A DNA stretch of 64,000 bases from positions 52,638,001 to 52,702,000 of the forward strand of contig NC_043015.1 in NCBI RefSeq assembly GCF_006345805.1, read 5' to 3'. The position numbers and the translations under genes are program-made. This DNA is from Octopus sinensis. Its lineage: Eukaryota. The notes below the pieces were generated by a model that made no database searches, had not been told where the DNA came from, and saw nothing but the letters and a program-made list of their open reading frames with translations. Below, one piece after another: positions 1-64,000 of this stretch (its first letter is position 1; each line of letters opens with the position of its first letter).

Positions 1-1364
1 GCAAAAGTAGTGTTTGCCAGTGGTTTATTAATAGCTCTCAGCCTGCTTCCAGCATGTATGCAATTTGCTATTTTAGGTTCTCCTTTCAGGAAGAAATACT
101 AAAAGAGACACAGAAAGAAAGAGTGTGAAAGAGATGTAGACAGGGGGGGTGCAAAGGAGAGAGAGAGAGCAGTTTGAAGAAGAAAAGAGAGACGGATGAA
201 AAAAATGAGCGAAGAAAATGAAGAAGAAAAAAAAGAGGAGGAAACTGAATCATCATGATGGAATAGTGAATTAATTAGGATTGTAAACATTCTTTCTCAT
301 CTCTGCTTTTCTGTTCAAAGAGAAATCTACTAAGGATCTACTTGAGCTTAGTGGAGTGGTGTAGCATGTTGCGGTGTGGTTTGGGTGTGCGATGGTGCAA
401 TGTGGAGTGGTGTGTGAGAATGGTGCGGAGTGGAGACCACAAAAGACTATCAAAGAAAAACAGAGAGAATGGATGAAACCAGAGGGATAGGAGGGTGGAC
501 GGGGAAGGAGGAAGGAACTATAATTGAGACGGAAGTCAGAGAACTCAGAGGGAAGTCTGCTACTAAACATCTAAGAAGAAAATAGAGTAAAACAAGGAAA
601 CACAGAGACAAACTTCACAGAGAAAACAGTAGACCATTTCCACATATACATATGCATACACATTGAATGTGTATGTGCGTGCACATGCACACACATATAC
701 ATATATTTATAGGATATATATATATTATTTTGTGTTTATCAAATGACAGTGGAGTGTGGCAAGTGGTGAGATGCTATACTGGTCCACACCCATCCAACCC
801 ATGCCAACGTAGAAAGAGACATAAAATGATCTATGATAATTACACACACACATGCACACACAAATGTGCATGGGTGTGTGCGTGTGTGTGTCTGTAAAAA
901 GAGAGATGCCTTTATTTCAAACATGTTATATTAAAGACCCAACTGTGTTTAAGTTTTATCCTTTTTTATCAAGAAATTTTCTTCATTCTTTTACCATCCT
1001 TTATATTTAGTTTGGAACAATAAGCATTCTCAAAACTATTAACACTTTAAGGCCTCCAGTCTCATTATCTGAATGAAATGGAAAATGTATTGGCAAGTAT
1101 TTCGCAGTAGGTCACAAAGAACCAGGAGAATACTGCTATAAATGATAAAATTTTCAAGGTTGGATTTAAAATTATTCAGTGGTTAACTCCTGGTATATTT
1201 TACAACTGCAGTATCTGTACGTTGATTTTTGGTTTGTATTTTGCTATTAATAAAATCTCCATAATTCATCTCTTTATCCTCAATAGAATTCAATATAGAA
1301 GGGTAGTGTTGTCAACAAAAATCTTTTCCATCTAATTATATTATGTGTACTGTATTTTTAACGT

Positions 1365-1700
1365 GTGGTAATAATAGCTCCTGTTGTAAACAAATTGCCA
1401 ATCACTGGAAAAGTATCATACTTGTGTGACGGATATAACAGTCTGAGTCGTGAAGTTCATAACTTTTATACTTTGAGAGGTCATAAGCTCTGGTATTTTG
1501 GACATGGGATTACAATGTCACAGAAAAGAATTGCAAGGTGGATTCTTCAAGCAGAACCATGTAGCAGGAGACCAAGAACGAGATGGTTGGATAGTATCCA
1601 TAGTATCAGCTGGCTGTGCTTGAGAATCCAATCAGAAATTCTAATAACAATTACCTCCGACAGGTCCCTATAGAAGAAGTGCCTGAGGTGGGGTCTACCT
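1365..1700 (+). mobile_element. Decayed LINE (RTE-like) reverse transcriptase C-terminal fragment
   Basis: ORF 1365-1673 contains HKLWYFGHG...RIARWILQAEP...RRPRTRWLDSI. This matches the R-L-x-W-F-G-H...RGRP-x-x-RW-x-D motif at the end of RTE-clade ORFs. Confidence 0.65.
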
Positions 1701-2119
1701 CCATGACTATTGGGCAGAAAAGATAGATGGGTGATATTTACATTGAAATGTGTATTGATTAGACAAAGACAATGTTTATTTATAAATACATATATAAAAG
1801 TGAATGCTTCCAAAAACAAAAAACCCTAACAGTAATCTGCTCTAAGATATCTCTACACTATGTTGTAACTGAGACACAACAAGCTTCAGATATAGATAAA
1901 TCAGGTGAAACTTGCAAGGATACAGTCTATACATCCGGGCTTTTAGTAAAAGTAGACTGTACAGCTGCATGTCAAAGAGTTAGTGCCATGAAAGGCATCT
2001 GGCTGTAAAACATTGCCTTAAGAAATCATCTCCACTCTATGCTAATACAAAAAAGTATAAGTAAAAAGAATAGGTCTGTATTATCACTATTACTAAATAT
2101 TATTACTATTTTGCTTTCA

Positions 2120-2300
2120 CTCAGGTTCAGTCTTATTTTTGGTAGGATTTATGTGGGTAGCAGGTTACTACCTGTAACCTTAAGTATCCACAAGTTTCCA
2201 GCAGTCTTTTAAGTGCTTAGAACCCACCTGATAGTCCTTGCTGTCCTTAACGGGCAAACTTTCTGTAGGAACTCTACTGGACATTCTATTCCAATCTCCA
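2120..2300 (-). mobile_element. 3' relic of a restriction-like-endonuclease (R4/NeSL-type) non-LTR retrotransposon
   Basis: The minus frame reads IGIECPVEFLQKVCPLRTARTIRWVLST*, resembling the C-terminal QK...LGTARI(L/I)R.VL motif. It is flanked by (ATT)n tracts. Confidence 0.45.
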
Positions 2301-3113
2301 TTATTATTATTATTATTACTGTCATCATTTTGGTGCATGTGTGTATTTTGATAACATATGTATATACTTATTTATAATTATATATGCCCGACCACAAGTG
2401 CACTGAGTGTAATTTCCCCATACACACAGTCTCAAAGCCACCTTCCTCTGACTGGATGTAATTGGATGGTGGATGGGGTTATCAAAAGGAGTTAGTTAAG
2501 AAAGGAGAGACTGTATGTAAGTCATTCACATATGTATGCTACTTTCTGCATAATGAACAATCAACAATGCCAACCCACTTATTTTATTAATCACCAACAC
2601 CACCACCACCGACATTATTGCAACACCCTCACCATCACCACCAACACAGCTATTAATACCACCTGCAACACCACCACCAACTTTCACTTTGCCACAAGTA
2701 TTATATCAACCAAGTATTGATGATGCCATAAACTCAACCTTGTGATACAGCAGTGGTGACGAGGGATGTGTGAATAATTACGAGGGGGAGAGAGACAGAG
2801 ACAGAAAAAGGGAGAGAGAGAGAGAAAGAAAGAGAGAGAAGAGGAAGTGACCAGGTTTGTACGAGACTAGTAGGAAGATGGGTAGATTGAGAGAGATAGA
2901 GAAACAGACAGACAAGAACAAGTTTTGTGGCTAATCCCTTGTGCAGTTAAGCTAAGCTTTCCACTAAGCAGGTCAATGTCTCTCTCTGTTTCTCTCTCTC
3001 TCTCTCTCACACACACCCTTTGCAGATGGTGCTAATCCCTCAGACACTACTACCACTACCACTTAAAAGCAACACCACCACTAGTATTACTACCGCTACT
3101 ACTACTATTACTA

Positions 3114-3153
<40 letters not shown>

Positions 3154-4124
3154 ACACACCACCGCTTTGAATATCTACTAGTCACAACTACAAAACATTA
3201 AGCTATATAGATTAAAAAAAAAAACTAACAAAGCACACATTTCAGGAGGAAAGCTATTGCAATTACAACTGTTCATTAATATTAACAACAGGAAAAGGGT
3301 GCATAAACAACGTACATGTGCTTTATACATACATACACACCGAGTCATTATGACATCCTTGCGCAATATATAAATATGTATAACTTTAATTCTCCACATG
3401 GTAGAATTAATCTGTGAAAAGGATCAGTGAGAAAATATTTACTGATTCTTAGATAGATTTATTCTTCAGATTGTTAGTTTTCAATGTGCCCACCATTATG
3501 AATACAAATTCTGATGTAATGCAAAAATTTTAGAAATACATTTTGTAGTGGATATTTTCATTAATCCTCTGAATCACATTAATTATCCAAAACACCTACG
3601 ACATCTATAGCACAAGTATTGGTTGAATGAAGAATGGTGTCTGCATGAAGCTCATAAAAATGAAATACAATAGACTCAAATTTGAAGATTTCAGAAGCTT
3701 CTCTTTCAATTCATCTATTAAAGGAGAATTTTTCATTCAGAAATTCCATTTCTCTGAGTTCAAAAAGAGAAGGTGCAGAAACACTAAAATCCATGATCAG
3801 TTCTAATTGGGTGAATTCTAAAAATCTTTCCAAGCGCATAAGGATGTTACTGTACATAAACATACAAAGTCCACTGCAGTGGCATTGCATTGAGAAATAA
3901 GAAGGAATACCTCTAAGCATTCTGCTCAGTATGTCAATGGTTTTGCTAGCTCACTTCATGTAATAACAACAACTTCTGATTTAGGTCAAAGACTAGTAAT
4001 TTTGAGTGGGGGGGGGTCAGTCAATACCACTGACACAAGTACAGAATGGGAACAAATGCTGCAAGACACTTTTCCGAGTACTCTAACAATTGCACCAGTT
4101 TATCACTTAATAATAATAATAATC

Positions 4125-4795
4125 GTTTCTACTATAGGCACAAGGCCTGAAATTGGGGGAGTGGGATAGTCAATTGCATTGACCCCAGTACGTGACTGAT
4201 AATTTTCTCATCAACCTCGAAAGGATGAAAGGTGAAGTCAAACTCAGTGGAATTTGAACTCAGAACATAAGGATTGTTGAACTCAGAACATAAGGATTGA
4301 TGAAATGCCACTAAGCATATCAACCAGCATGCTAACGATTCTGCCAGCTTGCCACCTTAGTAATAATAATAATAGTAAAATTTTTGCCGGAAGGGCAGCT
4401 TGTGGTATGGTTGGGGATGAGTTTCACTCGTACTTAATTCATCATCCCTGAAAGGATTGAAGGTAAGACGACCTCGGCAGAATTGGAACTCAGTCCATAG
4501 TGACGGGTGAAATACTGCTAAGCATTTCGTCCAGCGTGTTAACTATTCAACCAGCTCGACACCTTAGTAATAATAATAATAATGATAATACACAAAGCCA
4601 GCAATTTTGAGGGAAGGGTGATAGTCAATTACATCAACCCTGATCCACCCCAGTACTTCACTGGTACTTTATTTTATCAGCACAAAAATGATGAAAAGCT
4701 AAGTTGACCTTGGTGGGCTTTGAACTCAAGATGTAATTGGCCTAAACTAAATACCACAAGATATTTTGTCTGATGCTTTAACAACTCTGCCAGTC
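4125..4795 (-). mobile_element. Cluster of three tRNA-derived SINE copies (family B) separated by (AAT)n
   Basis: Repeated blocks gaccccagtac...gaaaggatgaaaggcaaagtcgacc...ggaatttgaactcag...ctgccagct..cgcctt, the reverse complement of the copy at 52205. Confidence 0.8.
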
Positions 4796-5788
4796 AATAA
4801 TAGCTGTAAGCAACGCAATGCCTAATAATACTTTATACTGATAATGAGATAATTGGTTTGCTACTGTTAACAGACATTGTTGTTGTTACTGTCACCGCTG
4901 CTCTTTAATAAGCAATTTAAATAACCTTCACTTAATTAAAAGCTTCAAACACTTAGGATTATCAACAAAACTGTGTCATTTTACAACAGCAACAATAACT
5001 AGAATGAAACTCAGAAAGCTGGTTTAGCGACACATGCTCGCACACAGATAAGAGAGGGAAGGGAGAAGAGAGAAGAGGGAGAGAGAGAGAGAGAACAACT
5101 GATTAAGAAACAGAGAAAGAGGGGTAATCATAGTCATGGCTAAGAAGTTTGTTTCACAGTCTTGTGCATCAGAGATCAGTCTCAATGTGCAGTTCCCTGG
5201 GCATGTGACTTCCACTGTACTCACAGGGTGACCAATGCCTTTAGGAATGAGAATTGGTAGACAGAAATTGCGCAGAATGAATTCACAAAACATGCAAATA
5301 CGTAAGCATGTGTGTGTGTATGTATGGGTGCATGTTTGTGTAATACCACACAGACATGCCTGTGTCAGTATATGTATCTATCTGTTGTTGTGTGGCAAGA
5401 AGTCTGCTTCTAAACCACATGGTTTCAAGTTCAGTCCCACAGCATTACATCATGGACAAATGTTTTCCATTGTAACTTCGAGCCAACCAAAACCTTGTGT
5501 ATGGATTTGGGAAAAGAAACTGAGAGAAGCCTGTCTTATATATCATTGCAATTATGTTAAACAGTCGTATGTCCAAATTTGGCCAAATGGGTTTTTTTTC
5601 AATATATACATTTGTTTGCAATAGCCCTTTCTTTTGGTCAAACTATCATATCTCCAGGTGTTTCAGATGCCATGATATCAAAAATTGTCAAAGTGTAGTA
5701 CAACGGTTTTGCTATGGAATGGTGAAACAAGTTTTTTGTTTTCTGAAAAAACATTTCTGACTTCCGAAACTTTTGCATAATAGCAACG

Positions 5789-5844
<56 letters not shown>

Positions 5845-7757
5845 ATACACACACACACACATGTAAATATGAATGTTAGTGTGGAAGCTGGGTAGATGCC
5901 CACCAAAAGCAAAGAACCATCCTTACTTTTGGGTGCTAGACATACTCTCCTGCTCAGTCTAACACCAGCACTCTTGGCCCTTAATTGTTTCCAGCAGAGT
6001 ACACTTCAGTTACAAGGCCAGAGAAAAGGCTCATGGGCACTGCTGCACCTCCAACAACCAAGCTATCATACACACACACATATATGTGTGTAGAGCAAGG
6101 TGGCCAAATAAAGGCCATATCGTTGGACGTAACAACTGTTCCTACACAGAAATGTATAGACATTACGGTACGGAAAAGGACAAGTTCATTAGCAACCATC
6201 TTGATACTGAATTAACACACACACAAGCTCTGGGCAATTTTATTTAGTTGAAGTCAATATACTCTTGAAGTTACTCGGTGCATGAGGTTTCCGGATATAT
6301 TTCTGATTATTTATATAAAAGGAATAATTTTTCCATGTGGAGGTGGGGATCGTTGGTTGGCAGTGGTAAAAGGATATTCTAGCAAATGACTTCACCTTCT
6401 TTACTCATCTGTTTCTGTTGTGTAAATATGCCTGTTCTTGTATGTGTGCATGTGTATACACATACACACGCGTGTATGCATTGAAGTATTTCTGTGTGTG
6501 TGTGTGTGTGTGTGTGGATGAATGTGTGTATAAGTTTTTTACTGAACATAAAAATGAGGGACCATAACTAAAAAATTCGTACTGACACACACAAACTCAA
6601 GTACACACCCACTATCAATATTAGCTAAAGAAACACAAGACCAGGATGTTAAAAATGCAGATATACACAGACACAAAACACACACAAACACATGCAGATA
6701 CACACACACACACACACACAAACAGATACAGACACACAGGTCACAAGACAAACATGCACAGAGATTAGATCACTGAACAAGAGCTGAATATGTACTTGAA
6801 ACTAAATCTATAACCCAATCCTATAAACAAGTAGCTCTAAAAAAGCCTACAGACCACCACCCACATATTTAGTCCTCGTATCAACCATCGCTAGCACCAC
6901 CCCAAAAGCAGAACAACTTCACTGGAGTCATTTGTAAGTTGGCCAGATAGAAAAAGGAGATGCTACTTATGATATCATTCCATAGGTTATTACTTTAAAT
7001 TGAAATAATTGGTGTGAGCTGATGTATACGTTTATGTTTGTGTGTGTACATGTCTGGGTGTATGTGTATGTTCGACACTTGAGAAGACTACACTAGCTCA
7101 TAGAAACTAACTGAGCTGTTCTCGGGTGGACTGGTTCAACAGTAAGAGCCTTGTGAATTAAGCACAGGACCTACTTACATGGCAAAGCTGAATATAATGT
7201 TTATCAAGTATGTATGTGTGTGTGTAACATGAGAGAGACAGACAGAGATAATGTCATATATATATATATATACATACATACATACATATACACACATATA
7301 TATATATATATATATATCAGTTAAGGAGGTTTTGCGATTCAAAGTAATGTGAATTCAAAGATGGTGAGTGAAGAGCCTCAGCTCTCACACACATACACAC
7401 ACACACACACACAGGTGGTGGCAATAGTGGGGCAGTTGACAGTGATTAAAACAGGTTAAAGAAGAAAAAAGGATAAGAAGGATATTGTTGAGGGGAGGGG
7501 GAGGGGATAACGTATATAGTTAAAGGCGAATGAGAGGAAGCGTGTGATAAATAAAGATAACACACACACATTAACAGATATGGGGTGGTGAGGAAGAAGT
7601 AGAGAGAGAGAGTGAAAAAGATTATTATCAAAACAGTATTGTCTTTGTATTGTCCCCCCTCCTATCCTCTACCCTTGTGGCAAATAAATGAAATCATTAT
7701 TATCAAAATAGTAGGAATAGATAGATATGACTGTTAAAGTATATGTTTTATATATAT

Positions 7758-7791
<34 letters not shown>

Positions 7792-7929
7792 ATATGGCAG
7801 GCTTCTTTTAGTTTCCTGTCTTCCAAATCTACTCACAAGGCTTTGGTAGGCCTGAGACTATAGTAGAAGGCACTCGCCAAAGGTACCTGGGCAAGTGTCT
7901 TCTACTATAGTCTCAGGTTGACAAAAGCC

Positions 7930-7962
<33 letters not shown>

Positions 7963-8021
7963 TGTGTGTTACTCCTTCAAAACAGGTGTTATGCTTAAAT
8001 TAGTTATTTGTCGGATTTTTT

Positions 8022-8378
8022 CGGTTTGAACGGCAGTTTTTAACATAATTTCTAGGTAACTAAAAAATTTTAAACTTCGTATACTGGTAGAATGTGTTTA
8101 TAAAACATCTTTTTCTCTTGGCTTTATTGAGAAAATTCTATAGTGTGTAAGATATTTGTTGTTTTTTTTTCTTCAATTTCTGCAACTTCAACCAATCACT
8201 GACGTCTATTGAGGTAAAAAAAAACATTCTGTGCCGTATGAATATGTGAAGAAAAAAAGATAACCTTCCCCCACCCCTAACCCTAAAACAGATTGAAATG
8301 CAATAGATCGATACTAGGGTCATAATTATGGGTGGCAATTTCATATGACACCGCTAGAAAAAACTGCTGTTCAAACCG
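8022..8378. mobile_element. MITE with 20-bp terminal inverted repeats, inserted among SINE fragments
   Basis: CGGTTTGAACGGCAGTTTTT (8022-8041) pairs with AAAAACTGCTGTTCAAACCG (8359-8378), 1 mismatch. No ORF. Confidence 0.8.
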
Positions 8379-8856
8379 GGAGACTGATGGAAAAAGTACC
8401 TGGCTGAAGAGAAAAAAAAAAGAAAATAAGTACTCGGGTAAATTTCTTCAAGCTGGTGCCCCAGTATGGCCATAGTCTAATGACTGAAATGCATAAAACA
8501 TATACCCATATAAATGCATATATATGTGTGTGAGTTACCTATATTATGATATATATGTAAGAAAATAAATTATGTAATATATAATATATATGCTCGCTTA
8601 TACATACATATCGAGGGAGGGGGCTAGAAAGAGAGAGAGATAAAGGAAGAGAGAGTAGTAAGAATTATACTTAAATCCCTTGTTTAATAATTAAACAATA
8701 TTCAGTTGGGTTTTAATTTTAAAATTGAAATTTCAAAATAGTACGTGGCTCAAATTAAAAGGGAGAGAAAAATTTGTTTTTAAAATAAAAAAAATTAAAA
8801 ATAGCGTACTTAGTTGAAAAAAATAAACGTAATTGCAACTATATTTAATCATTGAA

Positions 8857-8936
8857 CCCAATCTAGCCAACAATCGCCATAGAGAAGCAGACGACATGTT
8901 AGGAATGCAGTGAATAGCAATCTGGAAGACGATTGG
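8857..8936. promoter_or_regulatory. Composite motif, copy 1 (AGAAGCAGACGACA-N9-TGCAGTGAATA-N13-CGATTGG)
   Basis: Same blocks and spacing as copy 2 at 11571-11624. Includes an inverted CCAAT box in a CpG-rich context. Confidence 0.55.
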
Positions 8937-9678
8937 CCCAGAATGTATTTTCTCTCCCCCTCCCCTACACACTTCTCGTCGCCATGACTGAATTAGATAA
9001 ACATCTTTCAGCGATAAGGCGTCGAAATTGTGAAATTATCGATTAAGGCGAAGAAATTCTCAAAAGATTTTAGGTCGATAAATGATGAGGGATGAACGTC
9101 CTTTGTGTGTATGTGTTTTCCGAGTGTACAACGTCGTCCCGCTGTGCCACATTTTACCATCTCTCTCTCTATATATAGGAGCTTTATTGCTACGAATGAA
9201 GGGCATGGCATGTCTTAGACGGGGATTAAAAATGAAAAGTGTCATTGTTTTTATTCATTTAGGCGGACCTGATGAACATTTATTCATTTCGGCTATGCAG
9301 CTGCGGTCATGCTGGAGCACGGAAGGGGTTTAAGGCTGTAGATAAAAACTGCCTGCATACACATACATATACGTTCTGAGTTCAAATTCAGCTGAGGCTG
9401 ACTCTACTTTTCATCCTTTTGATATCAAAATAAAGTTGAGCATAACCGAAAAGCCCCATGGACACCTCTCCACAAAATTTCAGGATTTGCCCCTACAGTA
9501 GGAAGAAAACACACACGTAATGTGCCAGTGCGTGCATGTATGTATATGTGTGTGTTTCGCACCAGAGCACTATACACAACAATTTCATGGTGATTATTAT
9601 TATTATTATTATATCGTTGGTAACACATAAATCCGAAATAGAAGCATATTCTAAGTTATAGAGCGGTAGATGACAAAG

Positions 9679-9735
<57 letters not shown>

Positions 9736-10059
9736 ACACATGCATGCATATATTAAGTACGTTTACGTACATGCGTGTGTATATTAGTCCACTGGTGTCT
9801 TTTCACAGTAGCCATGCATGGGCACATTGTATGCATTTGTGTACGTATGTATGTACATATTAGCATACGTACGTACATACATACATGCATTCATTTATAC
9901 TTACATACGCATACAGTAGAAGTGGATTTAACCAACATTTAAAAATATAAAAAATAAAAATAAGCCCCACTTTTTTTGTTCTGGTTCTTCCATGTTACAT
10001 CATTTCAATAAACATTATTCGCAGCTCAAATATTCAGATATTAATTTAGACACACACAC

Positions 10060-10460
10060 ACACACACGTATATATGTATGTTTCTATGTATGTGTGTGTG
10101 TATGTATGTGCATGGATGTAGGCGTGTATGTATGTACATATGCATGCGTTTATGTACGTATGCATGCATGTGCGTATGCATGTGTGTATGTGCGTATACA
10201 TACGTTTATGTACGTATGTATTCGTTTATATACGTAAGCATGTGTGTATGTACGTATGCAAGTGCGTAGGTACGTATGCGTGTATATACGTATGCAAGTG
10301 TGTATATATGTATGCGTGTATGCATATATGTACGTATGCATGCCTGTATGTACGTATGCATGTCTATATACGTATGCATGCGTCTATGTATGGTCGAATA
10401 TGCATGTATGTACGTACGTACGCATGTATGTATGCATGCACGTATGTGTGTGTAGCATGC
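10060..10460. repeat. Degenerate TACGTATGCA/TGTA compound microsatellite retaining CpG
   Basis: Many tacgtatgca/tgtacgtatg units. Confidence 0.85.
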
Positions 10461-11232
10461 ATTATGAGGTTTACCTGTGTTTATTGAGTGCAGAAATATA
10501 TTATAAACCACACTAATTCACCGGAAGAAGCACGAACAGGTAGAAGCCAACCCAACACCTTCCATTAATTGTTAATTTTGTTAATTCTACACATCAGTTA
10601 ATCATAAACCCCTTCCTGACTCCAAACCTTAAAATCAATTCTTGCATATTTGTTTTATTACAATTTTCCCAGAAATTCTAATTTCCAATGTTTTAAAATA
10701 TTGAAACGAGAAGAAATTGTCTTAAAAAAAAAAAAAATGTTGAAAATACCAAAATGACAAAATGGGTGGAATATAGCTTTAATTTGGGGTATTGCGACCG
10801 TGTAGGGGGTGTGCATATATTTAAACATCTATACACACATACACTTATATATGCTTCATATATACACACATCTATATATGCTTCATATATACACACATAC
10901 ATCTATATATGCTTCATATATATACACATATATATGTATTAGTGCACACACACACACACATATATATATGTATATATATGACATACACACATGCATTTAT
11001 ATATATATGACTTGTCTTATATATACACACACATATATATATATCATATAACACACATATACATGTGTTTCCATTATGCAATACATATACAGACGCAAAT
11101 ATAAATATAAACACATTTATATCCATGTATTTATATACATACATGTATTTGTACACACACACACACACATATACACACATATATATATATATATATATAT
11201 ATGCGCACATCTCTTCCTTCCTTCCTTCCTTC

Positions 11233-11303
<71 letters not shown>

Positions 11304-11551
11304 GCATAACTGTTTATATAAATGTATGCATTACACATACACACACGCACACACACACAGGATTGTCTCCAGTCACTATAAACTTAGTAATAACTCGATA
11401 TATTATTATTAAACACGGTTCTTACCCTCAAAAATCGAAATTGAATTTCTAAAGAAGCGAACAGCTCAAACTTTCGTTAGCAAAAAACAAAAAAAAATGG
11501 AAGAAAGAGCGAGGAAAACCAGCCAAATTCTTAAAAAGCATCTTCATGTTG

Positions 11552-11624
11552 CCCTAATCTGGCCTCAAACAGAAGCAGACGACAGGATATGTCTGCAGTG
11601 AATACTTCTACGCAACGCGATTGG
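11552..11624. promoter_or_regulatory. Composite motif, copy 2
   Basis: AGAAGCAGACGACA 11571-11584, TGCAGTGAATA 11594-11604, CGATTGG 11618-11624. Preceded by AATCTGGCC (AATCTAGCC in copy 1). Confidence 0.55.
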
Positions 11625-12291
11625 TTGTCGTCATTTACATCCCTACAGCTTGACTACGTTTTTATGAATAAATATATAAATGCTCTTTTCTTTTTGAGGA
11701 GACCAATATTTTGCTGCTTAGTTTTCGAAAAAAAAAAAAACTAAATTTATTAAATACTGATAGGAATAGATTAAAACAAAAAAAAAAAGGCATTATATAT
11801 CATTCGAAAAATAATGTAACATGGCTTCCTTCTTCCTCCCCCGTTTCTTTTGATTTTCCATTTTGTTGCGCTTAAATAAAGACTAGTTGGATTTTTAAAC
11901 ATTTAAGACGTTGTAATTTATAAAAGAAAATAGATTTTCTCTCAAAGAAAGTCAATGCAAAATCAATTTGCTATTTATGTATGCGAGCTCGTAAAATGCT
12001 TAGCGAGGCATTACCGAGGGCGAATTTGTCTTTCAACGTTTCAGGGGCCGACAAAATAAAGCAACCAGTTGAATACTGGGTGTTGATGTGACGGACTAGT
12101 TTCCTCCATCCCAAAACATCAGGCCTTGTATTGTTAAATTTTCACTTATTAGAAAATGTCCACCTTACTGAAAAAAAAAACAAAAAGAAAAGGGAAGAGG
12201 GGGGGGAGCTCTGTGCAAAATTTCAACTCCTTCAATGAAAAACCGTGAAGTATAACTTGGGACAGACACGTACGTCTGTATACATACATAC

Positions 12292-12354
<63 letters not shown>

Positions 12355-12416
12355 CACGTATGTATGTATATATATATATATATATATACACATACACACA
12401 CATGTATCTGTGTGTG

Positions 12417-12454
<38 letters not shown>

Positions 12455-12638
12455 ACACATGTATCTGTGTGTATATATATATATATATGTGTGTACATGT
12501 GTGAGTTTTATTATAGATGTATGAATGTATGTATTTGTGTAAATAAGTATACATCTATAAATATATGTATGCGTGTGTGTGTGTGTGTATAAATGCATGA
12601 GCATGTGTATATATATATATGTGTGTTGATAGATAGAT

Positions 12639-12670
<32 letters not shown>

Positions 12671-13039
12671 GGGGAGAGAGAGAGAGGTGAGAAGCAGAGA
12701 AATGATGGAGAGATATAAGAAGAATAATGGCTAACGTAGTGGTATTGACAATGGTGGCGGGGGGCAAGCAGTCGCCGGCTTTAAAAATCGGTAACGAGCG
12801 CAGTTATCCAACGAAAAGCATTAAAATCAAAGGAGATTTCGGATTTTATTCAATTGGCTGGCTGCTTTTCACTGACATGACATTGCCAACATTGGTGGTG
12901 GGTGAGGGTTATTTCAAGAACTTGCGAGACCGAAAGGAAAGCATCCAAGAGAAACGAGTCTCGCCAAATAGATTTAATTATTCAATGAATTCAAGCCAAA
13001 CCGATTTCAAGAGGCTTAATGTGTCCAGAGTTTTGTGAG

Positions 13040-13120
13040 AAAGAGAAAGAAACAAAATGAGAATGATAAAGAGAGATAGAGAGAGGTGCATGAGAGAAAG
13101 AGAGACAAGGGGAGAAGCAG

Positions 13121-13160
<40 letters not shown>

Positions 13161-13870
13161 GAAGCTAGATAGATAGAGAGAGAGGAATCTAGATAGATAG
13201 AGAGAGAGGAAGCTAGATAGAGAGAGAGAGAGAGAGAGGAAGCTAGATAGATAGAGAGAGAGAGAGAGAGATAGGAGGCTCAGAGAACGAAAGAAAGATA
13301 GAGACGGATTAATGAGAGAAGAGTCAGTGAAGTAGAGAGAGGAAGATAGATAGAGAGAAAGAGATAGATAGATAGATAGATAGATAGGAGACTCAGAGAG
13401 AACGAAAGAAAGATAGAGAGAGAGAGGGATTAATGAGAGAAGAGTCAGTGAAGTAGATAAAGAGAGGTGTATGAGAGTTAGAATGAGGAAGGCAGAATAG
13501 AAAGAGGGGGTGAATGCAAAAGGAAACACAAAGAGAGAACGACAAGGTGAGAAAGAGAGAGAGGGGTGAGTGACAGAAGAGAAACTAAGGGAGAATGAGA
13601 GATGAGTAAAAAAGAGAGATAGGGGGAAGCAAAGAGAACATGGAAGACAGACAGAGAGGGGGATAACTGAAAGAGAAAGAGAAATAGTAAGAGAGAATGA
13701 CACAAAAAGAGGATGAAAGGAGCAGTTAGATAAAGAGAAGGAGAGAAACAGGCATAGAAGGAGGAGGAAAGAGAACGTGAGACAGATATAGAGCGAGGGT
13801 TGACTGAGGGAGGGAAAGAGAAAGAGACAAAGAAAGAATGAGAATGGGAGACAGATAAAGAGAGAAGGTT
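13040..13870. repeat. Purine-rich (AG)n/(AGAT)n low-complexity tract
   Basis: Long GA/GATA repeats with an internal duplication (ttaatgagagaagagtcagtgaagtaga twice). Confidence 0.9.
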
Positions 13871-14936
13871 AGGAAAATCCCAATTATGAGAAAGGTCAGT
13901 GTTCTCTCAATTCATCATTAGAAGGTTTTCAGTTTAGATAACAAACGAAGGTAGGAGACGAGATGAAAGGGGCGAGAGGCGGGTGTTGACTGTTTCGGGC
14001 CGACAGATTGAGTTTGATGTGAGATTCTCATTTCCCCCGCTTAAAAACACTCGAAGCAGGTGGTATTTGCTATCGTTTGCTTTTAAAACACTGAGCCCGA
14101 TCTCGATCAAACAGATCTATGTGCGAAAGCGTTCCAACCACGACCATCGTTTATTTTTCAATTGTCTCTTTTAAAAAAAAAATTCTTTTATTTGTTTTAT
14201 TCGTTGCAATGGAAACCGCGGCGGTCAGGCTGGGGCATCGCTCCAAAATACTTTTTTTTCTTTTTGTCTTAAGTTGAACAAATCGATTCCAATACTTATT
14301 TTCACCGCCACTAAGTTATGGGGAGGTAAACAAACCAACGCTCATGGTCAAGCAATGATGGTGGTGGGGTCACAAAAACAGGGATAAAACTGAAAGTCCA
14401 TTGCCTGTCTGTCTGTATGTAAATACGTATGTATATATACATATGTATGAATGTGTGTGTAGCCTCTAGTGATATAGGAAAACAACAATTAACAAACAAC
14501 CGGGGTTGTAAACAACTGGTAAACAGCATAAAAAATTCGTTATTAGCAATGAAAGCAGTATTCGTTCAAAATAGCATTCTGAATACCGAACTTAATGTGC
14601 ATATATACTGTAGAAACATTAGTTAATTGCTTATTACTCCCACTATTTACACTGCTGAGCCATCGATGAACCTTTATGTGGTTGTTTGGCCTGCTAGAAA
14701 TAACAGCCAAAACTCCTTCAAATTTCATTCTATAGTCTCTGCCACTGCCATCGGGGTGGAAATAGCTATCCAGAAGTGCAAGCACCAGGAATCAGAATGA
14801 CTGTTCCAGTGCATCTCCCTTGCCATCCTCTGGGGCAAGGCCTTTTCCCTTTTGTTAGCTGGGACCATGAGACAGTCTGAATTACAGGAAATTGGACGTT
14901 CCACTCCATAATGTAAAAAGTTACTCCATATAAATA

Positions 14937-15538
14937 GGGTCATGAATGACCATGGGATTGCAGCTAGAAAATCCAGGCAAGGTTGTTCATGAAAGACCAG
15001 TAGTCACCTATGCATACCAGCCTCCTCCTCTCCATACCACTGATGTTATCCAAAGAAAGGCAAAGAGGTCGATACAGTTTGGCACCAGTGATGTCACAAC
15101 TGATTTATTTCTACAAATGATTGAACTGGAGCAAAGTGAGATAAAGTGTCTTACTGAAGAATACGACACACAGCCCAGTTTGGGAATCAAACTCACGAGG
15201 ACCCTCTTTGGTCATGAATGACCATGGGATTGCACCTAGAGACATGCCCCCCCCCCAGCAACAAGTCCAGGCAAGGTTGTTTATGAAAGACCAGCAGTCA
15301 CTCATGCATACCAGCCTCCCCTCTTCACGCCACTGATGTTATCCAAGGGAAGGGGCAAAGGGGCCGATACAGCTTGGCACCAGTGACATCGCAACTTGCT
15401 TCTACAGCTGAGTTAACTCAAGCAATGTGAAATGAAGTGTCTTGCTCAAGAACACAACACACAGCCCAGCCTGGGACTAACTGACTACCTCACGATTGTG
15501 AGCCCAGTGCTCTAACCACTGAGTCAAGCGACCTACAC
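14937..15538 (-). mobile_element. Two tandem copies of a tRNA-derived SINE (family C)
   Basis: ggtcatgaatgaccatgggattgca...aagtgtcttgctcaagaacacaacacacagccc starts at about 14938 and 15210. A tRNA-like head (reverse complement of ctctaaccactgag) lies at the right end. Same family as 40415-40744. Confidence 0.85.
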
Positions 15539-16599
15539 TTTTTCCATATAAATAACTGACAATAGCTGGCAGTTAGGTCTTAAAAGGTCTCATTAAACAG
15601 CTGGTTTAATGGGATGGTTACAAATGGAATACTTTTGACTATAGATCTGAACAATCAAAATTGATCTACAGGTAAAGTAAAAAAAAAAAAATACAACTGT
15701 TTAGTTTACCTTGTCCTACTAGAAATAACAGCTAAATCTCCCTCAAATTATACTCAGTTTAAAAGATTAGACAATAAACATACAAGAAAAACTACATATT
15801 GGACAGTGTAGTCCTAGATGCATTGTGCCTGAATAAAGATGTGATAGTCACAGACATAACTTTTTTGGCTTGAGGTCTGCAACCTCCAAAGAGTCAATTA
15901 CGAGCCAAGCACCAACAGATACCTCAACGATGCTGCCTAAGTAAATGCTTTCCATTTTATTTCTTGGGGTCCTCCACCAACTTTGCCCAATTTAAGGGGA
16001 TACTTTTTTCTTTCCACTTCGTCCTATTCCCCCTCCCTACAGATTTTCAGGTTTATTTAATAAGGTGAAAAATGACAAGGCAACATCCTAAGGGTACAGA
16101 GCAGGAAACAAGAGCAGAAGATATATATATATATATAGGAGCCAAACAAGCTTAGGGGTTGGGGTAGAAATGAAAAAGGGGTGGAGGAGTGGTGAGGGTG
16201 GGGGATTTGAGGGATGAAACGGCTGGGGGGAAGAAGGGAGGAGGTAACAGTTCAGACCCAATAAATGCAATTCAGATATATTCTAATAAGATAAAGGGTG
16301 CAGGGGGAGGTGAGGTATTTATCACACCACTCCTCCTTCCTCTCTATTTCTATGTGGTAAAAACAAACAGTTCTGCATAAGACAAAGTACATATAGTCAT
16401 ACAAATATGCATACATTGCACACATATATACACATGGACACACACAGATACACACACACTCATTCACAAGCATACATTACAAACACATATACATACACCC
16501 AGCCCATTTCATGGGTCAGACGTCGCCATATAGCCTCCCTACTTACAGTCAAGTGCAACTGGGTATGTGTGTATATAGGTGGCAATAATATACTATATA

Positions 16600-17010
16600 T
16601 ATATATATACACACACACACATATATATACATACACACATATATACATACACATATACACATATATATATATACATACACACATATATACATACACACAT
16701 ATATACATACACATATACACATATATATATATATACATACACACATATATACATGCACATATATATATACATACACACATATATACATACACATATACAC
16801 ACACACACATATATATATATATACACACATATATACATGCACATATATATATACGTACACATATACACACACATATATATATATATACACACATATATAC
16901 ATGCACATATATATATACATACACACATATATAATAATATACTATATATATATATAATATATATATATATATATACACATATATATATACACACATATAT
17001 ACATACACGT
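16600..17010. repeat. Compound (TA)/(CA) microsatellite array
   Basis: acacatatatacat units. Confidence 0.95.
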
Positions 17011-17147
17011 ACAGAGGGGTGCATTGTGTGTATATGCGATGATGATAATGACAAATGACTGGAATTGAACTCCAGGTTCATGCAGTAATTGGATCCTGCA
17101 AGGAATGGCACTAAAACACTAAACTCAACAACAACAACATCAAAATG

Positions 17148-17189
<42 letters not shown>

Positions 17190-17519
17190 CTATCACTGGC
17201 TCTCAACCCCCCCACCACCACCACCTCTACCGTTGGCTACAGCATCTACAACAACAGCAAGAATAATAACAATAACAACAACAAAAAGTCATCACATAGG
17301 GTTGGTTCCAACCCCTCGCTACCCACCACCTCCCTTTGTTAACAGCAATTTCTAGAGAGAATAATGAGTTTGGACATTGGCGCTGAGGAGAACTGGTGGT
17401 GGTGGTGGAATGGGGGGGGTTATTGAAGATTTTTATGGAAGGGAAAAGAGGAAACTAAGAGAGAATGAGGAGAGAGAGAGAGAGATACGGCAAAAGGGTT
17501 AAAGTGAGTGGGGGAAAGC

Positions 17520-17550
<31 letters not shown>

Positions 17551-18014
17551 CATCAAAGTGACAGAGCATGTCAGAGAGAGAGAGAAAGAGAGCCTCAGAC
17601 GGATAGAGATATAAAGAAAGTGCTAGAGAAAGAGGGGAGGTCATCAGACAGGGAGAGAGAGAGAGAGAGAGAGATAAATAGAAGGTGGTGGAGGATACGG
17701 GAAGAAGGCCAGAGAACGACCCTCCCTGCAGGAGCAGAATGAGTAAACGGTGCATTAATGAGGAGTGTGAAATTAGCTTACAAAGTGTTAAATTCCTTCT
17801 ATGGATGGACCTGGCCGTTATGGCTTTACAGGAGATGAGACGAGATGCAGACTGGATTAGCATGGATGCTGGTTAAGTGGTTAAATGCTACCTCAAGACT
17901 CGCCAGGTGCTCAGTTCAATTCTTTGTATAACAGAAAGCACAGGAGATAATAGAATGGAACGGAATAAGAAAGATGGCATTTAACCTATTAGCATTCGGA
18001 TTATTCTGTCAAAC

Positions 18015-18400
18015 GGCACAGGTGTGGCTGTGTGGTAAGTAGCTTGCTAACCAACCACATGGTTCCGGGTTCAGTCCCACTGCGTGGCATCTTGGGCAAG
18101 TGTCTTCTGCTATAGCCCCGGGCCGACCAACGCCTTGTGAGTGGATTTGGTAGACGGAAACTGAAAGAAGCCTGTCGTATATATGTGTGTGTGTATGTGT
18201 TTGCGTGGCTGTGTTTGTCCCCCTTGACAACCGATGCTGGTGTATTTATGTCCCCGTCACTTAGCGGTTCGGCAAAAGAGACCGATAGAATAAGTACTGG
18301 GTTTACAATGAATAAGTCCCAGGGTCGATTTGCTTGACTAAAGGTGGTGCTCCAGCATGGCCGCAGTCAAAATGACTGAAACAAGTAAAAGAGTAAAAGA
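18015..18400 (+). mobile_element. Full-length tRNA-derived SINE (family A), inserted in a TTAA MITE
   Basis: Head ggcacaggtgtggctgtgtggtaag...gggttcagtccc (Pol III box A/B-like), internal (TG)n, tail gactgaaacaagtaaaagagtaaaaga. The host MITE resumes after about 18410. Confidence 0.9.
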
Positions 18401-19499
18401 CAGAGAGAGAGTAATGCTTATTTATTCACCTTGTTTCGAATTGATCATGCATTATCTCATAGCTTTGAGATTTCAATGATGTGCCATTCAAGAAGCACTG
18501 GTGACGGTACCTCATAAAAAGCACCAAATATGCTCTTGGAGTGGTTGGCATTAGGAAGGGCATCCAGCTGTAGAAACCAAGCCAAAATGGACTACAGAAT
18601 CTGGTGTGGCTCCTGACCTCACTGGCTCCTGGCAAACTGTGCAACCCATGCCAGCATGGAAAACAGACACTAAATGATGATTGTATATTTTTAAAATGAC
18701 ATTCTAGAACAAGTGTGAGAGGTTAGATCTGACCAGTTAGGGCATAAAATATGTAGAGTATTTAGGCTATATATGGTCAGTTTTGAGTGCTAAAGCATTA
18801 AACTAGCCATAATCAGGCCCAAATATTCTACTTGTTTTATGACCAAACTGACCAGATTTGGTCTTTCACACCTAGCCTACAGTATCAATCTAAAAATAAA
18901 CAATCAGACCAGAGAAATCTTGAAAACTGCAACATCGTCCATGATTAATTCAAAAACGATGTGACAGAGTAATCTGAATGCCGAGAGTTTAAAGCAAGCA
19001 CTGCCAATGGCATGAAGGCCGAATGTAGCCTTTGATGTTACTGAACAAGCTATCTCGGACCACAGAAGGAAGGAGAGAGAAAGTAAAAACCAAGCACTTT
19101 CACACAGATTATTGCTAAAACGTGTGTAATTCTAGGTGTGTCTTGTGAGTAATTATGTAACATTAGTATTTAATTAATGAGATAGCTAATAATCTCTGCG
19201 TGTAATTATAACTCACAGTTAATGTATGCATAATTGCATGTAGCACACAGAGGAGGAAGGTGGAATGGTGAACACTAAAGAGACGGTTAGGGCTGAGCGA
19301 GATGAGATGCAGGAGTTAGCTGGGTCACATGACATTCCTGTAAATTAAAAATATACAGCAGCACACGATATTAGGAGCGAATTCAAACAAATGGAAACCC
19401 ACGTTGTTTGAAGACTTACATGGCATGCTTAAGCTGTACACCATGTCAACTCGTCTGCCAGAAAATACAGTACGTCACACACACCCATATATATATATG

Positions 19500-19740
19500 T
19501 ATGTATGTATGTATATATATGAACATATATATATATGAACATATATATATATATGAACATATATATATATATGAACATATATATATATATGAACATATAT
19601 ATATATATGAACATATATATATATATGAACATATATATATATATGAACATATTATATATATATATATGAACATATATATATATATGAACATATATATATA
19701 TATATATATGAACATATATTATATATATATATATATGAAC

Positions 19741-19760
<20 letters not shown>
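19500..19760. repeat. (ATATATATATATGAAC)n minisatellite
   Basis: About 13 gaac-punctuated TA units. Confidence 0.95.
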
Positions 19761-19773
<13 letters not shown>

Positions 19774-19855
19774 GGAACAGACAACAAAAGTATATGGGTG
19801 TATTTGAAAGAGAAAATGCATACAGCTATAGCACTCCTTCCAGACACCAGACACC

Positions 19856-19923
<68 letters not shown>

Positions 19924-20379
19924 CGTGTATATATGTCAAAGTTTCGTAATGGCAGTGTACAAGACAGGAGTGGAGGAGATAAACAGTTTCAAATTTATCA
20001 CAAACATGTCAGACCACAAACAATTTGGAATATCTAATTCATCCAGTTTGTCGTCGTCATCATCGTCATCAAATTATTATTATTATCATCATCATCATCA
20101 TCATCATTATTTCTCTAGTTGTTGTTGATGCTGTTTTGGCTCCTATTTTGTTGTCTTATTTTGTATTGACAAGGAATTTGCAACTATTTTTTTTTTCTCT
20201 TTCTTTCTTTCTTAAAGGAACCGAAAAACAAAACAAAGCAAAAAAAAAAAAGCAAGGAAAAAAAGAAAGGAAAAAGAGATTGGAGGAAAAAGAGAAGAAA
20301 AGCAAAATTCAAAACCGAAAAGAAAAAAAAACCAAAAAGAAACCCTGATAAACAGGAAATTTAACAGAATATTGAAATA

Positions 20380-20770
20380 ATAACAGTAGTAGCAACAATA
20401 AGAAGAACAATAATAACCAAAATAATAACAAAAATAATAATAATTACTACAATAACCATAATAATAACAATAATGATAATAATAACAATAACGACGATAA
20501 TAATAACGGATAATAAAGATGATAATAACAATAATGATAATAATAATAACGATAATAATAATGATAATAATAATGATAATAGTAATAAATAATGGTAACA
20601 ATAATAATATAATGATAATAGTAATAATAATAATAATAGTGATAATAATAATAAATAATAAAGTGATGTAATAATAATAATAATGATGATAATAATAATA
20701 ATATGATGAATAATAATAATAATAATAATATAATAATAATAATAATATAATAATAATAAAATGTTGATGA
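20380..20770. repeat. Degenerate (AAT)n array
   Basis: About 390 bp of aat/aac/gat triplets. Confidence 0.95.
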
Positions 20771-21037
20771 TGATGGTTTCTGACAACAGACATTAACAAA
20801 AACAGCCAAACATCTTTTGTGTGAGAAATGTCTTTGCTTGAATTCTTTCTTTTTCTTTTATTATTTTTTTTTTCCATGAAAGAAAGAGACAGTTGGTGGT
20901 GGTGGTCATGACAGAGTTGGATGGAGCAACGCAGTGGTGGTGGTGGAAAAAAAATTAATTGATTCCTGCCCCCCATTAGATTGATGGTACTGATATTGTG
21001 GTATCAAGAGAGAGAAACAGAAAGAGGAGAGAGAGAG

Positions 21038-21075
<38 letters not shown>

Positions 21076-21448
21076 ATGCTGACGGGGGTGGTATGGGGTG
21101 TAGAAGAAGGTGGACGGGAAGGAAATGGGGGGGGGGTGCTGAGGGCGGAGGATAAGAGAGGCCGAGTGAGAGAGAACATTATATTTGAAAGAATTAAATA
21201 GCATCAATAACAACTGCTACAACAACAACAACAATAATAATAATAATAATAATATAATAGTAATAATAATAATATTAATCAGGATGATGATGACGATGAT
21301 GACGGGTGACAATGATAATAAAACCACCCGCTACATTTCTTTATGTGATGTTGTGTGAATTTACATTTATTTAGGAAAAAAAGTTTAGGAAAAAAATAAG
21401 AGGTAAAAAAAAAACTTGGAATACACACACACAACACACACGTGTGTA

Positions 21449-21530
<82 letters not shown>

Positions 21531-21715
21531 TACACACACACACACACATATATATATACACACACACACATATATATACACACACACACACATATATATA
21601 CACACACACACACACACACATATATATACACACACACACACATATATATATATATGTACATCCACACACATATAAATCTCCATGTTTGTTATTTCATGTG
21701 TTTGCATGTGAAAGT

Positions 21716-21774
<59 letters not shown>

Positions 21775-22665
21775 AAAATAATAAATAATAAATTTTTTTT
21801 TCTCCTTTTTCAAATTAAAACAAAATAGAACAAAATATTCCTGTAGAAGTAGAAGAAAAACCTAGGAAAAAGAAATCAAAACAAAACACCCAAAAGAAAA
21901 CTCCTTTCAATAAAGGCAACGAGGTTGGGTGGGGAGTGAGAGAGAGAGAGGAAACGGAGAAGATGGGGACAGGGGGGTGGGAGGGGAACTCTGTAAAATT
22001 CATTCGTGAAAGACGCGAAGAGTGATGAATATGATGATGCGGAATAACAAAAATAGAAATGAAAATTTCCAGAGAAGCAGACAGAAAGAAGAATATTGGT
22101 AAAAACTTTCAGGGTCTTCATGGAGTTCCTTAAATGCTGGCATCTCAGTTAAGCATGAAGCCGAGTTGCTTAAATTCGAGCTCTTTAACTAACGATGGGT
22201 GGGTGGGTAGGAGAGTGGGAGGGAGGGAGAGAGATAGAGGGGGTGGAACCATGAATGAGAGGGGTTAGGACACAGAAATGTAGAAATTAATCCGAAATGC
22301 TGCAGTTATTAGATGATAGCAAGACTGTGATGAACGGGTGGGGGTGGGGTGTATATAGGGGTAGATTGAATGAAATGGATGGATGGGTGGGTGGTGGCTG
22401 GGTATATGGATGGATGGATAGATGGGTGGCTGGTTTGATGGGTAGAAGCATGGCTCGATGACTGGGTGGGTAGATGGCTGGGTGGATAGTGGAATGACTG
22501 GGTAGATGCCTGGATAGATGGATGTCTATCACTCCACGTGTCAGATGATGGGTGGATGGAGTCAGAGATAGACAGCAAAATTGATGGAGAAGTATTATAC
22601 AGAAACATACAGATGATAATCAATAGCTAGATGGATAGACATAAGAAAACAAACAGATACTGATA

Positions 22666-22827
22666 GGCGCAGGAGTGGCTGTGTGGTAAGTAACTTGCTT
22701 ACCAACCACATGATTCTAGGTTCAGTCCCACTGCGTGGCATCTTGGACAAGTGTCTTCTACTATAGCCTCGGCCTGACCAAAGCCTTGCGAGTGGATTTG
22801 GTAGACGGAAACTGAAGGAAGCCCGTC

Positions 22828-22830
<3 letters not shown>
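22666..22830 (+). mobile_element. SINE family A, 5' half
   Basis: ggcgcaggagtggctgtgtggtaag...ggtagacggaaactgaaggaagcccgtcg. Confidence 0.85.
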
Positions 22831-22881
<51 letters not shown>

Positions 22882-23480
22882 CTGTCTGTATATGTTTGTG
22901 TGTCGGTCTTCTCAAAAGTGCAGACCAAAGTTTGTTGTTTTTTGGGGGTTTTTTTGTGTAAGGCCGATCAGCAATTTTGCATGGTGGACCACCTGTATAT
23001 GTAACCCTCCCTTCTCTACATCATTGATTTCATTCAAAGGAAATCTTAGAGTCAATATGAGTTATAATGGCAGCGATGTCATTGCAATGGTTAGTGTTAG
23101 AATACGAAGATCCATACAACATCACACCCAAAAATAAACACTTACTTCACCCAACCACCTGCGGATTGATTCTTCATTTATCAACCCCAGAATGATAAAT
23201 GATCAAAGGTGCAGTTGCATCTCTTCGGGATTTGAACATGGAACATAAAGAGTCAGAACAAATACTTGCAATGCCTTGTAATGACTTTGCCAACAGCAAT
23301 CATATAAATACAAGAAGTATTCTACATTTGATCGGTGAGGGTTTATGAAATCCAAGAGTTGCAACCGAGAGTAACCACAACGCTGTAACAACTATTTACG
23401 TCCTATTTCAGTATTGAGTAATTTTTCTTCTTGTTTGTAAATGCAAACATACATACATGAGTGTGTATCTATCTACCTAC

Positions 23481-23503
<23 letters not shown>

Positions 23504-23513
<10 letters not shown>

Positions 23514-23773
23514 TATTCGAGACAAAACCACTATTTTGCAAAACAAACGAGGAAAGACTTAATCAATACATAAATTTTAATAAATAGTCAAAAAATGTGG
23601 CGGTTTTTTTGACTATTTATTAAAATTTATGTATTGATTAAGTCTTTCCTCGTTTGTTTTGCAAAATAGTGGTTTTGTCTCGAATAATATTTTATAATAT
23701 TTTACTATAAAATCGATTTAATCCTAAATCTGATTTTTTCCCTGTAAATTTGGATTTATTCCCTAATATTTAT

Positions 23774-23813
<40 letters not shown>

Positions 23814-24082
23814 TATAAAATATTATTCGAGACAAAACCACTATTTTGCAAAACAAACGAGGAAAGACTTAATCAATACATAAATTTTAATAAATAGTCA
23901 AAAAATGTGGCGGTTTTTTTGACTATTTATTAAAATTTATGTATTGATTAAGTCTTTCCTCGTTTGTTTTGCAAAATAGTGGTTTTGTCTCGAATAATAT
24001 TTTATAATATTTTACTATAAAATCGATTTAATCCTAAATCTGATTTTTTCCCTGTAAATTTGGATTTATTCCCTAATATTAT

Positions 24083-24087
<5 letters not shown>
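23504..24087. repeat. Tandem duplication (310-bp period) of a fold-back element with perfect 92-bp inverted arms, embedded in (TA)n
   Basis: Arms 23504-23595 and 23605-23696 with a 9-nt loop TGTGGCGGT. An identical second hairpin lies at 23814-24006. Both are followed by the same ~80-bp tail. Confidence 0.95.
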
Positions 24088-24124
<37 letters not shown>

Positions 24125-24203
24125 TTTCTAGATCCAATATACGTATAATCAACAAAACAGTACTCCAGCCAATAAGAAATATCAATTTAATACGCATACT
24201 GAA

Positions 24204-24281
24204 AGAGCTACTAACAGTTTCATGCAATAAGGATACTTGGAAAAGTATATTTCTAAAATGTGCAATGCATCTTCAGGTTCT
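24204..24281 (-). ncRNA. Degenerate minimal type I hammerhead ribozyme (Penelope-like element remnant)
   Basis: Minus strand: AGAAC-CTGAAGA-TGCA...TGCAT-GAAACT-GTT-AGTA^GCTCT. Core CUGANGA/GAAA, short stem III (ACU/AGU), GUA triplet, stem I with one mismatch. Confidence 0.55.
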
Positions 24282-24309
24282 GTTTATACTTTTGGCATTA
24301 TGTTGTGCT

Positions 24310-24562
24310 TAGGAAGAAAACCTATCAAGCTGAGCAAAATTGCAGCTGTGGCAGATACAGGTGTCACATAAATGGCACCCGTACTGGTGGCACGTAAAAG
24401 CAACTGTTACACTGTCAGAATGGTTGGTGTTAGGAAGGGCATCCGACTGTAGAAACCATGCCAAATCAGACTGGTGTCTGGTGCAGCCTTCCAGTGTGCC
24501 AGCTACAGTCAAACCGTCCAAACCATGCCAGCGAGGACAATGGACATTAAATGGTGATGATG
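24310..24562 (+). mobile_element. SINE/LINE-tail repeat (family D)
   Basis: ggcacgtaaaagca...tggttggtgttaggaagggcatcc...ccatgccagc...ggacattaaa(tga)n. Related copies lie at about 18490-18680, 28370-28562 and 57655-58015 (+), and 35440-35720 and 51900-52090 (-). Confidence 0.75.
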
Positions 24563-24672
24563 CTATATATATATCAAAAATTAGGGAATGTAATAAATAA
24601 AATCCAGGCTTACATATAGACTGCTTGAAGCTTACTATTTTCCTACAACTTGATCTTTTCATCTTACCTTTA

Positions 24673-24704
<32 letters not shown>

Positions 24705-24707
<3 letters not shown>

Positions 24708-25011
24708 GCAGTATCGCCTGGCGTTGCTTGGGTTTGTAAGGGAAATGACTATATATGCATTTTTAGAGAGTTACTTCCCTTTTATAACCCGAGCAAAAAT
24801 CATTAAAAATGCGAAAAAATGATGGAAAATTTTTTTTTAAATCGTAGACTCATCGTAGATGCGTGCTAATACCCAGAAGGGCTCGATATGAATGACGATT
24901 ATAAGATACCCGCTTTTGGTTAAACTGCACCGCAAAATGTGGGAGTAGTTAGGAATCTAAATCGGAGTAGACAGAGTCTCACACACACAACTTCAATTTT
25001 ATATATAAAGA
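24705..25011 (-). mobile_element. Non-autonomous Helitron-like element in (TA)n
   Basis: The minus strand starts TC(TTTATATATA) and ends with a GC-rich hairpin (CCCAAGCAACGCCAGGCG) just before CTAC/CTAG-like terminal bases. Confidence 0.65.
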
Positions 25012-28000
25012 TATATATAAGCAGGCTTAGCTGTGTTGGTTAAGAGGCTCACTTTGCAACCAAGTAGCTTTCTTGTTCAATCTCGATCCATGGTACCTTG
25101 AGCAAGTATCTTCCACTACAATGTCGGGCTGACCAGTACATTTCCAGGTGAAACTGGTAGAGGAAAACTGTGTGGAAGCCCACCGTATTTCTACGTGTGT
25201 GAGTGCGAGTGTGTCTTTCTTTCCACCACCACTTGACAACTATTGTTGGTTTGTTTATGTCCCTAGTAGTTCAGCAAGAGAAACCAATACATTAAGTACC
25301 AACTACGCTTTAAAAAAAAACAAACAAAAAAAAGGACTGTGGCCAATTTGTTTGACTAAAGCTTTCAAGGCAATGCCCCAGAATGGCCACGGTTTCAATG
25401 ACTGGAAACAGGCACAAGGTATATTCGAGTGTGTGTGTGTGTGTGTGTGTGTGTGCACAAAATGTGTTGGGGGTGAAGAAGTAAAGGAAGGAAAGAGGAA
25501 GAGGAAGAACATATAGGAAGAAACAAAAATGTATACATTGATGAAGGCGGTGGGGCGATGGTGGTAAAGGTGCTGGGAGGAGGAGGAGGAAGAGGAGATA
25601 TAGAAGGCAAAAGACAATGACCTCAATGTTTTCTTCTCTACCTATCACTGCCTCTCCCCTCCTTTCCTCCCTACACCCTCTCTATCTCAGTCTTCCACCC
25701 CCCCCCCAACCTGCCCTTCCTCTTCCTTCTACTCGCAGACAGCACTGAGCTCTCTTTTGTAATGATGGAGAAGATAAAAGAGGCATTTTTGTTGTTGAGG
25801 CAGCCTCATCACTTATCTTTCTGTATGTGTGTATGTATGTGAATGTATGTACGTGTGTATGTGTCTAGCACAATGCTTGTATATGTATAATTCTGAGTGT
25901 ATTTATGCGTACATATGTAACCCTCTACATACTTCACTGTGTGTGTGTGTGAGAGCACATGTATGTCATTATGTATGTGATTGCATATGTCTAATTCTCA
26001 GTTTGTGTGTATGTGTATGTATGTATATGCTTGTATATGTATAATTCTGAATGTGTATATATGTGTACCTCTATAATTGTGTGTGTATGTATGTCCTGGC
26101 ATACATATAATTCTATGTGTATCCTTCTGCATAGTTCAGTGAGTGTTAGTGTGGTGTGTGTGTGTGTCAGTGTTGATGTGTGCGTATATGTACGTATACC
26201 TATTAATGTGTAAGTATATACCTATGTTATGTATACCTGTGTGTATGTGTGTGTGTGTGTGCATACAGCTTTGTGTATCTGTAGCTGTGTGTGTGTGTGT
26301 GTGTGTATGAAGGTGTATGTTACATGATGAACTTGGCTGATGTTGCGGTGGGAAGTTAAGAGAAAAAAGCGATGGGGGTGGCGGCAGGAGGTAAGAGGCG
26401 AGGGAGGCTGGAGTGTGGGGCTTGTCGCTGGCAGGTTTTTCTTAGCAAACTTTACAGTCTGTCAGTCACACTACACACACACACACACACACAACGCAAT
26501 TACGGGTGTGCATCTGTGTATGTAATTGTCTCCTGTTTGTGTAAGATACAATTACACAAACACACACACACGTACATTATACACATACACATATACATAC
26601 ATTACGCACACATATTTATATATATATATGTAATACATATGACAGACCATTGCATACATAAACATGTACACACACACACACGCAAACTTCCTTTCACACA
26701 TTTACAAACGCCAACAAAAAGCAATTATAGTCAGCCATACACATTCACACACACACGGGCAGTTTACACACAAGCTCTTAATTACACATACACACACACA
26801 CATACACTCACAAGCGTACAAAGAAACAGAAAGAAATGCAAAGGTGTTCCACAAGTAAGGCAGCATTTAAGTATGATTTACAGTGGAAAACTTGACAGAC
26901 CTTTGGGACACATGATTAGAGTTTTCTTACAAAATGTGGCTTGTGTTGAGCAAAGATAGGAGGAGGAGGAGGAGGAGGGGGTAGTAGACAGAGGAGATTG
27001 TGTAAGGAAGTAGCAAAACTGCTGGAGGGGTAGGCAGTGATGAGATGTGTGTGTGTGTATGTGTGTTTGTGTGTGTGTGTGTGTGTGGTGTGTTTGGTGG
27101 GAGCCCATTCCAGGCTGGGAAGCATGAAGAATGCTGCTTTCTTGGAGTTAGAGAGAGAACCCGGGATGGTAGGGAGTAGGGGAGGGACAGAACGTGGTGG
27201 GGGGGAGGTAGGGGTTGAATGGCGGGAGTGTTGTGTGTGTGAGCATGCGTGCTTGTAATTAATTGTTGTGTACAGGAGTGACGGCACAAATCTCATGACA
27301 TATATGCCTATGTACACACACACACACACATGGATATACATACACTCAAGCAAAAACACACACACACACACAGGGATATACACACATGTGTAAACACACA
27401 AACAGGTACAGGCATAAGATTTACAGGTACACACACACCCATAGGCATGCAAAGTTACTTCATATATATATATATATATATATACATACACATATATATA
27501 TATACATACATATATATATATATATATGTACACACACACACACACACAGATATATACATACATACATACATACACACACATGCCACCTACAATTAAAGAT
27601 TATGTTATCAAACGGTTATTGTTATCAAAATTTGTGGGTGCCCAAACATGTTCAATATGTTGCTATTTGGTCTTTTTAATTGCTACAGCTGTTTATTGTT
27701 ATCTACAAAGCTCTGTTCCAAAATGATTACAGCAACCAACTTCCACTGCATGCATGCGTGTGTATAGGCCATCTAACCATAGAAAAGCAGAGGTAAGAAT
27801 GACAGTAATAATGATGGAGTGCTATATGACATTATATCATATGATATAATACACTATATATATAGGGTAAGTCAGTCAGTGAAGGGAATGGAGTAGGTAG
27901 TTATGTAATACATATGTTTCAAAGGATGTACAGAACAAGTATTATGCAACTTTAACGTACTACACAATGTTCCTCTTTTACGACAATGAACAAGTAGGTA

Positions 28001-28670
28001 AGTACCTAAGAAGAAGGAACACTGAACATCTATGTAGCATCTTAGAGTTACGTGATATCTGTTTGGTAAATCCTTTGAAACATAGGTTGTATGAAACTAC
28101 CTATTCATTTGCTGAGCTTGTCCCTCTGCCATGTGTGTGTGTGTGTGTGTGTGTGTGGTTGTCTAAATATTTGAGAGGAGTTGTATATGTGTGTGTGTGT
28201 GACAGGCTGTAATTGTTTTTCTTGGTGTGTGTACATTTTGTGTTTGTGAGAACATGTCTATGTATACTTGTATTCGTATCTCCTCCCTCTCTCACTACTC
28301 ATCCAACATCTGCCACAAAGTCATCTCCCTTGGGCTCAAACATACTCCACTGAGTGGAGAGGGTATTTCTTTTTCATGTAAGGTACCTCAAGAGCTTACC
28401 AGTGCCTGTACCATGAAAATAAGCACCCAGAAATTATTGTAAAGCAGTTGGCATTAGGAAGGGCTCCAGTCACCAGAGACACCATACCGAAGCATACATT
28501 GGTGCCCTTCAACTGAGCAGAACCTGTCAGACTGTCCAACTCATGCCAGCATGGAAAACAGATAATTACATGTTTCTATAATGTGATGTGTGTATGGAGA
28601 GGTATGTGTGCATGTGTGAGTATATATATATATATATATATATATGTCATACACATTATGTATAATGTGT

Positions 28671-28885
28671 AAGGCAGCAAGCTGGCAGAAACGTTAGCAC
28701 ACCAGGTGAAATGCATAGCAGTATTTCGTCTGTCTTTATGTTCTGAGTTCAAATTTCGCCTAGGTCGACTTAGCCTTCATCCTTTCAGAGTTGATAGATT
28801 AAGTACCAGTTGCGTACTGGGGTCGATCTAATCAACTGGCCCTCTCCCCTAAAATTCCCGGCTTTGTGCAAAGAGTAGAAAAGAA
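28671..28885 (+). mobile_element. SINE family B copy
   Basis: aaggcagcaagctggcagaaacgttagc...gagttcaaat...aagtaccagttgcgtactggggtcgat. Confidence 0.85.
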
Positions 28886-30244
28886 TTATGTATAATGTGT
28901 GTGTTGCACATGCCAATATGTTTGTTAGATAAAGTATGTTGCTATATGGAAACATGGCTGCACTTTTCCATTAATGTTTGTATGTGTACATGTGTGTGTA
29001 TAAGGTGCTGGGGGTGAGTGGAGCTATGAATAAGGGTCACGATGATCACCCTGTCATATGACATGTCTGGAACGACAATGGTTGACCCGTAATTCTTTTC
29101 TTCTTAAGAGTTCCCAGTGTGAACATTTTGTCTTTTAAGCAGACATAAATACTGCATCCAAGATTACATTATCTAATATGGACTTCCTTATTGAAGATGG
29201 TAAAAGATGATCCTAGAGACTTTGACTGATATTTCTAGCAAGCTGAAAGACTACTTACAGTCACCTGCAATGGATGAGGGAGGCATGGTATCAAGTACAG
29301 TGTGTGAGTGTGTGAGTGCACATGTATGTACACGTGTGAGAAGTTGATCATATGCGTCTGTATGTAGAAATGAATTTATGTGTGAATGTGTGTGAAGAAA
29401 TTAGAAAGGGTGAAAGCTAGAGAACATGTGAGAGAGAGAGAGAGAGGACGGTTTGGGGATTGGTTGGTATGCTGGGAAGTAAATCGTCCTGGACCTTATC
29501 TTAACAGCAGCATCAATTTACCAAAGTGCCAACACTAAGAACTGTCTTGGGTTGCAATAACAAACCTCCACCACCACCACCACCATCGCTGCTGTAATGA
29601 TCACAACAACAACAACAGCATTAACAAACACATATTTCCTAGGGGTTTTTTTTTTCCCTTTCCAAGTCGGACAGAGCTAAATGGATGAAAGGAAAGCTAA
29701 GCTGGAGCTATCTAATAGCAAATTTCGCTCTAAACATTGCTAAATTTGGGTAGCGGAAAGAAATCTCCCTTCACACAGTTCAACATACACACAGACTCTC
29801 TCTGTCTCTTTTTCCTCCTCTTTCTCTCGCTTTTTCTCTACCCTTCACACCTGACACACATTCTTCTTAATCGTCAATTGAGGCACAAACACACACACAC
29901 ACACACAGCTGTAACCATTCATGTACACCTCTTACCCTCTCATGCTTCAACCCTCCACACACGTCTCAAAATCATTCCTCTCTGCAATCACAGAACACAC
30001 ACACACATTTATATATATATACATATTCACAGATGTAATCATTCATGTACATGGATTCTATTTCTTTACACACACACAGAAACATACTCATTCAACATGT
30101 ACACAAATACATACACCATACACACACACACACACACACACACACATTCTTTCATACACATATACACATTTAAGTCATTTATTTTACTCAAAATATGCTC
30201 CTTCCAACCTCGTTACACACCAAATTTTCACACATACACATACC

Positions 30245-30447
30245 TATTTCTTTACTACTCACAAGGGGCTAAACACAGAGGAGACAAACAAGGACAGACA
30301 GATGGATTAAGTCGATTTTATCGACCCCAGTGCGTAACTGGTACTAATTTAATCGACCCTGAAAGGATGAAAGGCAAAGTCGACCCCGGCGGAATTTGAA
30401 CTCAGAACGTTAAGACAGACGAAATACAGCTACGCATTTCGCCCGAC
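30245..30447 (-). mobile_element. SINE family B copy (5'-truncated, CpG-intact)
   Basis: Reverse complement of the 52205-52440 copy. Confidence 0.85.
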
Positions 30448-31387
30448 AACACACACACACCCACACACCCACATCCATCCCATCCTTCCAGTCAATGAGA
30501 GGAGCTTTTCTGTGCTGACACAATTAACTAGAAATAGCAGCCTAATCTAAAAGCTTTAAAGAGAAAAAAAAAAGAACAGGAAGTGTACATTACGATATAG
30601 TTGATGTTACACCATTAGCGAAACAAACACAATGCAGGATGGTCGTGATTGGAACGCCATTAATTGTGGGTCTACTCAAGACTAACCTGAGGCCAAACCA
30701 CAGCAACATCAAAAACAAAGAAACATACTGAAATCGCCATTCTTGTTTTTGTTAACACAGATATTTCTTTATGGAACCACTGTCCAGTTTGACCCCTGTC
30801 CAAACTCAAACCAGTTCTGTAATATCACAAGACGGTCCAAATATCCACAGTGATTCCACCCAAGTGATTTATGACAACCACCACAGGTCTTAGAATGCTC
30901 TCATCCAAGTGTGTCACCACAAATGCAGTGGAATTGTCATTACCTGGATGATAGTGTTGACCCTTCTCCCTCCATGAAACACACACACAAAAGAGATGTA
31001 TGGAGTAGTCATGTATCTCTACAGCATGAGGCTTGTTCCTGTTCCTAGACCATATTATAACTTCAGGATGCCTGGCATAAAAACCACATCTGCTCAATAC
31101 CACTCCACTTCTATTATCTCTACAGATTTTCCATACAAATTATAGCTTATGCTGATTTTGTCACAATGTTTCATGTATGAGACGGCGTCTCAGATGTGAA
31201 ACACTGTGATAAAACCAGCACTGGCTGTAATTTCTACGGAAAATCAGTAGACATGACCTTACCATGTGATTTAAGAGCACTGCTAACAGAGTAGTACATG
31301 GGATTGACTTATGAAATAAATCTTTTAATGTACTTTGTAGCACATTAAGGTCGCATAACGAAATGCTGTGTCCCCAAAAGTCATTAA

Positions 31388-31613
31388 CCCTTTTGATACC
31401 AACCCGGCCAAAACCGCCTCTGGCTCTGTAGTACAAATGGCTTACTTTCATAAGTATTGAATTAAATAAAATCTTCCACCAAACCTTAGTCACAACTTAC
31501 ATTCCCAACACTAGTTTAATGAAAACTAAGTTCCTTTACTAAATTCTTTGTTATATTTAAAATTAATTGAAAGAAATACAGAGCATCTCAAAATAAATAC
31601 AGTAACGAAAGGG
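31388..31613. mobile_element. piggyBac-type MITE with TTAA TSD (family 1)
   Basis: TTAA|CCCTTTTGATAC ... GTAACGAAAGGG|TTAA. A second copy lies at 46631-46852. Confidence 0.9.
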
Positions 31614-31949
31614 TTAATACTCCACCTCTCAGTTGAGGGGTTTTTGTCTTGCGGGTTTCTTGATGACTTCATTAGGGCCGATGGGACAATAAATGCACCC
31701 AGTACAAACTTGAAATCTATTGTTACCAAATTCCTTTTAAAATACACGCTACTGTTATTTAGATACATTTATGAAATTCATTAGAAAGGAAAAGAATTTA
31801 TTAGAGTTATACCAATGCTGGCGTTGGGCAGCAACATAGCAGAATTGTTTGCATGTCAGGCAAAATGCTCAACTGGCATTTCATCTTGTCTTCATATTCT
31901 GAGTTCAAATTCTCCCGAGGTCCACTTTACTTCTTATCATTTCAGGGGT

Positions 31950-32065
31950 CCAGTCCCACTGTGTGGCATCGTGGGCAAGTGTCTTCTACTATAGTCTCAG
32001 GCCGATCAGAGCCTTGTGAATGGATTTGGTAGATGGAAACAAAAAAGCCCGTTGTGTATATCTAT

Positions 32066-32139
<74 letters not shown>

Positions 32140-32335
32140 TGTGTGTGTGTTCATCCCACAACCATTGCTTGACAATCGATGTTGGTATGTTTACATCTTA
32201 ATAACTTAGTAGTTTGGTAAAAGACACCAATAGAATAAGTACTAGGCTTACAAAGAATAAGTCCTGGGGTCAGTTTGCTTGACTAAAGGTGGTGCTCTGG
32301 CATGGCCACAGTCAAAATGACTAAAACAAATAAAA

Positions 32336-32392
<57 letters not shown>

Positions 32393-33241
32393 GTATGTAT
32401 ATATATCTATATATGTATATATATCTATATATATATATATATATGTATGTATATATATCTTTGGCTTTGTAAGGTCAACAGATATTAATTGAGCATGAAA
32501 TCAATAATTACTTAATCAATTTAATTAAACACAAGGTCAGCAGCATTTTCTATGAAGTATCTTAACAACACTGAATGTGGTTGCAAAAAAAAAAGCAAAA
32601 AAAACAACAAACTAAAAACCCATTAGCATTTTATATCCAATATCAAGTGATACAGTAAATAACTTCTTCGCTAATTTCAGGCCATCCAATCTACCTTTTA
32701 CTGAATTACAGATTAAGTGGCTGAGTATACATGCACTCAGAATGAGAAAGCTCTAGATGTATATAGATATAGGCATGGTTGCTTCCCAACCACATGGTTC
32801 CAGGTTCAGTCCTGCTGCATGGCACCTTGGGCAAGTGTCTTCTACAATAACCAAAAGTTGATTAAAGCCTTGTGAGTGGATTAAGTAGACGGAAACAGAA
32901 AGAAGCCCACCATATATGTATGTGTGTGTTTTCGTCTGTGTTTGTATCCACCCCACCAACCACTGCTTGACAACTGGAGTTGGTTTGTTTACATCCCTGA
33001 AACTTAGCCTACTGGTCTCTTTTGCTGAACCACTAAGTACCAGGTTTAAAAAAAGGAAGTATTGGGGTCAATTCATTTGACTAACAGATTCTTCAAGTCA
33101 GTGCCCCAGCAAGGCCGCAGTCTAATGACTGAAACCAGTAGAAAATAAATGGTATATACAATTATCTATGTGTGTACATATGTGTTGTCTAGAGCTTAGG
33201 GTGTTTGGTTTACAATCAGAAGGTCTTGGGTTCAATTCCTG

Positions 33242-33284
<43 letters not shown>

Positions 33285-33851
33285 TTGTTCTCTTTCTCTT
33301 TTTAATTTAGAATAAATTTTGACTGACCACTTGCTTAGTAGAACAGTTAAGGAAAGAATCTTGCTTTATTCATCCTCATAAATCTTAATGTTTAGCAGAT
33401 TTTTTATAGTCCCAGACATCATGATCATTTGTCAATTATGAATTAAAGATATGGCGCAGGAGTGGCTGTGTGATAAGAAGCTTGCTTACCAACCACATGG
33501 TTCTGGGTTCAGTCCCACTGTGTGATACCTTGGGCAAGTGTCTTCTACTATAGCCTCAGGCTGACAAAGCCTTGTGAGTGAATTTACTAGATGGAAACTG
33601 AAAGAAGCCCGTTGTATATATGTATGTATGTGTGTGTATATGTTTGTGTATCTGTTTTTGTCCCACCAACATCGCTTGACAACCAATGCTGGTGTGTATA
33701 CATTCCCGTAACTTAGTGATTCGGTAAAAGAGACCAATAGAATAAGTACTAGGCTTACAAAGAATAAGTCCTGAGGTTGCTTTGCTCGACTAAAGGCAGT
33801 GCTCCAGCATGGCCGCAGTCAAGTGACTGAAACAAGTAAAACAGTAAAGAG
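31950..33851 (+). mobile_element. Three plus-oriented SINE family A copies (about 31950-32340, 32775-33150, 33453-33851)
   Basis: Same head, core and tail as 18015-18400. Confidence 0.88.
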
Positions 33852-34479
33852 TATGCATGTATATGGGTCTAATTGTGTGTATTTGGAATTAGTAGAATTG
33901 CGTACTCATTGAATTATAAGCATTAAAAGACTAAAACATACATCCCACAGTCACTTGTATCCTTAGCATAACATAATAACAGGCAGGGTTATAATTTGAG
34001 GCAGGTTTAGCTGCCATTTCTAGCTAGCTGAACAACAACCATGTAGAAAGTCCCTCCTTGTAACATGTACAGAATAACTTTCCTTCATTTGTTTTTGTTT
34101 TTCTGTTTTTAAGGTTATGATTCAGAAAGTTTTTCTCTAGTGAAAACTGACTGACTTTACTTCTGGGTAATGTAAAACGATCTTGGAGAAAGAAAATCTC
34201 GCAATTAGAATCACCCCCAAAACACACAAAAATTAGATTTCTGGTTCAGGTTTTTTATTGTGTGTTTTTAGTTTGGTTTACGTCTTGTTTTCTTTCTCTT
34301 TTTTTGCCCTTCATTTACTCATTTCTGTATTTATTTCGGGTCTTTTTTCTTTGCTCCTCAGAATAGGTAAGAGATACAGATATAATTACAAAGTGCCACA
34401 AGAATGTACGTGTGCGTGTGTGTGCTTGTATATGTGAATGCATGCATGTATTTGTGTGTGTGTGTGTTTGTGTTTGTAA

Positions 34480-34494
34480 GTGTGTGTGTGTGTG

Positions 34495-34529
<35 letters not shown>

Positions 34530-34589
34530 TTTGTGTGTGTGTGTATATATATATATATGTCTGTGTGTGTGTGTATATATATATATGTC

Positions 34590-34622
<33 letters not shown>

Positions 34623-34625
34623 GTC

Positions 34626-34662
<37 letters not shown>

Positions 34663-34727
34663 GTCTGTGTGTGTGTGTGTATATATATATACATGTCTGT
34701 GTGTGTGTATATATATATATATGTCTT

Positions 34728-34767
<40 letters not shown>

Positions 34768-34830
34768 AGTCTATGTGTTTGTGTGTGTATATATATATGT
34801 GTTTGTGTGTGTTTGTATATATGTGTGAGT
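34480..34830. repeat. Compound (TG)n(TA)nTGTC microsatellite array
   Basis: tatatatatgtctgtgtgtgtg units. Confidence 0.95.
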
Positions 34831-35724
34831 GTAGCCCAAGAAACTAAAATCTCGACACTAACAAGGCTTTCACCCTCTCGTCTTTTCTCTCTCCTTTCAT
34901 TTACATCTTCATACATCCTGCATCTTACATGCGTTTTTTTTTATGTGTTTGGTAATAACATAACTAAGTCCTGTGCCTCATTGTACAACTGACACTAAGG
35001 CATCTTGCAACCATCATCATCATCATCATTACCACCACCACAATCCCACGCCCATCACCATCATACCACAACCACTACCCGCATTCTAAAAGTCTGTTTA
35101 TATACAGACTAGCAAAGATATGATGGCTTTACTTAACACAGAACAGCACATCCCTGCTCGGTTACAATGGGATTCTGCTTGTCATGGCATGTGTTCGAAT
35201 GTTACGCAGACAACAACCTCAACTGTGGCACGAAATTTTAAAGAAGTACTGGGAAACTTCAACACTGACCCCAATGCTGGACTGGTCCTTATTCTATCGA
35301 CCCTGAAAAGACGAATGGCAAAGTCGACCTCAGTGAAACTTGAACACAGAATGCCACTTAGCATTTTGTCCAGCGTCCTAACACTTCTGCCAGTTTGCAC
35401 CTTACAGCTGATAATCATCATCATCATCATTATCATCATCATGATTTAACGTCCATTGTCCATGCTGGCATGGGTTGGACAGTTTGACTGGAGCTGGCAA
35501 GTTGGAAAGCTGCACCAAGATCCAGTCTGATTTAGCATGGTTCCCTATGGCTGGATGCCCTTCCTAACGCCAACCACTCAAAGAGTGTAATAGGTGCTTT
35601 CATGTGCCACTGGCATGAGTGCCATTCACGTGACAACGTTGTCTGCCAGGACTGCGATTTTGCTCAGCTTGATGGGTCTTTTCTCAAGCACAACATAATA
35701 CCAGAGGTCTTGGTCATTGCCACT

Positions 35725-35920
35725 GTGGGGCCCAACACTGGAAAGGAGATCAGCCACTTTGCCTCAATGAGGCCCAACACTCGAAAGGAACTCAGTCACC
35801 TCACCTCTGTGAAGCCCAATACTTGAAAGGAACTCAGTCAGTTTGCCTCCATGAGACCCAACACTCGAGAGGAACTCAGCCATTTTGGTTCCGTCAGGCC
35901 TAATTCTCAAAAGGTACTAA
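35725..35920. repeat. 42-bp minisatellite, about 5 diverged units, attached to a family D repeat
   Basis: ccc/cct anchors at 35731, 35773, 35815, 35857 and 35899. Consensus is roughly gtgaggcccaacactcgaaaggaactcagccactttgcctcc. Confidence 0.9.
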
Positions 35921-37625
35921 TAATAATAGCTTCAAATTTTGGCACAGGGAGTTAAGTCAGTTACACTGACCCAAGTATTAAACTAGTCCTTAAATTTATT
36001 GACCTCAAAAGGATCAAAGGCAAAGTTGACCTTGGTAGTATTTGAGTTCAGAACATAAGGAGTTGAAAGAAATACCACTAAGAATTTTGTCCGATACGCC
36101 AACAACATTTACCAACAGGCTGCCTTAGGCATCATTCATATAATGAAACCAGCTTTGAGCGTTATGCTTTTAAACAGTCTCAACCAACTAAGGAACAATA
36201 TCAAAGTCACTGTTAACATCATTAACAGTCAAGAAACAAATTCAAGGTTTGGTGCTTTAAATGACCTCAACTGTGGAACAAAATCTTCAGTCATAGAATT
36301 TTGAATCAAGCAACCAAGAACATACAATCCCGTAACAAATGTTTTAGGTTTTGGTGGGGCAGGAAGTCCTTAAATGATGAAATAATGCAAGAAACCCAGC
36401 CAGGAGGGATTGATAATATGGAGTATAAATAGCAATTAGATTTAGTAACTTCTGGGTGCGTGGTTTTTGGTTCAATTCCACTGTGTGGCACCTTGGGCAC
36501 ATGTCTCCTACTATGGCTCCTGAGCTGACCAAAGCTTTCGAAGTGGATTTGATAGGCAGGAACTGAAGATAGGGCATCAGAGAAGGTGTAAGTGGAAGAG
36601 ATAGAGAGAGAATATTCGTGGTAGATATAGGGAGAGAGTATTAGTGGAAGAGAGAGGGTGACACAGATAGAAAGAAAGCAAAGAGTGGAAAGAGAAAAGT
36701 GTCAACAAGAGAGAGGATGAGGAAGAGACAGATGCATATTCAAAAGAAGAAACAGTCATTATGAGAGAGAGAGAGGAGGGTAGAAGTAGTAGAGAGAGGG
36801 AGAGAGACAGATTCAGAGAAATATGAAAACAAGAGGGAGATGGGGAAGAAAAGTTGAGATAAAGGAAGAGAGAGAGAGAGAGAGAGAGAGAAAGGAGTAT
36901 GTATAAAGCCCAATAATCATTATCTGTGAAAAGAAATCATCACCATCATCATCATCATCATTGCTATTAATATAATTGTTGTTGTTATTGTTGCAGCAGT
37001 GCCATTGTCAATGTAATTGCACCAGCACCACCCACCACCACGACCACCACCATCAATATTATTATTATCAACTTGTTTTTATACTTGTTTGTGTTGGTTA
37101 TAGTGTTTTTCATTATTGTTATCATCATCATCATCATCATCTTCGTAATTGTTCTTGCTGTGTCTGATTCCACCCCCACCACAACCCCTGCTCCACACAG
37201 TCCAACACAAACTGCAGCCACCACCACCACCATTCCTCCCTGCTACGGTGAACACTGTAGAATAGCAGGAAATTTTCCAAGTGAATTACTCGGCAGAGTG
37301 CCACTTGGAAAACACACGCACGCATACACACACACACACACACATTACTGTGGAATACAAAACAGTCAATAACCCTCACCATCATCATCACCACCACCAC
37401 TACTAATGCTAACTAATACCAACAACAACACCCCCCACCCCATCCCAACCAAGACCACTACCATCAACCCAGCATCAAAACCAAATCCACCGACACCACC
37501 ATAGTCGTGGGGGTGGGGGGTGGATTGTACAATTCAGATGTAAGAAAGAGAAAACAGACAAATCATATCTATGTGTGTGTATACATGTGTGTGTGTGTTT
37601 GCATGTACATACATATATATATATA

Positions 37626-37772
37626 GGTGCGGGGATGGCTGTGTGGTAAGTACCTTGCTTCCCAACCACATGGTTCAGGGTTCAGTCCCAATGTGTGGCA
37701 CCTACTATAGCCTTGAGCTGATCAAAGCCTTGTGAGTGGATTTGGTAGTAGGAAGCTGAAAGAAGCCCATTG

Positions 37773-37804
<32 letters not shown>

Positions 37805-38023
37805 GTGTGTGTGTGTGTGTGTATTTGTGTGTCTGTGTCTTTCCCACCACCTTTGCTTGAAAATCTATGTTGGTGTGTTTACATCCCCGCAACTTAGTGG
37901 TTCAGTAAACAAGATCAATAGAATAAGTACTAGGCTTACAAAGAATAAGTCCTGGGGCCGATTTATTCGACTCAGGGCAGTGCTCCAGCATGGCTGCAGT
38001 CAAATGATTGAAACAAGTAAAAG
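37626..38023 (+). mobile_element. SINE family A, near full length
   Basis: ggtgcggggatggctgtgtggtaag...gattgaaacaagtaaaag. Confidence 0.88.
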
Positions 38024-40414
38024 AACAGATACATACACACACACACACACACACACACACCTTCATCATCATCATCATCATCATTTGATGTCCTCCATTT
38101 TCCATACAGGCACAAGCTGAATGGTTTGATAGGAGCTGGCAAACCAGGGGTCTAGAAACACACATGTAGATGTGTGTGTATGTACATACTCATACACACA
38201 GGGATAGATAGGAATACATACAATGATATGTACACACTAAGTCACGACAGGTTCTATCAACCAAGTGCACTTGCGAGGCTTTCATTGGTCCAGCACTATA
38301 GCAGAAGCCACCTGCCCAAGGTGCCATGTAGAGGGACTCAACCTAAAAGCGGGGCTGCCTTAGCAGTTTTATGGCCACCACCTCCTCGGAAAAATCAATG
38401 CATTGAGCCTTATAGTATATTTTATTGACAGCAAGCTATGATATAAGTAGATCAGAAGTGTGGCCCTAGCCCCGTGAGGCTCCTGAAGCAACTGACCAGT
38501 GTATTCATGCCTTAAGATGGCCCTGCATGAAACCAATTGGCTGAAAAACAGGCCAATGAACTCTCTGATCCTTACAGACTCTGCTTTTTTAACAAACAAG
38601 AAGAAATCAGTTCCCATCACAACAAAGTCAACATGTGCTCAGTAAAATTTATTCCAGAATATTCTCAAGAGACTCAGCTTCCATATACCTCCTAGTCATT
38701 CTTCAACAAACCAACAACACAACCTCATTACTATCACTGCCAAAATAAAACAAACAAAAAATATATTTAACTTGTTTACATTTAAACCAATCATATTTCG
38801 CCCCAAAATTCAACCAGCTTTATGTTAAAACCTGCCAGATCCAGCCTGTCGCACCTACTCTACAATGTCATTCTAAAAATAGACTAACACACCATTGAAA
38901 TCCTGAAGCTTTGAGATGAAGCAGGATTAATTCAAAACAATGTGAAGAGATACAGCCCAATGGTTATGTGTTGCATTCTTGAGCATCAGATCATGGGTTT
39001 TCATATTGTTTTGCTCTGGCATTGTGTGGAGACTGGCATTTCAATGAACACACCTAATATTTCTTGTGTATCGGAAAAGGTGACTGAATGAGATTGAGCT
39101 AGGATTTGCACTCCGACCTCGTAAAACCTTAACCAGCATTGACTACCCAAAACGACCCATGAGTTGGAGGGCTGTCGCCTGATTGGTGCAAGGGCATCAT
39201 GCACCAGGAGTGGGAGGGAAACACCAACAAATGGTGGGTGCAGTGACATGCTGTTACAGCACGTTCCCCTCATGCAGCAATTTTTATTACTAACGTGAAG
39301 AAATAAAGCATTATAATTGACAGAGCAATCTGAATGCTGTAGGGTTAAACAAAGTAGCCAACCAGAAAATGTGGGGGTGATAGGAAGAGGAGCAATGGTA
39401 CCACAGGGAAATAAATGGTGGTGGTGGTGGTGGTGATAGTGAGATAGTGATGCTGATGGTGGGGGGTAAAGAAAATATTTACAAATATGATATCAAGTAC
39501 AAGGAGAAAAAAAAAAATAATTACAGACATGATGAAGAAATTAATGCTACAAATAGCAGAGACCAGACAGTAAAAACATTCCAGAATCTCAAAAATTAAT
39601 GAAAAAAAAAAAAAAAATGATTGAGCTTGAGAGATGAAGAAAACAGAGAGTGAGAAGAGAGGTGAAACAATCTGAGAGAGAGGTTACCAGAGAGGGAGAA
39701 TGAGAAGATAAGAGTAATAGAATTGGAATGGGAATAATAGAATAGGACTACAATATAGTATAAGAATACTGAACAAGAATACAATATGTACATAGAATAT
39801 TAGAATACGATTGTAAACAAAGAATAAGAACATGGATAATAGAAGATCAGAATAATAGAATACAGAATATAATACAGAATCAGAATAGAATGCAGAATTA
39901 GAATAAAAGAATAAGAATATCCTGAACATCAACCAAATCTAACATGGAAGTAAAAACCTTGAATAAACATCTCTCGCTCTATGTAATTTGGAACCCAGAC
40001 AGTCCTGAATTATTAATTTATTTAAAGGATTTACAGTGAGTCTTGTGTTCTTATTTAACATTTGAATGGCGGGGTAGGTTTGAAATGTTAAGCACAGCTT
40101 TCTATAACTACACACATTGAAACTGAGTGGAGTATATAAGATATCATTCGAGCTGTAAAAATAGCAGCTAAATACCCACTCAAGTTACACTACCATTAAA
40201 CTCTATCATCCAACCTGGAAGACAGAGTTTGGTCCCATAAATGTATACAAAATGGGCTGTTAGACATTTCATAAAGGTAAGTAAAAAAGGATGAATGTCT
40301 AAGTGAACCTTGGTTACATAACAATTCTGTGATCCACTGCTCTCCAAGAAATAATGATTCCAAACTAAGCCACAAGGCCCATGCATTTTGTGAGAATTAA
40401 ACAAAGGGTAAAGA

Positions 40415-40744
40415 GCCCCTTCGGTCATGAAGGGCCATCGGATTCCACTTAGAAAGTTCCTCTCCAAGGAACAAGTCCAGGCAAGGTTGTTTATGGAAGG
40501 CCAGTAGTCACCCATACATACCAGCCTCCTCTCTCCATGCCACCGATGTTGTCCAAGGGAAAGGCAGAGGGGATGATATGGTTTGACACCAGTGATGTCG
40601 CAACTCATTTCTACAGTTGAATGAACTCGAACAACATGAAATAAAGTGTCTAAGAAACACAACACACAGCCTGGGCTGGGAATCAAACTCACTACATCAT
40701 GATTGTGAGCCTGTTGCTCTAACTACTGAGCCATGTGCCTTCAC
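40415..40744 (-). mobile_element. SINE family C, full length
   Basis: ccccttcggtcatgaa...gggaatcaaactc...ctctaactactgagccatgtgccttcac, with box B/A-like head in reverse complement. Confidence 0.85.
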
Positions 40745-41405
40745 TGAGAATAAAGTACAGCTGATGTAATCAACCCCAATATGTGACTGGTACTTGTTTA
40801 GCCCTTTCATTACTGTGTTTCCATAGAAACACAACACAAGTGTTTTAATTAAATTTGGATTTTGTAAAACAACTTGGATATTATTAAGATGATGTTTGAA
40901 ACAGAAAATTTTCATAAAAGGTTTTAATTTAGCTCATATCTGTCCCAAATATTCTACCTGTTTTATGTTTAAACTGACCAGATTTGGCCTCTCACACTTA
41001 CCCTACAATGTCATTTCAAAATCAATAATCACATCAATGAAGTATCAAAGCTGCAAGCCAATGCAGGATTAATTTAAAACAAGCATTATGTCTGACAAGG
41101 GTCTCTGAATGCTAGAATTACAGCAGCAAGTTTGTCTTATAGAAACAGGGGTTGGTGTTAGTCAGGTTGATATCATATGGGTTAAATATACCATAATCTC
41201 TGCAGTTTCTGGGTGTTTTCTTTTGTTTTTTTTCGAAGGGTTTTGTGTGTGTGTGTGTATGTGAATTTGAATGTATATACCTTTTTCAGGAGGTGCATTT
41301 TTTTAAACCAACATTTCATTTAACATGTAAAAATGGTACACAAGAAAAACATAATCAAAGAAAAGGAAGGTTACAGAAATGAAATAATGAAATAGCAGGA
41401 CTTAC

Positions 41406-41594
41406 TTTTATCGAATCAAAGCAAGCTGTCACGCGTCCATTTTGTACTTCTACGTGAGAGGGCGGATGAGCAAATTTGCATTCTGTTTCAGAGCGTGTAC
41501 ATTTGTTTCTTTGGAACTCGCGGCAAACTTCCAGTGTCAGCCATCGCGAGTCTTTGACGTTAGCAAGATTAAGCATAGGGTTAACCATGGCCAT
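41406..41594 (-). CDS. mbl: Muscleblind/MBNL RNA-binding splicing regulator, first coding exon (63 aa; partial gene)
   Basis: Translates [63 protein letters not shown]. It has the [14 protein letters not shown] signature, CX7CX6CX3H finger 1 and the first Cys of finger 2. It ends at a phase-0 GTAAGT donor (41405-41400), the same position after FDS(I/L)K as in human MBNL1. A second in-frame ATG lies at 41588. Confidence 0.97.
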
Positions 41595-42615
41595 AACAAA
41601 TGGGTAATCTTCTTCACAGAAAGAAGTTTTGAAAGACTTCAGGGTGTGCGCGCAAGGGGAAAAAGGGGGTTTGTCGTATATTCGGATGAAAGAACGGTAA
41701 ACGGACAAAAAAGAGATAGAAAGAGACAGACAGGAAGAATGTGGTAGGTTTTAAAAAAAAATATTTGGACTGTCGGTTTAAAAATTTTTCAAATAAAAAT
41801 ATAATACAAAGAATAAAACGATGGACACACAGACACAAAGAAAATATGTTAAAGTCGACTGTAAATGGAATTACGATCCGAGATTTCCAGCAAATGGAAT
41901 ATTCTTTGAATTTTTCCTTTCTTTTTTTTTTTGATTGTGCTTTCAGAGAAGTATAAGATCAGCAGAGAAATAGGGGGTGTGTTGTTGACACGGAGGAGGA
42001 TGTGTGCATGTGTATGCTTGGGTGTATGTGTTTATGTATATGCATGTATGGGCTGTGATAATAAAACGGCTGCCAACAATGGATTAAAGAGTCTGTTTGG
42101 GGGAGGGGAGATATTTTTCTTCATATATATATATATATAAAAATCTCACAGCAACTGCACATTGGGGGTGAGGGGTGACGTTTTGGTAGAGGGGAGGGCA
42201 GGTATATTATATAATATATTTTCTAAAATATATATATATACATATATATATATGTATATATATATATACATATGTATATATATATATAAATATATATATG
42301 TATATATATATATATATTAATTTCGTTTCGTGTTGTTTTTTTTTTCTTTTTTAATATTTACTTTTAAATATTTAATTAAAAATTATTTTCGTTTAGTAAA
42401 AAAAAAAAAAATAACACTGTTTCTTTTTCTTATTCACTTTGAATGATGTTTGGCATTGGCTTTTGTTTTTGTTGCTTTTTGTGGAAAGGAGAAATTTGTG
42501 GGGTTTTTGGGTTTTTTTTTTTTACAAAAAATGGTAAAAATATTTGAAAATATCCAATTTCACACCAATTTATGGCATCCAGCAGTGTTTTTTCCTGAAC
42601 AAATTATGGTTGAAC
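41595..42615 (-). other. mbl: Predicted 5'UTR part of the first coding exon of mbl (whole exon about 41406-42615, 1210 nt)
   Basis: The strongest minus-strand acceptor upstream of the ATG is TATTCTATTTTATTTTATTTTCCAG|GTTCAACC (AG at 42617-42616). Weaker alternatives lie near 42595 and 41860. No SINE is recognisable between this acceptor and the ATG. Confidence 0.6.
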
Positions 42616-42767
42616 CTGGAAAATAAAATAAAATAGAATATTTTGAGTAAATCTATTTATTATTAGCATCGATTAAGAAAAAATTAACAAAGATTCATAA
42701 TTTTACAAATGTCAAAAATGAAAATACCAAACGGTTACAGCTTAAAAACGAAGGAAAATGGAGTTAG

Positions 42768-43153
42768 TTTTACTCTTTTACTTGTTTCAGTCATTTGACT
42801 GCGGCCATGCTGGAGCACCGCCTTTAGTCGAGCAAATCGACCCCAGGACTTATTCTTTGTAAGCCTAGTACTTATTCTATCGGTCTTTTTTGCCGAACCG
42901 CTAAGTTATGGGGATGTAAACACACCAGCATCGGTTGTCAAGTGATGTTGGGGGTACAAACACAGACACACACATATATATATATACATATATACAAAGG
43001 GCTTCTTTCAGTTTCCGTCTACCAAATCCACTCACAAGGCTTTCGTCCACCCGAAGCTATAGTAGAAGACACTTGCCCAAGGTGCCACGCAGTGGGACTG
43101 AACCCAAAACCATGTAGTTGGTAAGCAAGCTACTTACCACACAGCTACTCCTG
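42768..43153 (-). mobile_element. SINE family A, full length, about 150 bp upstream of the predicted mbl acceptor
   Basis: Near-exact reverse complement of the copies at 18015 and 33453. CpGs are largely intact, suggesting a young copy. Confidence 0.92.
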
Positions 43154-44804
43154 GTTCTTGGAATATAAATTAATCTGAATTAATGTGGAAGGTTTTAATT
43201 TATATCAGTTTAAAACAAGAAGCTTGTATCAGAGAATCACCGTCTGTTTCAAGGATAGCTTTGGTATGAAAAGGGCTCAATTTTTGCTCCTGTCTCACTG
43301 CCTTGTATATAATCTTTGAGACAGACAAGAGCAGATTATATTAATTACAAAGACTGAGGCATTTAAAGGGGAATTTTATTTCATTGTATTTGATTTATCC
43401 TGATACCAATACCGGGACGACGAAAGGGTAAGCTGACCTCGGAATTATTACTAATAATATTAAGAAAACCACTACTACTACTAATAATAATAATCCATAT
43501 GAAACACACAAAATATATATTTAAAAAAAACAAGCAGATACAAACTAATCACAACTTAAAACTTAATTAGTCAGTCATAAGTAATGTCAAACGAGATCTG
43601 AGCTCATTGAGAGAGAGAGAGAGAGAGAGAGGGGGGGAGAGAATAGAGAGACTGAATGGAACAACAAAATAGATTATAATCATGTAAGCTATCTGTTAAA
43701 TGTGCTGAAATAGGTGTGGCCTGCAGTTTTATAGTTTGTCTCTTTTTTTTTCCTTTTAATTTTTTTTTGGGGGGGGGGGGTTATTGGTGTTTTGTTTTGG
43801 GTTATTTATATGTGGGTGGTGGAGGGAGTGCAGAGGGGGGGAAATAAACAAAAATAGAGAGAAAGAGTGTGTGAAGGAAAATTAATTAACTAGGACTGCC
43901 ATTCTCAGCTGTATTTTTAACTGAATGTCATCAAGGAAAAAAAAGGAAAGAAAAATGTCAATATGTGTGTGTGTATGCATATATTTATAAACACATGCAC
44001 ACATGCATATACACACACACACACAAACATATACACACATGCACAAATATACATATATACACACACATGCACACATACTTATATACATACATATACATAC
44101 ATACACACATACATGTATATGCACACATATGTATACGCGCACACACACCATCAGAAACATCTGTATATCCATTTGTATACACACATGTACACATACATCT
44201 AAATATCTGTATGCACACACACACTGTTGTATATTCATCCATCTTGAAACAAGACATACATCTCTCTACCTATCAATACATATAGATCTGTATACATGCT
44301 TTGTGTGTGTGAGTGGAACAAAAACAATAGCCCAGCCAATAATTTCAGAAACCTCTCTGCCACCAAGCCCTCACCACCACCATCCTTGCCCATCCCTCAC
44401 AAAACAGCTCCTGTTTCATTTCCTTTCAATGTTGATGACACCAAATTCCTCATAACACCCAGCCATTCACTCATCTACCCACCACCACCTACATTTACAT
44501 TAGACACCACATCCACCACCACCACCACCACCACCAACAATAACAATAGTTACTACTCCAGCAACATTACTAAGCACCACCACTGCCACCATCCAGCACA
44601 TGCTAAATTAACCACTTTTTGTTAGTAGTGGTGGCGTTGATGGTGGTGTCAGACAAAGGCAGTGAGAGAAGGAATTCTCAAATGACAGTAGATTTATTGA
44701 CAACCAAATGGCCACTGTCCTACCCATGCCAGCATGGGACATGGACATTAAAGAAGAGACAGCAGCCTTCAACTCACTAAATATTTTTATAACTTCTTGG
44801 AGTC

Positions 44805-45192
44805 TTTTACTCTTCTATTTGTTTCGTCATTTGACTGCAGCCATGCTGGAGCACCGCCTTTAGTCGAGGACTTATTCTTTGTAAACATAGTACTTATTTT
44901 ACCGGTCTCTTTTGCCGAACCGCTAGGTGACAGGGATGTAAACACACCAGCATCAGCTGCAAGCGATGTTGGGGGGACAAACACAGACATACAAACATAT
45001 ATACACACACACACACACACACATATATTTATATATATATATATATATATATACGACAGGCTTCTTTCAGTTTCCGTCTACCAAATCCACTCACAAGGCT
45101 TTGGTCAGTCCGAGGCTATAGTAGAAGACACTTGCTGAAGGTGCCACACAGTGGGACTGAACCCCGTTACCATGTGGTTGGTAAGCAAGCTA
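44805..45192 (-). mobile_element. SINE family A with 9-bp TSD
   Basis: Reverse complement of family A. CTTGGAGTC occurs at 44796-44804 and 45193-45201. Confidence 0.9.
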
Positions 45193-45927
45193 CTTGGAGT
45201 CGGTAAAACTATACCAACTCTGATTCCAACTCACAATGTCTTTATTCTTTAATATGAACCAGTTATAACATATAGGCCTACTCAAAGTACAAGCGTATGC
45301 ATATGCTTTATGGGGTATGCAGACCACAATCATTTGATTACATAAAGAGGAGTCAGAGTCAGAGGTGCATCAAAGTTTCTTGTTTCGACTCCACAGCCCT
45401 GCTTATAAGCCATCAAATATGGTTAATTCAATTACCAATGCCTGCATAAAAAAAAAAGACATAGGTATGGTAAAAACAGATAAGGCACCACAAGGTGGGA
45501 TTGAACTTGCAACAAAGTTAAGTGCAAGTATAAAGATTTTTAAGCATGACACCACACCACAGGTGCCGACAGTAAGCTGCCTTTAATCCTTGAGCAGAAG
45601 GAGAAAATGAAAGGTGTGATTTGAAGAGGAGATAAATTGTTGAGCTAAGCAGCTTCCTGCTATGCTGGTAGCATTTGCTGGGTAGGGAAGGAGAGAGGGG
45701 AGGTCTGAGGGTATGGAGAAAGAAGTGGGACAGGAAGGGGAGGAGTAATGAGGGAAAAAGGAACCATTTAGGATCTACAGCAAATAGAATCTGATTAGTT
45801 TATAGCTGGCTTAGATCTAAAGAGATTCAGGAATTGCAAAGAAGCTACCTGTCTCTTGACATTATCCTTCCTGTTTCTCATTTAAAAGTGTAAGAGTTGA
45901 AGACTTCTGAGGAAGGAAGAGAATCGC

Positions 45928-46285
45928 TGGCGAGGCTGTGTGATAAGAGGTTTGCATTGCAGCCACATGGTTGTGGGTTCAGTACCACACGGTGGTACCT
46001 TGGGTGTCTTCTACTCTAGCCTGGGGAATGGTGGGGTGGATTTGGTACATGGAAACTGAAAGAAGCCTCTTGTATATAAATATGTATATATGTTTGTGCG
46101 TTTTGTGTTTGTCTCCCACCACCACCACTATGACATGACAACCACTGTTGGCTTGTTTATGTCCCTATAACTTAGCGGTTGGGCAAGTGACCAAAAAAAA
46201 AAGGAAATACTGGGGTCAAATTGATTGACTAAACCCTTCAAGACAATGCGCCAGCATGGTCACAGTGCAAAGACCGAAACAAATG
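45928..46285 (+). mobile_element. Diverged SINE family A copy
   Basis: ggctgtgtgataag...gggttcagtacc...ggaaactgaaagaagcc...cttagcggtt. Confidence 0.75.
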
Positions 46286-46311
46286 TGTGTGTGTATGTAT
46301 GTATGTGTGTG

Positions 46312-46365
<54 letters not shown>

Positions 46366-46630
46366 CAAACACACACACATTACATTTACAAACACATACT
46401 CATTACATACATACATACATACATACATACAAACATACACACACACACACACACACCATCATTCAGTCAGCTGTAGATTTCAAGGGCAATTGTTACTTTG
46501 CAGTTGGCAGAAGCAACAAGTACCTTGCTCAAGCACAAAACGTGACCCTGGTCTTGGAATCAAACACCCATCCTTCTAATTGTGAGCCACAGTTTAATAA
46601 CTAAGGTCAGTGTAATCTTCATATACTTAA

Positions 46631-46852
46631 CCCTCTTGATACTAACCCGGCCAAAACCGGCTCTGGCTCTGTAGTACAAATGTCTTGTTTTCATAAGTTT
46701 TTCATTAAAATATACCACTAAACCTTAGTCTTAATTTATGATCCTAACAGTAGCTGAATGATAAGTAAGGTATTTTACTAAATTCTTTGTTATATTTACA
46801 ATTAATTGAAAGAAATATAGAGCATCTCAAAATGAATATGGTAACGAAAGGG
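46631..46852. mobile_element. piggyBac-type MITE, TTAA TSD (family 1, copy 2)
   Basis: TTAA|CCCTCTTGATAC ... GTAACGAAAGGG|TTAA. Confidence 0.9.
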
Positions 46853-48971
46853 TTAAATACAGTTTTTGTTTACAAAGACAAGATATATTCATGTATATTT
46901 TTATGAACATACATGCACACACACACACACACAAACTACGATGCCAAAAGAAAATCACCCAGAAGGCTTTTGTCAAGCAAAGCCAGGGTAACAATGTTTG
47001 CACAAGGAACTGAACCTGAAATCATATGAAAGCAGGAGAAATTTCTAAAACATGTGGCCATGCCAGCACCAAAATTCCCTGGCAGAGTTTCTGACCAAGT
47101 AGAATTAACAGGAGGGTACAATGGGCCTAAATTGATTTACTTTCATCAGGCCTTAAAAGACAATAGCTTGTAGCAAAAGAGTGGGGGGGAGGGGGAAGAA
47201 CAAAGCATTTTAGTCAAGCTCAAATTATTAAAGCTCACTGTGAGATGTGGACATTTGCCGAACAATCAATGTAGCTGGGATTCTTGCCAGAACGACATGA
47301 CCAATTTTTGTCAATACGATGAAAGAAATATTTAAGAACACAAAGCAGCAGAACAATAATTTTTATTTGGCAACACATAGATTTCCTTCTGTATGACAAA
47401 TCCAATCAAAACAAAACACTGCTTTCACAAAAGCAGTTTTCTTCACTGTATATATATATATCTTTTTTTTTCTTCATTTTGTATTCATTTCTTCCCTTTT
47501 TTTTTTTTGTTAGTAAGTACCATAAATGGTTCGAGACTGCAGACTATGTAATTGGTCATGTTGTTTTTTCTTTAACCAACTGAAAGTATGGCAGTCCAAA
47601 TATATTAAACAAGGTTTACTGCTGCATTATGTATCTACAGCCAACATACCTAACTCTCAATGACCATAAGTCAACCCTTGTTGGAACTCTCAATGACCAC
47701 AAACCCACTCGGGTCTGAAGGTACTTGCTAAGCATAACAACTCACTATTTCTTTTCTAACACACCATTGCTTTCATTGTTAACACAAGAAGGCCTGAAAT
47801 TCTGGGTAAAGTGTTTTAATTGATTAAACTGATCAGAGTACACTCTATAGATATTTTATATCAATGACCCCTAAAAGGATGAAATCGGTAAGATTTCAAT
47901 CCAGCTTATAAAAAGCCAGAACAAATACTAGAAAGCAATTTGTCCAGTGCTCAACAAATTCTCCCAATCCAAATAACAACAATGAAAATAATAATAACAA
48001 TCTTTTCTACTATGGGCACAAGGCCTAAAACTTTGAGGGAGGGAGCTAGTCAACTACATTGACCCCAGTACAACAATATCATATTAATTATACTGAAACA
48101 AAATTTTTAGTTTGAGAAGTGCTTAACTAACTGTGATAGCCAGTAAAAGACTAAGCAGGGATCATTATAGTTGAGTATTCCCTTCAAGGGAGTGCTTCAG
48201 CATGGTCCAATGCTTGAAACCAGTAAGAGGGTAAAAGGATTGCTACACTCCTGGTACGGTTGTGTGGTTAAGAAGCTTGCTTCACAATCACATGGATATA
48301 GGTTCAGTCCTACTACAGGGTAGTGTGGGCAAATGTCTTCTAAATTCTGCGCAAGTCTTGAATCAGTTTTTACATTCCATTCCTTCAGATTCAATAAATT
48401 GGGAACCAGTCAAACAAATAGTGAAGGTACCATTTCTTCTTTCTCTCTCTCTTTCTCACACACACACACTTTCTTGGTGTCATTGATATCAGGAAGTATG
48501 GGAAATCCAATTGGCATAATTGATAAAAAAAAGTCTCCAGGGAGCTCAGACGAGTTATCCACACCCCAGGATTTGGCAGCAACTGTAGATACACTGTATC
48601 TGGGGAGAAAACTGGATGGTGATGGCTGGGGCAATTTTTTTTTTTTTTTTTTGGCCATAGGCCTACAGAATGAAGGGTTGGCCTTGTGTTGAGTCAACAG
48701 AGGAGTAAGCCATTCAAAACAACTAATAAAAAGGAGATGTCATTTGGAAACAATCTCATACATTGTACAAATACCAGACACACACACACATGTATAAACT
48801 CTACACCTACATTAGTTATTTTTTTTAATGTTTCAACCTCTTTCATGTGCTGCTTGTATGATGACTGCTTTATGTGTGGGTGGGTGTCAATGTACGTGTG
48901 TATTTATGTAGGTTCTATAAATACATGTGCATGTGTGTGTATATATAATGTATTTATGTACCAATATACAT

Positions 48972-49009
<38 letters not shown>

Positions 49010-50110
49010 GGTAGGTATGTGCAACACACAAGCATAAATATGAATGTATGTGAAAATGAACAAAGAATACACACACATGCACAGATATGCACACACACAC
49101 ACATACATGCACACTGACACACATCCTGTTCATACCAGTTAACTCTGCAATAGGAAGTCTTGAAAACAATAGAACACAGAATACACTCACATGCGAGTGC
49201 ACGCACACGCACACAAGACAAAAAAAAATCCTTTTAAATGTAAAATGCCATCACTTTTAGCACACCACCCGTCCCCCCTTCCCAACACAAACACTATGTA
49301 CATTATGAATTGCATCAACGCCTACATGGATCATCATGCTACAAGAGGAGGGAATGTCGCTTTTCACACTATTGTTGACAAAAATGCATTTCATGTGCAT
49401 ATACACGCATATATGAACATTATTATTATTCATCATGTTAGACAAAACATGAGCAACAAGAGCAAACACATCATCATCATCACTATTTTAACGTCTGCTT
49501 TCTTATGCTGGCATGGGTCACATGGAATTCACAGAGGCAGATTTGTCTTTTTTTTTTGCTTTGTTTCGTTTTTTTTCTTTACATCTGGATGCCTTTCCAG
49601 TCACCAAACCTTGCCCGTTTCCAAACAAGTTAATATTTCATGACCAAACGTGTTTTGTCGCAGAAGATTGGAAATGGATAACATTACTTGCATGATGATG
49701 ATGAAGGCATGTGATCGAGTGGTTACACAGTTGCACTCCCGATTGCAAGATCGTAGTTTCAATTCCCAGGCCAGCCATGCATTGTGTCCTTGAGCAAAAC
49801 ACTTTATTTTATGTTGCTCCCTTCCGCTCAACCGCAAATGAGTAACCTTATCGGGTGAGATGGTAACTTGGGAAAATCACCGAGATGGAGGTTTGGCAGG
49901 CCAAGTTTTGAATTCAGGGGTTGAAAGGATGGTTAGTACAAACTGTACTGTGAATCGCAACAGGTTGAGATTGGTTATTCAACGACATTGAAGGACGAAC
50001 AAACGATGACGATAGTTTGTTCACAACTATTGTGCAACATCAGAATAACAAGACATATCTATATATAATATTAGGGAGTATAACTGCATAATAGTGGGGG
50101 TTTTTCTCTA

Positions 50111-50147
<37 letters not shown>

Positions 50148-52204
50148 GACAACTATATGTTTAGGGGCATGTGTATTCATGCGTGTGCATGTGGTCTCTT
50201 ACAGTGACCCAACAGAGATCACTGGATGGCACAGACAATCAACTTCTATGCATGATCTTTAACATCTTCTATGCCAATCCTATCTCAAGCACATTATCTT
50301 AAGATCATCTCTACAGAAATTATAGACAGCACTGATTAGATTATGACATTTCTATAGAAAATCTGTAGAAATAAACTTGAAATGTGATTAAACCCTGTAG
50401 CATTCAGATTATTCCATCAAATGTAATGCTTATATTTTCATATTGTTTTGAATTAATCATGTATTATCTTTTGGCTTCAAGATTTCAATAATCTGATTGT
50501 TTATTTTTACCATGACATTGTAGAGTAGGTGTAAGATGTTGGATATGGCCAGGTTGAACATAAAAGAGGCAAAATATTTTGGCTGGATATAGCTGGGTTA
50601 ACATGAAAAGACACAGTATTGACTTATAAAGCGTGCAACGAAACACGGTGTTCCTACAGGTAATTAATATCTCAAGCGAGTCACTATATGGATATTTATT
50701 GGCCATCAGCTGGGCAATCAAACAAACACAGCTAAAATCCACAGATAAACCTGTCACTGTGCTTTTCTTTTTTCATATATAATCCCCTGGAGATGTTCAA
50801 GCTTGGTCAGGTTTGGATGACATTTGTCTGTGAAGTTACTCAAGCCACAGGGCTATGCAGTCTCAGAGTTGGTAAACGCAATGTCAGGGTCAACGTTCAC
50901 AGGTGATGTGGTGCATACTAACAAGAAATGTGCATGAGTGTGTATGTGTTTGTGTGTACACGTGTGCATATACTATGTGTGTGTGTGTGTGTGTTTCAGT
51001 ATGCTTGCATTCATATTTGTTTGTGTGTGTGTGCTCATGTTTACATTTGGGCTTCTGTGAAACTCCCTGAGCTGCAAGTGATGAAGTTATTTTCCCCATC
51101 AGCAAATCTGGTTTTGGCACCTTCAAAACAAGCGAAGATTAGCGACAGGATGGACATCAGGCTGGAGAATAATATCCTAATAATAATCTTTCGGCATAAA
51201 GTGAGCAGTTTTGAGGAGAGGGGCAAGTCATTTACATTGAGCTCAGACTTGAGTGGGGTTTATTTACTTCATTCCAGAAGAATGAAAGGCAAAGTTGACC
51301 TGGGCAGAATTCGAACTCAGAACATAGAGAGTCAGGAGAAATGCCACCAAGCATTTCGTCCAGTATACTAATGGTTCACCCACTTCACTGCCTACATGGT
51401 GAAGATTATGCGATGCAATTTACATTCATATACACACGCATGCATACGTACACACATATATACATGCATGCATAGATATATAGATATGTACAGACATAGT
51501 GATATACACACACACACACATACATGTAATAATATATTCATTTAACCCATACTAGATTTTTTTTAAATGGACAGAGAAACAAAATGAAAAACTCACTAAG
51601 CATGAGTTCCCGCACACACATATACACAACAAGTTGTGTGTGATGTTTAGCCCAAGGTCTATCTAGATAAAATTTAGCCCAAGGTCTATCTAGCTAAAGT
51701 AGGCTGATAATAGAATTAGAAGTCATAACTATCTCACTACATTGTTTATCTGAGATATTAAATCTTTTAATGTGTCAATTTTTGCTGGGTTTTAAAAAGT
51801 GGTGTATGATTTGAAGAAATCAGGTTGTTATTTCTAGCAAGAAAAACCCACTGTGTAGAAGTTACTTCATTGGCTCATGGAAAGCGGACGCTAAACGATG
51901 ATGATCATCATCATCATCGTTTAACATCCATCTTCCATGCTAGCATGGGTGGGACGGTACAAGAGCCAGCCAGGTCGAAGCCTGCACCAAACTTCTGTGA
52001 CTGTTTTGGCATGGTTTTTACAGCTTTCAAATGCCAACTACTTTACAATGTGAACTGGGGGCTTTTAAGTGACACCTGCACTGACAGTGTCATCAAGTAC
52101 TTGCATGACCGAAAAAAGAAAAAGAATACTCATATGGAGTATATACATAAGCATGTATTTATAATTTATATACATGCACCAACACAAACATTAATGCACG
52201 TGAT

Positions 52205-52440
52205 AAGGCGGCAAGCTGGCAGAAACGTTAGCTTGCCGGGCAAAATGCGTAGCAGTATTTTGTCTGCCGTTACGTTGTGAGTTCAAATTCCGCCGAGGTC
52301 GACTTTGTTTTTCACCCTTTCGGGGTGGATAAACTAAGTATCAGTTACACACTGGGGTCGATGTAATCGACTTAATCCCTTTGTCTGTCCTCGTTTGTCC
52401 CCTCTATGTTTAGCCCCTTGTGGGCAATAAAGAAATAAGA
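52205..52440 (+). mobile_element. Full-length tRNA-derived SINE (family B)
   Basis: aaggcggcaagctggcagaaacgttagc...gagttcaaattcc (box B)...tttagccccttgtgggcaataaagaaataag. Confidence 0.9.
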
Positions 52441-53117
52441 AACATTAGTGCATGCATAGATGTGTCTATGTGGAATGAAAGTATGTGAAGATGTATACAT
52501 GTGCTCATGGATAGAAATACAAGTGTGTATTATGAATGTGTGTATATGCATAAAAATGAATAAGCACATGAAGGAATGTATCTGAATGTCAGTTCCCTTG
52601 TCACAAATTATAAGAAAGGGTGGCAGCAATTGTCTGTAAAAACGGTTTGGTATGGACACAGGTCCATGAAATAAAAGCAAAATAAGAAAAAGGAAAGGAT
52701 GAAAGAGATGAAGGAAGAATGGATGAAAAGATGGACACAAGAAAGTCAAATTACATACATTTTCTTTATATTCAGTGTAGGAAGCCAACTCTTACAATTT
52801 ACTTTTTTCACTGTACGCACTTAACGTCATAGCCCCAAATAATTTGTAGTTCATATGAACAGTAGTTGAGCACACAGGTGTGTGCGTGTGTATGTCAATG
52901 CCCAAAACTCTCATGACTTGAGTCACTCGCTAACTTCAGTAGCCATACTGGGGCAACACTTTGAGAAGCTTAGGTAAACGAATCAAAGGAAATACTTTTT
53001 TTCCCACTCTTACTAAGCCTGGTGCTAATTCTATCGGTCCCTTTTGCCAAATGCAGATGTAAACAAACCAACACCAGATGCCAAATGGTGGTGGGGAGAA
53101 ACATAAAGCATAGAGAT

Positions 53118-53155
<38 letters not shown>

Positions 53156-53434
53156 TTATACACACACATGCATGTGTGTGTGTGTGTGTATATATATAAA
53201 TATATATATACATTTGGTTGGTGCATAATTGTGGCTTTTCTTCAACAAATTTTATTCAACAAAAACAATATTTAACAAAAACATCTTGAAACAACTGTCT
53301 GACCATCTGCCAAGCAAATGGGAAGCAGTAATTGAAGTAGATGTTGAATATGCTCTGGAATAATCATTTTAAGATGTTTTTGTTGAACAAAATTTGTTTG
53401 ATAAAAAGCCGCAATAAGTATGCACCAACTCAAG

Positions 53435-53481
<47 letters not shown>

Positions 53482-54024
53482 CACACACACACACACACAC
53501 ATAACACTGATTTTACACCAATTATTCTCAAACTTGCACAAACTGAATAAGTCTTCTCCAACACATCAGCTGGTCCATCATCACTGCGGTCCTTTCATCA
53601 TCCTTCTTTCCTCCTTTTGAAAAAGTTCAACCTCCTAACATCCTTACATCCACTTCTCCATTCCATCCTTACCGCCCACATATTCCTCAACCGTTTATTT
53701 TTTTTTCCTCTCTCTCTTTTTCTCTTCCACAGATCTATTCCAATCGAAACATTTGGCACGTCTTCAGGCATGTCTTCACTCGACTGTCATCCTCTGTACG
53801 CATCACAAATCGGCACTAGTGCAGTCTTCTGTTTCACACAATACCCCCCGATTCATCTTACACCCGACTTCTCTCTCACTTCATTTGTGCTCTGTCGTTC
53901 ATTCACACAAACATTAAATACGCAGTGGAGCATCAGCACCAGGTTTCTTTACAATATTTTGGTACATTCTCTGCATTCAATGCCTAGTGTCTTGCTACCA
54001 TACAACATGCCACTTTGATCTTAT

Positions 54025-54245
54025 TACACACACACAGAAATGTACATACATATATACACACACACACACACACATACATATATATACACACACACATACA
54101 TATATATATACACACACACACACATATATATACACACACACATATACACACACATACATATATACACACATACATATACACACACATACATACACACACA
54201 GATACATATACACACATACATATATATATATGCACACACACACAC

Positions 54246-54276
<31 letters not shown>

Positions 54277-54490
54277 TATATATATACACACACACACACA
54301 CATACATATATATACACACACACACACACACATACATATATATATACACACACACACACACACATACATATATATACACACACACACACACACACATACA
54401 TATATATATATACACACACACATACACACATATATATATACACACACACACACATACACACATATATATATACACACACACACACATACA

Positions 54491-54558
<68 letters not shown>

Positions 54559-54800
54559 CACACACACACACATACATATATATATACACACACACACATA
54601 TATATATATACACACACATACATATACACACACATACATATACACACACATACATATACACACACACATACATATATATATATACACATACACACATACA
54701 TATATATATACACACACACACACACACATATATATATACACATACACACATACATACATATATACACACACACACATACACACACACACATATATATCTT
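54025..54800. repeat. About 770-bp compound (CA)n CATACA (TA)n microsatellite array
   Basis: Continuous cacacacatacatatatata units. This is the source of the long HT/YI/CV ORFs. Confidence 0.97.
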
Positions 54801-55272
54801 CACATCTATATACATGCATATAAACATATGTACACACAAATGTGATGCGGATGTAAGATGATAATGAAAATGAGTGATGTATACATGTATTCTTACCACT
54901 TGTGGGTGCATGAGCCTGTATCATATCTTAATGTAAGAGTATGTACACACACACACACGTGTACGAGTGTATGTGTAATGTGTGGTGTCGGGCGTGTGCA
55001 TGTGTGTGCGCAAACGGGTGTAGGCATGTACGTGTATGTCTATATGTAAGCATATACACATGTGTATACATATGATATACATCAACCGAATCCTAGCCGA
55101 CAACAGGATGTATATACATAGAGATGTCAAGGCTTTCTTGGGAATTCCTTTCCTCATCTTTGTCACATCCTCCCAGCCTAACAGATACTTTCTTTCATTT
55201 TCTTTTTCACATTTTTAAGTTCAATGATAGTGTTTCCAGTTGTCATAATTTTACTGGATCACAATTATTATT

Positions 55273-55305
<33 letters not shown>

Positions 55306-55705
55306 CGTCCTTTCTACTGGAAGCACAAGGACTCAAATTTGGGGGAAGGGATTACGTCAATGACATCGACCCCAGTGCGTAACTGGTACTTATCTAATCG
55401 ACCCTGAAGGGATGATAGCTAAAGTCGGCTTTGGCGGAATTTGAACTCGAAACGTAGCAGCAGATGAAATACCACTAAGCCTAACAATAATAATCCTTTC
55501 TACTATATGCACAAGGCCAGAAATTTTGGGGGAGTGGGTAAGTCGATTGCATCAACCCCACTCCAGTTTCACTGGTACTTAATTTATAGGCCCCAAAGGG
55601 ATGAATGGCAAAGTCAGTCTCAGCAGAATTTGAACTCAGAATGTAGTGGCAGACGAAATACCGCTAAGCATTTTGTCCAGCATGCTATCAATTCTGCCAT
55701 TTCAC
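55306..55705 (-). mobile_element. Two SINE family B copies
   Basis: atcgaccccagtgcgtaactggtactta...ggaatttgaactc, twice. Confidence 0.8.
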
Positions 55706-55715
55706 CTAATAATAA

Positions 55716-56085
55716 TAAGAGCACTCAGCGCAAACCGCCGCCAAGGCAACACCAACGTCCTCTCAATGATTAGCCTGAGATAATTTTTAAGATGAGAATA
55801 TTTGAAATAAACTCGACTGCTCTCACAAACGAGAATACTAAAAATGAACCCAACCGCTCTCAAAAATTAAGTAAAAAAAAAAAACAAAAAAAAAACAGGA
55901 AAAGTAATCCAGAATCTGTCCGGTACCGGATTGATCCCAAAATCTAATCTGTTTGTGCCAGTCATGAGGCCAAACATGTCTGAAAGTTTCATCCGAATCC
56001 ATCCATCGGTTCTTGAGATATCTTATGCACGGACAAACAAACATGACTGAAAACAATACCTCCACCTTTGCTAAGCCAGAGGTAA
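55716..56085. mobile_element. HINE/DINE-1-like (Helentron-associated) non-autonomous element
   Basis: Starts aataagagcactcag, contains aagtttcatccgaatccatcc...gagatatc...acggacaaacaaac, and ends in a hairpin acctc...gaggt followed by (aat)n. Confidence 0.55.
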
Positions 56086-56550
56086 TAATAATAAAAATAA
56101 TAAAGATGGTGTGCCGGTAGAATGGTTAGTGTACTGGGTAAAATGCCTTGTGGCCTTTCTTCCTTCTTTACATTCTGAGTTCAAATTCTGACAATGTCAA
56201 AACACTGCCTTTTATCCTTTCAGGGGTCAATGATATCAGTCAAGTTACGAAGGTTCATATAATCAAATATACGATCTACTCCACACTTAGTTGCTGGCCT
56301 TGTGCCCAAATTCGAAACTATTATTGTTTTTATTATCATTCTCTAGGGGAAGAGTTGAGGGCAGGGAATGATACAGGGGAGAATTACTGTATAAGGAACC
56401 CTTTTTTGTCAAAAATTAGGTTAAAAAAATATGGGAGTTCCTTACACATGGATAGTATTATAATCCCTTACAAAACCTATTTTCCAAATTTTAAGCCCCA
56501 CCAAAATAGGGGGTTCCTTATACATGTTAAAATATGGTACATCAAATCTT

Positions 56551-56841
56551 ACATATTATTTACATTTGACGGATATTTGTCCTCATCTTGTTTGTTGTTA
56601 ACACAACGTTTCGGCTGATATACTCCCCAGCCTTCGTCAGGTGTCTTGGGGAAATTTTGAACCTGGGTTCTCATTCCTATGGTATTTTTTTATGTTGTTA
56701 TTATTATTATTATTATTATTCAGGTCACTTCCTGGAATCGAACTCGGAATCTTGGGGTTAGTAGCCCACACTCTTAACCACTACACCATATGCCCGTGTA
56801 AATAATGTACATAATTCCTCATCTCTTAAATATAGAACTGT
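56551..56841 (-). mobile_element. tRNA-headed retroposon carrying a hammerhead ribozyme, with an inverted end segment and a 10-bp TSD
   Basis: TSD ATCAAATCTT at 56541-56550 and 56842-56851. Minus-strand head GGGCATATGGTGTAGTGG...GAGTTCGATTCC (box A/B), then an (AAT)n linker, then the hammerhead. Confidence 0.75.
56600..56645 (-). ncRNA. Minimal type I hammerhead ribozyme
   Basis: Minus strand: GACAC-CTGACGA-A-GGCTG(gggagtatat)CAGCC-GAAACGTT^GTGTT. Intact core, 5-bp stem II, palindromic ACGU in place of stem III, stem I GACAC/GUGUU. Confidence 0.75.
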
Positions 56842-57654
56842 ATCAAATCTTGCATTTTGCATAAAAAGAGTTTAATGCTGGGCAAGAGTAATGGTGTACT
56901 TGAGAAGACTCGGAGGCAGTGGCAAAGGCTGGCAGAGCAGCCTATTCCGGGAGAATTACCAGAATGAACCGTTTCTAGAAATACCTCACCTGGAAGTATT
57001 AAGAGTTCAGGATAACCTTTACCAACTTTGGTGGCACTGTCAGCTAGTCAAGATGCAAACAGAATGATAATGCCATTTTGTCCACGCCTGTTTCCTGTCA
57101 GAGAACATTGCTGATTTGTGGAGTTAGGACAAACACCTGTTGTTGCATGGTAGACATGTCCATCCTGATGATTACGGAGCTGCCTTCTTTTGGATGGAAA
57201 GAACAGTTTTTGTCCATCTGATGACTACAGCACAAGAAACAGAATGGAATGCAGTTGGATACAATACAAAGTAATGAATATTGATGTTTTCATTTACAGC
57301 AAAGATTTCATCAAGTTCTTCAAACTCTTCTTGGAGAAGGAGAAGAGGAAAATGCGGCCCTCAATGAATTTATTCAAACATAGGTGAAAGTGGTAAATTT
57401 GATCAGAGTTTATAGGCTTAGACTCATGCGCTGGTAGCTCAGTGTGTGTATGTGTGTGTCTGCATGCATGTGTTGGTGTGTGAGTCTTTTCCCCGATATA
57501 TTATTCAGTTACAACAAACAGTGGATGCTGAGGCCATTTTTGCCTGTCAATGGTTGCTCTGCTGGGTTTATACTTTTAAAGACAAATGGAATATTATTAT
57601 CCCTACCTGAGAAACAGTTATGGGTCAGTAACAGGCCATAAAAAAAGAAAAAAT

Positions 57655-58015
57655 TCCTTTGTGCTTGAGGAGACCTATTGAGTCAAGTACATCAACACCA
57701 ACATCAAAATAAAAATCAAATGGAAATTGTAGTTAGGATACCCATGCCGGTGGCACGTAAAAAGCACCATCCGAACGTGGCTGATGCCAGCGCCGCATGA
57801 CTGGCCTCTGTGTCAGCGACACGTAAAAAGCACCAACCGATCATGGCTGTTTGCCAGCCTCCGGTGGCACCACCCACTACACTCATGGAGTGGTTGGTGT
57901 TAGAAAGGGCAACCAGCTGTAGAAATACTGGCGCAGCCTCCTGGCTTCCCAGGCCCTGATTGAACCGTCCAACTCATGCTAGCATGGAAAACGGACGTTT
58001 AACGATGATGATGAT
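57655..58015 (+). mobile_element. Family D repeat, long copy with (GAT)n tail
   Basis: cacgtaaaaagcacc twice ... catgctagcatggaaaacggacgtttaacgatgatgatgat. Confidence 0.8.
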
Positions 58016-60017
58016 AATTTACATTATTTATATTTGATAAGATGTAAATAACGTAAATAATATACATTCCTCTAACCCATACTAGCTAAGAAGAAACAGA
58101 CATAAAAGCCACACTTACACACGGAGACGAAGACGGAGAGATAAATATAATTAAGATAACTAAAGATACCAACATTATCATCACATCTCATCTCTTGATG
58201 TGCTCAGCAAAACTTGAAATATAAACGTTTCTCCACCCTTACTGACAAGGACAAATAACGAAAGACACAAGAGGGGAGAGAGGGAGAGAGAGCATGTGTG
58301 TGCGTGTGTGTGTATGTGTGCATGCATGTGTGTGTGTGTGCCAGTGTGAACAAGTGTGTGGGTGGGTGAGTGAGTGCGTCTGTGTAATATATTCAAAGAA
58401 ATTGCACAAGGATGTAAACTTGATGGCTTCCTCCCTACAAATATGCGATGCTAGCAACCATTGTACTCTGGGGATGGGTGAGATGGGGTCACATCTTTCA
58501 ACGTGTATGTCTACCCCCCCCCCACTATCTCTCTCTGTCTCTTTCTGCAGTATATTTCAACCCCAATACTGGCCTTGATAGGTAGAAAAAACAGAAAATT
58601 TTTAAAAAGAGGCAAATAAGTGCTTAGTGAAAATGAAATTAATGAAATCTGGAACTTCAAATAATAGTCTGAGATCTCTCTTTCTCACACACACACAGGT
58701 CTGGATTAATCCAACTGCATGGGAACTTTGGCAAGTGTTTTCTACAATGGCCGGTGAATGGAATTCAATGAAATCTTGGTAAAGGTTTTTCATGGGCTTG
58801 TGTGTGTATGCATATCTACATATGTATATATGTATGTATGTGTGGGTGGGTGGCATGTGTGCAGGTTTGTGTTTTTGTGGGCTTTTGACTGGGTGTGTCT
58901 GATTTTCTCCATGTGTATGTGTAAATACACACACACACACACATGTATATATAAATATTTGTAATGTGAATGTGGGTGTAAACGATACATCTACATGTGC
59001 ACACATGTACCACGTACCTCATCCCCCACAACCCCCCTCCACATATATGAGTCAGCAGAGAAAGGTAACATGAGTTGCGAATGCGAATATGCGATGCAAT
59101 TTACATTCATATACACACACATGCATACGTACACACACATATATATATATATACATGCATAGATATATAGATATGTACAGTCATAGTGATATACAAAAAC
59201 ACACATGCATACATACATACACACATACATATAATCAAAGGCTTGCTAACCAACAAATGGCTGTTTTTGGTAACATAACTAATTTGATACCTCCTCGTGA
59301 TAATTCATCCGGTTTACGATATTCTCATTAATATTGAGGAGGACAGCCTTGTACTAAGGTCCAGTCAATGGACTGAAGCCATTTTGGTTTACCATCTTGG
59401 GGGTGTTTCATCAATGGCCTGCATTGATAGTCTCTGTTTACTCAATGACCAGGTTAACTTTGGGTGAAAGGAGATGCAACTTTGCCTCTCATCAGTTTCG
59501 GTCATTCTGGGGCAACACCTTGAAGAATTTAAAGTCAAATTAAGTGACCCTAGTACTTACTTGCTTTCTTTAAGCCTCGTACTTATTATATCAGTCTCTC
59601 TTCGGCAAACTGCTAAGTTATGGGGATGTAAACAAACCAGCACCAGGGACAGGTGAAATGTAGCTCCAGTCAACAGGAATTAACTGAAGGGATATCAGCC
59701 ACCCACAGTTTCCTCTTCAAGTAAAACTTGAAATAGTCAACAGGGAGTTCCGTTGAAGAGGGAAGAGTCCATCCTTAATCTTTTCAGTCAGTTCTACCAA
59801 AAAATGGCCATATGGTGAGATATTTGTCACAATGGATTTAGCCGATAGCCAGAGCCATCCATTAAAATATTAAATTTATTTTTTGGGGTGTAACCTAGGA
59901 CCTAAAAGAGAGGTGAATTTTATGTTGTTCTAATATGTAAATGTAGATAAGACAACGAGCAGGCAGGATCAGTAGCACGTTGAGCAGAGGGCTTAGCGGC
60001 ATTTCATTCTTTATTAA

Positions 60018-60232
60018 CCCCTTAGCATTTAAACTGACCAAATCCTGCCCAAATAATTTGTTTTATGTTCAAACTGACCAGATCTGGCCTCCTACAACTA
60101 CCTACAATGTCATTGCAAAAATATATAATCACATTATTGAAATCTTGGAGTAACAAGATAATCCCGAATTAATCCAAAACAATGTGAATAAATAAGCATT
60201 ACATTTGATGGAATAGTGTGAACCCTAGAGGG
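60018..60232. mobile_element. piggyBac-type MITE with TTAA TSD (family 2)
   Basis: TTAA|CCCCTTAG ... CTAGAGGG|TTAA. Related copies lie at about 17981-18800 (interrupted), 18800-18990, 38768-39348 (interrupted), 40925-41117 and 50393-50597. Confidence 0.8.
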
Positions 60233-60899
60233 TTAAGCTTTGAGTTCAAATTTGGCCAAAGTTGTCTTTGTCTTTCATCCTTCCAGGATTGATTAAATAA
60301 GTATCAGTTGAGTAATGGGGTCGATGTAGTCAATTAGCCCCCACTGATTCCCCGAAATTAATGGCTTTTTGCCAAAATGTGAAACAAGTATTTATGTTAC
60401 AGTATAAGGCAATGACCTGGCAGAGCGTCTACCATGTTGAGCAACATGCTTTTCGACATTTTGTCTGTTTCCATGTTTTGAGTTCAAATACTGCCAAGAT
60501 CAACTTTGCTTTTTCATTCTTTCAGGGTCGATAAAATAAGTACAAATTGGGCACGGGGGAGGGGGGGATAGGGAGGGTAGTGATGTAATCAACTAAATTC
60601 CCACATCTGCTCCCTGATATTGATGGGCCTTGTGTCAAAGTTTGAAGCCAACATTTAAATGGAGGTATGAAAATAAAAATGGCATATGTAAAGGAATGGT
60701 CAGAGAAAGAATAGGTGGGGAGGAGGGGGTTCTGTGGGGGTGGCATCAAGACATACATACGGACACACAGTGGATTCATACATCATAGGGCATAAAAATA
60801 CCGGATCTACATACATACGCACTGGATCAACACACTGCTTCAACATGAATACACATTCACACATACACAATGTTAATATACGACTGAGCGTTGACACAT

Positions 60900-61330
60900 G
60901 AACACACACACACACACACACACCACAAAAATACACACATATATACACCACAAACACATATATACACACCACAAACACACATATACACACCACAAACACA
61001 CACATATATACACCACAAACACACATATATACACCACAAATACACACACACATATATACACCACAAACACACATATATACACCACAAATACACACACACA
61101 TATATATATACCACAAACACACATATACACACCAAACACAAACACATATACACCAAACACACATATACACCAAACACACACACATATACACACACCACAA
61201 ACACACACACATATATACACCACAAACACACATCAGACGCATAAACACACATATATACCACATATACACATACACACACACAACCACTGCAACACACACA
61301 TATGAGCACATACACACACACACAACCACA
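60900..61330. repeat. (CACCACAAACACACATATATA)n minisatellite
   Basis: Units of about 21-25 bp. Confidence 0.92.
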
Positions 61331-61749
61331 TTTACACACCTGAACACATTGCTACACAACGGAGGGATAAACACCAACATGTAGTCAAAAACACGTTCCA
61401 GTTAATATGCCACACTGAACACACACACAACAACACACCACAGACATACACACATGTACACACACGCACAACCAACGAACCAACGACCAGCCAGCCAGCC
61501 AGCCAACCAGCGCACAGTACCAAACCAAAACTAGAAAAAACAACAAAAACAGTAAAAGAAAACAAAAAGCAGAAAAACAAAACTAAAAGAGTGAATATTC
61601 TGCCGTCAACAGAAAGGGAGAAGAGCAGAATTGGGCGAGAGTATAAAATGTGAGGCTTCTCCATTGGAATGCAACATCAGTTAAATGCTGAGCTTTGCAA
61701 AGTCTGTCTCTGGTTGCAGTGTATTGTGCACATTTTGTAGTTACAATAA

Positions 61750-62195
<446 letters not shown>

Positions 62196-62763
62196 AGGCC
62201 TCTGTTTTAGATGAGTGCAGTGCTTGAAGAAGAGATACAGAGGAGAGAGATGGGGGAAACACAGCAAAAGATGATAATAATTAAGAAGAGATATAATATA
62301 TAAGATCGTGTGAGTGTCTGTGAAGTATAAATACACACAGATTGAAAAACGGGCAGAAAACAAACTCAGAACCAATATCTTCGACAATTTAGCCAAGATA
62401 GCTTTATATCTTTATATCCACATTCTGCTTTTGCAATGGCCTTTGTCTTTAATGAAAGTGTTGTTGTTTTGTTTCGCTACAACTATAATATTATATCACT
62501 ATTATTACTACTACTACTTCTACATATATATATATATATATATATCTCCATACATGTGTATTATCTGTGTGGAGGGTGGGGGGGGTGCTTGTATGTAGGA
62601 GAATGCATGTGCACACATGTTGTGATAGTGTGAGCATAGAGAGAGAGAGACCAAGAGAGCGAGGCGCCTTATATAAAATACAGCAGCTGATGGAGGTGAT
62701 GGGGGGGGGGGAACTTCCTCATAGCACTTCCATGCATCATGTTTGTGGGTGTCTCTCTATATA

Positions 62764-62813
<50 letters not shown>

Positions 62814-62927
62814 TAAACAGGCACATGTGTAGTAGCAGCAAGGAAGTATGGGAATAACAGATTCTAGTATAAAGTAACAACGAAACCTAAGACTATCAAG
62901 CTGAAACTACTACTACTACTACACACA

Positions 62928-62966
<39 letters not shown>

Positions 62967-63378
62967 TATACCCTACTACCCCGCACACTCTTTCTAACCT
63001 CTTCCATCTCTCTCTTCTCTCACTCATGCATGTGAGAGTGTTTGGGGTGGGGGAAGAGAGAGTGTGTGTATATGTGAGTGTGAGTGTATATGAGTGTGTG
63101 TGTGTGCGTGTATGAGTGTGAGTGTGTGAGAGAGAGAGTGAGTGTGTGTGTGCGTGTATGAGTGTGAGTGTGTGAGAGAGAGAGTGAGTGTGTGTGCGTG
63201 TGTATCTTCTCAGACATGTGTACACATATGTGTGCATGTGTGAGTGCATATGTGTGTATATATATACTTTTGTTGTTCATAAATATACTAAGTTACGCTA
63301 CTTCATATAAATAAATATATATATATATATATATAATATATAATGTATATGTATATATATGTAAAAACACACATTCAC

Positions 63379-63419
<41 letters not shown>

Positions 63420-63925
63420 CAGACAGATAGACAAATAGACAGATAGATAGACATACATCCATACAAGCACATTATTTTACCTCTGTAATCCTGTGCTTTC
63501 ATCGCTTGGTCATGTTTATATCCCTCTCTATCTAAACACACACACACAAACAGCAGTCCACAAATTGGTAGTGCGATTACTGCTAGCATCTATTTCCAGT
63601 AATCTTAACTTGTAAAGCATCAGTTTCACAATTCCTCAAGAATTCTACATTTACCAAGTATATGAACACACAAACGAGGAACTATTATGATGAAATGGAT
63701 TCATAAACATAGAAGAACCATATACATTTAAGATACACACACACACATATTTATATACACCCAAGTGTGTTTGCGACTAATGTATGTGTATACACAATAT
63801 TTATGCTGTGTGTGTATGAGAAGAGAGAAGAGCTGTATGCATGTGTGTATGTATGTGTGTATATATATATATAAGTGCATGTGTGGGTGTGTGTATGTAT
63901 ACATGTATGTATATATATGTGTATG

Positions 63926-63999
63926 TTAGAAAAAATAAGGTACTCAGAAATTTGGATGTACTCAGAAATGCAGATTTCTGAGTACCTTAATTTTCTAAT
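63926..63999. repeat. Short fold-back remnant at the window end
   Basis: ttagaaaaaataaggtactcagaaat ... atttctgagtaccttaattttctaa. Confidence 0.7.
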
Positions 64000-64000
64000 A

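Follow-up and report, generated by a model that had tools for sequence, protein, structure and literature searches.

This analysis focused on the second exon of the Octopus sinensis muscleblind gene, which a sequence-only reading had put forward as the source of a cephalopod circMbl. Exon 2 and its splice sites were confirmed as real, beyond chance, and linear splicing from either of two 5' exons (1a or 1b) through exon 2 to exon 3, yielding full-length MBNL, was shown in RNA-type contigs. The octopus exon has the layout of a circMbl host exon and belongs to a clear member of the muscleblind family, and a circle made from it is unproven. The explanation favoured here, with moderate confidence, is that of a linearly spliced exon from which a circle arises at most as a minor side product, by way of long introns and inverted repeats rather than the UGCU noted beside its donor. 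CircMbl is the standard example, drawn from flies and mammals, of a conserved, self-regulating circular RNA, and no report of a mollusc circMbl was found in the open-access literature. If confirmed, an octopus circle would extend circMbl to the third great branch of the bilaterians and speak for its ancestral origin; what has been shown so far is a gene that is already annotated and has the exon layout one would expect, and the significance is modest at present.

Muscleblind exon 2 and its linear splicing

The window, i.e. the whole 64,000-nt stretch of DNA that was analysed, corresponds to G000:C19:52638001-52702000, and inspection of its sequence placed muscleblind exon 2 on the minus strand, running from 42615 to 41406 (1210 nt; G000:C19:52679406-52680615; Table 1). 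The limits, the acceptor and the consensus donor proposed from the letters alone all held, and both sites were found in use in RNA-type contigs. The proposed muscleblind identity was also correct, as was the guess that the lineage was probably a mollusc: the 63 encoded residues match the beginning of P0007 with 100% identity, and the source of P0007 calls it muscleblind-like protein 1 of Octopus sinensis. The gene is already annotated (isoforms XP_036367039-052), in protein records that nowhere mention circular forms. Finger 1 lies whole within the exon product (C24, C32, C39, H43; PF22628 at residues 23-50), and the first Cys of finger 2 is encoded there as well. Structures of MBNL1/2 matched at E 6.5e-26, the solved fragments (83-92 residues) extending beyond the end of exon 2 into finger 2. 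Four CCCH fingers were mapped on C19, with the other coding exons downstream on the same contig, and the tandem CCCH fingers together with the signature RWLxLEVCR...C[FY]DSIK place the gene in the muscleblind/MBNL family. An Rfam search of window positions 30000-52000 returned no match, and a tRNA search found none.

Table 1. Features in and around muscleblind exon 2 (window positions)
Feature	Position	Strand	Remarks
Muscleblind exon 2	41406..42615	-	5'UTR of 1021 nt containing 8 upstream ATGs, followed by 63 codons; RNA-type contigs use both ends
Acceptor, pyrimidine tract and CAG	42616..42640	-	Spliced to the donors of exon 1a (G000:C19:52730846) and exon 1b (G000:C19:52791720)
Donor GTAAGT (AAA/GTAAGT), phase 0	41400..41405	-	Joined to exon 3 at G000:C19:52624277
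Coding part, MBNL residues 1-63	41406..41594	-	ATG at 41594; 7 YGCY vs 2.7 expected
Zinc finger 1 (C-x7-C-x6-C-x3-H)	41466..41525	-	Sequence; PF22628, E 4.5e-12; MBNL1/2 structures 2rpp, 5u6h, 3d2n
TAA at exon codon 4	42604..42606	-	Would stop the circle reading frame; ends a 16-codon uORF begun in exon 1a
Single UGCU	41394..41397	-	+9 to +12 past the donor; background level, not conserved
A12 tract	42512..42523	-	Lies 92 nt into the exon; further tracts are A10 from 42345 and A11 from 41932
Interspersed repeat, ~390 nt	42768..43153	.	Distance to the acceptor 153 nt; predicted to supply the upstream arm of inverted pairs
Second upstream copy	44805..45195	.	Orientation as 42768-43153
Nearest inverted copy, intron 2	37638..38024	.	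75% over 403 nt; 3.4 kb below the donor
Best inverted copy, intron 2	33457..33848	.	87% over 393 nt; 7.6 kb below the donor
Inverted copy inside upstream intron	45935..46186	.	74% over 265 nt; would compete with cross-exon pairing

The splicing evidence came from a search that listed 24 runs, 20 of them containing the stretch (14 guessed to be RNA, 6 of unknown type); none is recorded as RNA, and this blank was given no weight. Contigs from eight of the 24 (six study codes) were compared, four runs at each exon end and none at both, and two intron stretches that lacked contig cover, 42650-42760 on the acceptor side and 41265-41342 on the donor side, were not counted as evidence. The acceptor at 42615 was joined to the same upstream letters, those of exon 1a, in all four runs, and to a second upstream sequence, exon 1b, in X11, with a record of X4 that matches the latter by length and place, its letters being undisplayed. 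Each of the two 5' exon sequences has a single genomic location, at a canonical donor that lies 50,230 nt (1a) or 111,104 nt (1b) upstream. At the other end, three of the four runs (X12, X16 and X18) joined the donor to exon 3, and in the fourth, X7, the only contig continues past the donor unspliced for 63 nt of intron 2 (41343-41405). Since the spliced joins span introns of 50-111 kb, seven of the eight runs contain RNA. Exon 2 is thus an internal exon with two alternative 5' exons: neither a different acceptor nor transcription starting in the exon itself was seen, the exon being joined at 42615 to upstream exons. The very long downstream intron foreseen in the sequence-only reading measures 55.1 kb to exon 3.

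Several other readings of these contigs were considered and rejected. The loose-end letters at the acceptor were tried as multi-exon back-splices, and both map upstream as the 5' exons. Recursive-splice sites were set aside, there being one motif on the sense strand and two on the control strand; a recursive-site-like YAG/GTGAG with a pyrimidine-rich run occurs at window 56989 (minus strand) in the intron between exons 1a and 2, not beyond chance. Intronic polyadenylation, giving a 79-aa read-through product, was likewise dismissed, as the only candidate signals are ATTAAA at +478 and +557 and the X7 contig is more simply taken as pre-mRNA. An A-rich stretch lies at ~41230-41300, so that internal priming on pre-mRNA is the simple reading of that contig. 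At L014:1580-1600, ~80 nt above the donor of exon 1a, a long T tract and an AG may serve as an acceptor, in which case exon 1a would be internal in some transcripts. Contig differences at 41490 (A>G on the plus strand in X12 and X7, a synonymous third position that reads U>C in the sense strand and hence is not A-to-I) and at 41682 (T>G in X16, in the UTR) are likely to be alleles.

In 80 related loci, the position after C[FY]DSIK was followed by GT in 38, by the linear splice in 41 and by other sequence in one; the intron position is ancient. Among the related loci no meaningful similarity of the 5'UTR was found. One side sequence, L002:1501-1790 (G000:C13496:56371 onward), encodes a divergent muscleblind-like finger 1 with 45% identity and the same donor position, yet passes into the finger 2 frame after only ~26 nt, with no AG seen. 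The L002 locus, unlike those of C19, is without dinucleotide repeats, as are L012 and L013, and the three may belong to a parasite, perhaps a dicyemid, that was sequenced along with the octopus and has tiny introns, rather than to an octopus paralogue. Among the bee, ant and wasp records P0149-P0238, more than one short isoform is annotated in several species, with tails that all begin with V after CYDSIK but are otherwise different; recursive splicing within the long intron 2 of mbl, or alternative last exons located there, could account for them.

Likeness to circMbl and the search for a back-splice

The orthology claimed for the circularising exon of fly mbl and human MBNL1 was borne out; the octopus exon has the same layout and the same phase-0 intron after finger 1. 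It is an internal second exon that carries the 5'UTR, the ATG and finger 1, it ends at the conserved intron, and it lies between very long introns (50.2 or 111.1 kb upstream, 55.1 kb downstream). With Drosophila mbl exon 2 it further shares alternative 5' exons, A tracts and a stop soon after the junction, the octopus junction being computed only. The fly circle has been demonstrated, and is reported to make up >70% of the exon 2 signal, to depend on MBL, to be associated with ribosomes, and to be visible in poly(A) libraries by virtue of its A tracts (PMC9352392, PMC5387669); in octopus, by contrast, no junction was seen in contigs and YGCY in the flanks is at background. The first coding exon of human and mouse MBNL1 (e1) is alike in joining a ~1-kb UTR to finger 1 (1049 nt, as against 1210 in octopus), and is described as having several upstream UTR exons up to ~50 kb away and a very long downstream intron. 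Start-codon exons between long introns form a circle-prone class, the AUG circRNAs (bioRxiv 10.1101/328104), and the octopus exon resembles them in this respect; the class, as presented there, was defined on observed circles and is mostly independent of inverted repeats, whereas the octopus exon is known from its layout and its linear joins.

By analogy with fly, mouse and human, where this exon is circular, an abundant octopus circle gains in prior probability, and with the AUG-exon class taken into account there may be a little over an even chance that some exon 2 circle would be detected by RT-PCR. A circle of the full fly kind would be abundant, promoted by MBNL through YGCY sites in the flanking introns, self-buffering, and translated to a 66-aa one-finger peptide. 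The shared exon architecture and the intron position retained in 38 of the 80 related loci speak for such a circle; taken with the evidence from contigs, YGCY sites and homologues, it is regarded as very unlikely.

A back-splice would have shown itself in the contigs in one of two ways: as a record that stops at 42615 and continues there into letters of the exon end, or as letters of the exon start following the donor. The exon ends were compared separately, and a back-splice was therefore judged from the loose ends of contigs, with no direct joint table. Across eight of the 24 listed runs (18 acceptor-side and 5 donor-side records, the former including two loose ends and three pieces that were undisplayed) no back-splice contig was found, a weak negative in that library and tissue are unrecorded. 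Contigs prove presence and not absence, rare forms being dropped in assembly. Read as a graph, the contigs of seven runs pass singly through the node where a back-splice branch would split them. X12, the deepest run, was examined at the donor only, and breaks there exactly, with no third arm listed; on the same graph reading, such a break would result equally from intron retention, from skipping to a later exon or from back-splicing. The break is unexplained and so far counts on the side of a fly-like circle.

The weight of this negative can be gauged from exon 1b, the branch of which survived assembly at about one fifth of the junction depth (12.8 vs 50.5, and 3 vs 12.6, these being rough contig depths). 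In addition, the A tracts of exon 2 could, as in the fly (PMC9352392), let oligo-dT prime on a circle. For these reasons the missing back-splice contigs speak mildly against a fly-like dominance of the circle in these samples; they say little about a minor or tissue-restricted one, since assembly loses rare forms and neither the libraries nor the tissues are documented. Elsewhere, a VQP ending was absent from the best 120 of 370 short homologues, which also tells against the fly-like alternative, and 80 of 115 related metagenome loci gave no sign of circular permutation, with no post-donor letters recurring upstream and no terminal overlaps. A study of octopus circRNAs kept 296 after filtering and found them low overall (PMC9699675). 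Its main text and supplementary PDF name no muscleblind circle, the 296-member list standing apart from both, and an exon 2 circle may be among those listed.

The in-frame stop noted just past the back-splice junction stood as a reading but not as a signal. On the constructed junction, the open reading frame of the exon 2 circle is 63 aa followed by VQP-stop, 66 aa in all, but a stop falls within four codons by chance at 12% of UTR positions and 16% of window positions. The TAA is inferred to be mainly the stop of a uORF, or incidental: an ATG 13 codons before the exon 1a donor opens a frame of 16 codons that closes at this TAA, and exon 1b provides none. A similar uORF caveat about circle stops has been raised for the fly (PMC5387669). 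As the uORF (L014:1498-1540 plus window 42604-42615) is missing from exon 1b transcripts, the choice of promoter could alter MBNL translation.

Translation of the fly circle is supported (PMC5387669; bioRxiv 2025.10.31.685782), and an AU-rich, unstructured exon start is reported to permit initiation on it (bioRxiv 2025.10.31.685782). The start of octopus exon 2 is likewise AU-rich and unstructured, in keeping with a fly-like circle, while the eight upstream ATGs in its UTR stand against one. In human and mouse data, AUG circRNAs are described as showing no translation (bioRxiv 328104). Under the favoured explanation, in which the exon is spliced linearly and a circle is minor at most, little or none of the 66-aa peptide would be made.

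YGCY sites and possible MBNL binding

A UGCU just after the donor had been singled out as a possible MBNL site. It is present at 41397-41394, but it is at chance level and not conserved: YGCY occurs by chance in 9% of 14-nt stretches, was found in the first 20 intron nt of one among 29 distinct related introns, and at +9 requires an Ala at tail position 4, which is seen in 3 of 105 read-through tails and is missing in P0130 (98% identical). In the flanking introns, 300 nt on either side hold 6 YGCY together, where the window averages 5.4, and counts over 150-500 nt equal those of dinucleotide shuffles. The two flanking introns thus show no enrichment, and the UGCU position is not retained in relatives; this goes against the fly-like circle. 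The same count gives 7 for the flanks of human circMBNL1, close to octopus and below the 10 treated as high in PMC6689976. Since a known circle is likewise at background, the flank count is uninformative rather than damning, and to that extent it is compatible with the fly-like alternative.

The premise that the circle is under MBL/MBNL control fared unevenly as well. It holds for the fly, where circMbl is MBL-dependent, but human circMBNL1 is not reduced by MBNL sequestration, as far as the published accounts go: circMBNL1 is described as scarce, with no change in DM muscle (PMC5389549), and in DM1 no tested circle fell consistently (PMC6689976).

A different distribution was found within the exon. 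Its coding part (189 nt) has 7 YGCY where 2.7 are expected from synonymous codons (p 0.002, uncorrected, with about six regions tested post hoc). Four other exons of the gene, including that of finger 3, are at or below expectation, and 44 of 63 related coding segments, which are not independent, are above their own null. The UTR of exon 2 has 7 against 7.1 in shuffles, and the first 190 nt of the exon have only 3. The excess in the coding part is suggestive, and is consistent with binding of MBNL to its own RNA; MBNL may bind the coding end of exon 2.

These sites raise the alternative that MBNL regulates itself through exonic YGCY, by exon skipping or retention of the mRNA, as mammalian MBNL1 does, a circle being a by-product. 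Besides the excess itself, the alternative 5' exons are in its favour, as skipping in human MBNL1 depends on the start site (PMC5389549). The mammalian exon, however, carries at its 5' end nine YGCY conserved in mouse and human, proven by CLIP, and its skipping is MBNL-controlled (PMC5389549, PMC6689976); the octopus 5' end has 3, its excess being in the coding part. With the post hoc choice of region, and with no exon 1a-to-3 skip branch evident (contigs run unbroken from 1a to 2 and from 2 to 3, on graph inference), self-regulation of this type is considered unlikely.

Inverted repeats bracketing exon 2

Exon 2 is flanked by members of a family of ~390-nt interspersed repeats, presumably SINE-like, which has 51 copies in the 264-kb locus. 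Two copies lie above the exon, and a run of copies in the opposite orientation lies below it. The copy at 42768-43153 is predicted to form duplexes across the exon of -503 kcal/mol with 37638-38024 and -618 kcal/mol with 33457-33848, compared with -289 kcal/mol for the competing duplex inside the upstream intron. Within 10 kb there are 17 inverted matches across exon 2, and five other exons tested were far lower. The inverted-repeat score of the exon was reached by none of 90 other points in the locus (264 kb) and by 11 of 306 control points, all 11 from one repeat-dense region, while its inverted-minus-direct score was reached by 3 of 306.

Other measures temper this pattern. Random flips of orientation gave p 0.12, 0.013, 0.03 and 0.15 at 5, 10, 20 and 50 kb, the skew over whole introns had a Fisher p of 0.11, and 4 of 77 repeat-rich controls were equally skewed. 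Only 15 independent repeat elements lie within 10 kb, and no inverted pair was found within 2 kb of the exon. The bracketing of exon 2 by inverted repeats is noteworthy but suggestive only, and a circle, if there is one, is probably helped by it. It also sets the octopus exon apart from those of the fly, whose circles are generally without inverted repeats (bioRxiv 328104, citing Westholm 2014).

Taken further, the repeats might give rise to a substantial, tissue-restricted circle by pairing, tuned by ADAR and with no MBNL binding beside the splice sites. The number of inverted matches, the orientation score and the predicted energies argue for this, as does the report that octopus editing is mainly in introns and 3'UTRs (PMC9699675). 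The few independent elements, the dependence of p on distance and the equally skewed controls argue against it, as do the separation of the nearest partner from the exon (3.4 kb), its likeness of 75%, and the fact that no circle was seen; such a circle appears unlikely. A broader proposal is that a neural circMbl exists in octopus and is bilaterian-ancestral, with its biogenesis rewired to lineage-specific inverted repeats, ADAR-controlled dosage, and MBNL reading the YGCY at the coding end; this combination is distinctly unlikely.

The favoured explanation, a linearly spliced exon with at most a minor circle, would draw on the same elements more sparingly. Slow splicing over very long flanking introns (50-110 kb) may allow the donor to attack its own acceptor, and pairing of repeats across exon 2 would add some chance of back-splicing. 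ADAR editing of the repeat duplexes, which is high in coleoids, would keep the circle low. If inverted repeats do drive a circle, the locus would be one clean place to ask whether the heavy A-to-I editing of coleoids suppresses or tunes back-splicing, an effect that, in the octopus study, is proposed in general terms only, as a repression of circles by editing (PMC9699675). A further potential editing substrate lies elsewhere in intron 2, at window 23499-24060, where an AT-rich unit of ~300 nt is present as two tandem copies between TA tracts; each copy is a near-perfect, MITE-like palindrome of ~190 nt (95%) that would form a long hairpin.
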